Assembly: GCA_963666055.2 (NCBI GenBank)
Contig: CAXWPH010000015.1
Location: 256,001 to 320,000, forward strand
Direction of reading: 5' to 3'
Source: Acidobacteriota bacterium
GTDB lineage: Bacteria; Acidobacteriota; UBA890; WLXD01
DNA length: 64,000 bases
Both the position numbers and the translations under genes were made by a program. The notes under the pieces are model-generated. The model did no database searches. It was not told where the DNA came from and saw only the letters and a program-made list of their open reading frames with translations. This document shows, piece by piece, positions 1 to 64,000 of the stretch (position 1 is its first letter; the number at the start of each line of letters is the position of its first letter).

Positions 1-1245
1 GCCGAGATCGTTGATGTCGGCGCGCGTGTAGTTGAACATCAACCGCACGTTGGGGTTCCAGTACCAGTTGAGTCCGGCGGTGAACGCTGCGAGCACACCG
101 AGCCCCGTTTCTGTGCCCTCGCTCAGATCGGCGCGAGCGTAGCGCGCCGCGATCTCCCAGGCTCCGGAGCCACCGTCCAGGAAGTTGTGCTTCGGTTTCA
201 GCCGATCGAACAGAGTTCCTGTGTAGGGTCGGGACTCCCCGGTGATGAAGTAGCTTCCCTGCACGTACCAGCCGTTGAGCGAGGGATCGTTGCGCTCGAC
301 CGATTTCACCCACGCTTGCACGTACTCTCCCTGTAGCCCGAGGGAGCCGACGTTGGCCGACACCTCGCCCTGCAGGTAGTCGGCCGAGGTCGCCGGGACC
401 ACGAGCTGCACGAGCTTCGGAGCTGTGTGCACGTCTGGACGCAGGTCGAGCGTCAAAGCACCGTCGACGAGCTTGTGCGTATAGGCGACTCCCAGGTGCA
501 AGAGCTTGCGCCCGTCGTCCTGCAGGATCGGCGCGTGGGTGACACGGCCGCTGAGGTTGTAGTTGTCTCCCACCGCTGCGGCGAAGCCGTCGGTCTGGCG
601 GAACACCCCTGCCGACCAGCTGGTGCGCCCGCTCATGACCTTCTCCACCCGTACCCCGAAGTTGCGGTCGGGTGAGAAGACGATCGCCAGCGAGCGCTCC
701 ATGAAGGTGATGAAACGGCTGCTGGTCTGCGCCTCGAGGCTCCACGGCTCCTTCTGGTGGCCGAGGCGCAACGTCATCGGAAGATTCCGCACTCCGAGGT
801 ACATGTCCCTGACCTCGGCCTGGCCACCGGCGAAGTCGAGCTCGAACTTGTAGTCCACGCTGCCGTACATGTAGCCCAGAAGGTGCAGCCTCCCGCGGCG
901 CACCTCGGTGGTGTTCTCGAGCTTGCCGAAACGGCCGCCGAAGGCGTCCTCGTCGGCGAAGAACGCGGTGTCGAGGTGAACGCGGCCGCCGATCTGGAGC
1001 TGAAACCGCTGGTCGGCGGTTTCCATGCGCAGGCCATCGTGCCAGAACACGCGGATGTCGTTGGGGTCCTTGTCGGGTTCTTCCTGCTCGCCGGCGACCC
1101 GCAGGGGGCGCTCCGGACGATGCCCTGCAGCGTCAGCGCTTCCTGCGTTGCTCTGAGCCAGCACCGCGCCCGGGACAGCGAATGGCAGCGCTGCGACGAT
1201 GAGAATCCTGAGAAGCTTCGCTGGCGCCGGAATCATCGAGCTCAT
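1..1245 (-). CDS. Phosphate-selective porin, OprO/OprP family (3' end runs off window)
   Basis: Hand-translated; absent from the ORF track. ATG at 1245 with AAGAAGG RBS and signal peptide. Motifs VFWHDGLRMETADQRFQLQIGGRVHLD, EVRRGRL, YKFELDFAGG, KEPWSLEAQTSSRFITFMERS, WEIAARY, GLNWYWNPNVRLMFNY. Confidence 0.85.
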   Translation of the reverse strand, partial: MSSMIPAPAKLLRILIVAALPFAVPGAVLAQSNAGSADAAGHRPERPLRVAGEQEEPDKDPNDIRVFWHDGLRMETADQRFQLQIGGRVHLDTAFFADEDAFGGRFGKLENTTEVRRGRLHLLGYMYGSVDYKFELDFAGGQAEVRDMYLGVRNLPMTLRLGHQKEPWSLEAQTSSRFITFMERSLAIVFSPDRNFGVRVEKVMSGRTSWSAGVFRQTDGFAAAVGDNYNLSGRVTHAPILQDDGRKLLHLGVAYTHKLVDGALTLDLRPDVHTAPKLVQLVVPATSADYLQGEVSANVGSLGLQGEYVQAWVKSVERNDPSLNGWYVQGSYFITGESRPYTGTLFDRLKPKHNFLDGGSGAWEIAARYARADLSEGTETGLGVLAAFTAGLNWYWNPNVRLMFNYTRADINDLG

Positions 1246-1300
1246 GACCTTCTTATCGTACCGAAGTCGGCGCCCACCAATCGGCATCGAATCGTACTGA

Positions 1301-1332
1301 CATCTGATGATTAGCTTGTTAGCATCTGATGC
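1301..1332. promoter_or_regulatory. Two copies of the inverted repeat CATCTGATG, probable antitoxin operator
   Basis: CATCTGATG at 1301-1309 and 1323-1331, directly before the antitoxin ATG at 1333. Confidence 0.6.
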
Positions 1333-1569
1333 ATGGCAAGGACCACGGTGGATATCGATACGCCGGTATTGCAGGAGATCAAGAAGCTGCAACGTGCCGA
1401 AGGTAAGTCACTTGGACGGCTCGTATCGGATCTCTTGAGCGAGGCGCTCGCGGGGCGCACCAGCAATTCTGTTGTGCGAGAGCTGCAGAGGACGGTGCAA
1501 GACATGCGTGCGCTCGTCGACATCGGCGACAAGGACGCGCTGCACGCCGCTCTCGACAACGACTCGTGA
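1333..1569 (+). CDS. vapB: VapB-like antitoxin (RHH-type)
   Basis: MARTTVDID N-terminus; 78 aa; overlaps the PIN toxin by GTGA. Confidence 0.8.
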   Translation: MARTTVDIDTPVLQEIKKLQRAEGKSLGRLVSDLLSEALAGRTSNSVVRELQRTVQDMRALVDIGDKDALHAALDNDS

Positions 1570-2003
1570 GCTTTGCCGTCGACGCCAACATCCTGCTGTA
1601 CGCATCCGACACCGGCTCGCCGTTTCACCAGCGGGCAGGGGAGTTCTTGCGCCAGCGGGTAGGTGGCGCCGAGCTCTTCTGCCTCGGTTGGCCGACGCTG
1701 ATGAGCTATCTGCGCATCGCCACCCACACCCGTATCTTCGCAAACCCCCTGACACCGGCGGCGGCGGTCGCCAACGTGGAGTCGCTGCTGTCACTGCCCA
1801 ACGTGCGCGTCCTGGGCGAAGGCGACCGATTCTGGGAGTGCTACGGTGAGGTCACCCGCGGAGTCGTGGTACGCGGCAACCTGACGCCCGACGCACATCT
1901 GGTCGCCCTGCTGTTGGAGCATGGTGTGCCGGTGCTGTATTCCAACGACACCGATTTCAGCAAGTTCTCGGGAATCCGCGCGCTGGATCCTTTCGCGTCC
2001 TGA
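1566..2003 (+). CDS. vapC: VapC PIN-domain toxin
   Basis: AVDANILLYA, DAHLVALL and SNDTDFSKF PIN motifs. Confidence 0.9.
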   Translation: MSFAVDANILLYASDTGSPFHQRAGEFLRQRVGGAELFCLGWPTLMSYLRIATHTRIFANPLTPAAAVANVESLLSLPNVRVLGEGDRFWECYGEVTRGVVVRGNLTPDAHLVALLLEHGVPVLYSNDTDFSKFSGIRALDPFAS

Positions 2004-2070
2004 AGCATCGAACGCCTGGCTCGCCTGGCCTGCTAGGCTATGCCGGCGTTCCCACCGACTCTGAGCCCGT

Positions 2071-3027
2071 ATGACCTTTCTCGCTCTCGCCCTCGGTCTG
2101 GTTGCCCTTTACTGGGGTGCGGAGTGGCTTGTTCGGGGAGCCTCGCAGATCGCGCTGTCTCTGCGAATCTCCCCGCTGGCGATCGGTCTCACCGTGGTGG
2201 CTTTCGGTACGTCGATGCCGGAGATGGTGGCCGGCGGTGTGGCGGCCTGGCGCGGTAACACCGACATCGTTCTTGGCAATGTCTTGGGCAGCAATATCGC
2301 CAACATCGGATTGATCCTGGGGATCGCGGCGCTGCTGCGCCCGATTCCGGTGCACACACGATTGCTACGGCGCGAGATGCCACTCATGCTCGCAGCCACG
2401 GTGCTCGTATACGTGCTGGCTAGCACCGGTGAAATTGGCCGTATGGCCGGCGTCGGTCTGCTCGGCGCCCTGCTGGGATTCACCTGGCTGACGCTGCGCT
2501 GGGCGCGCCGCGAGACCGGGCTTGCGGGCCCGGCAGCAGACGACGAGGGTACCGGAGCGGCTCCAGGTTCAACCGCTCCGGTCCGTCTGGGAATCGAATG
2601 CGGCCGGGTCATTGTCGGTCTCGTCGGCCTCGGCGTTGGCGCGCAGCTGCTGGTCGGCTCGGCGCTGACGCTGGCGCGTGCGTTCGGCGTCAGCGAGTTC
2701 GTGATCTCGGTGAGCGTGGTGGCGCTGGGGACGTCGCTGCCGGAGTTGGCGACCTCGGTAGTGGCCGCGCTGCGTGGCGAGACCGACGTGCTGGTGGGCA
2801 ATATCGTCGGCAGCAATATCTTCAATCTGCTCGGCGCGCTGGGCGTCGGGGCGATGATTCGTGCGCTCCCGGTTGCCGGCGAGATCGTCGCCTTCGATAT
2901 TCCGGCGGTGCTGGCATTCAGCGTTGCCATGACCGTCGGCCTTGGATTGCACCGGGCCATGGTGCGCTGGGAAGGTGCGCTGCTGCTTGCCGGTTACGCC
3001 GCTTACCTCGGCAGGCTTGTCCTGTAA
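2071..3027 (+). CDS. Calcium/sodium antiporter (YrbG/CaCA family)
   Basis: Two alpha repeats: GTSMPE..GSNIAN and GTSLPE..GSNIFN. Confidence 0.92.
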   Translation: MTFLALALGLVALYWGAEWLVRGASQIALSLRISPLAIGLTVVAFGTSMPEMVAGGVAAWRGNTDIVLGNVLGSNIANIGLILGIAALLRPIPVHTRLLRREMPLMLAATVLVYVLASTGEIGRMAGVGLLGALLGFTWLTLRWARRETGLAGPAADDEGTGAAPGSTAPVRLGIECGRVIVGLVGLGVGAQLLVGSALTLARAFGVSEFVISVSVVALGTSLPELATSVVAALRGETDVLVGNIVGSNIFNLLGALGVGAMIRALPVAGEIVAFDIPAVLAFSVAMTVGLGLHRAMVRWEGALLLAGYAAYLGRLVL

Positions 3028-3155
3028 ACAAACGGGTGCGCGGCGTAAATTGGCCGGACGGCTCCCGACTACGTGGAGCGCGCCCCGCGCCTGGACTATT
3101 GTGGGAACCTTGCAGGCGCTGTTAGCCGACCCCTAAGGGAACTTCTGGAGGACCC

Positions 3156-4766
3156 ATGCGACGCACCACATCGCGGATCGTCACGCCCCTCATCCTGTTG
3201 CTCGTTGCCGCGCTGGCGCCGGGCGTTGCAACGAGCCAAGAACAAGGCCTGGGCGAGGTGGAGTTCGCCAACTCGGGGGCGCCGGAAGCCCAAGAACAGT
3301 TCACTCGTGGCCTGCTGCTGCTGCACAGCTTCGAGTACGACGATGCCCGCGAGGCGTTTCAGGCGGCCCGGGAGATCGACCCTGACTTCGCCATGGCCTA
3401 CTGGGGCGAGGCGCAGACCCACAACCATCCGATCTGGCAGCAGCAAGATAGGGACGCGGCGCGCGCCGCGCTGGCGAAGCTCGGCCCGACGGCCGAGGCG
3501 CGTTACGCCAAGGCGGGCACCGAGCGCGAGCGCGACTACCTGCACACGGTCGAAGTGATGTACGGCAACGGCACCAAGCGCGATCGCGACTACGCGTACA
3601 GCGACGCCATGCAGCAACTCATGCGCAAGTACCCGGACGACGCCGACGCGCGCGCCTTCTACGCGCTGTCGATCCTCGGCACCTGTCACGACGGCCGTGA
3701 TGTGAAGCGCTACATGAAGGCCGCCGCCGTCGTCGAGGAGGTCTACGCGAGCAACCCCGAGCACCCGGGTGCGCTCCACTACCTGATCCACTCCTACGAC
3801 GATCCGACCCATGCGCCTCTGGGGCTGCGGGCCGCGCGGCTGTACTCCGAGGTGGCACAGCGCGCCGGTCACGCTCTTCATATGCCGACGCACATCTTCA
3901 TCGCGCTGGCCATGTGGGATGAGGTTGCGGGGCTGAACGAGGAATCCTGGCAGGCCTCGTTGCGACGCCAGCAGCGCAAGGGCCTCGGCAAGGCTTCGCG
4001 TGGCTATCACGCCCGGATGTGGGAGCATTACGCCTTCCTGCAGCAAGGCCGCTATGACGCGGCGCGTGCGTTGATCGACGAGTTCGTTGCCGAACTGGGG
4101 ACCGACGGCGAGAGCCCCGGGTTGCGCGGCGCGCTCGGCGCCATGCGCGCGGCGCACATCGTCGCCACCGGTGGGGATGATCTGGCCGCTATCGCCAGCG
4201 ACCTCGATGTTGGCGGCGCCACGCGGGCAAGCCATCAGTACGCTCAGTTGGTCGCCGCACTGGCGCGCGGGGGTCGCGGTGCCGCGGAGGCTGCGCTGCG
4301 CGATGTGTCTGCAATGCTGGGCAGCTCCGATGGCGGCGATTGGCGGGGACGCAATGCCCCGAGCCGTATCGTGGAGCTGGAGATGCGCGCGTTGCTGGCG
4401 CTGGATGCAGGAGATACGGACGGCGCCATCAAGCAGCTCGAGGAGGCGACAGCGATCGAAGACGAGCTGCCGTTTACCTTCGGGCCACCGGTGCCGGTGA
4501 AGCCGGCCCATGAGTTGCTGGCGGATGTCTTGCGCCAGACTGGCGACGCGGCGGCAGCTATCGCGCACTACGACCGTGCCCTGGAACGCACCCCGGGTCG
4601 CGCGCTTACTATGCTGGGGCTGGCGCGTGCCGCCGGCGCGGCCAACGAGAACTCACGCGCTGCCACAGCGTACGCACAGCTGCGCGACAGCTGGGCCAAT
4701 GCCGACGCTGACCTGGCCGATCTAGCCGAGATCCGCGAGGCAACGGCGACCAGCGACGAGCGCTGA
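3156..4766 (+). CDS. Secreted TPR-repeat protein
   Basis: Signal peptide; DPDFAMAYWG, HPGALHYLIHSYD, HALHMPTHIF; C-terminal TPRs; GGAGG RBS. Confidence 0.8.
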   Translation: MRRTTSRIVTPLILLLVAALAPGVATSQEQGLGEVEFANSGAPEAQEQFTRGLLLLHSFEYDDAREAFQAAREIDPDFAMAYWGEAQTHNHPIWQQQDRDAARAALAKLGPTAEARYAKAGTERERDYLHTVEVMYGNGTKRDRDYAYSDAMQQLMRKYPDDADARAFYALSILGTCHDGRDVKRYMKAAAVVEEVYASNPEHPGALHYLIHSYDDPTHAPLGLRAARLYSEVAQRAGHALHMPTHIFIALAMWDEVAGLNEESWQASLRRQQRKGLGKASRGYHARMWEHYAFLQQGRYDAARALIDEFVAELGTDGESPGLRGALGAMRAAHIVATGGDDLAAIASDLDVGGATRASHQYAQLVAALARGGRGAAEAALRDVSAMLGSSDGGDWRGRNAPSRIVELEMRALLALDAGDTDGAIKQLEEATAIEDELPFTFGPPVPVKPAHELLADVLRQTGDAAAAIAHYDRALERTPGRALTMLGLARAAGAANENSRAATAYAQLRDSWANADADLADLAEIREATATSDER

Positions 4767-4858
4767 GCCCGGTAGCAAGATCACCTCGGCCGCGAGGTCG
4801 CGGCCGGCGAGGCACAGGTATGCTTTGCCGCACACAGCTGTTGCACCCTCGTCCTGGT

Positions 4859-4887
4859 GAAACTATAGTTATAACTACTCTAGTTTC
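4859..4887. promoter_or_regulatory. AT-rich palindrome, probable PadR operator
   Basis: GAAACTA..TAGTTATAACTA..TAGTTTC upstream of padR. Confidence 0.55.
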
Positions 4888-4947
4888 TGACAAGTCATTC
4901 TTCACGCCTGTGGCCGGGGCTTCCGGGTCGCCGGACCTCCTGGAGCT

Positions 4948-5325
4948 ATGCTCTCCGTGCAAGGTAACGCCATCACAGAACGATCGGCGGAGTCCCTGAT
5001 TCCGCTCAGCAACCTCTCGTTCCACGTGCTGTTGGCGTTGGCCGACAAGGCCGCCCACGGCTATGCCATCGGCAAGGAGATCGAGGCGCGATCACGCGGC
5101 AAGCTGAAGCCCACCACGGGGGCTCTGTACCAGGCGCTCCACCGCCTCGACGCCAGCGGCCTGGTGGCGTCAGCCGGTGCTCCCGCGGGTGCTACCTGTG
5201 ACCCGCGGCGCAAGTACTTCTGTCTCACCCTGCTCGGGCACGAGGTTATGAATCTGGAGGCAACTCGACTCGCGGAGCTGGTGGCGGCCGTACGCGCCAA
5301 GTCCCGGGCACCCGAGCGCTCCTGA
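4948..5325 (+). CDS. PadR-family transcriptional regulator
   Basis: HGYAI..GALYQALHRL..RRKYF.LT..G; precedes an ADOP permease. Confidence 0.88.
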   Translation: MLSVQGNAITERSAESLIPLSNLSFHVLLALADKAAHGYAIGKEIEARSRGKLKPTTGALYQALHRLDASGLVASAGAPAGATCDPRRKYFCLTLLGHEVMNLEATRLAELVAAVRAKSRAPERS

Positions 5326-5334
5326 GGACTCGCC

Positions 5335-7995
5335 GTGAGCCGATTGCTGTTTCGCCTCCTGGTGGCGCTGTATCCGCGCGGCGTTCGACGCGATTACGGC
5401 GCCGCCATGCTCGAAACGCTGCATCAGCGCCTCGCCGAGCGCTTGGCGCGTCCGATTCGGCAGCGGCGCCTCGTCTTCGTAATTCGCGAGTCGGCCGGGT
5501 TGCTCACTGGCGCCGCGCGGCAGTGGGCCGATGCGCTATGGCGCGGCATTCTCCCAACCAGCGCTCACCGTTCCCCAAGGATCGTGCGTGTCATGTTCGG
5601 CTTTCCGCAGGACCTCCGATATGCGTTCCGAGACCTGCTCGGCAACGCTTCGTTTTCCGTCGTTGCCATCGTTACCATTGCGCTCGGGGTGGGCGCTAAC
5701 ACGGCGATCTTCAGCGTTGTCAACGCGGTCTTGCTGCAGCCTCTACCCTACGCCGAGCCCGATCGTCTGGTCCGCATCTGGCCCGGCGAAAACGTCACCA
5801 AAGCGCTCCATCAGCGGCTGCAGAAGGAGTCGACCGTCTACATCGACACCACAGTCTGGTCGGGCTGGGGCTTCACCATAACCGGCGTCGAAGAGTCCGA
5901 GTCGGTCTCCGGTGGCGTGGTGGCCACCAACCACTTCGACGTGCTCGGCGAGCAACCTTTGCTCGGCCGTTCGTTCCGTGCCGAGGAATCGATTCCCGGC
6001 AATCACGACGTGGTGGTGCTCAGCCACGGCCTGTGGCAACGGCGATTCAGCGCCGATCCCGACATCGTCGGTCGGAGAGTGGACATTGGCAACGAACACG
6101 CCACATCCCGGCGCGTGATCGGGGTGATGGGCGCCGATCAGCGGCCCCTGGGCGAGGAGTGGGAGCTCTGGACGCCGCTGCCGATCGACCCTGGCCGGGA
6201 GGACGACTACTACCACTCGTGGTACTTGCAGGCAGGAGGTCGGTTGAGGCCGCAGGCAAGCGTTGCCGAGGCGTCGGCCGAGCTCGCCGCGTTGCTCGTT
6301 CGGCTCAGAGCCGACGAGCGGTTGGGCCTGGACCGAAAGGATGATCTGCCGCTGGCGCGCGTCGTCGGACTGCACGAGCACACGGTGGGATCGGTGCGCA
6401 CGACGCTGTTGGTACTGCTGGGCGGAGTCGCCCTGGTGCTGCTTGTCGCGTGCACCAACGTTGCCAATCTGCTGCTGGCTCGTTCGGCAGCTCGTCGCCG
6501 CGAGCTCGCCGTACGCGCGGCGCTAGGCGCCGGACGCGGGCGCCTACTGGCGCAATTGCTCACCGAGTCCGGGCTTCTGGGTATGGTCGGGGGAGCGACG
6601 GGGGTGCTGTTGGCCACCCAGCTCGTCGGATTCGTAGCGCGGTGGATGCAGGGCACCTTGCCGAGGGCGGAGGCGATCACGGTGGACGTTGTGGTGCTCG
6701 CTTATGCCTTTTCCATATCCATCCTCGCGGGCCTCTTGTTCGGGGCTGTGCCCGCCTTTCGCACCATGAGCGGCGACTTACGAGAATCGCTCGGTGACGG
6801 AGCACCCGGTGGTGGAGGCAGCCTCGCGAGTATGCGCACGAACCAGGTCCTGGTGGTTGCGGAGGTGGCGCTGTCGTGTGTGCTCGTGGTGGCGGCGGCA
6901 TTATTGGTGCGCAGCCTGACGCAGCTGTGGGCGGTGCCGGCGGGATTCGATGCTCGCGATGTGGTGACCATGCGCGTCACCGCTCCGGGCTCGCGCTACC
7001 CCGAGGGCCCGCAGCAGCGCCAGTACTGGGCGCAGGTGATGGAACGGATTGCCGCCGCTCCGGGCGTGGAGAAAACCGGCGCGATCCACCTCTTGCCGCT
7101 TGACGCCGGTAACTGGAGCTTTTCGTTTTTGGCCGAGGGACAAGAGGCGGAGGAGGGGCACCCCTTGCCGGTGGCCAACTTCCGTGTGGTGGCGGCGGAC
7201 TACTTCCACACCATGGCCATCCCGCTGGTCGACGGCCGGTTGTTTGACGAGCGTGACGGACCTGATTCTGCGGACGTGGTGATCATCAACCAGCGCTTTG
7301 CCGATCAGTACTGGCCGGGCGAGTCGGCGATCGGCAAGAACGTGGCGCTGTTCGGCAACCAGAACCGCGAGGTGGTGGGTGTGGTTGGCGACGTACGCCA
7401 GCTGCGGCTCCACTGGCCGGCGTTGGTGAGTGTGTATCGGCCGACTGGCCAACATCCGCTGGCCAGCATGGTGGTGGCAGTACGCTTGCAACCGGGAGCC
7501 GCCATCGCGCCGGTGTTGCAGGCGATTCGATTGCTGGATCCGCAGGTGCCGATCTCCGGCATCCAGAGCATGCGTGAGGTGATGGGCGGCTCGCTTGGCC
7601 GGGAGCACTTTTCCGCCTGGTTGCTGAGCGGTTTCGCGGCCTTGGCGTTGGCGCTCGGAGCGGTAGGCGTGTACGGCGTCATGTCCTACGTGGTCAGCTG
7701 TCGTACCCGTGAGATCGGCATCCGCGTGGCGCTCGGGGCGCCGGCGGGCACCGTGGTTCGGGACGTCATGGTTGGTGGGATGGGGCCGGTGTTGATCGGC
7801 GTCGTTGTGGGGCTCGGCGCAGCGCTTCTTGCCAGCCGGCTGCTGGCGAGCATGCTCTTCGGCGTCGAGCCCAACGACCCGGCGATCTATGCTGCGGTGG
7901 GGGCCACGATGCTGCTTACCGCTTTGCTTGCCGGTGTCCTCCCGGCCCGGCGGGCGGCGCGCGTCGATCCAATTGTTGCGCTACGCGCCGACTGA
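5335..7995 (+). CDS. ADOP-family duplicated ABC (MacB/FtsX-like) permease
   Basis: [63 protein letters not shown]. Confidence 0.92.
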
Positions 7996-8070
7996 TCGAC
8001 CGTAGCCCTCGGGTGCGCTTTCGTGACAGACTTGCCGCGTCGCCAGATCGCCCCACTACGGAAGACGACG

Positions 8071-9388
8071 ATGGCATGGAAACCAGTTGCCCCGATTGCC
8101 GCGGTGCTCGCGTTGAGCGCCATGGTCGGCGTCGACGCCGCCGGCCCGACTGTGGCTCGCGGGACGTCGGCCGCGGACGAAGTGCAGATGATCCCGGTGG
8201 AAGGCGAGGCGGCGCGCTACTGGACCCGCTGGCGCGGGCCATCGGGACAGGGTCTGGTCACCGGAGGCGGCTACGTCGACACCTGGTCGGACACCGACAA
8301 CGTGCTATGGAAGGTCGCTGTTCCGGGGCGCGGCAACTCTTCGCCGATCGTGTGGGACGATCGGATCTTCCTAACCAGCGCCACCGAGCGCGGAGCGCGG
8401 GTGGCCTTGCTGGCGTTCGATCGCAGCGACGGTCGTCTGCTGTGGGAGGCGGCGCCGGCGCGCGCGCCGGTGGAACGCGCGCACGAAAAGAACGGCCACG
8501 CGTCGGGGACGCCGGCCACCGACGGCGAGCGCGTCTATGCCTACCTGGGCAACCATGGCCTGATAGCGACCGACATGCGAGGGGAGATCGTCTGGCATCG
8601 CGACTTCGGCCAGATCCACGCATCGCACGGTACGGCGGGCTCCGTCCTCCTGTACCGCGATCAGGTGATCTTCTACCAGGACATGCAGCGCGGGTCGCAG
8701 GTGCGTTCGTTCATTGCCGCGTTGGATGCGCGCAGCGGCGAGACCGTGTGGTGGACGGACCGGAAAGAGGACACCGGCTGGGGAACGCCTATCGCCATCC
8801 GTGTCGGCGACCACGACGAGATCGTGGTCAGCAGTCAGTACATGGTCTACGGTTACTCGGCGAGCACCGGAGAGCAGCTCTGGAACGCCGGTGGCAACCT
8901 GTTCGAGGTCATTCCGACCCCCGTGGTCGGGCACGGTCTGGTGTTCTCCTCGTCGGGACGTGCCGGGCCGACGCTGGCGATCCGGCCGGGCGGGCGGGGC
9001 GACGTCACCGAGAGCCACGTGGCCTGGAGCAGCCCCAAAGGGTCGCCGTTCGTCCCCTCGACTCTGCTGTACGGCGAGAACCTCTACATGATCAACGACA
9101 TTGCTTCGGTGCTGACCGCCTACCACGCTCCCAGCGGAGAGGTTCTGTACCAGGGGCGGCTGGGGGCGGGCGCAGCGCGAGAGCTTCTCGGCATCGCCGG
9201 TGGTATTCGACGACAAGGTGTTCTTCACCAACGACGCCGGCGAGACGTTCGTGCTGGCGGCGGGCGACGAGTTCAGGCTGCTGCACGTGAACCGGATCGG
9301 GGAGCGCACGCTGGCGTCGCCGGCGCTCGTCGACGGACGGTGGTACGTGCGCACCGAGCGACACCTCCTGGCGCTGGGCGGCGCCTAG
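8071..9388 (+). pseudogene. PQQ-like beta-propeller repeat protein, frameshifted near 9165-9180
   Basis: WTRWRGP, GNSSPIVW, ASGTPATDG motifs; the C-terminus (FSASPVV..ASPALVDGRWYVRT..L) continues in another frame to TAG 9388. Confidence 0.75.
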
Positions 9389-9487
9389 CAGGCCACACTT
9401 TCACCACGGCCTGCTAGCGTCCCATCTTGTATCTGACCCTAACTCGCCGTAGCCAGGCCAGCCAAACTTGCACCGCGGCCTGCTGGT
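9385..9487. repeat. Two short members of the CTAG-bounded repeat family
   Basis: CTAGCAGGCC-ACACTTTCACCAC-GGCCTGCTAG (9385-9417) and ..AACTCGCCGTAGCCAGG..CACCGCGGCCTGCTGG (9423-9487). Confidence 0.75.
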
Positions 9488-9614
9488 GGACCGACCGGCC
9501 GCGAACTGGTAGCGTCAGTGACGCTCCGGGTCTCCCCCAACAAGACGTCCGCTTTCCGGGTTCAGGGTTAGCAGGCCGACGTGCCAGCAGCGCAGATCCC
9601 GCCCTCTTCGTTGA

Positions 9615-11409
9615 TCATGATGACGAACGAGGGGCGTCGTGGAACTGTGAACGGTACAGATTTGCATAAAGCCCGTCACCCGCCAGCAGTTCGGCGTGGC
9701 GGCCGATCTCAGCGATGCGCCCATCGTCCATTACGACGATGACGTCGGCTCGCACCACCGTTGACAACCGATGCGCGATGACGATCGACGTGCGTCCTTG
9801 CAACAGGGTCCCGAGGGCCTGCTGAATGAGCGCCTCGGTTTCCGAGTCGAGCGACGAGGTGGCCTCGTCGAGGATCAGGATCTCCGGGTCACGAAGGATC
9901 TCTCTCGCGATCGCCAGGCGCTGACGCTGTCCGCCCGAAAGCCTCACGCCACGCTCACCGATGAGCGTATCGAACTGGTCGGGCATGCGCTCGATGAACT
10001 CGAGCGCGTTTGCGGCACGCGCCGCCTCGCGGATGCGCTCGATCGTGGCGCCCTTGGTGCCGTACGCGATGTTGTCGCCGACGCTCCGATCGAACAAGAA
10101 GATCTCCTGCGGCACCAGCCCGACGTGGCCTCGATACCAGCGCAGGTCGAGCTCACGCAAGTCGTGGCCGTCGATGCGCACGGTGCCGTGGGTCGGATCG
10201 TAGAAACGCGGCACGAGGCTGGCGAGGGTCGTCTTACCGGCTCCCGATCGTCCAACCACGGCTACCATGGTGCGCGCCTCGACCTCCAGATCGAGGCGTC
10301 GTAGCACCGGTTGGCCCGCCAGATACTCGAACTCCACCTGGTCAAACGTGATCGTGCCCGCGATTCGGTCGGGTCGCCGTCCGTCAGGTGGCGAGACGAT
10401 CTCCGGCGCGGTGTCGAGCACCTCGTAGATGCGCTCCAGCGAAGCTAGCGAGCGCTGCAACCGCGGATTCAAGCGCGTCAGTCGGCCGACCGCGCCGAAC
10501 ATCTGCATCCGGTACATGAAGAATGCGAACAGGCCTCCGACGGTGAAGTCGCTGGTGACGATCAGGTAGACACCGCCAAGCACGATGATCGTCGGCGCCA
10601 CGCCGCCAATTAGACTGAACACGTTGTTGGTCCACAACGAGAACATGTCGCGCCGCACTTGCGCTCGCACGCTGGCGTGCAGCACGTGCATGAAGCGCAG
10701 CGACTCGCGTCGCTCCGATGCCGTCGCCTGTACCAGTTGATGGCCTGAGAGCGACTGATGCAGCGACTGGCTGACGATCGTCCATTGCTGGCGCGTTGTC
10801 TTCGAAAGCAGTCGCAGGCGCGGCGAGATGAGGAACTGAAAACCGAAGATCACCACGGCCAGCAGCAGGCCGCCGCTCGCCATGCGCCACTCGATGTAGA
10901 AGAGCATGACCATGTAGCCGAGGCCGCGAATGACGTCGACAGCGCCGCGGGCGAAGGTGTCGGCCATGACGCCCTCGAGGTTGTCGACGTCGTCCATCTG
11001 GCGCGACATCAGCCAGCCGGTCTCCTTGTCGTTTGTAGTACCGCAGCGACAGGGCCTGCATGTGGAGGTAAAGGCTGACCCGCAGGTCGCGGAGGACCTT
11101 GTTGTGGAGCAGTGCGGCGGCGTAGCCGATGCCGAGCCCGAGCAGCACGCTCAGGGCGGTCATGGCGATCAGCACGAGGCCCCAGAAGAGCACCTCGTCG
11201 GGGCTCGATCGCTCGACCGCATCGTCCACCACGCGGCGCACGATGAGCGGCGATACGAGCGACAGCGGCGTGCTCAACAGCAACAGGCCGAAGATCGTCC
11301 ATGCGTACCTGCGGTGCGGACGCACCCACGGCCAAAACCGCGCTACCAGTGGCCAGGCGCGGAGCTTGGTATCTTCCGCGGTTCGTGCTGCCGACGGCGC
11401 CTCGGTCAT
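9615..11409 (-). pseudogene. MsbA-like ABC exporter (permease + ATPase), frameshifted near 11030
   Basis: N-terminal TM part in the 10384..11469 frame and the rest in the 9615..11009 frame; Walker A GRSGAGKT, LSGGQRQR, LDEATSSLD. Confidence 0.85.
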
Positions 11410-11533
11410 GCGGCGACCATAACAGCCGGGCTCATTGCGGCGCTGTCGGTCGCCGCAGCACGGCGCCACGGAGCGTCGATGCGCCCGTGTGCCTTATGCT
11501 GTAGAAACGTTCCACCACAGGAGTGTTGTTACC

Positions 11534-12511
11534 GTGACGAGTCGACGACCGGGTTCGAGCTCTTGGTTCCTGCGGGGGGCGGGTGCCCTGGCCCTGGTCT
11601 TGATCGCCGCCGCGTTGGTGCCCGCGGCCCAATCGGAGGACACGCGCGAGCGCATGGCGCGTGCCGCTCAGCTGGCGCAGGCGGACCGACTACCGGACGC
11701 GTTGGCGGAGCTCGATGCGGCAATCGCGGCCGAGCCGAATTGGTGGGAAGCTCACTATCAGCGAGGGCGCACACTGGGATTGATGGGCCAGCTGAGCGAG
11801 GCGGTGAGCTCGCTGTTGCGCGCTGCTGAGCTGAATCCAGGGGCACCGCACGTGCACCAGCTCGCAGCGGTCGCCGCCTGGGGTGCGGGCGATAGCGAGG
11901 TCGCCTGGGATCAGGTCATCCTCGCCTACCTCTCGGGCGGCGATGTCACCTCCCAAATCCAGCGAATGGCACAAGCGGGGCCGCCACCCGACGATTTCCA
12001 GGAACGCGTCATGGCGCCGCGCGTCTACGTGCCGGAGTTGGATCTTACCGAGATCGAAACTCGTGCCGAGGGGCCCTTTGATCGCAACGTCATGGCGCGG
12101 GGTAACACGCCTTCGCCCACCGGCCTACCGGTGAACGAAAATCGTAGCGGCATACCGGCCGGGATTCTCGGCCGCGAGCTGGTGCAGGAGACCCTGGCGG
12201 ACCTGCGCAGTGTGGAGCGGCAGTTCCGCGAATCGATCGCCGACTCGCGCGCCTATGGTCTCGTCGTCGATCCGGAGCTTGCCGAGTACGAGCTACGTAT
12301 CGCGGTCGACGAGCTCGCCGAGCGCCCCCCACGAGCGATGTCGGGCTACCTCGAGCTGGTAGCGCGCGAAAGCGGGGTGGTGGGCTACCGACGCCATATC
12401 GAGCTCGCCGACATCGCTGCCGGTGGCGTGTTGCGCGGCGAGGTAGAGCTCATCGTCGACGAGCTCGAGTCGTGGCTGAGGAAGATACGAGCGGAGCAGG
12501 ATCAAGGCTGA
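11534..12511 (+). CDS. Secreted TPR-containing protein
   Basis: Signal peptide followed by TPRs (EPNWWEAHYQRGRTL); start uncertain. Confidence 0.7.
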   Translation: MTSRRPGSSSWFLRGAGALALVLIAAALVPAAQSEDTRERMARAAQLAQADRLPDALAELDAAIAAEPNWWEAHYQRGRTLGLMGQLSEAVSSLLRAAELNPGAPHVHQLAAVAAWGAGDSEVAWDQVILAYLSGGDVTSQIQRMAQAGPPPDDFQERVMAPRVYVPELDLTEIETRAEGPFDRNVMARGNTPSPTGLPVNENRSGIPAGILGRELVQETLADLRSVERQFRESIADSRAYGLVVDPELAEYELRIAVDELAERPPRAMSGYLELVARESGVVGYRRHIELADIAAGGVLRGEVELIVDELESWLRKIRAEQDQG

Positions 12512-12563
12512 CTCTACGAGCTCGTCGACCGATCGTCCTCGCGGATACACGCCCTGCCGAAGC

Positions 12564-13424
12564 CTAGCGAAACCGCAGGCTGACCCCCACCATCGCCGTC
12601 CAGTCTGTGGCGGCTGCCGTGACGCCGCGAATCGCCGACAGGTCGAGCTGTAGATCCGGGCTCACTACCCAACTCACTCCGCTGTCGACGAACACCGCCG
12701 AGTCGCCGTTTATGGCATCGGGGGTGGTCGCGGCCACCTCGATGAAACCACCCCAGTCGTCGGCCAGCGCGAAGCCGAGCACGCCGGCGAAGAAACCCTG
12801 CGCGAACCGACCCTCGAGGCCATCGTCGAATGCGGAAACCACGCCGGCATTGAGCGAGATGCTCGCCGAGCCGCTCACCGGCAGATCAGCCGACAGTAGG
12901 GCCGCCGGTTGAAGCTGGCCGGGGCGAAGCGCCGGGCTGCCGATCGGTAGGGCGGTTGACAGCAACAGCGCCAGCGTCGGGCCGGTGCTCTCGGTCAGTT
13001 GCCACTTGGCTTCGACGGTGGGCGCAGCGACGCCCTCGGTAGTGGTCCGGGGCACGTCGGCGCTGCTCTCGCGAGTCACCACCAGCCCACTCGTCTTCAG
13101 CCGCATCTCGAGGCGATCCGACACGCCGTATCGCAGCACCAGCGGCGTGCTGAGGCCTTTCGACCGGTGATTACCCCGGCGAGACCAGTCGATGGCAATG
13201 CCGCTCTCGATCTGCAAGATACCGGTCCCCACGACGTAGGGACCGCACCAGAAACCGGGACGGTCGGTGCTCAGTGCCTCGACGATGGCGCTGCGCCGCG
13301 GCTCATCCTCCGCCGACTCGTCGGCTTGCTGGGCCGCCGCGATGCCAGGAGCGATCGCCACCGCAACTGCGACCAACAAGACGCGGGCCGGGCTCGGCAC
13401 GAGGGAAAGAGAATCCGCAGGCAT
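12564..13424 (-). CDS. Outer-membrane beta-barrel, phenol MetA-pathway-like transporter family
   Basis: Signal peptide; STDRPG..VVG.G.LQIESG; LRYG; C-terminal GVSLRF. Confidence 0.75.
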   Translation of the reverse strand: MPADSLSLVPSPARVLLVAVAVAIAPGIAAAQQADESAEDEPRRSAIVEALSTDRPGFWCGPYVVGTGILQIESGIAIDWSRRGNHRSKGLSTPLVLRYGVSDRLEMRLKTSGLVVTRESSADVPRTTTEGVAAPTVEAKWQLTESTGPTLALLLSTALPIGSPALRPGQLQPAALLSADLPVSGSASISLNAGVVSAFDDGLEGRFAQGFFAGVLGFALADDWGGFIEVAATTPDAINGDSAVFVDSGVSWVVSPDLQLDLSAIRGVTAAATDWTAMVGVSLRFR

Positions 13425-13569
13425 GGCCAGCAATTATACTCACTATCGACGTAAACTACTGATTCTAAGTGGCTTACATGTCTTCATAGTTAGACCGCGC
13501 GATTCTTATGCCTGCGTGGCGCCTGCCGGGGCTAATGCAACACCGATGAACATAGACCAGCGATCTAGA

Positions 13570-13698
13570 AGTGCCGTAAATTCCTCTATAACCAGTAAAA
13601 AGGATTTTAGTAGTCTATATACTTGTTAAACTACTCTTATACATTGTTATACTTATAAATACATACTAATACTTATAATCAGATAGCATGAATAAACT
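13570..13698. other. Strongly AT-rich intergenic patch
   Basis: Visibly AT-dominated against the GC-rich background; TACTTATAA occurs twice. Confidence 0.7.
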
Positions 13699-14124
13699 TT
13701 GAGTACGTTCGACACGTCAAAGACAAAACTGCTTCTTGGCTTCTCCTCTACCATCGGAGCCAGCCTTGTGGTTTTTCTGCTCTGCATCGCGTTCGCCGCT
13801 GTGTTTCCGAGACCTCAGGCCGTCCTTGCTAGAACCGTCGTCGATTCGGAGCAAGACAAGGCGGTGCGGATTTGTCGGCGGGCCATTGCGGCCTACCTAA
13901 AGCGTCCGATTCCGTCGGGCCTGCGGGGCGAGGACAAGCTCCGAGTTCTACCGGGAACTGGAACAGAGGTGCGAGGTCAGGTGGTCTGGACGAACCCGCT
14001 CGGGTACTCCGTACAGACGAGCTACGTATGCAGGATCCAGAAGCAGGAGCATTCCCTGTCGTTGGCGAAGCTGGTAATCACCACCAACCGTCAGCTAGCT
14101 CTACGTCCACCCTGGCCTCGGTGA
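13699..14124 (+). CDS. Hypothetical membrane-anchored protein
   Basis: 141-aa ORF with an N-terminal hydrophobic helix and two Cys in the soluble part; start uncertain. Confidence 0.5.
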   Translation: MSTFDTSKTKLLLGFSSTIGASLVVFLLCIAFAAVFPRPQAVLARTVVDSEQDKAVRICRRAIAAYLKRPIPSGLRGEDKLRVLPGTGTEVRGQVVWTNPLGYSVQTSYVCRIQKQEHSLSLAKLVITTNRQLALRPPWPR

Positions 14125-14206
14125 CCCAGAACGCAACCTGAGTCTCGCTGAGGCGCCGGGCGCGAGGTCGACGTGACGGCGCCTGCAGCGCGACAGGGCC
14201 GGCCGA

Positions 14207-15703
14207 TCAGATGTTCATCAACGCTTCGACATCGGGATCGAGCACCGGCGGCGGCGACGCGTAGGAGATGCCGAAGAAAAGTAGCAGCGAAACCAACAGC
14301 GCCAGCGTGCCGCCGTGAATATTGTGCGGCAGCGAGATGTTGAATACCTCGACCGAGAAGTTGATGATCAGGCTGGTGGCGATTGCGGTGTTGGCGGCGA
14401 ACGCCGTGGCGCGCTTCCAGTTGAACCCGATGGCCACGACGGGCACCAGCGCGGCCCCGAAGGTCCCCCAGCCGAAGGCGCCCAGCAGCGCCACCAGCCG
14501 CGCGTTCTGGAAGTGGGAGTAAAGAGCGAAGGCGGCGGCGACTATTCCGATCAACACCGTGCCGGTGCGCGCCCAGAACAGCTCGTGCTCCAGCGATCGA
14601 CCGCGCAGCGCATGGGGAATGTCGTGCACGATGGCTGCGGCGCCGATGTTCAGGAAGCCATCAGCCGTCGACATGATGGCCGCGAACAGCCCGGCGATGA
14701 CCACGCCGGCGAGCAGCGGATGGGCGTAGTTCTGCAGGAATTCCGGCGCCGCTGCGTCGGCGGTCGCGAGCTCCGGATGCGCTCCCTGCAGCACCAGCGC
14801 GCGCATCACCAGACCGATGCCGATCCACAACAGCGAAGCGACCATGTAGCCAAATACCGTGAGCGCCGGTACCCAGCGGTAGTCACGTAGCCGGCCGATC
14901 ATCATGCCCTTGGTGAGCAGATGCGGCTGGCCCGCCACGCCTACCGCGAACATGAACATCCACGACAGGCAACCGATCATGCCCAAGGTACCCCATGGAC
15001 CCGCGGCTTCAGGATCGTCAAGTGCGATCGTCTGCATTACTTCCGTGGGCCCACCCGGAAGCGCCACCCAGGCGGCGATGAACACAAGCACGGCCGCTAC
15101 GATCATCACGGAGCCCTGGAAGACGTCGGTGTAGACCGAAGCGAGAATCCCACCGGTGACGCAGTAGAACAGCAACACCGACAGCGATACCACCACACAG
15201 GCCACCAGGCCGACATCGGCGAACGTGTCGGTGCCCTGCAGGATGCTCTGCAGCACGGTCGCCATGGCGAGGATCTGCGTAGCCAGGTAGCCCATCACGC
15301 CGAGCAGGATCGCCAGTGCGGTAAGCAGCCGTGTGGTCTCGTTGCCGTATCGCGCCGCGACAGCGTCGGGGAGCGACACGGTGTCGAAGAAGCCGGCGAA
15401 CATGCGCAGCCGTTTGGCGATGAGAAAGTCGTTGACTCCCCAACCGGCCGCGGCGGTGAGCACGATCCATATCGAGGCGACGCCCATCGAATACACCAGC
15501 CCTGGGCCGCCGACGAAGCCGAAGCCGCTCATCGTGCTCGAGAAGATCGCCAAGCCGGTGACCGCAATACCGATGTTGCGGCCGGCCATGAAGAAATCAC
15601 GCGTTGATCGCGTGCGCCGCATGGCCCACAGGCCGACCCCGATACAGGCGCCCATGTAGATAACGACGAACCCGAGAACGATCTCGGTACGCAGCGCCTC
15701 CAT
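14207..15703 (-). CDS. Sodium:solute symporter (PutP/PanF-like)
   Basis: DFFMAGR, SGFGFVGGPG, YTDVFQG, GQPH, AAIMSTAD. Confidence 0.9.
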   Translation of the reverse strand: MEALRTEIVLGFVVIYMGACIGVGLWAMRRTRSTRDFFMAGRNIGIAVTGLAIFSSTMSGFGFVGGPGLVYSMGVASIWIVLTAAAGWGVNDFLIAKRLRMFAGFFDTVSLPDAVAARYGNETTRLLTALAILLGVMGYLATQILAMATVLQSILQGTDTFADVGLVACVVVSLSVLLFYCVTGGILASVYTDVFQGSVMIVAAVLVFIAAWVALPGGPTEVMQTIALDDPEAAGPWGTLGMIGCLSWMFMFAVGVAGQPHLLTKGMMIGRLRDYRWVPALTVFGYMVASLLWIGIGLVMRALVLQGAHPELATADAAAPEFLQNYAHPLLAGVVIAGLFAAIMSTADGFLNIGAAAIVHDIPHALRGRSLEHELFWARTGTVLIGIVAAAFALYSHFQNARLVALLGAFGWGTFGAALVPVVAIGFNWKRATAFAANTAIATSLIINFSVEVFNISLPHNIHGGTLALLVSLLLFFGISYASPPPVLDPDVEALMNI

Positions 15704-16245
15704 CAGCTCGGCTCGGTGGCGCGGCTGTCGGACCTGCCGCGCGCCGCCAGCAGGCGCTCATACTCGGCTTCGTCTTCGGGGGTCAGCACCCAGCGATCGA
15801 AGCCGGCGACAAACGCCACTGTATACATCGCCGATAGCGGCCAGAAGCCCAGCATCACCAGTGCAGTCGACGCATGCATACCCAGAATCAGGACGCTTTC
15901 GGAGCCGGCGGCATAGCTCCGGTAGGTGAGCACGATCGATGTCCAGAGGACGAGTTGAACGCCGGTACAGAGCACGAGCGTCGGTAGGAACCCCCGCAGC
16001 GATGACTTCTTCCGGACCCCGAGCGCCATCAGGGCGGCGAAGAACAGCAACTGGAGCGTTCCGAAAACCCAGCCGAGCGCCAGCGTAGAGTCGTGTCGTG
16101 CAGCGCCATCGCCGCCCGCGAACATTGCCCCGACCCGAGGGTGGGCAACGTGCTCGGCGATCTCGGCACCCGGTGCGAGCAGGATTGCGCCGACGACCAA
16201 TGCGGTCAGCAGCAGCGCAGCGAAGGTCAGCTTGGGGAGGCTCAC
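15703..16245 (-). CDS. Small membrane protein coupled to the symporter
   Basis: About 4 TM segments; stop overlaps the symporter start. Confidence 0.65.
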   Translation of the reverse strand: MSLPKLTFAALLLTALVVGAILLAPGAEIAEHVAHPRVGAMFAGGDGAARHDSTLALGWVFGTLQLLFFAALMALGVRKKSSLRGFLPTLVLCTGVQLVLWTSIVLTYRSYAAGSESVLILGMHASTALVMLGFWPLSAMYTVAFVAGFDRWVLTPEDEAEYERLLAARGRSDSRATEPS

Positions 16246-16357
16246 GTGTTGGCGACCGATCTCGAAAAGGGTGACGCTACGTTATGCTGCGCAATCCGCG
16301 CCGGCGGCAGCGGAGCATCGCGGTTCCGGCAGCCATCGTCAAGGGGGAAAATCAAGC

Positions 16358-17137
16358 GTGTCGACTCCATCGGATCTCGCCGACAAGCGGGTCATCATCA
16401 CTGCCGGGGCGTCCGGTATCGGCCGGGTAGTCGCCGAGCGCTTCGTGCAGGCCGGAGCGAAAGTGCACGTCTGCGATATCGACGCCGACGCCCTGGCCAC
16501 TGCCGCGCAAGAGCTTCCCGGGCTCGGAGTGACGCGCGCCGACGTGGCTGACGCGGATCAGGTAGCAGGTTTTTTTGAGCAGGCGGTGGCCGGGCTGGGC
16601 GGGCTCGACATCCTGGTGAACAACGCTGGCATCGCCGGGCCGGTGGCGCCAGTCGAGGAGGTTTCGATCGAGGACTGGCGCGCCACCCTTTCGGTGAACC
16701 TCGACGGCGCGTTCCATTGCGCCCGCCACGCCGTACCGCTGTTGAAGGCCGCCGGTGGCGGATCCATCGTCAACATGTCCTCGACCGCTGGCCTCTTCGG
16801 ATTTGTCCGGCGATCGCCCTACGTAGCGTCGAAGTGGGCGCTCATTGGCTTCACCAAGACGCTGGCCATGGAGCTCGGGCCGTACGGCATCCGGGTCAAC
16901 GCCATCTGCCCGGGTAGCGTCGAGGGCGAGCGCATCGACCGTGTTATCGCAGCAGAGGCAGCCGCTCGGGATGTCTCGGAGCGAGAGGTTCGAGAAGAAT
17001 GGAAGGCGCACATGTCGCTGCGCACCTTCGTGACGCCGGACGACGTCGCTGCGATGATCCTTTTTGTTTGTTCTGACGCCGGTGGCCGCGTTTCCGGACA
17101 GGCGCTTGCGGTCGATTGCCACACCGAGAGCAAGTAG
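16358..17137 (+). CDS. SDR-family oxidoreductase
   Basis: TAGASGIG, VNNAG, YVASK, IRVNAICPG. Confidence 0.92.
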   Translation: MSTPSDLADKRVIITAGASGIGRVVAERFVQAGAKVHVCDIDADALATAAQELPGLGVTRADVADADQVAGFFEQAVAGLGGLDILVNNAGIAGPVAPVEEVSIEDWRATLSVNLDGAFHCARHAVPLLKAAGGGSIVNMSSTAGLFGFVRRSPYVASKWALIGFTKTLAMELGPYGIRVNAICPGSVEGERIDRVIAAEAAARDVSEREVREEWKAHMSLRTFVTPDDVAAMILFVCSDAGGRVSGQALAVDCHTESK

Positions 17138-17159
17138 CCTACGGCGGCCAGATAACACC

Positions 17160-17436
17160 CTAGCAGGCCGTGGTGAGAGTGTGGTGGGTCTGGCAACAGG
17201 GACTTGCGAAGTGGAGGCAAGGAGAGAGGAGGAGGCGATGGACCCGATCGTTGACGAGGAACGACGCAGCCTACGCGCGCAACCCCCTGTTGCCCGAAGG
17301 GTTACGGCGATTTGGGGCCATCTGCGGCGTTGGCCTTCCTCGACGATGGCTAGGGCATCGCCTGTGTCAGGCCGTCTTGCATCTGGCCCCAACTCGCCGT
17401 AACCAGACCCACCACACTTTCACCACGGCCGGCTAG
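17160..17436. mobile_element. 277-bp MITE-like element with ~33-bp terminal inverted repeats bounded by CTAG
   Basis: Left end CTAGCAGGCCGTGGTGAGAGTGTGGTGGGTCTGG; right end CCAGACCCACCACACTTTCACCACGGCCGGCTAG; internal palindrome GGTTACGGCGA..TCGCCGTAACC. Confidence 0.8.
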
Positions 17437-18422
17437 AGGTCGACCAGAACCTTGCCGAAGACGCCCGCTTCAACCGCCTCGTGTGCCGCCACGATCTGGT
17501 CGAGGGCGAACCGTGGCCCCAGGTGGTGCCGCAGTTGGCCGGCCTCGAGCCATCGTGAGATATCAGCAACCGCCTGCATCTTGGTGTCGTCGGGCATACC
17601 GAACACCAGCACGTGCCGCACCGTGATGTTCTTGTATATCAGGACATAGAATGGCACCGACGGCTCCGGGTTGGCCTGCGACGCGTAGGTGGCGATCACG
17701 CCGTTGTTCCTGAGGGCGGCGACGCTGGCCTCGAGGTTGCCGCCAAACTCGACCTCGACGACGCGGTCGAGTCCGGACGCACCGACGAGCTCGCTGAGGC
17801 GCTCGGCGACATTTTCGGTGCGGTAGTTCACCACGTGGTCGGCGCCACCTTGGCGTGCTAGCTCGGCCTTGTCGTCGCTGCTCACCGTGGCGATGACCGT
17901 CGCACCGTCGAGCTTGGCGAATTGGACCGCGTAATGGCCCACCGCTCCGGCCCCTCCCGTCACCAGCACCGTCTGCCCAGCCACCGACCCGTCGGCGAAC
18001 ACGCAGCGGTGTGCAGTGAGCGCGGGGATGCCCAGACAGGCGCCGGCGTCGAAGTCGGCTACGTCGGGCAAGGGTACGGCGAGATCGGAAGCCACCACGG
18101 CGAGCTCGGCGGCGGTTCCGAAGGCGCGTTCGTACTGCGCCTCGTACACCCAGACCCGTTCGCCCAGGCGGGACTCAGGCACGCCGGCGCCGACCGACTC
18201 GATGGTGCCGGCACCGTCGAAATGTGGCACCACCCGTGACCCTTGGCTTGCGCCGCGCCCGCCAAGGCGTCGCTTCACATCGACCGGGTTCACGCCAGAG
18301 ACCGCAATGCGAACCTGCACCTCGCCGGCTTCAGGCTGCGGCGCTTCCAGCTCGCCGACGTCGAGTACCTCGGCCGCCGCACCGAATTGCTCGAACCAGA
18401 CCGCGCGCATCATCTCGGGCAT
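17433..18422 (-). CDS. NADPH:quinone reductase (zeta-crystallin-like MDR)
   Basis: GVNPVDVK, GIPALTAH, GGAGAVG. Confidence 0.9.
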   Translation of the reverse strand: MPEMMRAVWFEQFGAAAEVLDVGELEAPQPEAGEVQVRIAVSGVNPVDVKRRLGGRGASQGSRVVPHFDGAGTIESVGAGVPESRLGERVWVYEAQYERAFGTAAELAVVASDLAVPLPDVADFDAGACLGIPALTAHRCVFADGSVAGQTVLVTGGAGAVGHYAVQFAKLDGATVIATVSSDDKAELARQGGADHVVNYRTENVAERLSELVGASGLDRVVEVEFGGNLEASVAALRNNGVIATYASQANPEPSVPFYVLIYKNITVRHVLVFGMPDDTKMQAVADISRWLEAGQLRHHLGPRFALDQIVAAHEAVEAGVFGKVLVDL

Positions 18423-18427
18423 GATGA

Positions 18428-20074
18428 TTACTCCTGGCCAGCGGTAGTTTCCATGGCGCGCTCCATCTTTGCCTTCGCCACCATGTCACGGACATCGGCC
18501 CGCAGCTCCACGGCGTCATACACGATGCCGTCCTTGATCGTGTACTTGATACCGCCGACCCGCGCCACCGTGCCGTCGTCCATGAGCTTCACGGCGCCGG
18601 TGCCGTAGAGAACTTTGAGGTTCTCGAGGGGGTTTTCATCCACCAGGATCATATCGGCCAGATAGCCGCGACGTACGAGGCCGATCTCGAGCCGGTCGGC
18701 CTCGGCGCGTGGCTTGTTGATCTCCATCGCCGAGTGCATGGTCGCGGCCCGGATTACCTCGAGCGGGTGGAAGCCCGCCTCCTGGAGCATCTCCAGCTCG
18801 AGGATGTAGCCGAAGCCGTAGAGCTGGTAGATGAAGCCGCTGTCGGAGCCGGTGGTCACCTTGCCGCCGCGATCCTTGTACTCGTCGAGGAACTGCATCC
18901 ACACCCGGTAGAAGTTCTTCCAGGCGGTCTCGTCCCAGCTTGTCCAGTAAAACCAGTACGAGCCGTGCGCCCGGCGCGACGGCTGGTAGAAATCCCACAG
19001 CGAGGGCAGCGTGTACTCCTCGTGCCAGTCGGCGTTGCGGGCCCGCATGACGTCGCGGCCGGCGGAGTAGATCGTCATCGTTGGGTTGAGGTAGAAGTCC
19101 AGGTCGAGCATTTCCTGCATGACCGCCTTCCACTTCTCGCCGCCCGGTTTCACCAGCGCCCACTGCCGCGCCACCTGGCCGAAGCGGTGCTGCTCGTCCG
19201 AGTAGTTGTGGTCGACAGGGTACGGCTGGATGCTGGTGCCCTCGTACAGCGCTTCGAACAGGCCGTAGTAGTGGGTCATGGAGTCGAGGCCGACGCGGGC
19301 AGCATCGAGCGCGTTCATCTGCGTCACCCCCGTTTGCGCCAGGTGCGCCGTCGAGCCCATACCTTGCTTATGGGCTTCGTCGATCAGCGCCTCCATGATG
19401 TCGGGAGGGAGGGCACCCAGCTTGAGGCCGTCGGCGCCCTTCTGCGCCGCGTATTGCACCCACTCGCGGGCGCTCCCAGGGTCCTCTACCGAGGGTCCCT
19501 GGTAGTCGGCGCCGGAGCCGGGTAGCACAAAGGAGACCATGCGCGGCGCCACGATCTCGTTGTTCTCGGAGCGCTCCCGTTCGTGCAGCGAGAACTCGAA
19601 GTTGCCATGCCCGACGCCGCGCGACGTGGTGATCCCGTGCGACAGCCAGAGCTTGTAGCTGTACTCCGCCTCGGGCGCCTTGGTGCTGCCACCGGTATGG
19701 CCGTGCAGGTCGATGAAGCCCGGCAGCAGATACATGCCGGAAGCGTCGATCTCGTGGTCTGCATCGCCTGGACGCCCATCTTCGTCGATCGGCACGCCCG
19801 GGTAGCCGACGCTCTGCACCTGAGTGATGCGGTTCCCCTCCACCACCACGTCCACCGGTCCCATCGGCGGGCCGCCGGTGCCGTCGATCACAGTGACGCC
19901 ACGGATGATCAAGCGTCCGAAGGGGCCGATGCCTTCGTCAGGGCGGCGATCAGGAGCCGGAATCCTGCCGCCGAAGTCGTCTTGCTGGGCGCGCCCGGTA
20001 GCGGCAGCGGCGATTGTGGCGGCGAGCAACAGCATCAGGGCGATGACGAGCGGACGGCGTATTGTGGTGTGCAT
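18428..20074 (-). CDS. Secreted amidohydrolase-family protein
   Basis: Signal peptide; LLPGFIDLHGH; GSDSG; GYLADMILV..NPLENL. Confidence 0.85.
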   Translation of the reverse strand: MHTTIRRPLVIALMLLLAATIAAAATGRAQQDDFGGRIPAPDRRPDEGIGPFGRLIIRGVTVIDGTGGPPMGPVDVVVEGNRITQVQSVGYPGVPIDEDGRPGDADHEIDASGMYLLPGFIDLHGHTGGSTKAPEAEYSYKLWLSHGITTSRGVGHGNFEFSLHERERSENNEIVAPRMVSFVLPGSGADYQGPSVEDPGSAREWVQYAAQKGADGLKLGALPPDIMEALIDEAHKQGMGSTAHLAQTGVTQMNALDAARVGLDSMTHYYGLFEALYEGTSIQPYPVDHNYSDEQHRFGQVARQWALVKPGGEKWKAVMQEMLDLDFYLNPTMTIYSAGRDVMRARNADWHEEYTLPSLWDFYQPSRRAHGSYWFYWTSWDETAWKNFYRVWMQFLDEYKDRGGKVTTGSDSGFIYQLYGFGYILELEMLQEAGFHPLEVIRAATMHSAMEINKPRAEADRLEIGLVRRGYLADMILVDENPLENLKVLYGTGAVKLMDDGTVARVGGIKYTIKDGIVYDAVELRADVRDMVAKAKMERAMETTAGQE

Positions 20075-20360
20075 GTGAGCTCCGGAAGAGTGGACGCGGG
20101 CGCAAGCGCCAGCCGCACGTGGCGACGGTGCCGTTCGAGCGGCCGGGCGCTAACTCTACTTAGACGCCGGGTGGGAGACAACGCCGCCGGGCCTGGCGTC
20201 GAGAGCGCAGGTCGTCTCTCATCGCCCTTGCCGGCCGAGCCGCCTGCCCCTTTGACCCTTCGCCCGGCCCGCGCGTACCATCCCGCCGTCCCTCAGACTA
20301 CTGCTGTCCGCGTCCGAACGTTGCTTGCGACGCCTCGCGGCGGACGAAGGAGACGGACCG

Positions 20361-20780
20361 ATGGAAGGAATCAACACGGGCAAGCTGATCATCAGCGGCA
20401 TCGTTGCCGGTATCGTGATGACCATCAGTCAGCTGGTGCTCAACGAGGTCGTGCTCGTCGAGCAGCAGCAAGCCGCCCTCGATGCCCTGGGCGTCGAGGC
20501 GGTGAGCGGGTCGCAGATCGGCATGTTCGTGGTCATGGCGTTTGTCGCCTCTGGCACGATGATGTGGCTTTACGTGGTCCTGCGGGATCGTTTCGGCGCA
20601 GGCCCCAAGACGGCCATGTGTGCCGGCGTCGTCGTGTGGGTCCTCTACTACTTCCAGGGGCTCAGCAATTTCTGGATCCTCGGCATGCTCGGTACGCCGC
20701 TCGTAGTCACAGCGCTCGTATGGGGTCTGGTCGAGCTACCGGTCGCAGCGATGGCAGGAGCCTACTTTTATAGCGACTAG
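20361..20780 (+). CDS. Hypothetical 4-TM membrane protein
   Basis: GGAG RBS; hydrophobic helices; RFGAGPKTA. Confidence 0.7.
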   Translation: MEGINTGKLIISGIVAGIVMTISQLVLNEVVLVEQQQAALDALGVEAVSGSQIGMFVVMAFVASGTMMWLYVVLRDRFGAGPKTAMCAGVVVWVLYYFQGLSNFWILGMLGTPLVVTALVWGLVELPVAAMAGAYFYSD

Positions 20781-20909
20781 TGATCAGGAGCACTAGCCGC
20801 CGTAGCGGGGCGCCGCTGGGGCGCGCGCCGGGAGGTGTCGACGCGTGCCGGGTAAGGTGCCAGAATCGCTCGGTGTAAGCCGCTGGACGGTCTTGGACTA
20901 CCCGTCGAG

Positions 20910-21809
20910 GTGCGTGTGAATAAGAGATCGTCGCGGCTCACAATCGTCGTGACGACGCGACGCGACAGCCAGTTTGGGCGCCTGCTCATCGTCGGTGCGG
21001 TGATCCTCGCCGCGTCGCATGCAACTCCCGTGTGGGCCCAGCATCCCTCTCCGACCGGGCGCCAGGAAAAGCCCGGTAGCCCGCCCGAGGCTCAGCGTCC
21101 GCTGCGCCAGCAACCCGACGACGCCGATGGTGTTGCCGGCGATGGCCGCCGCACGCTGGCGCGGCTGCCGCAGAACGTTGCGCGCGGCATCGGCGGGGTG
21201 TTCTCGTTCGACAGCCTCCTGCCGGTGCTGGTTGGTCTCGCCGCCACGGGTGCCGCTCGTGGGTTCGACGACCACCTGGCGTTTCCTGACGGCGCCAACA
21301 GCGACTTCGGCGAGCTCGGCAACGGTTTCGGCAACCCGGTCTTCGTGGCTGCGGCGGCAACCGGGCTGTTGCTCGGCGGACGTGCCACGAGCGCCGGCAG
21401 GTTTCGCGACGCCAGCTACGATCTCTTTACCGCCACGGCGGTGACCTTGCTGTATACCGAGACGCTCAAGAGGACGATCGACCGAACACGTCCAAGTGGT
21501 ACCGATAACAAATCGTTCCCCTCCGGCCACACCTCGAACGCTTTCACCTGGGCGACGGTGATCGATCACCACTACGGCAAGAAGCTCGGCTTGCCGATGT
21601 ACGCTTTCGCCACCTTGGTGACGGGATCACGTATCCACCGTGGCAGTCACTTCCTCAGCGACGTCGTCGCCGGGGCGGCGGTGGGGTTCATCGCCGGTCG
21701 ATCCGTCGTGCGCACCGCGGGCGAGCCTCTGGGCGGGCGCCGCGTCACGCTGGTGCCGGCCGTGGGCCCGAGCGGGCAGCGCGGCATGGTCGTGGTCGTG
21801 GCCTTCTAG
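20910..21809 (+). CDS. PAP2-family phosphatase
   Basis: K..IDRTRP, SFPSGH, SRI..GSHFLSDV; start uncertain. Confidence 0.85.
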   Translation: MRVNKRSSRLTIVVTTRRDSQFGRLLIVGAVILAASHATPVWAQHPSPTGRQEKPGSPPEAQRPLRQQPDDADGVAGDGRRTLARLPQNVARGIGGVFSFDSLLPVLVGLAATGAARGFDDHLAFPDGANSDFGELGNGFGNPVFVAAAATGLLLGGRATSAGRFRDASYDLFTATAVTLLYTETLKRTIDRTRPSGTDNKSFPSGHTSNAFTWATVIDHHYGKKLGLPMYAFATLVTGSRIHRGSHFLSDVVAGAAVGFIAGRSVVRTAGEPLGGRRVTLVPAVGPSGQRGMVVVVAF

Positions 21810-21830
21810 CGTGCCGTGGTGCAGGGTGGG
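21806..21830. repeat. Degenerate half-copy of the CTAG repeat
   Basis: CTAGCGTGCCGTGGTGCAGGGTGGG overlapping the PAP2 stop. Confidence 0.5.
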
Positions 21831-23483
21831 TCATTCTGCTGGAGCCAGGCGCCGAAACAGCGCGTAGCCCTCGCGGCGCAGACGCAGCTCGAAGCCGGGT
21901 GGCGTGGCCGGTTGCTCGTCCGAGGCTCGTAACACGATCCCGGCGATGTCCCAGCGATCGATGATCCAGGTCAGCTGATCGGAGGTCAGCGGCGGGAAGA
22001 TGGCCGCCCGTCCCGTGAGCCAGGGGATCTCGAAAGCGAAGTCGCTTACCAGCGGGCCGTCGTCGGGCAAATGGTCGCGGATATCGTCCGCGAGCGTGGC
22101 CTAGTCGAGCACATGGACCGCCAACCCACGGCCGAGGAAGGCCGCCGGGGCGCGATGGGCGATGCGCAGATTCAGAGCCAGCGGGTAGACGATCAGAACC
22201 GTGACGACGACGGCCACTGCCGCCCGTCGTGCCGGGCTGCTCAACCGCTCCCAACCGGGAGCGAAACGCCTCGCCTGTCCGGCAATCAGTATGAGCATGA
22301 GCGGGTACAGCTGGTACAGGTAGCGAATGCGGACAAGGAAGAGCCAGAGCAGCGGAAAGGTCACCACGATCGCGGTGCTACTGAACCACAGGTAGCGTTG
22401 CTGCCAGGGTCGATCCACGGGCCAACCCAGCGTCAGCGCCAGGGCGGCGGTCACCATCAACATCGCCAGAAGCATCCCCGCCAGCGGCGGGTCTCCCATG
22501 ACGTTCAGGACCGCCGGTGTGCGCGACATGATGCGCAACACCTTGATCGCCAGCTCGCTGGGCCGCTCGGCGAAGTAATCCCATGGGTCCGGCGGATCGA
22601 GATCATGGCGCGGGGCGTCGACCTGGGGGTAGGCTTCCGTCTCCATCATGAAGTTGAGCGCGTAAGTAGAGGTCGAGGTCTCGAGCAAGCCGCTCGGGGT
22701 GGAGGCTAGCGCGCCGATGGCGAGTGAGGTGAGGGCCATACCGGCGAGCAGGACGCCGGCGGTGCGCAGTAGCCGGCCCGCCGTCGAGGCGACTGGCGAG
22801 GGCTCTTCAAGCGGCCACAGCGTCACCCAGCAGACGTAGGCGAGTGCCACCGGCGCATAGAGCAGGCCGTAGGTCTTGGTAGCACCAAGGGCCGCAAGCG
22901 CCACGCCGGCGGCCAGGCAGCGGATGGGCGTTACGCGCAGCAATGCCGCGCAGGCGAGCAGAAACAGGGCATCGAATTGCATCTCCGGCGCTGCCATGGT
23001 GGCGTGCACCAGGGTGGTCGACGTCGCCAGATAGATGCCCACCAGGAGAAGGGCGACGCGGGTCGATGCGAGCAGTTGGTGGGTGAGATAGCCGAACAGC
23101 GCGACCGCTACCGCAAGCCAAAGGATCGACACGCTCAACGCTGCGGCGTGGTCGGTGAATCCGATGCTCAGCGCCGCCGCCACCGCCAGCTGATAGCCGG
23201 GCGGACGGAGCAATTCGGGCATCGGAATCGACTCGATGTCATCCGCAAAAACCGGGTAGATCGTCGAGGTGACATAGCCGTTGCCGGCGGCGAGGTCGCG
23301 CGCCTGCTGAACGAACATCATCTCCTCGTTCACCAGGAAGCCGCGAGTCCACTGACGAGGGTAGACGAACACCATCGCCGCCAGGACGCCGACCAGCGGC
23401 AGCACGACGAACAGAGCGCACCGGGCTCGCTGCGCATCCCGCCTGCCGGATCCGGACGCGTCGAGGTGATGCCCGTCGGTCAT
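21831..23483 (-). pseudogene. GT-C-type (PMT/ArnT-like) membrane glycosyltransferase with in-frame TAG at 22101-22103
   Basis: NEEMMF..ARDLAAGNG, RPPGY and many TM segments; the frame continues after the TAG (ATLADDIRDHLPDDGPLVSD..IPWLTGR) to 21831. Confidence 0.65.
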
Positions 23484-23491
23484 GGTCTGTC

Positions 23492-24271
23492 TCAGAGGCG
23501 GCCGAGCAGCTGGCGAATTCGCAACTCCCACACCTTCCAGACTGCCTCCCAAACGATGCCGCCCGACATCTTGGAATGCCCCCGTGAGCGCTCCGTGAAC
23601 ACGATCGGCACCTCGAGGATTCTGAACCCGTGGCGCCAGGCGCGGTATTTCATCTCGACATGGAAGGAGTAGCCGTTGGAGGTCACGCGGTCCAGTTCGA
23701 TGGTCTGCAGCACGCGTCGATGGAAACACATGAAACCGGCGGTGGGATCCATGAGCGGAATCCCAGTGACTCGGCGGATGTAGATGCCGGCGCAGTACGA
23801 CAGCAACAGTCGTTGCAGCGACCAGTTGAGAACGCGAACACCGCCCGTGTATCGGGAGCCGATGGCCAGATCTGCTTCGCCGGCCTGGACCGGCGCCACC
23901 AGGCGCGGGATATCGAGTGGGTCGTGCGACAGATCGGCGTCCATCACGCAGATGTATTCGGAGCTCTCGAGCGCGCGACGGAACCCGTCGAGGTAGGACG
24001 GGGCCAAACCACGCCGGCCATCGCGCTCCAGTACATCGAGGCGCCCGCCGTAGCGCTGTTGCACCTCACGCGCGCGGTTGGCGGTGCCGTCCGGGGAGCG
24101 GTCGTCTACCACCAGAACGGAGGGCCGGAGCGGGATTTCGAGTAGCGACTCGAGCATCACACTGATGTTGTCGGCCTCGTTGTACGTGGGCACGATGACC
24201 AGAACACTTGCCTCGGGTTTATCGTCCCCTGCGCGCCGCGCGGATCCGTGATCGGTCTGTGGCTCGGACAC
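23492..24271 (-). CDS. Polyprenol-phosphate mannose synthase (Dpm1/Ppm1-like GT2)
   Basis: VPTYNE, DDRSPDGT, MDADLSHDP, GSRY, SNGYSF, FTERSRGHSKMS. Confidence 0.9.
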   Translation of the reverse strand: MSEPQTDHGSARRAGDDKPEASVLVIVPTYNEADNISVMLESLLEIPLRPSVLVVDDRSPDGTANRAREVQQRYGGRLDVLERDGRRGLAPSYLDGFRRALESSEYICVMDADLSHDPLDIPRLVAPVQAGEADLAIGSRYTGGVRVLNWSLQRLLLSYCAGIYIRRVTGIPLMDPTAGFMCFHRRVLQTIELDRVTSNGYSFHVEMKYRAWRHGFRILEVPIVFTERSRGHSKMSGGIVWEAVWKVWELRIRQLLGRL

Positions 24272-24411
24272 TCTGGTCTTCTGGCGGCGTATAGGGAGTG
24301 TGCGTAGGGAGCGAAGCGTTTGATGCCCAACAACTAGCTACAGTAGCTTAACGGGTGTCCTCTCATGCCGGGGCGCCCCGCTCACCACTTACCCGAGGGC
24401 CAGCCGCACCA

Positions 24412-26109
24412 ATGCATCTGCTCGATCGCCTGACGCTCAGGACGCCTCTGGCCACGGTCGTCGTCCTAACTCTCCTGGTGACACCCCTCTATCTGGGGGC
24501 GCTAGGCGAGCCGTTGTTGTGGCAAGACGAGGGCACCACCGCGCTCGTTGCACGCCACATCGCCTCGGGTGCCTTGCCGGTGGTCGGGCACGGCGCAGGC
24601 TCGGCAACGCAGGACTTCGAGGCCATGCGCAGTCGGTGGGACCTCAATGTCGACAGCCCCTGGCTGCAGGACTACCTGGCCGCCCCGGCCTGGTGGGCAT
24701 GGCCGGAACCGCCCGATTCGCTAGCGGCAGCGCGTCAACTGACGGGTCTGCTGCGGCTGCCTTTCGCCATCATCGCGCTGCTACTCCCGCTCGCCACCTA
24801 CGCTCTGTTGCGCGTCGGGTCTGCGGCCGCGGACTCAGACCGCGACATCCGAGTAGCTCTGATGGCAGCAGCGCTGACCGCGACCTCGCCAATGCTCCTG
24901 CTGCACGCACGACAGGTCAGGTACTACGCTCCGGCGGCCCTCCTCACGGTGCTGTTGCTGGTCGCCTACCTGGGCCTGCGTCGCTCGCCACCACCGCGAT
25001 GGCGCCGTGCTTGCTTTGCCTTCGCGGCAGCGAGCGGGCTCCTGGTAACCGCCAACGATGCGGTTTGGGTCGCGGTAACGGTGGCGCTGGTGGTTCATTG
25101 GATGTTCTTTGGGCACCGTGACCTATCCTTACGCCGAGCCCTAGCGGCGCTCGCCTTGCCGAGCGCTCTGGCCGCCGCGTGGTTTCTCCTGGTGGCGACC
25201 GCCGACAAGTACAGCCGAGTCGAGCCCGCCGGGGTGCTCGACAATGCGTTCGCCTACGCGATCGAAGTAAATGCCCATGTGCTGCCCGTAGCGGTGCTTG
25301 CGATCGGAGCGTTCCTGCACCGAGGCCGAGTCGCCGAGCTGCTGCGCGCCCCCGCATCGACGAGGCGCGAAAGGCTCGATTTCCCGGTTCTGCTTGGCCT
25401 GACGATCGCAGCAGTGGTAGGGATCCACCTGTTCATCGACATCGTATTTCTCCGCTACCTCGTCGCCGTCGTGCCGCTGTGCGCTGCCGTTACCGCGATG
25501 CTCCTCGTACCGCCCGCCGCTCAACGGTCTATCGCGGGAGTCGGTTGGATCGTGCTTCTCGCACTGGCGTTGACCGACGTAGCCGGTTGGGTCTCGGACG
25601 CTCCGCTGCGTTACGGGCTCTCACGACGGTCGGTGCGGCGACACCAACATTGGACCATCCCGCATACGCTTTGGGGGCTCTCTACGCGTCTGCGCAGCGT
25701 TGGCGCGGGGCCCGTCAGCGGTGTTCTCGAGGTTCTCTACGAGGAGGGTGAGACGTCACATTCGATGGTAACGACATACGGCGACCAGCCGCTCAGCGTG
25801 CTCAGCTCCGTTGACGTGTATGGTGGGTTCTCCGGCGAGTATCCGCCGCTGGGAGTAGCCCCCGAGTGGATCTGGCTGCGCGCCTCGACCTCGGCCGATA
25901 TGGAGGGCAAGATGGGCGCGGCCGCTGCGTGGATCGCCGCGAATATCGACCTGACCTCGTACCAGTGCCGCAGGATCGAGGCTCCCGATCGTCAGTGGGA
26001 GTGGCGCCCGGACCCCGACATCTTCTGGACGCTCGGAGTCGACAGCCCTTTTTATTGGACGCGCGGCGACTCGGTCCCGAGCGTCCGGCTGTGTCGCCTC
26101 CTGAGGTAA
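24412..26109 (+). CDS. GT-C-type membrane glycosyltransferase (GT39-like)
   Basis: LWQDE motif, RLPFA, HARQVRYY, RYL and multiple TM segments. Confidence 0.7.
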   Translation: MHLLDRLTLRTPLATVVVLTLLVTPLYLGALGEPLLWQDEGTTALVARHIASGALPVVGHGAGSATQDFEAMRSRWDLNVDSPWLQDYLAAPAWWAWPEPPDSLAAARQLTGLLRLPFAIIALLLPLATYALLRVGSAAADSDRDIRVALMAAALTATSPMLLLHARQVRYYAPAALLTVLLLVAYLGLRRSPPPRWRRACFAFAAASGLLVTANDAVWVAVTVALVVHWMFFGHRDLSLRRALAALALPSALAAAWFLLVATADKYSRVEPAGVLDNAFAYAIEVNAHVLPVAVLAIGAFLHRGRVAELLRAPASTRRERLDFPVLLGLTIAAVVGIHLFIDIVFLRYLVAVVPLCAAVTAMLLVPPAAQRSIAGVGWIVLLALALTDVAGWVSDAPLRYGLSRRSVRRHQHWTIPHTLWGLSTRLRSVGAGPVSGVLEVLYEEGETSHSMVTTYGDQPLSVLSSVDVYGGFSGEYPPLGVAPEWIWLRASTSADMEGKMGAAAAWIAANIDLTSYQCRRIEAPDRQWEWRPDPDIFWTLGVDSPFYWTRGDSVPSVRLCRLLR

Positions 26110-26174
26110 CCCGCCCGTCCGGTTCTCTGCTGGCGAGCAGACTCGCGAATCAGGTCTGATATGTTCGCAGTGCC

Positions 26175-26894
26175 ATGAGACGGACGATTGCAGCCTGGGC
26201 AGTCCATTTGCTAACCGCCAGTGGTGCGATCTGGGGCGTTCTGGCGCTCGACTCGGTGGCGCGTGACGATGCGCGCTGGGCGCTGCTCTGGATGGTGGTG
26301 GCAATGACCGTCGACTCGTTCGACGGGATGCTGGCGCGCGCCGTCGGCGTGAAGAAAGTCCTGCCCGGCTTCGACGGGACGTTGCTCGACGCCACGCTCG
26401 ACTACCTGAACTACGCCGTGGTGCCTGCCTACTTCGTATGGAGGATGGAGCTCGTACCGGTGACGCTCGGTCTGCCGATGGCCGTCGCGATTCTGCTCGC
26501 GTCGGCATATCAGTTCTGCCAGGCCGGTGCCAAGACCAGCGATCACTTCTTCAAGGGCTTCCCGTCATTCTGGAACGTGGCTGTGTTCTACTTGTTCTTC
26601 GCGCGCGTCGACGGTCGTGTCAACATGGCTATCCTGGCGATCCTGTGCGTCGGTGTCTTCGTGCCCCTGAAGTGGGCCTACCCGTCGCGCATGCTCGAGA
26701 TGCGCACGCTCACGATGTCGGTCACCATGCTCTGGGGTGCCAGCGTGGTGGCGATGCTGATCCAATACCCCGATCCGTCGCGCTGGCTGTTCTGGCTGTC
26801 GCTGTCCTACGTGGCATTCTACGCGGCGGTCAGCGTGTATCTGACCCAGAATGCGGCACGCCGAGTGTTCGCGGCGCGGCGCGATCGAGCGTGA
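26175..26894 (+). CDS. pcs: Phosphatidylcholine synthase
   Basis: VHLLTASG; D..DG.LAR....K...P.FDG..LD...DY CDP-alcohol motif; FKGFPSFWN. Confidence 0.85.
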   Translation: MRRTIAAWAVHLLTASGAIWGVLALDSVARDDARWALLWMVVAMTVDSFDGMLARAVGVKKVLPGFDGTLLDATLDYLNYAVVPAYFVWRMELVPVTLGLPMAVAILLASAYQFCQAGAKTSDHFFKGFPSFWNVAVFYLFFARVDGRVNMAILAILCVGVFVPLKWAYPSRMLEMRTLTMSVTMLWGASVVAMLIQYPDPSRWLFWLSLSYVAFYAAVSVYLTQNAARRVFAARRDRA

Positions 26895-28371
26895 GCCGCG
26901 ACACCACGACGATTGTCAGCAGCCCGCACAGCATCGACAGGGTCTTGAACGGGAACAGCACGACACCGCTGGCGTCGATCATCGGGTAGGGCAACAGGGC
27001 CGGCAGGCCGAAGAGCGGCTCGCCACCGCCGAAACGCATGACGAACGACACCGCGAATCCAGCCATCGACCCGATGCGGTTGGCTCGCCGATCGTAAAGC
27101 GCCACCAGAAGCTGCGGAAACAGAATGCAGTAGACGAAGTCGCTCGACAGGTACCAAAGCGCGTAGACACTCTGTACGCGCAGCGCCAGGATCGTCGCCG
27201 ACACGCCCACCAGCACGATGGTTCGCCGGATCACGCGGGTGAGTTGATCGGCCGATACGTCAGGCTTCCAAAGCGGCCGGTAGACGTTCCAGGCACCCAT
27301 GGATGACGCTGACAGGATCGACGAGTCGACCGACGACATGACCGCGGCTGCGAGCGCTCCGAGCCCCAGCGCCGCGACCCACGGATCGGTCAGATAGCGC
27401 AATACCCACGGAAGGATCAGCGCCGGTTCCGGTGTCGGTACGCCGAGTGCTTCCCAGTCGACTGCCGCGCCGACGATGCCGATCAGCACGGCAGGTATCG
27501 CTGCGATCACACATACAGCTGCCCCGATCAGCGACGCCGTCCGCGCCGCCGCAGCGCTGCGCATCGCCAGCACGCGTTGGAAATAGCCGTGCCACGGCAG
27601 GCCGCCGAAGATCAGCATGAGCATCGAGTCCCACCAGCTCCAGTAGGAGTTTCCCCATGCCGGATCGCGCCACGACCCCCACGCAGGCATGAAGGACGCT
27701 GCCGGCCCCATGCGATCGACGTACGTTGCCCACACCTGGTCGATGCCGCCAAGCGCCTCGGCGGCGATCGGCGCCACGAGCCACAGGCCGCCGACGAGCA
27801 ACAGAAGCTGCACGACATCGGTCAGCGCTACGGCCCACAGGCCCCCGATGAGCGTATAGCCGACCGCGACGGCCGCCGACAGCAGAATGGACAAGGTGAA
27901 GTCGAGATTCAGCACGGTTCCGAATGTCGTGCCCAGCGCGGTGAGGATGGCTGCGCTCCAGAAGATCTCACCGGTCAACGCCGGCAGATACAGCAGCGCC
28001 GCCATGCGTCGCCCAAAGCGCTGGTGCAGCGGGTCGAGCATGGTAGTGAAGCCGTGGCGCCGCATGATGGGCGCGAAGAACAGACCGCCGACCACCATGC
28101 TGAGTGAATAGCCCCACGGCGCCTGCACCCATACCAGCCCACTCGAGTAGGCGGCCTCGGCCGATCCGTTGATGTAGCCGCCGCCGACCCAGGTCGCCGA
28201 CATGGTCAGCACGCCGATCCAGATCGGCAAGGCCCGCCCGGCCAGCAACATGTCCTCAGCGGTGCCGTGCGATTTGCGGCGGGCGGCGTATATCCCCACC
28301 GCGAAGATCAGCACGTAGAACACGGCCATGACCAGCACCGCGCCCCACTGGACGTTCGAAGGCTCAGACAT
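26830..28371 (-). CDS. Sodium:solute symporter, high-affinity choline transporter (SLC5A7/CHT1)-like
   Basis: ATWVGGGYING.AE, WVQAPWGYSLS, TMLDP, AAVMSS.DSSILS, LWYLSSD.VY...FPQL, FPFKTL. Confidence 0.85.
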   Translation of the reverse strand: MSEPSNVQWGAVLVMAVFYVLIFAVGIYAARRKSHGTAEDMLLAGRALPIWIGVLTMSATWVGGGYINGSAEAAYSSGLVWVQAPWGYSLSMVVGGLFFAPIMRRHGFTTMLDPLHQRFGRRMAALLYLPALTGEIFWSAAILTALGTTFGTVLNLDFTLSILLSAAVAVGYTLIGGLWAVALTDVVQLLLLVGGLWLVAPIAAEALGGIDQVWATYVDRMGPAASFMPAWGSWRDPAWGNSYWSWWDSMLMLIFGGLPWHGYFQRVLAMRSAAAARTASLIGAAVCVIAAIPAVLIGIVGAAVDWEALGVPTPEPALILPWVLRYLTDPWVAALGLGALAAAVMSSVDSSILSASSMGAWNVYRPLWKPDVSADQLTRVIRRTIVLVGVSATILALRVQSVYALWYLSSDFVYCILFPQLLVALYDRRANRIGSMAGFAVSFVMRFGGGEPLFGLPALLPYPMIDASGVVLFPFKTLSMLCGLLTIVVVSRLTLDRAAPRTLGVPHSGSDTR

Positions 28372-28481
28372 CGACCAGTAGTGAACAACGGATCGCATGC
28401 TACGATCCAGCCGGGCGCTCGTTGATTTCGGGCGTCAGGGCAGTCGAGGTACCGAAATCGGGCTGCTCGGCAACAGGTTTC

Positions 28482-28782
28482 TCACGGTATCCGGAGGGAT
28501 ACGCGTGACGGTTCGGTCGAGGCTATGAGCGGCCTATTGAGCCGGGTGGTAATGGGAGCCGCCGATACGGACTCGCTCGAAAAGGAGGTGATCTAAGTGT
28601 TATCTGATAAACACGGCTTAACGGAGGTGGCAGCCCCGTAACGGGAGATCCTTCTTTCAGAGCTGAAGGCTCCAGCGTTTATTGGCGCTGCAGAGGGACG
28701 TGCCCCATAGCGGGGAATCCCACTGTCACCGACCAACAGCTATGGCAGGGCCCCGGCGCCGAACGGCGTCGGGGCCTTTGCC
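28482..28782 (+). ncRNA. Candidate structured RNA containing a 14-codon ORF (28597-28641)
   Basis: Series of hairpins; AAGGAGGTGATC at 28582-28593; terminator-like end. Boundaries and family unknown. Confidence 0.45.
28744..28782 (+). terminator. Rho-independent terminator-like hairpin
   Basis: GGCAGGGCCCCGGCGCC-GAAC-GGCGTCGGGGCCTTTGCC. Confidence 0.65.
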
Positions 28783-28825
28783 TTGATAGCCTCGGGGAGT
28801 CCGTAAGAGTTGTATGCACGGAGTC

Positions 28826-28869
28826 CCAACTCGCCGTATCCAGGCCCGCCACTCTTCCACCACGGTCTA
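28826..28869. repeat. Degenerate copy of the CTAG repeat
   Basis: CCAACTCGCCGTATCCAGGCCCGCCACTCTTCCACCACGG. Confidence 0.6.
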
Positions 28870-28870
28870 C

Positions 28871-29791
28871 ATGCAGCGCGCCGAAGTCATCGTCAACCCG
28901 ATCGCTGGCCACGGTGCTCCGATGCGCGTCGCAGAGGAGGCCCGGATCCACCTTGAAGAACGCGGCTGGGAAGTTGACGTTCGACCGACCACCGCGGCCG
29001 GGCACGCGACGGAGCTGGCGCAGGCGTGTCTCGACACCGCCGACCTGATTGTCGTCGTCGGTGGCGACGGCACGGTACGGGAGTCAGTCGCCGGGCTTGA
29101 TGGTGCACCCGTGCCCGTCGGCTTCGTGCCGATGGGCAATGCGAACGTGCTGGCGCGCGAGTTGGATATCCCGCGGCGCCCCGAGCTTTCCATCCCGCTG
29201 CTCACCTCCGGGGAGCCGCTGGCGATCGACGTCGGTCGCGTTGATGGTTTGATCTTCCTGAGCATGGTCAGCGTCGGATACGACGGCTGGACCATCAGCG
29301 GCGTCGACCGGCTGCGTGGTACACGTCTCGGCGGGTGGCTCTATCGGCACGGCGGCTCGAGTGGTCTCTACGTGCTCGCCGGCCTTCCTCCGTTGCTGTT
29401 GAGGACCATTCCGAACCGCGTCTGCATCGAGGCTGACGGCAAGGTGCTGTCTCGACGTTACCCCTCCGCTGTGTTCAGCAACGCCGAGGCGTATGGGCTC
29501 GGCTGGGCGATGACCCCCGGAGCCGATATCCGAGACGGGCGTCTCGATCATCAGGCCAACCGCCGCTCAGCACCGTGGTTCGTGCTCTGGACCATTGCCG
29601 CTGCGATACTGCACCGCCGCGTGCCGGAGATGGTGGCAGAGTACGGCGGCGCCACGTCTTATCGGATCACCGCCAAACGGCCGTTCCGTTGGCAAGTCGA
29701 CGGCGACCCGATGCCGCCTCGGCGCGAGATCGAGATCGAGCTGCTGCACCGTCATGCGCTGATCGTCGCTCCACGCCCGCCTAGCATCTGA
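28871..29791 (+). CDS. Diacylglycerol/lipid kinase family (YegS/DgkB-like)
   Basis: IVNPIAG, GGDGT, PMGNANVLAR, QVDGD. Confidence 0.88.
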   Translation: MQRAEVIVNPIAGHGAPMRVAEEARIHLEERGWEVDVRPTTAAGHATELAQACLDTADLIVVVGGDGTVRESVAGLDGAPVPVGFVPMGNANVLARELDIPRRPELSIPLLTSGEPLAIDVGRVDGLIFLSMVSVGYDGWTISGVDRLRGTRLGGWLYRHGGSSGLYVLAGLPPLLLRTIPNRVCIEADGKVLSRRYPSAVFSNAEAYGLGWAMTPGADIRDGRLDHQANRRSAPWFVLWTIAAAILHRRVPEMVAEYGGATSYRITAKRPFRWQVDGDPMPPRREIEIELLHRHALIVAPRPPSI

Positions 29792-29841
29792 CCCCAACTC
29801 GCCGTAACCAGGCCCACAACGCTTGCACCACGGCCTGCTAG
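29781..29841. repeat. CTAG repeat family copy
   Basis: CTAGCATCTGACCCCAACTCGCCGTAACCAGGCCCACAACGCTTGCACCACGGCCTGCTAG. Confidence 0.75.
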
Positions 29842-29851
29842 GCTTGCGCCT

Positions 29852-30994
29852 ATGGCAGCTGTGAGCGTCTTCCTGGTGGCCGGGGCGCGGCCCAACTTCG
29901 TCAAAGTCGCGCCGGTGTATCGAGCGCTGGAGGCTAGCGCCGTGTTCGACGTGACCCTCGTTCACACCGGACAGCACTACGACGAGCGGCTCTCGGACAG
30001 CTTCTTCCGCGATCTGGATCTTCCACGGCCGGAGGTTCATCTCGAAGTTGGTTCTGGCAGCCACGGCCAGCAAACGGCGCGCATCCTGGAGCGTTTCGAA
30101 GAGCAGCTGCAGGAGCGACAGCCCGATCTCGTCATGGTGGTCGGCGACGTGAACTCGACGATCGCCTGCTCGATTGCCACCGCCAAGATGGTTTATCCGG
30201 ACGGGCGTCGGCCCCAGGTCGCCCACGTCGAGGCTGGGCTGAGGAGTTTCGACCGCACCATGCCGGAGGAGATCAACCGCCTGCTCACCGATTCGATCTC
30301 CGACTACCTGTTCATCACCGAGCCCAGCGCCGCGGAGAACCTGCGTCGCGAGGGAGTCCCCGACGCGAAGGTCTTCTTTGTCGGCAACGTGATGATCGAC
30401 ACGCTGCTTGACCAGGTCGAGCGGGCGGCGGCGCTCGCCGCGTGGACCGATCTCGGGCTCCAGAAGCGCGAATACGGCGTCGTGACCCTGCACCGCCCCT
30501 CCAACGTCGACGATCCTCAAACGCTGGCGGCGATTCTCGATGTCCTCCTGGAGGCGGCCGAGCGTCTGCCGCTGGTGTTTCCGGTCCACCCGCGTACCGC
30601 CCAGCGGTTGCGCGAGTTCGGGCTCGAGCAGCAGGTGTCTGGTCAAGACGGTCGCCTGCAGCTGTTGGAGCCTTTGGGGTACGTAGAGTTCCTCAGCCTG
30701 CTGAGCCGAGCTCGTGTTGTCCTTACCGACTCCGGCGGAATCCAGGAAGAGACGACCATCTTGCGAATCCCGTGTATCACCCTGCGCGACAATACCGAGC
30801 GGCCGGTGACCATCACCGAGGGGACGAACCGCCTGGCGGGGACGGATCGCGCCAAGATATTGGCCGGCGTCGACGAGGCCCTCGCCGGGGAGCCCGATAC
30901 CGCACCGAGGCCAAAGCTGTGGGACGGCCAGGCGGCCGGCCGCATCGTGGCGGTACTGGAGGCGGCGTTCGATCGGACTCTGGCGGGTGCCTAG
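29852..30994 (+). CDS. wecB: UDP-N-acetylglucosamine 2-epimerase (non-hydrolysing)
   Basis: GARPNFVK, HTGQHYD, HVEAGLRS, MPEEINR, TDSGGIQEE, TERP. Confidence 0.95.
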   Translation: MAAVSVFLVAGARPNFVKVAPVYRALEASAVFDVTLVHTGQHYDERLSDSFFRDLDLPRPEVHLEVGSGSHGQQTARILERFEEQLQERQPDLVMVVGDVNSTIACSIATAKMVYPDGRRPQVAHVEAGLRSFDRTMPEEINRLLTDSISDYLFITEPSAAENLRREGVPDAKVFFVGNVMIDTLLDQVERAAALAAWTDLGLQKREYGVVTLHRPSNVDDPQTLAAILDVLLEAAERLPLVFPVHPRTAQRLREFGLEQQVSGQDGRLQLLEPLGYVEFLSLLSRARVVLTDSGGIQEETTILRIPCITLRDNTERPVTITEGTNRLAGTDRAKILAGVDEALAGEPDTAPRPKLWDGQAAGRIVAVLEAAFDRTLAGA

Positions 30995-31023
30995 CAGGAA
31001 ACACTTCGACCACGGCCTGCTAG
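30991..31023. repeat. CTAG repeat family copy supplying both convergent stop codons
   Basis: CTAGCAGGAAACACTTCGACCACGGCCTGCTAG. Confidence 0.7.
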
Positions 31024-32288
31024 CGGCCACCCTCCGATGCGGCGCCGCTCTGGCTCCGCAGACCGGCGAGCATGGCCCTGATCTGCTCCCGGTCGGGCAC
31101 CACGACGCCATTGTCGAGCCGGCCCGGCACTTCGCTGGCAGCCGCGATCTGCTCGATCTCTTCGGCGTCCCAGCTGACCGCGCCGGGCTCGGGAAGCATG
31201 CCGTAGTACGCCAACGTGCGTTGGAGCGCCGCCGCCAGGCGGTTGCTCAAGTTGTCGGCGGTGTCGGGGGATCTCGGCGACCGTTCCTCGATCGGCCCCG
31301 TCTGGAAACCCTCTTCGATGCTGTCCCCAAAGGCTGCCAGCACGGTCGTGAGTCCGTCCACGACGTGCTCGGGCAACGCCGACAGGCTGGCGCGAAGCAA
31401 CGACGGCAACAGGCAGGCGACGGCAAGCCCGTGCGGGACGCCGTGCCGCAGGGTGATCCCGTAGGAGATAGCGTGTGCTGCGGCAGTTCGCGTAAGGCTT
31501 ATCGCCATGCCGGCCAGCGAGCTTGCCTCCAGCATGTGGCCACGCGCCGCTATGTCGGTGGGGTCGTTGTCGACGACCGGCAGGGCTCGCCGGATTCTAT
31601 CGAGCGCCGCGAACGACAGCGCCTCGCTCAAGGCGCTGCGTCGCCGTGACCACAGTGACTCGACGGCGTGCCCGAGGGCGTCGGCCGCCGTCTGTGCCGT
31701 CAAGTTGGCCGGCATACCCACCGTGGCACGCGGATCGAGAACCGCGAGCTCCGGGCGGTTCAGTGACGTGTCGAGCGAGAGCTTGCGACCGGCATCGGTG
31801 TCCCAGATGGTTGCGAAAGGCGTGACCTCGCTGCCGGTTCCCGCCGTGGTCGGGATGGCGACGAAGCGCGGTGCGGCGCGAGCCCGCGGCTCGTGCTTCC
31901 GGTGAAGCAGCGACAGTGCGTCGGAGTCGCTGCCGGCGGCGCAGTTAGCCACCTTGAGCGCGTCGATGACACTGCCGCCGCCCAGCGCCACCACCGTGCA
32001 CGGGCGCTCGGCCCGAATGAAGTCCGCCGCCTCGTCGACGTGCCGCGGTTGCGGATTGGGCGGCAGGCCGCCAAAGGTGCGGACGTTGCCCACCTCGCCC
32101 AGCGCCTCGATCACCCGACCTAGTATTCCCTGGCGCTGCATGGCGCTGCCGCCGGTGAAGAGGCCGATTGTCGTTGCGGAGTCGGCGCCGGAATTCAACG
32201 CGTCGACGCGGGCGGGAAGGTCGGCGAGCGCGCCGTCGCCGCAGATCACCCGGGTCCCGCGCCAGGTCCATTCCGCCGGCGAGGTCAT
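31020..32288 (-). CDS. Phosphonoacetaldehyde reductase (iron-containing ADH; PhpC/FomC-like)
   Basis: GGGSVID..K, PTTAGTGSEVTPFATIWD, DALGHAVESLWS, AISLTRTAAAHAISY, VPHG; translationally coupled to ppd. Confidence 0.82.
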   Translation of the reverse strand: MTSPAEWTWRGTRVICGDGALADLPARVDALNSGADSATTIGLFTGGSAMQRQGILGRVIEALGEVGNVRTFGGLPPNPQPRHVDEAADFIRAERPCTVVALGGGSVIDALKVANCAAGSDSDALSLLHRKHEPRARAAPRFVAIPTTAGTGSEVTPFATIWDTDAGRKLSLDTSLNRPELAVLDPRATVGMPANLTAQTAADALGHAVESLWSRRRSALSEALSFAALDRIRRALPVVDNDPTDIAARGHMLEASSLAGMAISLTRTAAAHAISYGITLRHGVPHGLAVACLLPSLLRASLSALPEHVVDGLTTVLAAFGDSIEEGFQTGPIEERSPRSPDTADNLSNRLAAALQRTLAYYGMLPEPGAVSWDAEEIEQIAAASEVPGRLDNGVVVPDREQIRAMLAGLRSQSGAASEGGR

Positions 32289-33442
32289 GCGCCGCTCCGC
32301 GCCAGGTAGCGGCGCAGGCGCTCGGCTACCTCCGACGGATGCGTCGCCGGCCGTCCCAGCGGATGCACCGATCCCTCGAGGATGCGCACGTGCAGCAGGG
32401 AAGGGCCCCGCCTCTCGAGGGCGGCACGAAGCTCGGTCTCCAGCCTCTCGCCGGTGACCAGGCTACGCGCGTAGCGGTAGCCCACCGAGCGCGCTACACC
32501 GGTGAAATCGACGGTGTCCGAAAGCGTCTGTTGCCCACCGGTTGACTCGTGAGCGTTGTTGTCGAGGAGCACGTGCACCAGCCCTTCGGGACGATAGTGG
32601 CCGACCGACACCATGGCCTCCAACCGCATCAGCGCTGCGCCGTCGCCGTCGATGACCACGGTCCGTAGCTCTGCCGCGCAGTGCCGAGCCAGCCCCAGGC
32701 CAAGGGTGCTGGCGCAACCCATCGAGCCCACCATGTAGAGCTGATTCTCGGTGTCGCGCAGCGTGTAGAGCTCGCGCCCCGTCTTGCCGGTGGTAGCGAG
32801 AATTGGGTGCGACTGCCCCACTACTTCAGCGATCCGCGCGATGCAGTCGTGGCGCCTCAGCTTCGGCTTTCCGGGTTCCGGCTCGATGCCAGCGTGATCC
32901 CGCGGCGGTCGCGGCGCCCGGTTGGTGCTCTGCAGGTCATACGGTTCGATGGACCCCTTCTGCATGATCAACGCGAAAGATCGTCGCGCTTCTGCCAGGT
33001 AGCGCCGAGCGCGGCCCATCTGCGCGCTCAGCTCATCGAGGTCCTGGCAGAGCACCTCGGTTTCGAGCTCCATCGCCTCGAGCATCGTCCGTGTTGCCGT
33101 TCCCATGATCTCGTGCTGCGGTTCGTCGCCGATTCCCGGCTGCCCGCGCCAGGTGACCACCACCAGCAACGGGATCTGGAACGGCTGTGCCAGCGAGGTC
33201 AGCGGGTTGACGGCGTTGCCGAGGCCGGAGTTCTGGAACATCACCACCGGCTGCATGCCGGCGAGCTGGGCGCCGCACGCATAGGCGACCGCTTCGCCCT
33301 CGTTGTTGAGGGGGACGTAGGTGCCCGGCCGGTTGTCGATCAGGTAATTGACCACCGGCTTGAAGAGCGAGCACGGCACGCTGGTGTACAGGTCGAAACC
33401 CTGCGCTTCCATCTCGGCGACGAAGCCGGCCGCGGGTATCAC
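32285..33442 (-). CDS. aepY: Phosphonopyruvate decarboxylase
   Basis: VPCSLFK, NNEGEAVA, QNSGLGNAVNPLTSL, WRG.PG..DEPQH, TTGKTGRELY, YMVGSMGC, DGDGAALM, HESTGGQ. GTG start at 33442. Confidence 0.93.
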   Translation of the reverse strand: MIPAAGFVAEMEAQGFDLYTSVPCSLFKPVVNYLIDNRPGTYVPLNNEGEAVAYACGAQLAGMQPVVMFQNSGLGNAVNPLTSLAQPFQIPLLVVVTWRGQPGIGDEPQHEIMGTATRTMLEAMELETEVLCQDLDELSAQMGRARRYLAEARRSFALIMQKGSIEPYDLQSTNRAPRPPRDHAGIEPEPGKPKLRRHDCIARIAEVVGQSHPILATTGKTGRELYTLRDTENQLYMVGSMGCASTLGLGLARHCAAELRTVVIDGDGAALMRLEAMVSVGHYRPEGLVHVLLDNNAHESTGGQQTLSDTVDFTGVARSVGYRYARSLVTGERLETELRAALERRGPSLLHVRILEGSVHPLGRPATHPSEVAERLRRYLARSGA

Positions 33443-33476
33443 CGGCGCCGGCTCGTTCCGGGAAGCGCGGCCGGCA

Positions 33477-33959
33477 TCAGAATTCCAGCGCGTCCGAGTA
33501 CTTCTCGATGTCGTCGATGTCGAGCCAGTTGCCGGCGATGTACGTGACCCGTACCTCGGCCCCCTCGGCAACCAGGTGGTTCAACAGCCGCGACATTCGC
33601 ATGGTTTCGAACCCTTCCGTCGAGCGCAGCTGCTCGAGAGCATGTCGCAGCGCGTTGGCACCGGTCTTCGTGAGCTTCATCAGGCCGATCGATTCACCGT
33701 CAGCGTTGTCCGGGTGGAGGTCCGGGTCCATCTTGTCCATCAAGACCGGCTCCTCGGTGTAGGCCGGCGTGTAGGGCCGCGATGCTTTGATGAACTCGGT
33801 GTATCGTGCTGGTGGCTCGGCAGCGGTGTTGGAGTCGACGACGATGACCACGTCGCCGGGCTCCCCCTGGAGCGCCTGCAGCACGTAGCGCTTGAAGATG
33901 ATGTCGCCGAACGAGATGTAGGTATCACCTCGGATATGCTCGGCGGCGCAGGCGAGCGA
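33477..33959 (-). pseudogene. C-terminal nucleotidyltransferase-like segment typical of PEP mutase (PepM) fusion proteins; mutase domain absent
   Basis: SLACA..ISFGDIIFKRYVL..VVIVVDS..GESIGLMK..VRVTYIAGNWLDID, lying directly upstream of ppd. Confidence 0.7.
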
Positions 33960-35648
33960 GGTGTAGGCGGCGTCGACGCGTCCTCGGCGATCGGCTTCCA
34001 CGAGACGGCGAACCTCGTCGAACTCGAAAAGACCTCGCTGCGTCAGCGAACGTTTCGACAGCACCTCGCGGCGCAGCTCCACCAGATCGGAATGTAGCCA
34101 TTGGCGCAGGGGCGCCGCGAAGCCGCTCTTGGGCCGATAGATCACCTCTCGGGGTAGGTACGGCTCCATCGCCTTCTTGAACACGTGCTTTAGTGTGCCG
34201 CCGGCGATTTTCTGGTGGCTGGGGATCGCCGCCGCGAGGTCGACCACCTGCAGGTCCAGCAGCGGCACCCGCACCTCGACGCCGGCGTACATGCCGGTTT
34301 TATCGGTGTAGTTGAGGTTGTGGTCGGCGAGAAAGTGCTTGGCGTCGATATAGAGCATGCGCTCCAGCGGATCGGCGTCATTGCGCACACGGGCGAGCGA
34401 CTCGGCGAGCGGATGGGGAGGATCCTGGCGGTGGATCTCTGCCTGCACTGGAGGTGTCAGCAGAGCCCGCCGCCGCCATTCGGGCGTCCACTCCAGATAT
34501 GCGGCTATGCGCGCGTCGCCATCCAGGTTGGCGTGGGCGAACGTCTTCGCCAGTCGTCGCACGAGCGGCCGACGCATTCCGGGACCAGGAATAGCACCAC
34601 ACTGCAGGGCCCGGGAGGCGCCGGCGAGCGCGCCTCGTGCGGCGCGCGGCAGCCACGACCACAGCCGCTCCGAGCGTAGCGCCTGGTGACGCCGGTACCC
34701 GCCGAGGATGTCGTCGCCCCCCGCGCCGGACATCAGCACCTTCAATCCGTCTTTGGCGGCGCGCTCGCAGATCAACAGCGCGTTGATCGGCGCCGGGTCG
34801 GCCTGCGGCTCGTCCAGACACCAGAGCATGCGCTCGAGCTCGTTGATCATCTCGGGCCCGGCACGCACGATTTCCAGATCCACTCCTAGGTGGGCCGCCG
34901 CCTGGCGAGCGTAGGGCAGGTCGGCGGGGTTGCCCTCGATGCGGTCCGCCCCCTGAAAGTCCATCGTGTAGGCCACCGTGGGGCTGTTGGCGTCGGCACG
35001 GCGCATCATCGCGACGACGGCGCTCGAATCGAGGCCGCCCGACAGGAACGCTCCCACCGGAACGTCCGACAGCAGCTGCCGCCGGACGGCGGCTTCGACC
35101 TCCGACGCCAGCTGCGCTGCGACGCCGTTACCCTGAGCTACAGCGACGCGATGCCGGCGGCAGTCCTCGGCTTGCGGCAGTTCGTAGAAGATCCAGCTGC
35201 GCGTCACAGCACCACCGCGAAGCACGAGCGCCTCTCCAGGGCGCATCTTCTTGACCGTTCTCAGCGGCGTGCGAGGCGCCGGCGCCCACAGATAGGTCAG
35301 GTACTGGTCGATGGCGACCAGATCGAGGTCGCGGGGAACCTCCGAGCTCGCCAGGATCGCCTTGAGCTCGGAAGCGAACAGAACGCCGCCGCCGGCGTGC
35401 GCGAAGTAGAGCGGCTTGACGCCCAGGCCGTCCCGCGCCAGCAGCACGTCGCCGCTCTCGATGCCCTCACGCCGACCGCTGTGCCGGCCATCGTAGAGGG
35501 CGAGCGCGAAGATTCCGTTCAGCCGCTCGAGGAAGCCCGGGCCTTGTGTAGCGTACAGGTGCAGCAGCACCTCCGAATCGGATCGACTGGTGAAACGGTG
35601 GCCGTGCTCCTCGAGCTCGCGTCGGAGCGTCGGGAAGTTGTAGGTCTC
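33960..35648 (-). pseudogene. asnB: Glutamine-hydrolysing asparagine synthase-like amidotransferase, truncated at both ends and fused in frame to the NTP-transferase segment
   Basis: ETYNF..SDSEV, ARD.LGVKPLY, FASELK, SDVPVGAFLSGGLDSS, SGAGGDD, EVRVPLLD, RPKSGF; the N-terminal CGI is missing. Confidence 0.85.
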
Positions 35649-35665
35649 AGCTCTATCGATTCCTG

Positions 35666-36934
35666 GTGGGCCCGCTGTTCGTCGAGCGCGGCAAGCTCGT
35701 CTCGACGGAGCTCATCGGCGATCCGTCGATCCACCAGGACGGGCAGTGGGCTGCCGTCTTGCGACACGGCGCCATCCCGTTCGTGTCGTATCCATACGAG
35801 TGGCCGTTCGGCATGTTGCGCGATGCGGCACTTCTGCAGTTGGAGCTTGTGGCCGCCGCCCTCGACGAGAACATGACGCTCAAGGACGCCACCGCCTTCA
35901 ACGTGCAGTGGGATGGCTCGCAGCCAGTGTTCATCGACATTCCCTCGTTCGAGCCGCTCGATCCAGGCACCCCGTGGGTGGGCTACGAGCAGTTCTGTCA
36001 GATGTTCTTGTACCCGCTCATGCTGCAGGCGTACCGCGGCATTTCCTTTCATCAGCTACTGCGTGGTCGCCTCGATGGCATCGAGCCGTCGGACTGCTGG
36101 GGCATGCTCTCTCGGCGTGATCTTCTTCGCCCCGGGGTGCTGAAGCATGTGTTCCTGCAGTCGAAGGTGCAGGCGCGATTCCGGGACCGGGAGGGCGACA
36201 TCAAGGGCGAGCTGCGCGACGCTGGTTTCGGTGCCGAGATGATCAAGGCAAACATCCGGGGTCTGACCAAGGTCGTCGGCAAGCTCGATTGGACGCCCGC
36301 CGAGTCGGGGTGGGTGAACTACGGTCGCTGCACGCACTACGACGACCAGGCACGGCAGGCGAAGGGGACGTTCGTAGGCCAGGCGCTGGCCGCGCGCCAC
36401 TGGCCCATGGTTTGGGACCTGGGGTGCAATACCGGCAGGTATTCGCGTCTGGCTGCCGAGCACGCGGATCTGGTAGTGGCGATGGACGCCGATCACCAGT
36501 GTGTCGACCGACTTTACGAGAGCCAGCGCGGCGAAGGTTCGCGCCGCATCCTGCCGCTGGTGGCGAATGTCGCCGACCCCTCGCCCGCGCTCGGGTGGAG
36601 GGGGCTCGAGCGCAAGACGTTGGAGCAACGCGGCCGGCCCGATCTAGTCATTTGCCTGGCTCTGATTCATCATCTGGTGATCGGCGCAAACATCCATGTC
36701 GATGAGCTGGTGGGTTGGCTTGCCGACGTCGGCGCCGACCTGGTGATCGAGTTTGTTGAGAAGTCGGACCCGATGGTGCAGCGACTGCTACAGAACAAGG
36801 ACGACATCTACGACGATTACGACCGCGCCAACTTCGAGCGTGTGCTGGCGGCGTCGTTCGAGGTCGAGCGATCCGAGACCATCGCTGGGGGCACTCGGAA
36901 GCTGTTCTTCGCCCGCAATCGGGGTCGCAAATGA
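35666..36934 (+). CDS. NoeA-like class I SAM-dependent methyltransferase (probably N-truncated)
   Basis: IPFVSYPYEW.F.ML.DAA, LKDATAFNVQ, DLGCNTG, LALIHHL, IEFV.K.D.MV. Confidence 0.8.
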   Translation: MGPLFVERGKLVSTELIGDPSIHQDGQWAAVLRHGAIPFVSYPYEWPFGMLRDAALLQLELVAAALDENMTLKDATAFNVQWDGSQPVFIDIPSFEPLDPGTPWVGYEQFCQMFLYPLMLQAYRGISFHQLLRGRLDGIEPSDCWGMLSRRDLLRPGVLKHVFLQSKVQARFRDREGDIKGELRDAGFGAEMIKANIRGLTKVVGKLDWTPAESGWVNYGRCTHYDDQARQAKGTFVGQALAARHWPMVWDLGCNTGRYSRLAAEHADLVVAMDADHQCVDRLYESQRGEGSRRILPLVANVADPSPALGWRGLERKTLEQRGRPDLVICLALIHHLVIGANIHVDELVGWLADVGADLVIEFVEKSDPMVQRLLQNKDDIYDDYDRANFERVLAASFEVERSETIAGGTRKLFFARNRGRK

Positions 36935-39000
36935 GCCCGGCCGGCGTCTGGACCGAAGGTCAATCGACTGCATGGTCGCGGCGCGCGGTGGTCGTCGGGG
37001 CGGCCATGTTCACGCCCGGCGTGCTGTTCGTGCTGGTGTTCAATTCGATCCTGCTGGCCAACCTTGACGAGGTCGCGTACGACACCACTCTGGTGCTCAT
37101 ATTCTTCGGGCTGTTCGTAGGCACAACGACGGCGTGCGTGGCGATCTTCGCGGCAGGTCTGGGGTCGAAGAACTGGGCGCGGCTGGCCCGCGCCGTGGTT
37201 GCGGCCGGCGCCTTGGTGTTCGTGTTCGAGCTGCTGCGCCCGTTAACGGTAGCGGCGGCGGGCATCCGCGGAGCTTTCGGGATCGAGTTGGTCGCCGTGG
37301 TGGTGGTCGCGGCTCTGGTTCTCAAACCGAGCCTGCGTTCGATCTTCCTCGTTCTTGCGGTGGTCGCCCCCGTTCAGATTACGTCGGCCGTCTACCAACA
37401 CGTCACCACCGTCGCTGGCACGACCGCGTCGAGGCAGGCTCAGCGGGTCGCCCGGCTTCGGCTCGAGCCGGTAGGACTCATCTCTGATCCGCGTCCGGTA
37501 TTCCGTTGGCCCGAGTTCGGCGCCGGACACCGCTACGAGATCGAGGTCGTGGATGACGTTACCGGGGTTGCTGTGGTCCGGGAGGGCGTCGACGGTAATA
37601 GGCACCGGCTGGCCGCCGACTTGGAGGCAGGTCACCAGTACCGTTGGCGTTTCCGAACCCTGCCCAACGGCGAGCCAGACCGGTTTCGAGGCTGGGTGCG
37701 CTTCCGACTCAGCGACGCACGCCTCAGCCCGCATCCGGAGGGCGGGGAAGCTCTCGGCGCTTCGACTGCCCCCATGGATACTCCCAACGTCTATCTTGTC
37801 GTCCTCGATGCATACCAGTCGGAGAGCTACGAGTACCTGCGTGACACGCGGCCGGAGCTCACCGAGCTGCCGGTGACCTTCTTCCCGCAATTCCGGGTTA
37901 GCTCCGGCAAGACCTGGTCCTCGCTGACGGAGATGTTGCGTGGCGAGCACTATTTGCCCGACCATCAGATCGAGGAGTGGCGTGTTGCGGCGCCGGCAGA
38001 GGGTCTCCTGGGGGACCTGTTTCGCCATGGCGTGCAAGTGCATCAGTACCCGTACTATCGAAACGACTGCTACGAGTTCGCAGTGGCGTGCCGCGACACA
38101 GTGCGTTCCAAGAAGGAGTTTGCGGGTCGCTCGCATAGCATCGCCATCGTCGACCTGTGGTTTCTGAACACCATGCCAACGACCGTGCGCCGCACCATCC
38201 TCGGCGACGCTGCGGCCGCCGACGCAGCCAGCTGGGACTACGGCTTCTCGATCACCGATCTCCTGCTGGGCGAGACCGAGGGCCCGGCTGTCAGCCACAA
38301 CGCCTACTACTCGCTCAAGCAGTTCGAGCGTGTGCTCGACGAGGAGACACGTCGACCCGACAGCGGCCAGCTCGTATTCGCCCACATCATGCTGCCGCAT
38401 TCACCGTACGTCGTCGGCGCCGACTGCGAGTACCTCGGGCAGGTAGGGGAGGACGACGACGTCATTGACCGGCTGCTCGATCAGACAACTTGTGCCAACC
38501 ATCTACTCGGATCATTGTTTGATCGCCTCGAGGAGCTCGGGCGGCTCGATTCTTCGCTGGTGATGGTGATTTCCGACCACGGCACCTTCTGGCGCCCGAC
38601 CGACGACGAGCGCCTGCAGCCGTACCTGTCACTGGAGGCTACGATCCCGTTCCTCGACGTCGACGAGGTCGACAGCGCGACGTGGTCTTCCGACATGCTA
38701 GAGGTACGTTCTTCGGCCCTGATGCTGGTGAAATTTCCGCGCCAGCGCGAGTGGCAATCGTCGGCGCAGCCGGTGCAGATGATCGATGTGGCGCCCACGA
38801 TTGCGGCGCACTTCGGTGCCCCGGTGGAGCACTATGCCGGCCTGCCGATCGATCAGATCGGTCCGAACATGGAGCGCGAGACGCTGTTCTACGGCTTCAA
38901 TAAGATCCCGCGTGCTGGCGCGCCTGCGGTAATGTCGATTTATCGGCGAAACGGCGATGGTGACTGGCTGTACAGCCACGACATCGAGACGCTCCAATAG
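36931..39000 (+). CDS. Membrane-anchored sulfatase/LtaS-fold hydrolase or transferase
   Basis: About 5 N-terminal TM segments; PNVYLVVLDAY, T.SSL, HIMLPHSPY, ISDHG, IDVAPTI. Confidence 0.78.
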   Translation: MSPAGVWTEGQSTAWSRRAVVVGAAMFTPGVLFVLVFNSILLANLDEVAYDTTLVLIFFGLFVGTTTACVAIFAAGLGSKNWARLARAVVAAGALVFVFELLRPLTVAAAGIRGAFGIELVAVVVVAALVLKPSLRSIFLVLAVVAPVQITSAVYQHVTTVAGTTASRQAQRVARLRLEPVGLISDPRPVFRWPEFGAGHRYEIEVVDDVTGVAVVREGVDGNRHRLAADLEAGHQYRWRFRTLPNGEPDRFRGWVRFRLSDARLSPHPEGGEALGASTAPMDTPNVYLVVLDAYQSESYEYLRDTRPELTELPVTFFPQFRVSSGKTWSSLTEMLRGEHYLPDHQIEEWRVAAPAEGLLGDLFRHGVQVHQYPYYRNDCYEFAVACRDTVRSKKEFAGRSHSIAIVDLWFLNTMPTTVRRTILGDAAAADAASWDYGFSITDLLLGETEGPAVSHNAYYSLKQFERVLDEETRRPDSGQLVFAHIMLPHSPYVVGADCEYLGQVGEDDDVIDRLLDQTTCANHLLGSLFDRLEELGRLDSSLVMVISDHGTFWRPTDDERLQPYLSLEATIPFLDVDEVDSATWSSDMLEVRSSALMLVKFPRQREWQSSAQPVQMIDVAPTIAAHFGAPVEHYAGLPIDQIGPNMERETLFYGFNKIPRAGAPAVMSIYRRNGDGDWLYSHDIETLQ

Positions 39001-39010
39001 CGAGCCCGCC

Positions 39011-40099
39011 GTGACGCAGCCGCTGCTCATCATCATTCTGGACGGGTGCGAGGCCGGCTACCTCGAACGGGCGAGTACCCCCCACCTGGATCGGCTGGCA
39101 TCTGGCGGCCAGCGCTTCGTCGCCAGCGCCGTCGTCCCCACGGTGACCAACGTCAACGTCACCTCGTTGCTCACCGGAGCCCCACCGTCGCAGCACGGGA
39201 TCACCGGCAACACCTATCTCCGCATCGATGACGGTGCCCTGGTTCCGATGAACGACCGGCGGCAGCTTCTGTGCTCCACCCTGTTCGCGCGCGCCCGCGC
39301 CGCAGGTGGGACGACGGCTTTCCTCTCCGCCAAGCGTAAGCTGCTGAGCTTGTTCGGGCCCGATCTCGACTTCGTCGGCTCGGTCGAGACACCCCCCGAT
39401 TGGGCTGTCGAGGCAATTGGCGAGCCTCCAGACATCTACCATCCGGACGCTAACCTCTGGCTCCTGAGGGCGGCCGCCTTGCTGCTCGAGCGCCGGTCGA
39501 TTGACCTGCTGGCGGTCTGCACCACGGATCTCGTGCCCCATCTACACCGACCAGAACATCCCGAGGCATGCGATCATTTCGAGCGCCTCGATGCGTTGAT
39601 CGGACGACTGAGCGAGCTCGCCCTGGATGCCGCGATGGTGATAACCGCCGACCACGGCATGCGCGACAAGCCGCGGATAGCCGACATTGGGCCCAGCCTC
39701 GAGACCTACGGTGCGCGCGTAGTGCCGGTAATCAAGGACCCCTACACGCTCCACCACGGCAACCTGGGTGGAGCCGCGTACGTCTACTTGGAGCAGCCCG
39801 AGCGAGCGCCCGAGGTCGCTACCGAGCTTTCAGCGGTCGAGGGTATCGAGCAGGTGTTGACGGCGGACGAGGCACACCGCGAGCTCGCGCTCGACCCGGA
39901 TCGGGTGGGTCATTTGGTGGTGCTAGGCGATGCGGATACCGTGCTTACATACGGGTCCCCGGAGCTGTCGGTGGACTCGCTCCGATCTCACGGTTCCGTT
40001 CACGAGCGTGCGGTCCCGGTGATCACCTCGAACCTGGAGCCGATCAGCGCGTCCCTCGCCTGGGAGGTCACCGCGACTGCTTTCGAGATGACGAGATAG
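39011..40099 (+). CDS. Phosphonoacetate hydrolase (PhnA)-like alkaline-phosphatase-superfamily enzyme
   Basis: LDGC, PTVTNVN..S..TG.PP..HGI.GN, TTD..H, TADHGM, DPY..HHG.LG, LRSHG. Confidence 0.75.
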   Translation: MTQPLLIIILDGCEAGYLERASTPHLDRLASGGQRFVASAVVPTVTNVNVTSLLTGAPPSQHGITGNTYLRIDDGALVPMNDRRQLLCSTLFARARAAGGTTAFLSAKRKLLSLFGPDLDFVGSVETPPDWAVEAIGEPPDIYHPDANLWLLRAAALLLERRSIDLLAVCTTDLVPHLHRPEHPEACDHFERLDALIGRLSELALDAAMVITADHGMRDKPRIADIGPSLETYGARVVPVIKDPYTLHHGNLGGAAYVYLEQPERAPEVATELSAVEGIEQVLTADEAHRELALDPDRVGHLVVLGDADTVLTYGSPELSVDSLRSHGSVHERAVPVITSNLEPISASLAWEVTATAFEMTR

Positions 40100-40206
40100 C
40101 CGATGCTACGATGCGATCTTGCGGTGTTTGACACCCGAGGGAGCGGCGGCGAGACTGCAGGCAGGCGCCCAACCCGCCGCGTGCTGAATCCCAGGAGGCC
40201 AAGCCG

Positions 40207-41550
40207 GTGAGTATTCCGAACGTGTCCCCGGAGCATGCCGGGCATCTGCTCAAGGACTGGAAAGAGGAGCTCAAGATCAGCAGCGCCGAGCTTGCCGAGG
40301 AGTCTGGTCTCGCCGAAGATACCGTGCGCGAGCTACTCGCAGGTGGCCGCGTCGGCACGTTTGATGAGTTGATCCAACTTGCCGGTGTTCTGAACCGCAG
40401 TTTGCGAGACCTGCTGCCCTACGAAGACGATCTCGTCGATGGCGTCAAAGTCCTGCGTCACGACAGTGCTCGTATGTTCCAGCAGGATCGCGGCGGCGGT
40501 TTGCAGTACACCTACTGGGCGCGCGCAACCTCGAGCGCGATTCCGGACTTCGTGCCGGTGGAGCTTGTCCTGCACATCAGCGACCCTGATCGGGTGGTGC
40601 CGAACCTGGGACACTTCTTCCACCAGTACACCGAGATCTTGGACGGTGGCCCGGTGACCGTGTTCTGGAAAGATACCGACGGTGAGACACACTCGTACAC
40701 CGGAACCGAGGGCGATACGTGGCTGATTCCTGGGTTCACCCCCCATTGGTTCACCTCACCCGACCCCGACAACCTCGGCAAGATCATCGCCTGCACGATC
40801 GGCCAGCACCTGACCGGCGATACACGGCAGGAGATCATCCTGTCTGGCGCCGAGAGATTCGCGGGGCGTTTCGAGAAGGGGTTGCAGGCTGGGTTGCTCG
40901 CTTCCCTGCGCCAGAACCGGCGCCTTTCACTGGCTGCGGCTGTGGGCCTGGCCGGCATCGAGACGGAACGCTTGACCGCGCTGGAGGCGGGGGAGGCGGA
41001 GCTCTCGGACGATGAGGTCGGCCGGCTGGCCCGTGCCTACAAAGTCAGCGAGCGCGACCTGATGCCGCAACACGATGACCTCGAGAACAAGCTGACGATC
41101 CTGCCTAAGGCCGAGGCGCATCACGAGCGCTTCGATTACGGGGAGCGCTACCAGCGTGTAGCGACGTCGCGGTTGCCCAACATCGTCGCCAGTGAGCTAC
41201 GGCTCAACGGCCAGGCCGATCCCGACTTCGTCGACTTCCCTGGACACACCTACCTCCAGGTATTGCGCGGACCCGACGTGGTCGTCGAGTGGACCGGTGA
41301 GGGTGGAGCGAATTCCGAAACCGCCGGCACCGGCGACACGTTCCTGATCTCGGCGTTCACGCCCTATCGTATCCGCCCGTCGGAGCCGGGGAGTCAGGGC
41401 CGCGTCCTGGAGCTCAGCATGGCCCAGCATCTTCTCAACGGCGATGCGTTGCGCGAGGCGGCGCTGGTCGGGTTCGACAACCTCGAGCGCCTGGTGAAGC
41501 CGATCTCGTACTACGCGCAGCGAGCTCCCGAGAGTGTCGAGGTCGAGTGA
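40207..41550 (+). CDS. Methylphosphonate synthase / 2-hydroxyethylphosphonate dioxygenase-like tandem HTH-cupin enzyme
   Basis: 447 aa with a duplicated HTH+cupin; NLGHFFHQY..GDTWLIPGFTPH (His-x3-Gln..His); second cupin lacks the distal His; phosphonate gene context. Confidence 0.8.
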   Translation: MSIPNVSPEHAGHLLKDWKEELKISSAELAEESGLAEDTVRELLAGGRVGTFDELIQLAGVLNRSLRDLLPYEDDLVDGVKVLRHDSARMFQQDRGGGLQYTYWARATSSAIPDFVPVELVLHISDPDRVVPNLGHFFHQYTEILDGGPVTVFWKDTDGETHSYTGTEGDTWLIPGFTPHWFTSPDPDNLGKIIACTIGQHLTGDTRQEIILSGAERFAGRFEKGLQAGLLASLRQNRRLSLAAAVGLAGIETERLTALEAGEAELSDDEVGRLARAYKVSERDLMPQHDDLENKLTILPKAEAHHERFDYGERYQRVATSRLPNIVASELRLNGQADPDFVDFPGHTYLQVLRGPDVVVEWTGEGGANSETAGTGDTFLISAFTPYRIRPSEPGSQGRVLELSMAQHLLNGDALREAALVGFDNLERLVKPISYYAQRAPESVEVE

Positions 41551-42311
41551 CGGGCATCATCGTCGGTGCCGGCCGAGGGGCCCGGCTCAAGCCGGCGACT
41601 AGCGAAGCCCCCAAGTGCCTCATGGATGGCCTGGGTGGACGTCGCTTGCTCGACTGGATACTTCAGGCGCTTCGCCAAGGTGGTGTCGACGACATCGTCT
41701 TCGTCGGTGGCTATCGGATGAAGATGGTACAGGCGCTGTATCCGGAGCTGCGCTACTACCGTAACGATCGCTGGCAAGACAACAACATTCTGGCCTCGCT
41801 GATGTACGCTGCGTCGGAGTTCGACACCGACGTGATGGTTTCCTATTCGGACATCGTCTATCGCGATTCGATCGTGCAACGTTTGCGCGAAACGTCGGGC
41901 GACGTGGCGTTGGCGGTGGATATCAACTGGCGCCAGTCGTACCTGGGGCGCGTTGGACACGCCGAGTCGGAGGCCGAGAACGTCACTCTCGAGGGCGGGC
42001 AGGTTCGGCGCGTCGGGAAGCACCTACACGCCGACGCTGCCGACGCTGAGTTCATCGGCCTGGCCTACTTCTGCGCCGCAGCGGCGCGCACCATGCGCGA
42101 TCGATACCAGGAGCTCGAGGCTGGCCAGCCCGGGCCCTTTCAGCAGGCCGAGATGCTCGAGAACGCCTACCTAACCGACATGCTGCAGGAGCTCATCGAC
42201 ATGGGGCTCGACGTCAGGATGGCTGCGGTAGACGGCCCCTGGTTCGAGCTTGATACTCCGCATGACTTGGAACGAGCCCGACAATCCCTCACGCCGCTCA
42301 AGCGCGAATGA
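41547..42311 (+). CDS. Phosphocholine/phosphonate cytidylyltransferase family (LicC/PntC-like)
   Basis: GAGRGARL...T...PKCL, NNILASL, SYSDI, AEFIGL, YLTDMLQELI, WFELDT..DL. Confidence 0.85.
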   Translation: MTGIIVGAGRGARLKPATSEAPKCLMDGLGGRRLLDWILQALRQGGVDDIVFVGGYRMKMVQALYPELRYYRNDRWQDNNILASLMYAASEFDTDVMVSYSDIVYRDSIVQRLRETSGDVALAVDINWRQSYLGRVGHAESEAENVTLEGGQVRRVGKHLHADAADAEFIGLAYFCAAAARTMRDRYQELEAGQPGPFQQAEMLENAYLTDMLQELIDMGLDVRMAAVDGPWFELDTPHDLERARQSLTPLKRE

Positions 42312-43987
42312 TCGGCGGGCTGAGCAGCGCGGCGATCACCGATATCGCCAGGATCACCAACCAAAGAGCACTCGATCGAGCCGAGAGAATCGCCGGGTAG
42401 ACACCCTCCAAGTCGATCCCTCTGGAGCCCTCGCGTTCGTCCTCTCCGGCCCAGTGAACCAGGAACAGGGCGAACCAGAAGACCACCTGGTACTCCACGA
42501 AGATCAGGAACGGGCCCCAGAGCAGAGCGAAGAACGACATCAGCGACGCCGTACCGGCCCCCAGGTACACGCCCAGCTTCATCGGGTGCAACGCACGCCC
42601 GAGCGGCCTGAGCAGAATTCGTCCGATCGCCAAACCCAGCACAAGCAACACTGCTACGCCGACAGTTCCCATCTCGGCGAACACCTGGAGATAGAAGTTG
42701 TGCGGCATGTCGAACCAGCGGTTCTCTGCTCCCGACAGCTGGTAGTAGTTGAGCAACTCCCAGGTGAACGATCCAAATCCGATTCCGGCGATCGGGTAGT
42801 CACGACCCATACGCAGAGCTTCCCGGGCCAGCACGTCGCGCCCCCCCCGCGAGGATCTCCTCCATCTGAGGAACCGTCACCAGCGCACGCACATAGCGCA
42901 TCAGCTCTGTCCCAGGCATCAACCACGTCGCGATGCCCAGCGTAATGACCACGCCGATCACGGTCACGGCGGCGAAGCGGAGCCAGAGATCGCGATCCGT
43001 CTCACCCCGCAGCGCACGCCCGGCAACCCAGCCCGCTCCCACCATGAACGGCGACAGCAGCATCGAGCCTTGCATGAGGCGCGACTCCAGGGGAATCGTA
43101 ATCAACGCCGTGAGCACCAACGCCGCGATCGAGACGGCTCGCAACAACCGGTAGCGCGAGAACACCGCCACAGCCAAGGCCAGCGGTATCAGCAACGCGA
43201 TCGTGCCGCCGAACACTGTAGCGTCCGTCATCAGCCCGGAAGGCCAACCGTTAGCCAGTGGAAGTCCGTGCTCGGGGGCATACGTCTGCACCAACGCCAA
43301 CGCCAGGCTCAGGCAGGCACCGGCAAGGAGGGCCGCGATTGCCTCGCCGATCGACCAACGGTCCGTCTCGGAGTCGACGTCGGCGTCGCCGTGGCCCGAC
43401 CTACCGACTCGCCTGGCCGCCAACGCGACGAATAGCAGCGGGCCCAGCAGCAGGTTCATGCTCGCGAACACGAACGACATGACGGTGGCGTACGAGGTGT
43501 GGACCCGGGTGAACTGTGCCAACGGCCCTGCAGCCAACAGTCGGGCGATCGTCGGGCTGTAGCGAGCGCCGGCAATGAGCCCCGAGACGACGGCCAGCGA
43601 TGCGAACACCAGCATCGCCCACAACAGCAGGCGGTCTAAGCCTGCCGCAAACTGCCAGATTCGGCGACGCTCGCGAAGCATGAGGCCTGCCAACGCAGCG
43701 TAGATGAGATACAGGTGCAGGATGGCGTCGTAGCCGAGCAGCGTCTTCAAGGGAATGGGCAAGACCGGTGCGAGAAAGAGCACCCCGAGCATGGCGATCC
43801 GCGGCCGGTAGTAGCCCAGCAGCGCGGACGCCGCGACAGCGCCGGCGGTCACAACCTGCAGCCAGCCGGCGCCTCGCGTCACGTAGAACGGGTAGCCGAG
43901 CCCAGTGAGTGTGAACCCGAGCGCCAGGAAAAGGATCCCGCCCAGCGGGAGATTGCGTTGCCGCAACAGCTCGTGGTCGAGGTTCAT
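42298..43987 (-). pseudogene. O-antigen ligase/Wzy_C-like membrane protein, frameshifted at the homopolymer near 42841-42848
   Basis: Multi-TM N-terminal part; downstream frame carries YPIAGIGFGSF..DMPHNFYLQVFAEMG. Confidence 0.75.
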
Positions 43988-44622
43988 GAAGGTCGCATCG
44001 CCGGTGCGCGGCTGACGTGGGGGTTTCCGCGTACGGAGAATCGCAGAGGCTCGTGTTGCCACTGTTGCGCGTAGCCGACACCGACGCGTGGCCCGATGGC
44101 AATCGCCGCCGCTCGCAGCAGACGATCGCGCCGTCGCTCGATGCACAGCGGCCCGGGCATGGTCAGGTCGACCCCGTCGAGCCGGCGGGTGATGCCGAGC
44201 GCTTGGCACAGCTTGGCAGGTCCGGAGCAAAGGTCGGTATCGTCACGGGCCCGCTGGCGGCGCGCGCGCATTTCGTTCATGCCCTCTTCCGGCTGCAGCG
44301 CTCGAATCAGCACGGCGATGGGCTCGCCAACTCGCCCGGCCACCGCGTTCACGCAATGGTGCATGCCGTAGACGAAGTAGACGTAGGCGTGGCCGCCATC
44401 GCCCCACATGCTCTCGTTGCGGGCGCTCCGCCGCCCCCCGTAGGTGTGCGCCGCCTTGTCCTGAACCCCGAGATAAGCCTCGGTCTCGACGATCACCCCC
44501 GACGTTCGTACCCCTCCGACGGCGCTTACGAGCCGCTGTCCGAGCAGGGCGCGCGCCAGCGTCGCCGCGTCGCGCCGAAAGAAGCGTTGTGACAGGTGCG
44601 CCGCTAAAGATCGTGTCGTCAT
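43984..44622 (-). CDS. DNA-3-methyladenine glycosylase (MPG/AAG type)
   Basis: IVETEAY, YVYFVYGMH.C.N, AVLIRA, GPAKLCQALGI, PRVGV. Confidence 0.93.
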   Translation of the reverse strand: MTTRSLAAHLSQRFFRRDAATLARALLGQRLVSAVGGVRTSGVIVETEAYLGVQDKAAHTYGGRRSARNESMWGDGGHAYVYFVYGMHHCVNAVAGRVGEPIAVLIRALQPEEGMNEMRARRQRARDDTDLCSGPAKLCQALGITRRLDGVDLTMPGPLCIERRRDRLLRAAAIAIGPRVGVGYAQQWQHEPLRFSVRGNPHVSRAPAMRPS

Positions 44623-44631
44623 GGGCTCAGT

Positions 44632-44656
44632 CTAGCCGGCCGTGGTGGACGGCTAG
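44632..44656. repeat. Minimal CTAG repeat family copy
   Basis: CTAGCCGGCCGTGGTGGACGGCTAG overlapping the ggt stop. Confidence 0.55.
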
Positions 44657-46374
44657 TAACCTCTCGCGGTCCCCGCGCCACGACGGTCTGCGTGGCCGGC
44701 GAGATAGCCCTCTGGCGTGCGCACGATGCCGGCGGCCATCCCGATGGCGCTGCGTTCGCGGAGCTCGTAGCCCATTCTCCAAAGTTCGGTCTGCGTCTCG
44801 GCGGAGATGGCGAAGCGTTCGTGATAAATGACATCCGGGAGCCACTGGCTGTGGATGCGCTGGGCGTCGATGGCGTTCTGGATGTCCATGCCCCAGACGG
44901 TGACGTTCAGATAGATCTGCAACACTGTGTTGATGATCGTCGGGCCGCCCGGGCTCCCCATCGTCATGAAGAACTCGCCGTCTCGACGGATGATGGACGG
45001 GGTCATCGACGACAGCGGGCGTTTGCCGGGCTCGATGGCGTTGGCTTCCGCACCCAGCAATCCGTACTGGTTGGGAACGCCCGGCTTGGCGGAGAAGTTG
45101 TCCATCTGGTTGTTCCACAGGAACCCGGTGCCGGTGGCTACGGCGCCCATGCCGTAGCCGCTGTTGAGGGTCGTGGTGACGGCGGCGACGTTGCCCCACC
45201 GGTCGACGACGGTGTAGTGCGTCGTCTCTTCGGACTCCGCCTGCCCGTGCGCGACGCCGTCGCTGTCGCCGGCAAGGCCATCGGCCGGCAGCAGACGTCG
45301 GCGCCGTTCGATGTATCGGGACGAGGTCAAGCGTGCCACGGGGACGTCGAAGAAACTCGGGTCTCCTAGCCAGTAATTGCGGTCGGCGAACGCCAGCCGC
45401 TGCGCCTCGGTGATCATCGAGATCGCTTTCGAGGAGTGGTAGCCGGCCGCCTTCATCGTCGGCACGTGCAGCAGTCCGAGCATTTGCGCGATGGTCATGC
45501 CACCCGAGCTCGGCACTGGGTGGGTGATCCACTCGTAGTCGCCGTGCGTGAACAAGAGGGGCGCACGCCAAGCGGCGCTGTAGCTCTCGAGGTCTGCGTG
45601 GGTGATCAGCCCATCGTGAGCCTGCATGTCGGCGACGATGAGATCGGCGACGTGCCCCGAATAGAACCCGGCGCGGCCCTCTCGCGAGACCGTCTCCAGC
45701 GTGTTCGCCAAGTCGGACTGGACGAGCCCGGTACCCATTGGTGGCCCATCTCCATCCAACCCGAATGCGGCGACAGTTGCCGGAAACTGGCGCAGCTTGT
45801 CTGACCGCCGCAGGCTGCTGCTGAGCCGGTACGAAACCGGGAAGCCATCACGTGCCAGGGTGATAGCGGGGGCCAGCACTTGCTGGCGGCTCAAGTTGCC
45901 GTATTGCTCCACCAGCTTGAGCATGCCGTCGACGCTTCCAGGCACGCCGACGGCCTGGTGCGTGCGCGTGCTGAGCCCGTCGATCATCTCGCCGTCGGCG
46001 TCGAGATACATGTCGCGGGCGGCTGCCGACGGAGCCGCTTCGCGGAAGTCGAGCGCGAACGGCTCCGCGTCGGCCGGCAGGCCGACGAGGAAGCCACCGC
46101 CACCGATGTTGCCGGCACTGGGATAGGTCACCGCGAGCGCGAAATGCACCGCTGCCGTGGCGTCGAAGGCGTTGCCGCCCGCCTCGAGAATCGCTACCCC
46201 CACGTCGGTGGCGAAGGGCTCGGGCGAAGCCACCATTCCGTTGGCCGCGACGGTGGGGCCGGTTGGCAGCGCGGCCGGCGCCAACGCCACGCTTGCTGTC
46301 GTGATGACGAGCCCAAGCAGGGAGGCGTGAGCTATCACCTTGCAGCGATCAAATCGGAGCTTACGTGGGGTCAT
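44653..46374 (-). CDS. ggt: Gamma-glutamyltransferase
   Basis: GGNAFDA, AGNIGGGGF, DFRE.AP, ETTH, TTTLN, PGKRPLSSMTP, GSPGG; probable start ATG 46374. Confidence 0.93.
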   Translation of the reverse strand: MTPRKLRFDRCKVIAHASLLGLVITTASVALAPAALPTGPTVAANGMVASPEPFATDVGVAILEAGGNAFDATAAVHFALAVTYPSAGNIGGGGFLVGLPADAEPFALDFREAAPSAAARDMYLDADGEMIDGLSTRTHQAVGVPGSVDGMLKLVEQYGNLSRQQVLAPAITLARDGFPVSYRLSSSLRRSDKLRQFPATVAAFGLDGDGPPMGTGLVQSDLANTLETVSREGRAGFYSGHVADLIVADMQAHDGLITHADLESYSAAWRAPLLFTHGDYEWITHPVPSSGGMTIAQMLGLLHVPTMKAAGYHSSKAISMITEAQRLAFADRNYWLGDPSFFDVPVARLTSSRYIERRRRLLPADGLAGDSDGVAHGQAESEETTHYTVVDRWGNVAAVTTTLNSGYGMGAVATGTGFLWNNQMDNFSAKPGVPNQYGLLGAEANAIEPGKRPLSSMTPSIIRRDGEFFMTMGSPGGPTIINTVLQIYLNVTVWGMDIQNAIDAQRIHSQWLPDVIYHERFAISAETQTELWRMGYELRERSAIGMAAGIVRTPEGYLAGHADRRGAGTARGY

Positions 46375-46667
46375 TCGGGAGCCTCCATGGTCGGTAGGAT
46401 GCGACCCACATCGCCGAGTTGGCGGAAGAACCAGAACATCCCGAGCACCATGGCGATCAGCGCCACCACCATGGCGACCAGCGAGATCTTGTTCCAGCGC
46501 GACAGCTTGATCGGCCCGGGGTGCGGCGCGTGCTCGCGAGCCGCTTCGATGAGGCGATCGGCGCAAGGCGGGCACTCCTTGCAGTGGGCGATGATGCGGG
46601 CCTTCTTGCGATCGCCGAGCTCGTCCCGCCCGAAGTTGACCAGATCCGATTCCGACAGGTGCGTCAT
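46371..46667 (-). CDS. Small zf-HC2 (anti-sigma-like) membrane protein
   Basis: H-x3-C-x2-C (HCKECPPC) and a C-terminal TM helix. Confidence 0.6.
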   Translation of the reverse strand: MTHLSESDLVNFGRDELGDRKKARIIAHCKECPPCADRLIEAAREHAPHPGPIKLSRWNKISLVAMVVALIAMVLGMFWFFRQLGDVGRILPTMEAPE

Positions 46668-46724
46668 GCACCCCTTCATACCACTCGAGGCGCAACACCT
46701 CGACCGGATCTGTCGGCGAATTTT

Positions 46725-46739
46725 TTCTTGAAACAAGAA
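46725..46739. promoter_or_regulatory. Palindrome, probable PadR operator
   Basis: TTCTTG-AAA-CAAGAA just upstream of padR. Confidence 0.5.
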
Positions 46740-46762
46740 GAAAGATCGGCCGTACTCATGGC

Positions 46763-47089
46763 ATGAGCCGATCCACATCGTTGAACGAGATCGAGCAGTT
46801 CGTGCTGTTGTCGCTGGCGCGGCTGGGCGCCGATGCATACGGCGTCACCGTGCGCGAGGAGATAGAGGTACGGGCACGGCGGTCGGTATCGATGGCAGCG
46901 GTGTACGCGGCGCTCGATCGACTGCAGCGGCGCGGCTATGTGCAGGCCTGGCTGTCGGAGCCGATTCGTGAGCGCGGCGGACGGGCACGCAAGCACTTTC
47001 GCGTTCGCCCCGCCGGCGAACGCGCCCTGGCTGATGCTCACGAGGCCATGCAGCGCATGTGGGACGGCGTCGAGCTGGAATCGCGATGA
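46763..47089 (+). CDS. PadR-family transcriptional regulator
   Basis: AYGVTV..AVYAALDRL..ERGGRARK.F. Confidence 0.88.
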   Translation: MSRSTSLNEIEQFVLLSLARLGADAYGVTVREEIEVRARRSVSMAAVYAALDRLQRRGYVQAWLSEPIRERGGRARKHFRVRPAGERALADAHEAMQRMWDGVELESR

Positions 47090-49779
47090 GCGCCCAGCCG
47101 CCGCGGATTGCCAGTGCCTTGCTTCGCCGCATGCTGGCGCCGAAGCACCGACAGTTCATCCTCGATGACCTCTCCGAAGACTATCGGCGACGATTGCAAC
47201 GCGGCGATCTCCCCGCCGATGCCGCGGCATGGTACTGGCGCGAGCTCGTACGCTCCATCGGCCCGAGCCTTCGCCATCGTGCCGCTATCTCTCGGCAACA
47301 TCCCTCCAACCAGATCGACGCGAGCTCACCCATGGAAAGCACGTTTGCTGCCTTGATTCAGGCAACCCGCAGATTGGTGAAGGCGCCCGGTTTCAGCCTC
47401 GCTACCGTAGTTACGCTTGGGCTCGGGATCGGCGCCAACGCCGCCATCTTCAGCCTAGTGCACGGCGTGCTCATACGGCCGCTGCCCTATGGGGCTGCGG
47501 ATCGTCTCGTTGCTCTCGAACATTCCGCGCCCGGGCTCGACCTACCGGTGATCGGGCTCTCGTACGGTACCTACGTTCATTACATGGAGCACACGCGGAC
47601 GCTGGAGAACGCCGCCTTCATCGTGGAGACGTCGGCCAACCTGTCAGGCGAGGGCGAGCCGCAGCGCGTCAGCGTGGTAGAGACCATCCCGCCGCTGCTC
47701 GACACCCTCGGGATACGACCGCTGCTCGGACGCGACTTCACCGACGCCGACAACGCCACCTCCGAGCCCAACACGGTGATTCTCAGCCACGGCTTTTGGC
47801 AGCGTCGCTACGGCGGCGATCCCGGGATTATCGGGCGCACCTTGCGGATCAACAGCCGCCCCCGCGAGGTAATCGGCGTGCTGCCACGCGGAGTCGATTT
47901 TCCGGGCCCCGGCGTCGATCTGTACACCACCACCAACCCGAGCCCCGACGATATCCGCTTCGGCGGGCTCTTCCGATCCGGCGTCGGGCGCATGCGGCCA
48001 GGCGTAACCCCGGCGCAGGTGAAGGCCGAGCTCGACGGGCTCATTCCGGCGTTATCGGAGGTCTACGGCGTGCCGCCAGAAATGATCGAGAGCAGCGGCC
48101 TTGCGCTTCTCGTCGAGCCACTCAAGGACCACTTCCTGGGCGGCATCGGCCGGGCGCTTTGGGTGCTGCTCGGCAGCGTCGGGCTGCTGCTGATGATCGC
48201 CTGCGCCAACGTAGCCAACCTGTTCCTGGTGCGATCGGAGAGCCGTCGTCGCGAGGTGGCGGTGCGCCTGGCGCTGGGGGCGTCGCGGGTGCAGCTGGCC
48301 CGTTACTTCCTGTCCGAGGCGCTGCTGCTGGCCGGTGCCGGGTGCCTTCTCGGCCTGGCGATCGCCTACGCGGGGGTCGGTGCAGTGGTGGCGTCTGAGG
48401 CCGGCATCCCGCGCCTGCACGAGGTGCGTATTAGCGGCGAGGTGATCGCCTTCACCGCCTTGCTCGCCGGACTCGCTGGCGTGGCGCTGGGGTGTCTGCC
48501 GATGATCCGCTACGGGCGGCCCGACCTGGCATCGGCACTCAAGGACGACGCTCGGTCGTCCACGGCCTCGCGCCAGCAACATCGTGGCCGCAATTTTCTG
48601 GTCGCCGCGCAGGTTGCGCTGGCCCTCACGCTGCTGGTGGGATCAGCACTGATGGTGCAGAGCTTCTGGCGTCTGCGCGATGTCGACCTCGGCTTTCGCT
48701 CCAGAGGTGTTCTCACCGTCCAGATCGTTGCGCCGCCCAACGACTATGTTGCTTCCGACGACGTGGTGCGCTTGCTCGACAGCATCATCGAGCGAGTGGA
48801 AGCAATCCCCGGCGTGCAGCGGGCCGGCGCGATCAGCGCGCTGCCGTTGACTCCAGGGGTGCGCTTCGATCCGCTCTATGTCGAGGGCGGCGAGCTGGAT
48901 CCCAACGTGTTGCCGCCAGTCGTTACGTTCAAGCACGTCACTGCCGGTTACTTCGACGTGATGGGGATTCCGCTGCTCGAAGGCGCGCTGGTCGATCGCC
49001 ACAACTACGATGCCGCCGGTCGCTCGGTGATGGTCAACGCTGCACTGGCCGCTCAGATGTGGCCACAGGAATCGGCGCTGCAGAAACGAGCCGGGCAGGA
49101 TCTGTCGGGCGGACCGGTTTTCCACGCCGTAGCCGGCGTGGTGGGCAGCGTTCGCGACCGCGACATCGCCGATGATCCCACCCCGATCTTCTACTACCCG
49201 ATGCTCGTAGGAGCGATCGACGACGACACGTTCTCGTACACCTCCAGCCTGGTTGTGCGCACGGACGGTGATCCGCTGGCGTTCGCGGGCTCGATACGGG
49301 AGGTGGTCGCGGCGGTCGACGCCAACCTGCCGATTGCCAGCGTCCGTACGCTCGAGAACCTTGTCGCCAGCGCGTCGGTGCGTACCAGCTTCACCATGAC
49401 GCTGCTCATCATTGCGGCGGCGGTAGCGCTGTTTCTCGGCACCATCGGTCTTTACGGCGTGATCTCGTATACCGTCAGCCAGCGCTCGCGGGAGATCGGT
49501 CTGCGCATGGCGCTGGGGGCGCGCGCCGGCGACGTGAGGCAGATGATCTTGCGTGAAGGCGCCGTGGTGACGCTGGCGGGGGTGTTGATGGGGCTGCTTG
49601 CCGCTTTCGCGGTCACGCGGGCGCTCGACAGCCTGTTGTACGAGATCAACGCTGGCGATCCGGTGACCTTTGTTGCCATGGCGTTGTTGCTGCTGTGCGT
49701 GGCACTGGCGGCGACATACTTGCCGGCGCGCCGGGCTGCGGCGGTGCACCCGGCCATCGGGCTTCGATCGGGTCAGTAG
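47086..49779 (+). CDS. ADOP-family duplicated ABC permease
   Basis: LGLGIGANAAIFS, ACANVANLFL, QRSREIGLRMALGA, PARRAA. Confidence 0.92.
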   Translation: MSAQPPRIASALLRRMLAPKHRQFILDDLSEDYRRRLQRGDLPADAAAWYWRELVRSIGPSLRHRAAISRQHPSNQIDASSPMESTFAALIQATRRLVKAPGFSLATVVTLGLGIGANAAIFSLVHGVLIRPLPYGAADRLVALEHSAPGLDLPVIGLSYGTYVHYMEHTRTLENAAFIVETSANLSGEGEPQRVSVVETIPPLLDTLGIRPLLGRDFTDADNATSEPNTVILSHGFWQRRYGGDPGIIGRTLRINSRPREVIGVLPRGVDFPGPGVDLYTTTNPSPDDIRFGGLFRSGVGRMRPGVTPAQVKAELDGLIPALSEVYGVPPEMIESSGLALLVEPLKDHFLGGIGRALWVLLGSVGLLLMIACANVANLFLVRSESRRREVAVRLALGASRVQLARYFLSEALLLAGAGCLLGLAIAYAGVGAVVASEAGIPRLHEVRISGEVIAFTALLAGLAGVALGCLPMIRYGRPDLASALKDDARSSTASRQQHRGRNFLVAAQVALALTLLVGSALMVQSFWRLRDVDLGFRSRGVLTVQIVAPPNDYVASDDVVRLLDSIIERVEAIPGVQRAGAISALPLTPGVRFDPLYVEGGELDPNVLPPVVTFKHVTAGYFDVMGIPLLEGALVDRHNYDAAGRSVMVNAALAAQMWPQESALQKRAGQDLSGGPVFHAVAGVVGSVRDRDIADDPTPIFYYPMLVGAIDDDTFSYTSSLVVRTDGDPLAFAGSIREVVAAVDANLPIASVRTLENLVASASVRTSFTMTLLIIAAAVALFLGTIGLYGVISYTVSQRSREIGLRMALGARAGDVRQMILREGAVVTLAGVLMGLLAAFAVTRALDSLLYEINAGDPVTFVAMALLLLCVALAATYLPARRAAAVHPAIGLRSGQ

Positions 49780-49858
49780 AAGACACGGCTGCCTGTCGCG
49801 ACCGTTCGGGCACGGGGCAGCCCGACAGGCGAGCAGGCGGTTCCGTTACCATGGCCTA

Positions 49859-51259
49859 ATGAGCCGCTTGAGGATCATTCTGAGCTTGACCCTGGTCACG
49901 GCAGGATGCGCTCCCGACCTCGCTGAGCCTCCTCGCCGCGGCGTTGCGGCTGCGAAGCAGCGCGATCTCGGTGCGTCCGATGCTCAACGCGTGCGAGGCG
50001 CGCCGGATTACCGATCGGATGCCGCGATCGAGCGCCTTCCGACACTGGGGCGCATTGCCGGCTGGGATCGCGAGCGACTCTGGAGTCCCCATGTCGACTG
50101 GGAGCCAGCGGTGGCGGCAGACGCTCACTCCGACTGGGTCTACCAGATGGCAAGTCGCTACTACGCGCCACCCTGTGAAGGATGCCCCGACCCGATCATG
50201 GTCTTCCGGCGATCGCCCGACGGCGGTGCTAGCTGGGAGGATGATCGCTACCCGTTTACCGACGGCGGTTGGCAGAACGACCCACAGCTTGCGGTTGCCG
50301 CAGACGGGACCGTGTTCGCCGCCTGGCTGCAGGACTGGAGGCCGGGGGTACGATTTTCACGCTCGACCGACAACGGCATCACCTGGAGCGAGCCGGTGCA
50401 CTTCACCGGCGAGCGACAGCCGCGGTGGTCGGATCACCCGCTCCTGTTGATCTCCGACGACGGTCAGGACGTATACGTTGCGTTCAGCAACGGCGACAGC
50501 TGGATTGCGGCGTCCCACGATGGCGGGCTGACGTTCGACCCGGCGGTACGCACCAACGATGACGATCGGTACTGGTTTCAGACGGGCGGCGTGGTAACCG
50601 CCAGCGGCGAGGTGGTCCTTGCCGCCGTCGACTACTCCCAGAGCTACGAGGGCGAGGCGCACCTCAACGTGGTGCGGTCTACCGATGGGGGCGGGTCATG
50701 GGCCAGTGCCCGCGTCGACACCTCGGCCGAGCCCCCCGCGTGTGATTGGGCGGAGGGCTGTTACTTCGGATTCCTGGGGCCGCGCGCCGACCTTGCGGTC
50801 GATGCCGGCGGCACCTTCATGCTGGTGTACAACGCCGGTGTCCGCGGCGGTCGTTCGCAGCGCCTCTGGTATAGAACTTCGACTGACGCGATCCGGTGGG
50901 GCCCGCGCCGGCCGTTTCCACGCCCTTCACCGTCGGTCGACTTTGCGTTCCCGGTGGTCGTGGCCGGTCCGGAAGCCGGAGACTTCCGCATCGCCTGGAT
51001 GGACGACCGCCAGACCCCACAGGCGCGGTGGAACACCTGGCTGGTGCGCACCGCCGATGCCGGTGTTACCTGGAAGGGCCGCGTACGCCTGTCTGGCGGG
51101 GGCCCGGAGACCAGCTACTCCGACCTTGATGGGTACGCCTTCCCCTACGGTGACTACTTCCAGCTCGCCGTCGACGGCGATGGGCGCAACCACATTGTCT
51201 GGGGTGCCGGCGAGAGCTACGACGGTAGCGGCGGCGTCTGGTACACGCGCGGCCGCTGA
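49859..51259 (+). CDS. BNR/Asp-box repeat (sialidase-like) lipoprotein
   Basis: Lipobox TAGC; S.DGG.SW, STDNGITW, SHDGGLTF, STDGGGSW; C-terminal YGDY. Confidence 0.8.
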   Translation: MSRLRIILSLTLVTAGCAPDLAEPPRRGVAAAKQRDLGASDAQRVRGAPDYRSDAAIERLPTLGRIAGWDRERLWSPHVDWEPAVAADAHSDWVYQMASRYYAPPCEGCPDPIMVFRRSPDGGASWEDDRYPFTDGGWQNDPQLAVAADGTVFAAWLQDWRPGVRFSRSTDNGITWSEPVHFTGERQPRWSDHPLLLISDDGQDVYVAFSNGDSWIAASHDGGLTFDPAVRTNDDDRYWFQTGGVVTASGEVVLAAVDYSQSYEGEAHLNVVRSTDGGGSWASARVDTSAEPPACDWAEGCYFGFLGPRADLAVDAGGTFMLVYNAGVRGGRSQRLWYRTSTDAIRWGPRRPFPRPSPSVDFAFPVVVAGPEAGDFRIAWMDDRQTPQARWNTWLVRTADAGVTWKGRVRLSGGGPETSYSDLDGYAFPYGDYFQLAVDGDGRNHIVWGAGESYDGSGGVWYTRGR

Positions 51260-51284
51260 GTGTTACGTCGGCAGGAGGACTCCG

Positions 51285-52166
51285 ATGATTACGCCACAGA
51301 GACTCCGTTTCGGCGCCACCATCGCGCTCATCGTCTTGCTGACGTTGACTGCCACGGGGGCGCTCGATCGTCTTGCACAGGAGAGATCGGACGCGGTGTT
51401 TCGACGCGCCCTGATCACCTTCGCAGCGGCGCGCGCGCTCGACGGCGCGATCTCCCTGGCGCAGGGTACCGAGATCGCTTTGCAACCGGCGGGGATAGGG
51501 GTGACGGTCAGCGCCGGCGAGTTGCTCGACCCGGTGAACGATCTGGTGGAGCAGTTCTCATCGCTGATGCTCATCGCCACGACGTCGCTGGGGCTGCAGA
51601 ACATGCTCCTGCGCGTCAGCCAGTGGTGGGTGCTCGGCGTGCTGTTAGGGTTGCTCGCCGTCGCCCGGGTCGCCGTGCTCTGGTACCCGAAGGCGGTCGA
51701 CGAGCCGGCTCGCCAGCTCATTGCCGGCGCGTTCGTCGTGGCGCTGGTCTTGCGGTTTGCACTACCGTTCTACGCGCTCGGCTCCGGCCTCTTCTTCGAG
51801 CACTTCCTGGCTCCCACGCAAACTGAGGCTGTCGGAGCCATCGAGCAGACCAGCGGCGACATCCGCGAGCCCGAGCGACTGGGCGTCGAAGGCGATCTCG
51901 ACACCGATGCAACCTGGATGCAGCGCGTCTCGGCGTGGTTCGCCGATACCGTCCAGCGCCTCGATGTCCGCGAACGCATCCGCGCCGGATTCCAACGCCG
52001 CGGCGGCCAGGCCGCACCTGCTGCCCTTCATGACGAGAAAGCTGCTACCCTGGCTCCCGGACGGGGTGCGTACAGCGTGCGTTCCCCTTGTTGCAGAATC
52101 GTTGGATGGGAGTGTTTGGTAAGTGAAGAAGATCTACGTTGGAAACTTGTCCTGGGGCACCGGTGA
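51285..52166 (+). CDS. Conserved hypothetical membrane protein, C-terminus probably disrupted near 51985
   Basis: AGGAGG RBS; TFAAARALDGAIS..GELLDPVNDLVEQFS; the tail is non-protein-like and overlaps the next gene. Confidence 0.55.
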   Translation: MITPQRLRFGATIALIVLLTLTATGALDRLAQERSDAVFRRALITFAAARALDGAISLAQGTEIALQPAGIGVTVSAGELLDPVNDLVEQFSSLMLIATTSLGLQNMLLRVSQWWVLGVLLGLLAVARVAVLWYPKAVDEPARQLIAGAFVVALVLRFALPFYALGSGLFFEHFLAPTQTEAVGAIEQTSGDIREPERLGVEGDLDTDATWMQRVSAWFADTVQRLDVRERIRAGFQRRGGQAAPAALHDEKAATLAPGRGAYSVRSPCCRIVGWECLVSEEDLRWKLVLGHR

Positions 52167-52395
52167 CACCGAGCTGCGCGAGTTTTTCTCCGCCTACGGT
52201 GAGGTGCACTCCGCGGCTGTAATTACCGACCGCGACACCGGTCGCTCGCGCGGCTTCGGATTCGTCGAGATGGATGATGCCGACGCCGAAAAAGCGATCT
52301 CTCAAGCCGATGGCCAGGACATGGATGGCCGGAGGCTGCGGGTCAACGAAGCACAGCCGCGTGGCGAGCGCGGCGGCGGCGACCGACGTTGGTAG
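52123..52395 (+). CDS. RRM RNA-binding protein
   Basis: IYVGNL (RNP2), RGFGFVEM (RNP1), RVNEA. Confidence 0.95.
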   Translation: MKKIYVGNLSWGTGDTELREFFSAYGEVHSAAVITDRDTGRSRGFGFVEMDDADAEKAISQADGQDMDGRRLRVNEAQPRGERGGGDRRW

Positions 52396-52450
52396 TTTTA
52401 TAGCCGCCCTGCGGACGGCGTCGCGATTCGACGTCGGCCTACAGATGAAA

Positions 52451-52489
52451 GAAGGGAGCCGCGACGTTTCCCGCGTCGCGGCTTTCTTC
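52451..52489 (+). terminator. Terminator-like hairpin after the RRM gene
   Basis: GAAGGGAGCCGCGACG-loop-CGTCGCGGCTTTCTTC. Confidence 0.7.
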
Positions 52490-52689
52490 TGTTTCGTGCC
52501 GCGCCGCGAAGAATCGGCAGATCAGACTCCTTGTTGCAATGCCCGACCCAGCAACGCGAATCCGAGTCCGCGGTTTCCGCCAAGAGCAGCGTGTCTGGGT
52601 CAGTTCGATCACAGCCGGAGTTCAATGTGAGGAGTTCCGACGATACATCGGAAGGCATCTCGCCATCTGGAAACGTGGCGGGACGTCTA

Positions 52690-53379
52690 GTGCGCAGCGA
52701 GAGCGTTCCCGCGCCTGTACAGACAGAGGCAACGATCGTTTTCTTCGGAGATTCGATAACGTTTGGGCAATACATCGATCCGAGGGTGCGATGGACAGCA
52801 CTTGTTGAAAGCTACCTCCGTCGCGCCGGCGAGAGCGAGCACACCTACTGCGTCAACCGAGGCGTGTCGGGAGAGACGACCCGCGATCCTCTCCTTCGCT
52901 TCGCGGTCGATGTACAACACCACGCCCCGGATCTCGTTACGATCCAGTTCGGTTTGAACGACTGCAACTGTTGGCAGACGGACCGGGGGCTCCCGCGGGT
53001 TTCCGAGCGCAGCTTCGAGGCCAATCTCCACGAGATGATCGACCGCACCCGTTGGTTCGGGTCCGAGGCGATCATTCTGTGCACCAACCACACCACGGCA
53101 CGCGAGACTGTTCAGCCTGACGGTCGTCCGTACGAGGCCAACAACCGCCGCTACAATGCGATCATACGGTGCGTTGCCGAGAGTGCCGGCGTGGTGCTGT
53201 GCGACATGGAACAGTCCTTTGCCCGATATGCTGGCGAGGATCTCGCCGCCCTGTTGTTGCCATACCCAGACCAGCTGCACCTCTCGGAGAGCGGCAACCG
53301 GGTGTATTTCAGGACGATATTGCCGTTCGTTGACGCGGCCCTCAGGCGACTCGCCGAGGCGGCGCGCAGAGAGGACTGA
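52690..53379 (+). CDS. SGNH/GDSL hydrolase
   Basis: GDSIT, NRGVSGET, FGLND, D.LH; start uncertain. Confidence 0.85.
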   Translation: MRSESVPAPVQTEATIVFFGDSITFGQYIDPRVRWTALVESYLRRAGESEHTYCVNRGVSGETTRDPLLRFAVDVQHHAPDLVTIQFGLNDCNCWQTDRGLPRVSERSFEANLHEMIDRTRWFGSEAIILCTNHTTARETVQPDGRPYEANNRRYNAIIRCVAESAGVVLCDMEQSFARYAGEDLAALLLPYPDQLHLSESGNRVYFRTILPFVDAALRRLAEAARRED

Positions 53380-53381
53380 AG

Positions 53382-54158
53382 TTGGAACGTGCCGGAGATT
53401 GGCAACACTGGGACGATCGTGCCGCCGCGGAAATCCCCGACGCGCACGTGAACATCCACGATGTCTTTCAGCGCGACCTCGAGCTCGAGTTTCTGCTGTC
53501 GAGTTTGGATCAATCCGACACGGTCCTCGAGGCCGGTTGCGGCAACGGCTTCTCAACCGAGAGGATTCGGCGCGTCGTGACGCACGTCGACGCCTTCGAT
53601 GTCTCGCCGCGAATGATCGACCGCGCGCGCCGGGCTCACGGCGAACGCAACAACACGTTCTTCCGAGCCGACGTGCTCGAGCCCATCGATACGGGTCGAT
53701 CCTACGACGCCGTGGTCTGTGTACGAGTGCTAATAAACCTGCCGGATCTCGAGGCGCAGCTACGAGCGCTAGAGAACCTGACCGGGGCGCTGAAGGACGG
53801 CGGCAGGCTCGTGCTGATCGAGGGATTCCGAGACGGATTCGAGGCTTTGAGCGCCGCGCGCGAGCAGCTCGAGATGCCGCCGCTAGAGCCCGCTGCGGTC
53901 AACTTCTATTCCTATTTCGACCAGATCGAGCACTATCTCGGCACTGTCTACGAGTCGGAGTCGACGTTCCACACCGGCGCGTACGACTACTACACTCGCG
54001 TGCTCTATCCGTTGCTGGTCGGGTCGGAGAACGTCGAAGCGGGCTCCGAGTACTCGCAGAAGCTCGCTCGCCTCGCCCGTGACTTCAGCCCGGACAGCTT
54101 CCGGCGCTTCTCGAGGTTGCGTGGGCTACTGCTTCGCAAGATACGCCGTAGGGGCTAG
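53382..54158 (+). CDS. Class I SAM-dependent methyltransferase
   Basis: VLEAGCGNG, FDVS..MI, RVLINL, LKDGG. Confidence 0.85.
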   Translation: MERAGDWQHWDDRAAAEIPDAHVNIHDVFQRDLELEFLLSSLDQSDTVLEAGCGNGFSTERIRRVVTHVDAFDVSPRMIDRARRAHGERNNTFFRADVLEPIDTGRSYDAVVCVRVLINLPDLEAQLRALENLTGALKDGGRLVLIEGFRDGFEALSAAREQLEMPPLEPAAVNFYSYFDQIEHYLGTVYESESTFHTGAYDYYTRVLYPLLVGSENVEAGSEYSQKLARLARDFSPDSFRRFSRLRGLLLRKIRRRG

Positions 54159-54379
54159 GAGCCGCCAGGTGGCATGCGATGAGTCCCGGTGAGGTAGTGG
54201 CGGGCTAACTACGTGACTACGGTCGCGACGTTCTGTTCCTGTGCGATGATCGCCGCTCCAACGTCCCCGCGCCCGCAAACCGGTGGGCAACCGGGTGACC
54301 AGGAGCTGCTGGAGAGAACGATTGTCGAGACACGAGCTCGGTAGCCATCTCAACGCGACTCCAGCAGGTAGCGAAGCTG

Positions 54380-55580
54380 GTGCGGATTCGGGAGGCGATC
54401 CAGATCACGGTGCAGGAGGAGCTGGCCGAGGCGTTGGGATGCGAGGCGTACGAGCGCAGCCACGAGCGCCGAGGGTATCGCAACGGCACCCAACGGCGGC
54501 GGGTGACGACGGCCAACGGGCTCCAGGAGTTGGACGTGCCTCGGGGGCGGCTGATCGACGAGGACGGCAATAGCCGGGAGTTCCGCAGCGCGATTCTGCC
54601 GCGCTACGCGCGCAGGACGCTGGAGGTCGACGAGGCGATCCTGGGCGCGTACTTGGCTGGGGCGAACACTCGGCGGATTCGCAAGGCGCTCTCGCCGCTG
54701 CTCGGTGAGGCGCATCTGTCCAAGAGCGCGATCTCTCGGGTGGTGGGCCGCTTGAAGGTGCAGTTCCAGCGATGGTGCGAGCGCGATCTGTCCGAGCAGC
54801 GGTTCAAGATCGCCTACCTGGACGGTTTCCACGTGAAGGTTCGCCCGGCGCGTCGGGTGGTGTCGGTGCCGGTGCTGGCCGCGATGGGAGTGGCGGAAGA
54901 TGGCCGTAAGGTCTTGCTGGCGTTGCGTTTGGCAGCCAGCGAGGCGGGTGTGCACTGGAAAGCGTTCATTGAGGATCTCAAGGACCGTGGGCTGTCTGCC
55001 CCGGAGCTCATCATCGCGGACGGCCACAAGGGGCTCGCCAAGGCGACGGAACTGTGGCCAGAGTCTCAAGTACAGCGCTGCACCCAGGACAAGTGGTAGA
55101 ACCTGGTGGCTCACTGCCCGGCACACGCACGCGCCGAGCACAAGCGGGACTGGGATCGGATCATCTATGCTGCCGATGGCAACGAAGCGCGGGGCGCCTA
55201 TCGGGACTTGCAGCGCAAATGGTCGATTCTCGTGCCGGCGGTGGCTCGCAGCCTCGAGGAAGCGGGGCTGCAGTTGCTGACCTTCTACGAGTTCCCCAAG
55301 TCGATGTGGAAGTCGCAGTGCTCCACCAACGCGCTGGAGAACCTGAACCGCGAGTTCCGTCGTCGCACCAAAACCCAGGGATCGTTCAGTACCGAGGCCG
55401 CGGCCGTCACGTTGCTCTGGGGTCTGATCGCCTTCGGGCAGATCCAGCCCCGGCGCATCGTCGGTTACAAGGACCTTCCCGCCATCACCACCCAGCCGGA
55501 CCAGGCAGCAGCGTAGGAGGTAGGATCAACGGCTAACTCGGAGAGCGTCACGAAAGTCCACAGCTAACGGGACACATCCC
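54380..55580 (+). mobile_element. IS256-family element; transposase interrupted by TAG at 55097-55099
   Basis: GYRNG, VPR.R, YLDG, IADGHKGL, QRC..K.*NL, STN.LE.LNREFRRRTK; right end ..AGCTAACGGGACACATCC; left end not resolved. Confidence 0.88.
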
Positions 55581-55976
55581 GCGAGCCTCACTGGTTGGCC
55601 AAGAGTGCGGAGCGTGCGGCAGGGCGTTCAGTCCGATGGAACCCGTGTCGAGACGAAATTTTCGTGTGGGTGTCAGCTGTCTGGGGTCGAGCAACGACCA
55701 TGTCGAAGCGGACAATCCGTAGCCCTGGCACGTGATCGTCGACGGGTGGCCAGAACAACTTATTCGCCCAGGCTGCTGAAAAACGGCTCGGGCACGCCAT
55801 TTCGGGCTGGTTCGTCTCGATCAGGGTGAATTGGCGGGTCCCGCCTGGGTCGAGGCGATGGTTCGCCGGAATAAGCAGTCAGGGCGTTGCCCGGCGTTTC
55901 GAGAGCCGCGGCAGCCAGGCGGACAGCCTGCGGATCTCGGTCAGCAACGCGAGACGCCAGGCGACCAATTCGGGAG

Positions 55977-56438
55977 TCAGGTCAGTCTTTCGATGTCTTG
56001 CTGATCGATCGGGCGGCCCGACTCGCGCTTCATCTCGATCAGTGTCTCGAGCGTGACCAGCCACAGTTGCCGATCCTCGTGCTGAACTGCATGGCGTGAT
56101 GCGTATGCGGATGCATACGTGCCGCCGTCGGCGATCATGAGGTCCAAGGATAGCGGCTCCTCCCAGCCCTCATCGAGCTTCACAACACGGTACATTCGGT
56201 AGGCGCCGCCACAGAGCGGGATGATGCCGGAGTCGATCGTGAAGCCAGATGCGCGAGCTGCTTCGAGGGCGGCATCCAGATCCTCCGGTGCCACGAGGAG
56301 GTCGATGTCCTTGGTGAAGCGATCGGCACCATAGATGTTCGCCGCGAGGCCGCCACAGAGGGCGTACTGGACACCCGCGTTATCGAGTGCCACCAGCACA
56401 CCGCGGAGCTCGGCGACCAGGTCAGGGATGTTGCGCAT
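55977..56438 (-). CDS. Nucleotidyltransferase (GG.A..T.DID type)
   Basis: YALCGGLAA..RFTKDIDL..LIEMK..GRPIDQQD. Confidence 0.8.
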   Translation of the reverse strand: MRNIPDLVAELRGVLVALDNAGVQYALCGGLAANIYGADRFTKDIDLLVAPEDLDAALEAARASGFTIDSGIIPLCGGAYRMYRVVKLDEGWEEPLSLDLMIADGGTYASAYASRHAVQHEDRQLWLVTLETLIEMKRESGRPIDQQDIERLT

Positions 56439-56521
56439 GCCGTCATTGTGCCCCACGAGGGTCATCTCCTGGAGCCAGGTACCTTTCTCATGCCAGTACG
56501 CAGCCATTCGAACACTGGCCG

Positions 56522-57105
56522 GTGCGACTGTTGCCCGAATACTCGTTCGTCGTCCCGATCTACGACGAGGAGAGCGGACTCCGTGAGCTCCATCGCCGCG
56601 TCGCCGACGTGATGGATCGCCTCGACGGGGAGTGTGAGGCAATCCTGGTTAACGACGGTAGCCGCGACGGCAGTGCGGCGTTACTGCCGAGATCCACCGC
56701 GGTGACACGCGGTTCAAGGTGTTGTATCTGTCGCGGAATTTCGGGCACCAGGCGGCGATCACCGCCGGAATCGATCATGCAGCTGGTTCCGCGGTCATCA
56801 TCATCGACGCAGACCTGCAGGATCCTCCGGAGGTTGTGCTCGATATGGCGGCCAAGTGGCGTGAGGGGTTCGATGTTGTGTACGGGATCCGCGAACAGCG
56901 TGACGGCGAGAGCTACTTCAAACGGACCACGTCCACTCTCTACTACCGGCTCCTGCGGAAGCTGCCCGAGGTCGAGATCCCGGCCGACGTGGAGGATTTC
57001 AGACTCGTGGACCGCGAGGTGGTCGAGGCCTTCCGGTCGATGCGCGAGTCCGACCGATTCGTCAGGGGGATGTTTGGCTGGGTGGGGTTTCGTCAGGCCG
57101 GGATT
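56522..57105 (+). pseudogene. GT2 bactoprenol glycosyltransferase (GtrB-like) fragment, frameshifted near 56685 and C-truncated
   Basis: VVPIYDE..VNDGSRD in one frame; LSRNFGHQAAITAG..DADLQDPP..DFRL.D..RG...WVGF in another; TM tail missing. Confidence 0.8.
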
Positions 57106-57223
57106 CGCCGCTTCCGCCGGCCCGCTTACGGTGGCCAGGTGTGCGGCGGTAGCGCTCCGGGGACGGCGGCGACTCGAGAAGGCAGAAGCCCGACCCGATT
57201 GCCCCAGCCTCGGGACAGACCCG

Positions 57224-57676
57224 CTACCCGGCGGTCTCTCCCAGTTCCTCGAGGTCGGCCAGGTCTTTTGCGCGTGCGGCCGCTCGCTTGTTTTGCACCA
57301 GATGCTCGCGGCTGAGGAACGGAACCTCCAGCGCCTCCACGACGTGGACGACGCGTCGGTTCCAGGCCTCGCCGAAAGTCACGCCGGAGATCTCGGTCAT
57401 GACGTCGATTCGCCGCGGCGGCAGACCGATTTGGATCACGCGATCCGGCTGGCTGAAATCTGTGACGTCGAGGCCGATCGCTTCGACCGGCGCGCCGAAT
57501 TCGACGAGTGCAGACCAGACGTGAGCCGCATTCTGCGGACTCGCGTCGACCCAGACATCGAGATCACCGGTGGCCCGCGCCACACCGTGTACCGCAAGAG
57601 CGTGCGCGCCGACGACAAGAAACCGGGCCTTTGCGTCGATCATGGCCCGAAGCAGATCGAGGAAGTCGTCGTTCAA
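57224..57676 (-). CDS. Nucleotidyltransferase (GA.A..T.DLD type)
   Basis: FLVVGAHALAVHG..RATGDLD..RIDVMT..NK.A..R.KDLAD. Confidence 0.82.
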   Translation of the reverse strand: MNDDFLDLLRAMIDAKARFLVVGAHALAVHGVARATGDLDVWVDASPQNAAHVWSALVEFGAPVEAIGLDVTDFSQPDRVIQIGLPPRRIDVMTEISGVTFGEAWNRRVVHVVEALEVPFLSREHLVQNKRAAARAKDLADLEELGETAG

Positions 57677-57909
57677 GACCCGTACTGGAGGCCCGTTCGG
57701 AGCGAGACGATGCGGACCGGGGACTCACGGCGGGTGTATTCCTGCGCCGGCAGGTCGCCTAGCTGTCTGCAGGTGGCAGTTAGCTCCGCGACCGCTTGGA
57801 GCCGAGATGCCACGCATCCTGATACCAGGGCACGCTCTTGCTCCTTGAGGGAGCTCATGCGAATCGGCCAGTTGGCTCGGCGATTCTCGTCAATGGATGT
57901 GTCCCGCAT
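57673..57909 (-). CDS. Small protein coupled to the nucleotidyltransferase
   Basis: 78 aa; 4-bp overlap with the downstream start. Confidence 0.55.
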   Translation of the reverse strand: MRDTSIDENRRANWPIRMSSLKEQERALVSGCVASRLQAVAELTATCRQLGDLPAQEYTRRESPVRIVSLRTGLQYGS

Positions 57910-57963
57910 TTCCCAATTATCTCACGGGGATACAGCGTGCGATCGCTTCCAGCTCCAGGGCAG

Positions 57964-58230
57964 TCCTATGAGGAGTGCCGCACCGGGCAGGGCGGTGCGG
58001 GCCCCGACCACGCTGCCTGCGCCAAGTCGTGCGCCAGCAACGGGCAGCCAGTAGCGCTCGTGACCGAGAGCGGCGATGTCTACAGGCTGGCGGGCACGGT
58101 CACCGACGACAACAACGCCGCCCTGGTGCCGCACATGAGCCACACGGTCGAGGTGACCGGCGAGCTGGGCGAGATGGACGGGATTCCGACCATCACGGCC
58201 GCGGCCGTCAAGCACGTCTCGGCCGGCTGA
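57964..58230 (+). pseudogene. C-terminal fragment of a Cys-containing (HAACAKSC) probably secreted protein
   Basis: Protein-like only from ~57964; no start codon or signal peptide. Confidence 0.45.
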
Positions 58231-58234
58231 GCGC

Positions 58235-58507
58235 ATGCACGTGAGGGCGTTCGCGTTCGCGGCGGTGCTGACCCTTGCAGTCGCCCCGCCGGTGTCGGCG
58301 CAGATCATGGAGATGAACGGGACCTGGGAGATGATTCCCGACAAGTGCCTCGGCTCCTGGCCAGATCAGGAGACCCTGGTGTTCAAGAGTGTCGAGGGCA
58401 TCCAACGCTACGCCGCGACGTGGATCGACGACGACCGCACCCTGATCTCGGTCGGTCGCAGTGCGACCGGGGAAGTTCGTTGGGTGCGGGTCTTCGAAAA
58501 ACAGTGA
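58235..58507 (+). CDS. Small secreted hypothetical protein
   Basis: Signal peptide ending VSA-Q; 90 aa. Confidence 0.55.
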   Translation: MHVRAFAFAAVLTLAVAPPVSAQIMEMNGTWEMIPDKCLGSWPDQETLVFKSVEGIQRYAATWIDDDRTLISVGRSATGEVRWVRVFEKQ

Positions 58508-58624
58508 GTCGGTCGGGCGCCGCATCGAGATGACGAGACGGTTGGACCGGACCGACCCCGCAATCAGAGTCCAGCACACGGGCCTCACGAGAAAAGCCGC
58601 GACACCGAGGCGCCGCGGCTCTTC

Positions 58625-58786
58625 GAAGTAGCCCTAAAGGTCCCCAGTTGGAACCAGCTACACACCTGGCTAAAACGCTGGGAGAAACTGCGCCGTGGCG
58701 TTGCCTAGCAGCGAGTTACCGGGTCCGGATTGCCGCAGGGACCGCGCCCACACGCGCGCGCACATATCCCCTCGGAGAGTGGAACA
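58625..58786 (+). repeat. 162-bp diverged direct repeat, copy 1
   Basis: Matches 60870-61031; encodes EVALKVPSWNQLHTWLKRWEKLRRGVA*. Confidence 0.8.
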
Positions 58787-58958
58787 AGAAAGAGCCTTCG
58801 CGAAAAGGCGCACGCATGCTCTACGAGCCGCATTAAACCCGTTGAGACCACCAAACTCGGCCGATCCGCTGTCTAACGGCCTCCCGTTGCGATGGCCACC
58901 CGGATATCCCGGCAAGCGTTCTGAGGCCTTACGATAGGCTCACAGACAGGAGTTGCTG

Positions 58959-60731
58959 ATGCCGGCTGCCGCCTACGCTCACTTACAGGCCAAGTTCGCT
59001 GAGGATCAGTGTGTCGTTCTCGACGGGGGTGTTGCGACTGAGTTGCAGCGGCAGCAGGCGCTTGAGTTCCGGTTGAGTGACCGGGAGCACTGGGGTTTCG
59101 AGTCGCTCGAGCACATGCCGCAAGCGGTAGAGGCCGTGCACCACAGTTACGTTCTGGCGGGTTGCGATGTGGTCACGACCAACACCTACGGCATTCTTGA
59201 AGCCCCAGCCCCGGCAGGCCTGCAGCGACCGATTAACCTGCGCACTCGCCCATTGCACTGGATGGACCTGGCGCGGAGATCCGTTCGTCTGGTGCGCAGT
59301 GCCATCGAAACCGGCAACAAGCAGGACCAATGTGCCGTTGCCTTTAGCATCGGCGGAGACGTCACCACGAAGGATCAGCTGGAAACTATCGAGTTGGTCG
59401 TTCGAGCCCTCGAGCAAGAGCCACCCGACCTGGTGCTGTTCGAAACTCTGGTGATGCTGGAGGATGCGCACACGGTTCGCGCCATCGAGCTGCTGCTGGA
59501 AGCAGGCTTGCCGGTGTGGATGGCGTTTCGACGGTGCAGGCAAGGGCCGTGTGGGATTCACGGCCAGCTCTGGGGCGGTCCGGAGGGTGATTTCTTCGGT
59601 CGGCTGGCGCGCCGCCTGGAGGAGATCGGTGTTGGGGCGATCCTGATCAATTGCATGCCGTCTGACCTCATTTCGGGGACCATTCCTTGGCTGCGCGACT
59701 TTACCGATCTGCCCTTGGGGGCCTATCCGAATCTCGGCCGTTATTCGGACCCAGGTTGGCGATTCACTCATGTGAAGCCCGGCGACTACGCTGACGCGGC
59801 ACTCCGGTGGCGCACCGAAGGGGCTCAGATCCTGGGTGGCTGTTGCGGTGTGGAGCCAGAGCACATCGCTGCAATGGCACAGGCGCTCGAGGGCACGCAT
59901 GCGGGCACCGTCGCCGACAACTCCACTGCGATTGATCGCTCCGGGCGCGGTCTAGCCTCTGGCGATCCAGGCGAGGCGGAGTCCTCAGCCGCCGTCGGAC
60001 CCTGGCTCGACGCCAAGGGTCATCAGATCTATCCGCTGCCGTTGCCCGAGCTGACCTGTGACCCTGACGTCTTCGTGCCAACCCAAGGCAGCTATCTGAT
60101 GTGGAAACACTTGTACAACGAAGGCATTGGCAAGAACCAGCGATGCCTCGACATAGGCTGCGGAACCGGAATCCTTGCCGTGCAACTGGCGCTCAACGGG
60201 GCGAGGCACGTTACTGCGCTGGATATTCAGAAGGTCGCCGTCGCCAACACGCTGACCAACGCGTTCAGGAACGGTGTCGCCGATCAGGTCAGCGGCGAAG
60301 TGACCGACGTGTATGCCTTCGAACCCGAGGAAAAATACGACATCGTCGTGGCAAGCCTGTATCAGATGCCGACCGATCCTCTAGGCAATCTGAGCGGACA
60401 TCGTCCCATCGATTACTGGGGACGTAACCTGCTGGACCACTATCTGGCGGTGCTGCCGAGGATGCTGAAACCCGACGGACTCGGCTACTTCATGCAGATC
60501 TCCTTGCTGAGCCAAGAGCAAACGGAGTCCTTGCTTCGGCAGGCCGGTTTCCAGTCGCGCGTTCTAGATTTCGCCCTCTACCAGTTCACGCCGCTGTTCC
60601 TGGAGAATCTCGAGCACATCCTCCGGGTCGAGGGAATCAGCGACGCGTATCATTTCCGCTTCCGAGACCAGCAGGTGATGGTGATGTACCTGGTCGAAGC
60701 GAGCAGAAAGGACTACGCCTCGGCGACGTGA
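58959..60731 (+). CDS. Homocysteine S-methyltransferase domain fused to a class I SAM methyltransferase domain
   Basis: LDGG.ATELQ, TTNTY, FETL, INC, AYPN, GGCCG; then LDIGCGTGIL; CAGGAG RBS. Confidence 0.85.
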   Translation: MPAAAYAHLQAKFAEDQCVVLDGGVATELQRQQALEFRLSDREHWGFESLEHMPQAVEAVHHSYVLAGCDVVTTNTYGILEAPAPAGLQRPINLRTRPLHWMDLARRSVRLVRSAIETGNKQDQCAVAFSIGGDVTTKDQLETIELVVRALEQEPPDLVLFETLVMLEDAHTVRAIELLLEAGLPVWMAFRRCRQGPCGIHGQLWGGPEGDFFGRLARRLEEIGVGAILINCMPSDLISGTIPWLRDFTDLPLGAYPNLGRYSDPGWRFTHVKPGDYADAALRWRTEGAQILGGCCGVEPEHIAAMAQALEGTHAGTVADNSTAIDRSGRGLASGDPGEAESSAAVGPWLDAKGHQIYPLPLPELTCDPDVFVPTQGSYLMWKHLYNEGIGKNQRCLDIGCGTGILAVQLALNGARHVTALDIQKVAVANTLTNAFRNGVADQVSGEVTDVYAFEPEEKYDIVVASLYQMPTDPLGNLSGHRPIDYWGRNLLDHYLAVLPRMLKPDGLGYFMQISLLSQEQTESLLRQAGFQSRVLDFALYQFTPLFLENLEHILRVEGISDAYHFRFRDQQVMVMYLVEASRKDYASAT

Positions 60732-60869
60732 TCCGAGAGGGAGAGCTGGACTCCCAGTTCTCAAGCTCGAAATAGATCGAGAAGTAGAAAATAAGTGAAC
60801 GGCGCTGTTGGACAATGCCAGCAGCGCCGTTCTGTTCCGTTCAAGCCCTTGTTAGCCAAGGACTTCTCG

Positions 60870-61031
60870 GAAGTAGCCCCAAGGGCTCCGAGTTGGAACC
60901 AGCTGCAATCGTGGCTGAAACGATGGGAGAAGCTGCGCGATGTGGTCGCCTAGCAGTCGTGCACGGCGTCCGGATGCCTTGAGCGCATGCGCTAGCAAGC
61001 TTCGGACCGCATCCCATCGGGGAATGGAACA
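60870..61031 (+). repeat. 162-bp diverged direct repeat, copy 2
   Basis: Encodes EVAPRAPSWNQLQSWLKRWEKLRDVVA*; shares the downstream blocks GTCCGGAT, ATCCC.TCGG and TGGAACA with copy 1. Confidence 0.8.
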
Positions 61032-61123
61032 GGTAGCTACAGCGATGAACGGTCGAGTGCCGGGGGTGCAGCTACGCTAGTGTTCCTTAGCGGTCAAGAG
61101 GCGGATCCCGACCAGCGCTGTCA

Positions 61124-62599
61124 TCAGCCGCCGAGTCGCAAGCTGACGTCAACTTGCCACGGGCCCTTCGAGACGTCGCCAACCTCCAGGGTGACTTGGA
61201 GGCGCAGCGGGCCAGCGGATAACCGGACGGCCTGGATGGTCAGCGAGTTGCTGCCGGCCGCCAGCTCGGCGCGATGCGTAGCCTCGTTGAGGCTGAGCGT
61301 CGCCGTTCCGTTGGCCGCGGTTGCCGGGAAGCGAAGATCGATGTCGTAATCACCGGGGGTAATGACCTCGAGCTCCCAATAGCCGTTGGAGTCCCGCCCC
61401 CACGGCCGTCCTTTCGTGTGACGCCAGTCTTGTCGGGTCAGTGTGGTGGGAGACTCGTAGGGTGTACCGATCGCGATCCGTGGGGGCAGGTAGTTGTCCG
61501 GACGCGTGTTGCCAACCCCGTCGAACCGAGTGTCGTAGGCGGCAGTTAGCTCTTCGACGATCTCCGGCTCTTTGTCGGCTACATCTTCTAGCTCCAGGGG
61601 GTCGGCCTCCATATCGTAGAGCTCGAACACCGGGTCGCCGTCGAAGCTCTCGCGACCAAAGCCGCTGGGGTGGACGAGCTTCCAGCGTTGATTACGCACC
61701 ATGAAGTTGTGAAAGCGTTGCGGAAGATCGCCCCGGTGAGCCTGTATGACGATGCTGCGATCGGGCCAGTCTGTCGTTTCGCCGGTCAACAGTGGCAGGA
61801 AGCTACGGCCATCGATCCCGATCCCTTCCGGGACCTCCAAACGTGCGGCGTCCAGCAACGTCGGCAGTACGTCGATGTGGGCAGCGACGCGATCCGAGGC
61901 GCGCCCAGCGGCGAGCCGGGCCGGCCAGTGAATAAAGAACGGTGAGCGAACGCCGCCCTCGTATACGTCTGACTTTTGTCCTCGCATGCCGCCCACATAG
62001 CGGCGACCGCTGGGCCCGTTGTCGACCAGAAAGACGACGATCGTATTGTCTGTCAATTCGAGCGAATCCAGGCGTTCGAAGAGCTTCCCGAGGTTGTCGT
62101 CGATGTTGGTGATCATCGCGAAGATGCGGGCGAGCCGGTCGGTATCCGTATCCTCCGGCAAGGGATGGCCTCGATCCTGCGGGAATGCAGCGGCGCTCAA
62201 ATTCATCTGGGAGTATTCGGCCAGCAGGTCCTCCGGAACATCGTGGAAGGGGCCATGCGGCGCGTTGGTGGCGATGTAGGCAAAGAAACTGTCGCCCCCG
62301 TCGTGCTGTTGCTCTATCCAATCCAACGCCCGGTCGAAGATGACGTCCGTGACGTACCCCACCGTCTGAACCGGCTCTCCATTGTGGAAAAGGATGGCGT
62401 CGGTGTATTTCCCTTCGCCGCCGGGCGGGTCCGAAGGTTGACCGATGCCGCCACCAAGGTGAACCAGGGCCTCTTGAAAGCCCTGGTCAACGGCTCGCAG
62501 CGGGAAGGCGTCGCCGAGGTGCCGTTTGCCGAAGATTCCGGTGCTGTAACCGGCGTCGCGCAGGATCTCGGCAATCGTTACTTCCTCCGGCTCCATCAT
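61124..62599 (-). pseudogene. Arylsulfatase, N-terminally truncated
   Basis: GYSTG.FGKRHLG (usually GKWH), NAPH.P, DNG, K..VYEGG.R.P; the CxPxR motif is absent. Confidence 0.8.
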
Positions 62600-62929
62600 T
62601 GCGATGAGGAAGAAATGTATCGATTGCTCTCGGCGGTCACCCACGGGCACGATTGGGCGATTCGTGGGCTAGGCTTCAGCCCCGCGCTTGAAGGCGATCT
62701 CAGGCCAGCCGTTGGCGGGGTACCTGTGACTATGTTTAAGAAGGCTGTTGACGTCGACAAGCTGGCGTTGCTCGGATTGATCGCGGCGGAAGCGTTTGCC
62801 AAGCCGGTTTGGGACAAGTGCAATTATGCTGGGTGGGATAAAGAGCGGTTGATTGGTGTGCTCGACAGCACATTCGACAAACTTGGACTAAGAGCAAGCG
62901 AGCGTTTTTGGTGTCCACCGAAGGGGTGA
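62600..62929 (+). pseudogene. Fragment of a hypothetical protein
   Basis: Lower GC; protein-like YRLLSAVTHGHDW..; abuts the sulfatase breakpoint. Confidence 0.35.
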
Positions 62930-62950
62930 CCTTGCCACTTCGCGCTACCG

Positions 62951-63232
62951 CTAGCTGACTAATGCGGGATGCCCCGAAGTCGGAGGGATGGTAGGCAGCG
63001 AGGGTAAGAGGACCAGGAGTCCCGGAGCCGTCTCATAGTGCAGGTCCGGCCAAGCCAGCTTGATCTTCTTCAACTCGCGCAGCACCTTTTCACGGAAGCT
63101 GCGGACAGTAAATTTATTGTTAGCCTTGGCGGGGTCCGCCCCGAACTGGCGGTACACCTACCGCCAAGTGATCCTCACCGGGCGCGTCAACGCGAAGGTG
63201 CGGTAGGTGAGCCAGAGGTAGAGATCGAGGCC
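62951..63232 (-). pseudogene. Plasmid-type replication protein RepA C-terminal fragment with internal TAG
   Basis: GLDLYLWLTYRTF..ITWR*VYRQFG..FR...RELKKI..AWPDL; cut by an IS3 end. Confidence 0.65.
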
Positions 63233-63239
63233 CGGTGCC

Positions 63240-63900
63240 TGTCAACGCGGATGAGACGGTGGGTTTCGTAAATTAGTGAGCATTCTCCATGGTGGCGGGT
63301 TTGTTGATCCAGGCCACGGTGGGCACCGGCGGTGGTTGAGGCACGCTGTTGACGAAGCGCTCGGGCCGCGCGCGGAAGGCCGCCAGAAGAACTTCGGCGC
63401 GCTTGTGCTGGACCGCCTGGGCGAGGCCGTGGTGCATGGTCGCTGGAGTCACCAGGCCGATGCCGGAGTGACGGTGGCAGTGGTTAAACCAATGGAAGAA
63501 GGCGCGGCAGAAGCTGCGAGCCTGCTGGATGGAGTCGAACCGCGCCGGGAACTCCGGCCGGTACTTGAGCGTCCTGAAGTGAGCCTCCGAGTACGGATTA
63601 TCCGATGACGTATACGGCCTTGAGTGCGTCTTGGTGACGCCCAGATCAGCGAGCAGGAAGGCAACGGGCTTGGACCTCATCGAGCTGCCGCGGTCAGCAT
63701 GCAGGGTGAGTTGGCCAGGCGTGATCCGCTGTTACTCGATGGCCTGGCCGATGAGCTGCTCGGCGAGAGGACCGCTCTCGCGGTGTTGCACGCTCCACCC
63801 GACTACGTAGCGGCTGAACACGTCCAGCACTACGTACAGGTACAAGTAGGTCCACTTGCTGGGCCCCAGCAGTTTCGAGATGTCCCAGCTCCACAACTGG
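63240..63900 (-). mobile_element. IS3-family transposase remnant (integrase core, internal TAA at 63732-63734)
   Basis: QLWSWDISKL, LDVFSRYVVGW, LHADRGSSM, SRP..S.DNPYSEA.F.TLKY, HSGI..TP; terminal ..TTGACA at 63240. Confidence 0.88.
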
Positions 63901-64000
63901 TGATAATGCACTTGATGGAACAGACGGTAATGTTCCAGTGGACTCAAGCCGGGGACGCCAATAGCATGCGGGGATGCGAAGACTCGTTAAAGCGATTGCC

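What the first reader, a model, noticed from the sequence alone, without database searches (positions are those of the whole stretch)
40207..41550. Divergent 2-His-1-Gln dioxygenase with a residue pair matching neither canonical MPnS nor HEPD
Seen: GHFFHQY..GPVTVFW..GDTWLIPGFTPH and a vestigial second cupin. Established: MPnS and class II HEPD both use a 2-His-1-Gln iron triad and differ at two Gln-adjacent positions (Phe162/Ile184 in N. maritimus MPnS versus Tyr/Gly in Streptomyces albus HEPD). By manual alignment to the MPnS sequence as I recall it, this protein has Ile at the 184-equivalent position but Val at the 162-equivalent, plus a 2-residue insertion. Inference: it is an MPnS variant that a strict Phe/Ile motif screen would miss, or an enzyme with a new product.
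Basis: partly seen in the sequence, partly recalled or inferred. Interest (0 to 1): 0.85.

Follow-up and report, generated by a model that had tools for sequence, protein, structure and literature searches.

The report
Independently duplicated methylphosphonate-synthase-like iron enzyme
This gene encodes a relative of the iron enzymes that cut 2-hydroxyethylphosphonate; it likely arose by its own doubling of an overlooked half-size family and likely makes the methane precursor methylphosphonate, although this particular genome has lost the catalytic part of the pathway's first enzyme.

Summary
Observation confirmed: window 40207-41550 has the H136/Q140/H180 triad, Val152 opposite MPnS Phe162, Ile174 opposite Ile184, a two-residue loop insertion and a dead second cupin. 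The Val is weak evidence for new chemistry. The nearest relatives are not MPnS or HEPD but a family of ~240-aa single-domain enzymes, often named XRE regulators. In 120 members the 162-equivalent is Tyr 102, Phe 17, Cys 1, while the Ile is invariant; 17 of 25 loci carry pepM. Both halves of the query group with this family (99/96), so the two-domain form is likely a second, independent duplication. Likeliest product: methylphosphonate from 2-HEP (about 0.5, untested). A 1,272-bp deletion, also in contigs of two sequencing studies, has removed the pepM catalytic domain here, so this genome probably cannot start phosphonate synthesis. The scan earlier noted a half-size MPnS-like family in another genome (e1-3110338).

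The parts
40207..41550 (+). Two-domain (HTH-cupin)x2 non-heme iron enzyme, 447 aa; catalytic N-half about residues 1-222, vestigial C-half 223-447
40612..40746 (+). Iron-triad region: H136 (40612), Q140 (40624), H180 (40744); V152 (40660) and I174 (40726) at the two Gln-adjacent positions
   Evidence: sequence and alignment to 6b9s/6b9r
39011..40099 (+). PhnA-like protein (phosphonoacetate hydrolase family), 362 aa, directly upstream
   Evidence: TIGR02335 208.7 bits, below cut-off 407.55; PDB 1ei6 E 8e-48; 73-76% orthologs named phosphonoacetate hydrolase by JGI
41547..42311 (+). Nucleotidyltransferase, start overlaps the enzyme's stop; inferred phosphonate-activating cytidylyltransferase (PntC-like label recalled)
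   Evidence: PF12804; 35-43% homologs beside most single-domain relatives
36931..39000 (+). Membrane-anchored sulfatase-domain protein; candidate transferase of the phosphonate to a surface polymer (inferred)
   Evidence: PF00884; 40% ortholog in G003 lies directly beside the nucleotidyltransferase
35666..36934 (+). Methyltransferase-like gene, apparently cut at its 5' end at the junction near 35648
   Evidence: weak PF08242; sequence; junction
33961..35648 (-). Remnant of an asparagine-synthetase-like amidotransferase; about 90 N-terminal codons and the last codons missing against G003
33477..33960 (-). C-terminal 157 residues of a PepM-nucleotidyltransferase fusion; the PEP mutase domain is deleted (1,272 bp against G003) and the remnant is fused in frame to the amidotransferase remnant
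   Evidence: 81.5% identical to the C-terminus of G003 PepM; joint in contigs of runs X1 and X3
32285..33442 (-). Phosphonopyruvate decarboxylase (start approximate)
   Evidence: TIGR03297 398 bits, above cut-off 312.5
31020..32288 (-). Iron-type alcohol dehydrogenase, inferred phosphonoacetaldehyde reductase making 2-HEP
   Evidence: PF00465; TIGR03405 240 bits, below cut-off 423.7; position after ppd as in relatives' loci

Best explanation
The gene encodes a two-domain cupin with an intact His/Gln/His triad that likely binds Fe(II) and 2-hydroxyethylphosphonate and likely uses O2 to cut its C-C bond to methylphosphonate and CO2, as MPnS does; it likely arose by a tandem duplication of a single-domain 2-His-1-Gln family, independently of canonical MPnS and HEPD. 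Shown: triad, conserved K23, R95, Y101, Y103, N133, H139, Ile at the 184-equivalent, fold, tree position, neighbouring ppd, alcohol dehydrogenase and nucleotidyltransferase. Inferred: substrate, product, CMP-activation of the product and its transfer to a surface glycan. In this genome the pepM catalytic domain is deleted, so the enzyme would work only on imported phosphonate or is a recent orphan; in sibling lineages the pathway is probably whole.
For: Triad and substrate-site residues match MPnS and are near-invariant in 120 single-domain relatives and 127 representatives. Ile174 is present in 120 of 120 relatives; Gly, part of the Tyr-Gly motif called diagnostic of class II HEPD in PMC8976061 (passage), never is. 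H139 matches MPnS H151, where class II HEPD 6b9r has Tyr. pepM lies in 17 of 25 relatives' loci and a nucleotidyltransferase match in 22 of 25. Among the genes scanned in those loci (31 proteins) none was an HMP-processing dehydrogenase. The enzyme's 90% orthologs and a 533-aa PepM cluster share longest-contig lengths 662,162 and 333,459. The core (residues 99-200) differs at 2 of 102 sites in each of six orthologs, against 10-11 of 74 in the first HTH. Tree: both halves plus the single-domain family, 99/96.
Against: No member of this lineage has been assayed, as far as my searches show. Identity to MPnS is only about 23% and structure cannot separate MPnS from class II HEPD (Z 35.1 against 35.9). 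Residues near the site differ from the canonical clades: Val152; Val118 where 119 of 127 have Glu; Tyr436 where 62 of 62 two-domain relatives have Trp. The commonest pair in the sister family is Tyr/Ile, a hybrid. The PhnA-like neighbour is not explained by methylphosphonate synthesis. No pepM in the genome. That Ile184 matters more than Phe162 is my recollection of Born et al. 2017, which I could not read.
Confidence: 0.5

Rival explanations
1. New product: the enzyme would oxidise 2-HEP by four electrons without C-C cleavage to phosphonoacetate (or make another PhnA substrate), and the upstream PhnA-like hydrolase would release acetate and phosphate: a two-gene O2-dependent HEP scavenging or recycling module.
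For: The phnA-like gene and the enzyme form a 2.5-kb block between the sulfatase and nucleotidyltransferase genes that is absent at that place in congener G003. PhnA-like orthologs share five longest-contig lengths with the enzyme's orthologs (662,162; 333,459; 44,888; 28,578; 6,174), whereas 0 of 25 single-domain loci hold a PhnA match. The genome has no PhnY, PhnX or PhnJ above cut-off, so PhnA has no standard source of substrate. The clade-specific Val152 would enlarge the pocket.
Against: No precedent found; the described HEP catabolic routes use dehydrogenases with PhnX or PhnY-PhnA (PMC13576164, abstract and passages). The block sits inside a biosynthetic surface-glycan locus next to a nucleotidyltransferase, and siblings probably keep pepM, which would make degradation futile. 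The PhnA-like protein scores below the family cut-off; general aldehyde dehydrogenases (best 398 bits on TIGR03250) could supply phosphonoacetate as a side product. The siblings are close kin, so the pairing may be one event.
Confidence: 0.2
2. Class II HEPD-like: it would cut 2-HEP to hydroxymethylphosphonate and formate, or give a mixture of HMP and methylphosphonate.
For: Same triad and fold as 6b9r, the top structural match by a margin under 1 Z unit; 102 of 120 sister proteins have the HEPD-type Tyr; Val could free the Gln ligand as Gly does (inference).
Against: No Gly at the 184-equivalent in the query or in any of 120 relatives; the Tyr/Gly pair is found in 23 of 128 catalytic domains aligned, none in this lineage.
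Confidence: 0.17
3. HppE-like oxidase or epoxidase, or an enzyme for a different hydroxyalkylphosphonate.
For: The ancestral unit is single-domain like HppE, and the strand around residues 113-122 aligns to HppE without gaps, with Val118 opposite HppE Leu120.
Against: HppE-type proteins have Glu, not Gln, and form a separate 100/100 clade. No radical-SAM methyltransferase for 2-HPP synthesis was identified in the window cluster.
Confidence: 0.06
4. Non-catalytic: a phosphonate-sensing XRE regulator, as databases name it, or a decaying relic after pepM loss.
For: Pfam finds only HTH domains; JGI names the orthologs XRE regulators; pepM is gone and two neighbours are cut.
Against: MPnS, HEPD and HppE carry the same HTH-like domains; all catalytic residues are intact and the core is far more conserved than the HTH.
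Confidence: 0.07

Closest known systems
Methylphosphonate synthase (MPnS), Nitrosopumilus maritimus, PDB 6b9s/6b9t
   Same: Two-domain fold (TM 0.85-0.87), His/Gln/His triad, K28, R102, Y108, Y110, N145, H151 and I184 equivalents, vestigial second cupin, place in a ppd-pdh cluster
   Different: About 23% identity; Val for Phe162, Val for Glu124, Tyr for the C-terminal Trp; lacks the YEYRDTAMS/RPEW signature; both halves belong to another lineage (AU p 0.0016)
Class II HEPD, Streptomyces albus, PDB 6b9r (and AlpG, PMC8976061)
   Same: Same triad and fold (Z 35.9, rmsd 2.4 over 426 residues)
   Different: Lacks the Tyr163/Gly184 motif; His where 6b9r has Tyr152; separate lineage
Class I HEPD (PhpD), PDB 3g7d/3gbf
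   Same: Two-domain HTH-cupin fold (Z 28.4-28.5)
   Different: Glu rather than Gln ligand (recalled); not found by sequence search at E 0.001
HppE, PDB 1zz6 / 5u55
   Same: One HTH-cupin unit, like the query's sister family; aligns to residues 12-196
   Different: Glu ligand, epoxidase, about 198 aa without the C-terminal helix and aromatic tail of the 240-aa family
Uncharacterised ~240-aa single-domain 2-His-1-Gln family (P0003-P0122; Omnitrophota, Planctomycetia, Nitrospinia, Actinomycetota MAG titles)
   Same: 45-53% identity to the N-half and 29-36% to the C-half; GHFFHQY, GGPV insertion, WLIPG, GQHL-GD and terminal YY
   Different: Half the size; Tyr, Phe or Cys at 152; PhnA-like gene in 0 of 25 loci

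Membership tests
MPnS/HEPD/HppE superfamily | HTH plus cupin fold with facial-triad iron site | tested here: met
MPnS/HEPD/HppE superfamily | Lys, Arg, Tyr, Tyr, Asn of the phosphonate site (roles recalled) | tested here: met
   K23, R95, Y101, Y103, N133
MPnS | 2-His-1-Gln triad | tested here: met
   H136, Q140, H180
MPnS | Ile at the 184-equivalent | tested here: met
   I174
MPnS | Phe at the 162-equivalent | tested here: not met
   V152
MPnS | Catalytic half inside the canonical MPnS/class II HEPD clade | tested here: not met
   canonical N-halves 100/100 without it; AU p 0.0016
MPnS | 2-HEP + O2 gives methylphosphonate + CO2 | not testable with these tools
   needs an enzyme assay
MPnS | Genome holds pepM, ppd and pdh to supply 2-HEP | tested here: not met
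   ppd and a pdh-like gene present; pepM catalytic domain deleted and none elsewhere in a 95.7% complete genome; probably met in siblings
Class II HEPD | Tyr163/Gly184 motif | tested here: not met
   Val/Ile; motif definition from PMC8976061 passage
Class I HEPD and HppE | 2-His-1-Glu triad | tested here: not met
   Gln140
PhnA (upstream gene) | TIGR02335 above cut-off | tested here: not met
   208.7 against 407.55 bits
PhnA (upstream gene) | DGC, Thr nucleophile, K-x-K, TTD, DH, HHG and SHG motifs of solved PhnA | tested here: met
   alignments to 1ei6 and 3szy; roles of the motifs recalled

The most novel reading that the evidence does not exclude
A separate branch of the family, single-domain in at least 163 protein clusters and doubled a second time in this lineage, is a hidden set of phosphonate oxygenases; in the doubled Val/Ile clade the enzyme has switched to making phosphonoacetate from 2-HEP for the PhnA next door, a new O2-dependent route of C-P cleavage that stays useful after pepM loss.
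Probability: 0.2. Interest if true: 0.85.

Novelty: new variant of a known kind. Interest (0 to 1): 0.6.

Why it matters
Surveys of marine methane potential count mpnS by curated residues. This lineage fails them: 103 of 120 single-domain relatives and the query lack Phe/Ile, and they are named XRE regulators or hypothetical proteins. If they make methylphosphonate, producers are undercounted among uncultured bacteria. The natural Tyr/Ile, Phe/Ile, Cys/Ile and Val/Ile series tests directly which residue decides between methylphosphonate and HMP. A single-domain Gln enzyme with its own doubled descendant also shows the step from an HppE-like unit to an MPnS-like two-domain protein happening twice. 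This genome is a warning too: an intact mpnS-like gene can sit in a cluster whose pepM is gone.

Tried and rejected
Misassembly as the cause of the missing pepM: rejected; 11,168-bp contigs of runs X1 and X3 (two studies; either may be the source sample) span 33207-44375 with 0-1 other letters and show the 1,272-bp joint. pepM elsewhere in the genome: none by TIGR02320, PF13714 or motif scan. Orthologs in kin: none among 25 other genomes of the class; the 60-relative search gave only three weak HTH matches. First scan of genome contigs with the query's own words found no relative. No RNA holder listed. Promoter and terminator scan at chance level. ESM Atlas gave only unnamed or HTH-named clusters. 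AU test for the C-half is only borderline (p 0.043). No oligomer prediction was obtained, so nothing is claimed about the assembly of the single-domain proteins. Born 2017, Peck 2011 and Metcalf 2012 were not held. Searches with no relevant paper. Lockwood's Table S2 of essential residues was not seen (the file read was another table; the supplement PDF is too large to read).

Full report
Observation. The ORF at 40207-41550 (+) is 447 aa. Its best PDB sequence matches are MPnS 6b9s (E 3.9e-31), class II HEPD 6b9r (8.2e-26) and HppE (1e-10). Counting along the printed chains, H136/Q140/H180 match MPnS H148/Q152/H190, V152 faces F162 (Y163 in HEPD) and I174 faces I184 (G184). K23, R95, Y101, Y103, N133 and H139 match MPnS K28, R102, Y108, Y110, N145 and H151. 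The second cupin has lost eight of these equivalents. An AlphaFold2 model from a 65-row alignment, mostly of more distant two-domain relatives and so leaning towards them, has pLDDT 91.4, TM 0.85-0.87 to 6b9s, 6b9t and 6b9r and Z 35.9, 35.1 and 28.5 to class II HEPD, MPnS and class I HEPD.

Nearest relatives. Full-length close homologs are few: a 90% cluster of seven members, one identical to the query, and P0002 at 63%; all have Val/Ile. The next relatives are half the size. One of them retrieved 163 clusters, of which the best 120 were listed and analysed (214-250 aa). In these, Q140, I174, H136, H139, H180, N133, R95, Y101 and Y103 are present in 120 of 120; position 152 is Tyr 102, Phe 17, Cys 1. 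With that column left out of the tree, Phe needs 9 changes, at least 3 forced by starred branches. Among 128 catalytic domains aligned (the query, P0002, P0071 and 125 of the 150 listed 50% representatives; hits without a recognisable triad were left out), Phe/Ile has 87, Tyr/Gly 23, Val/Ile 2 (query and P0002) and Val/Met 2. So Val/Ile is rare, but position 162 is loose and position 184 is what this lineage holds fixed. Names given by sources are XRE regulator or hypothetical. Genome titles include Omnitrophota, Planctomycetia, Nitrospinia and Actinomycetota MAGs; 6 of 401 genomes of G063's phylum, G063 included, carry it.

Origin of the two-domain form. I cut proteins into halves and built trees (81 rows FastTree; a 38-row subset with IQ-TREE). 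Both halves of the query and P0002 join the single-domain family (98; 99/96), while canonical N-halves (100/100) and C-halves (99/97) form their own clades. Holding the query N-half with canonical N-halves is rejected (p-AU 0.0016); holding the C-half with the other C-halves is only borderline rejected (0.043), and that branch is long. BLAST agrees: the C-half scores a median 100 bits against single-domain proteins and at most 56 against canonical C-halves. Canonical groups are database proteins recognised by motif, not the characterised enzymes themselves. An independent tandem duplication is the likely reading.

Context in relatives. Of 25 loci of single-domain members (L006 and L008 look like the same sequence; L061 and L065 left out as repeats of L023 and L021), 17 hold a pepM match, 22 a nucleotidyltransferase match (two of these only the PepM tail) and 0 a PhnA match; many are short. 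The usual order is nucleotidyltransferase, enzyme, pepM fusion, ppd, alcohol dehydrogenase. Two loci without pepM lie in genomes with pepM above cut-off elsewhere. This places the family on 2-HEP, downstream of the pathway described in PMC12619172 (passages).

Context here. ppd is above cut-off and followed by an iron-type alcohol dehydrogenase, but no pepM is found in the 95.7% complete genome. Congener G003, the only one of four with pepM, has asnB-pepM fusion-ppd-pdh at about 85% DNA identity; the window lacks 1,272 bp covering the PEP mutase domain and its EDK motif, leaving an in-frame fusion. Contigs of runs X1 and X3 show the same joint. In G003 the sulfatase-like and nucleotidyltransferase genes are adjacent; here the phnA-like gene and the enzyme lie between them. 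The enzyme's orthologs and the PhnA-like orthologs share five longest-contig lengths, and an intact 533-aa PepM cluster shares two of them. This is indirect: I did not see those contigs. The enzyme shows no decay. No PhnJ, PhnX or PhnY passes its cut-off in the genome.

Mechanism. Inferred from MPnS and HEPD chemistry (recalled): 2-HEP chelates Fe(II), O2 activation removes a C2 hydrogen, C-C scission gives a methylphosphonate radical and formate, and the residues beside the Gln decide between hydrogen transfer from formate (methylphosphonate, CO2) and hydroxyl rebound (HMP). Ile at 184 favours the first, by my recollection of Born et al. 2017, which was not held; I saw only its PDB entries and a passage in PMC8976061 calling Tyr-Gly diagnostic of class II HEPD. 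I put methylphosphonate at 0.5, phosphonoacetate or another PhnA substrate at 0.2, HMP or a mixture at 0.17, HppE-like chemistry at 0.06 and no catalysis at 0.07. Known HEP catabolism runs through dehydrogenases (PMC13576164, abstract and passages), so the PhnA-coupled route would be new.

Novelty. Works like MPnS, probably; not a member of the canonical clade. I found no paper on this branch in nine searches of an open-access library that lacks most of the primary enzymology. The family's motifs occur 0 times in supplementary files 5 and 6 of PMC9381506, which by content are the curated mpnS and hepD sets; they are trimmed alignments, so motifs could be broken (methods section read). bioRxiv 2020.11.04.368217 (passages; supplements closed) used profiles from curated sequences. 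PMC8942020, PMC9999580 and PMC8931226 were seen as passages only. The scan's note e1-3110338 reports a 228-aa MPnS-like protein in another genome; I found the half-size family before reading it and cannot tell whether it is the same clade. Verdict: new variant of a known kind, interest 0.6.

Noticed in passing
window 17156-17440: A ~285-bp element with ~28-bp terminal inverted repeats; 90 copies of 250 bp or more in the genome. Looks like a MITE.
   Followed up: partly
P0123, P0127, P0128, P0140: Two-domain relatives with both triad histidines but Gly, Ser or Ala at the Gln position (GHFQHG, GHFQDS, GHFQDA, GHLQDA); they form their own clades. A possible third ligand type.
   Followed up: partly
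P0143, P0160, P0183, P0196: A second group of single-domain 2-His-1-Gln proteins (203-242 aa), apart from the query's sister family in the trees; P0143 has Phe/Ile.
   Followed up: partly
window 42298-44000 (-): O-antigen-ligase-like gene split in the window; contigs of X1, X3 and X8 lack one base at 42841, X4 agrees with the window.
   Followed up: partly
window 54380-55516 (+) and 63276-63680 (-): Transposase-like reading frames in pieces (family judged from the sequence by recall).
   Followed up: no
L005, L012, L024, L060 upstream of the enzyme: The nucleotidyltransferase is fused to an N-terminal XRE HTH domain.
   Followed up: no
L021, L022, L024 downstream genes: NUDIX, cytidylate-kinase-like and a third conserved gene follow the phosphonate genes; L025 has a CDP-alcohol phosphatidyltransferase, hinting at a phosphonolipid or glycan product.
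   Followed up: no
G000 contigs C5, C6, C13: ARAGORN calls a tRNA-Pyl (CTA) and two tRNA-SeC genes.
   Followed up: no
P0134, P0180, P0194, P0223, P0251: MPnS-type domains in longer fusion proteins (700-813 aa); P0251 is named a class IV alcohol dehydrogenase by JGI.
   Followed up: no
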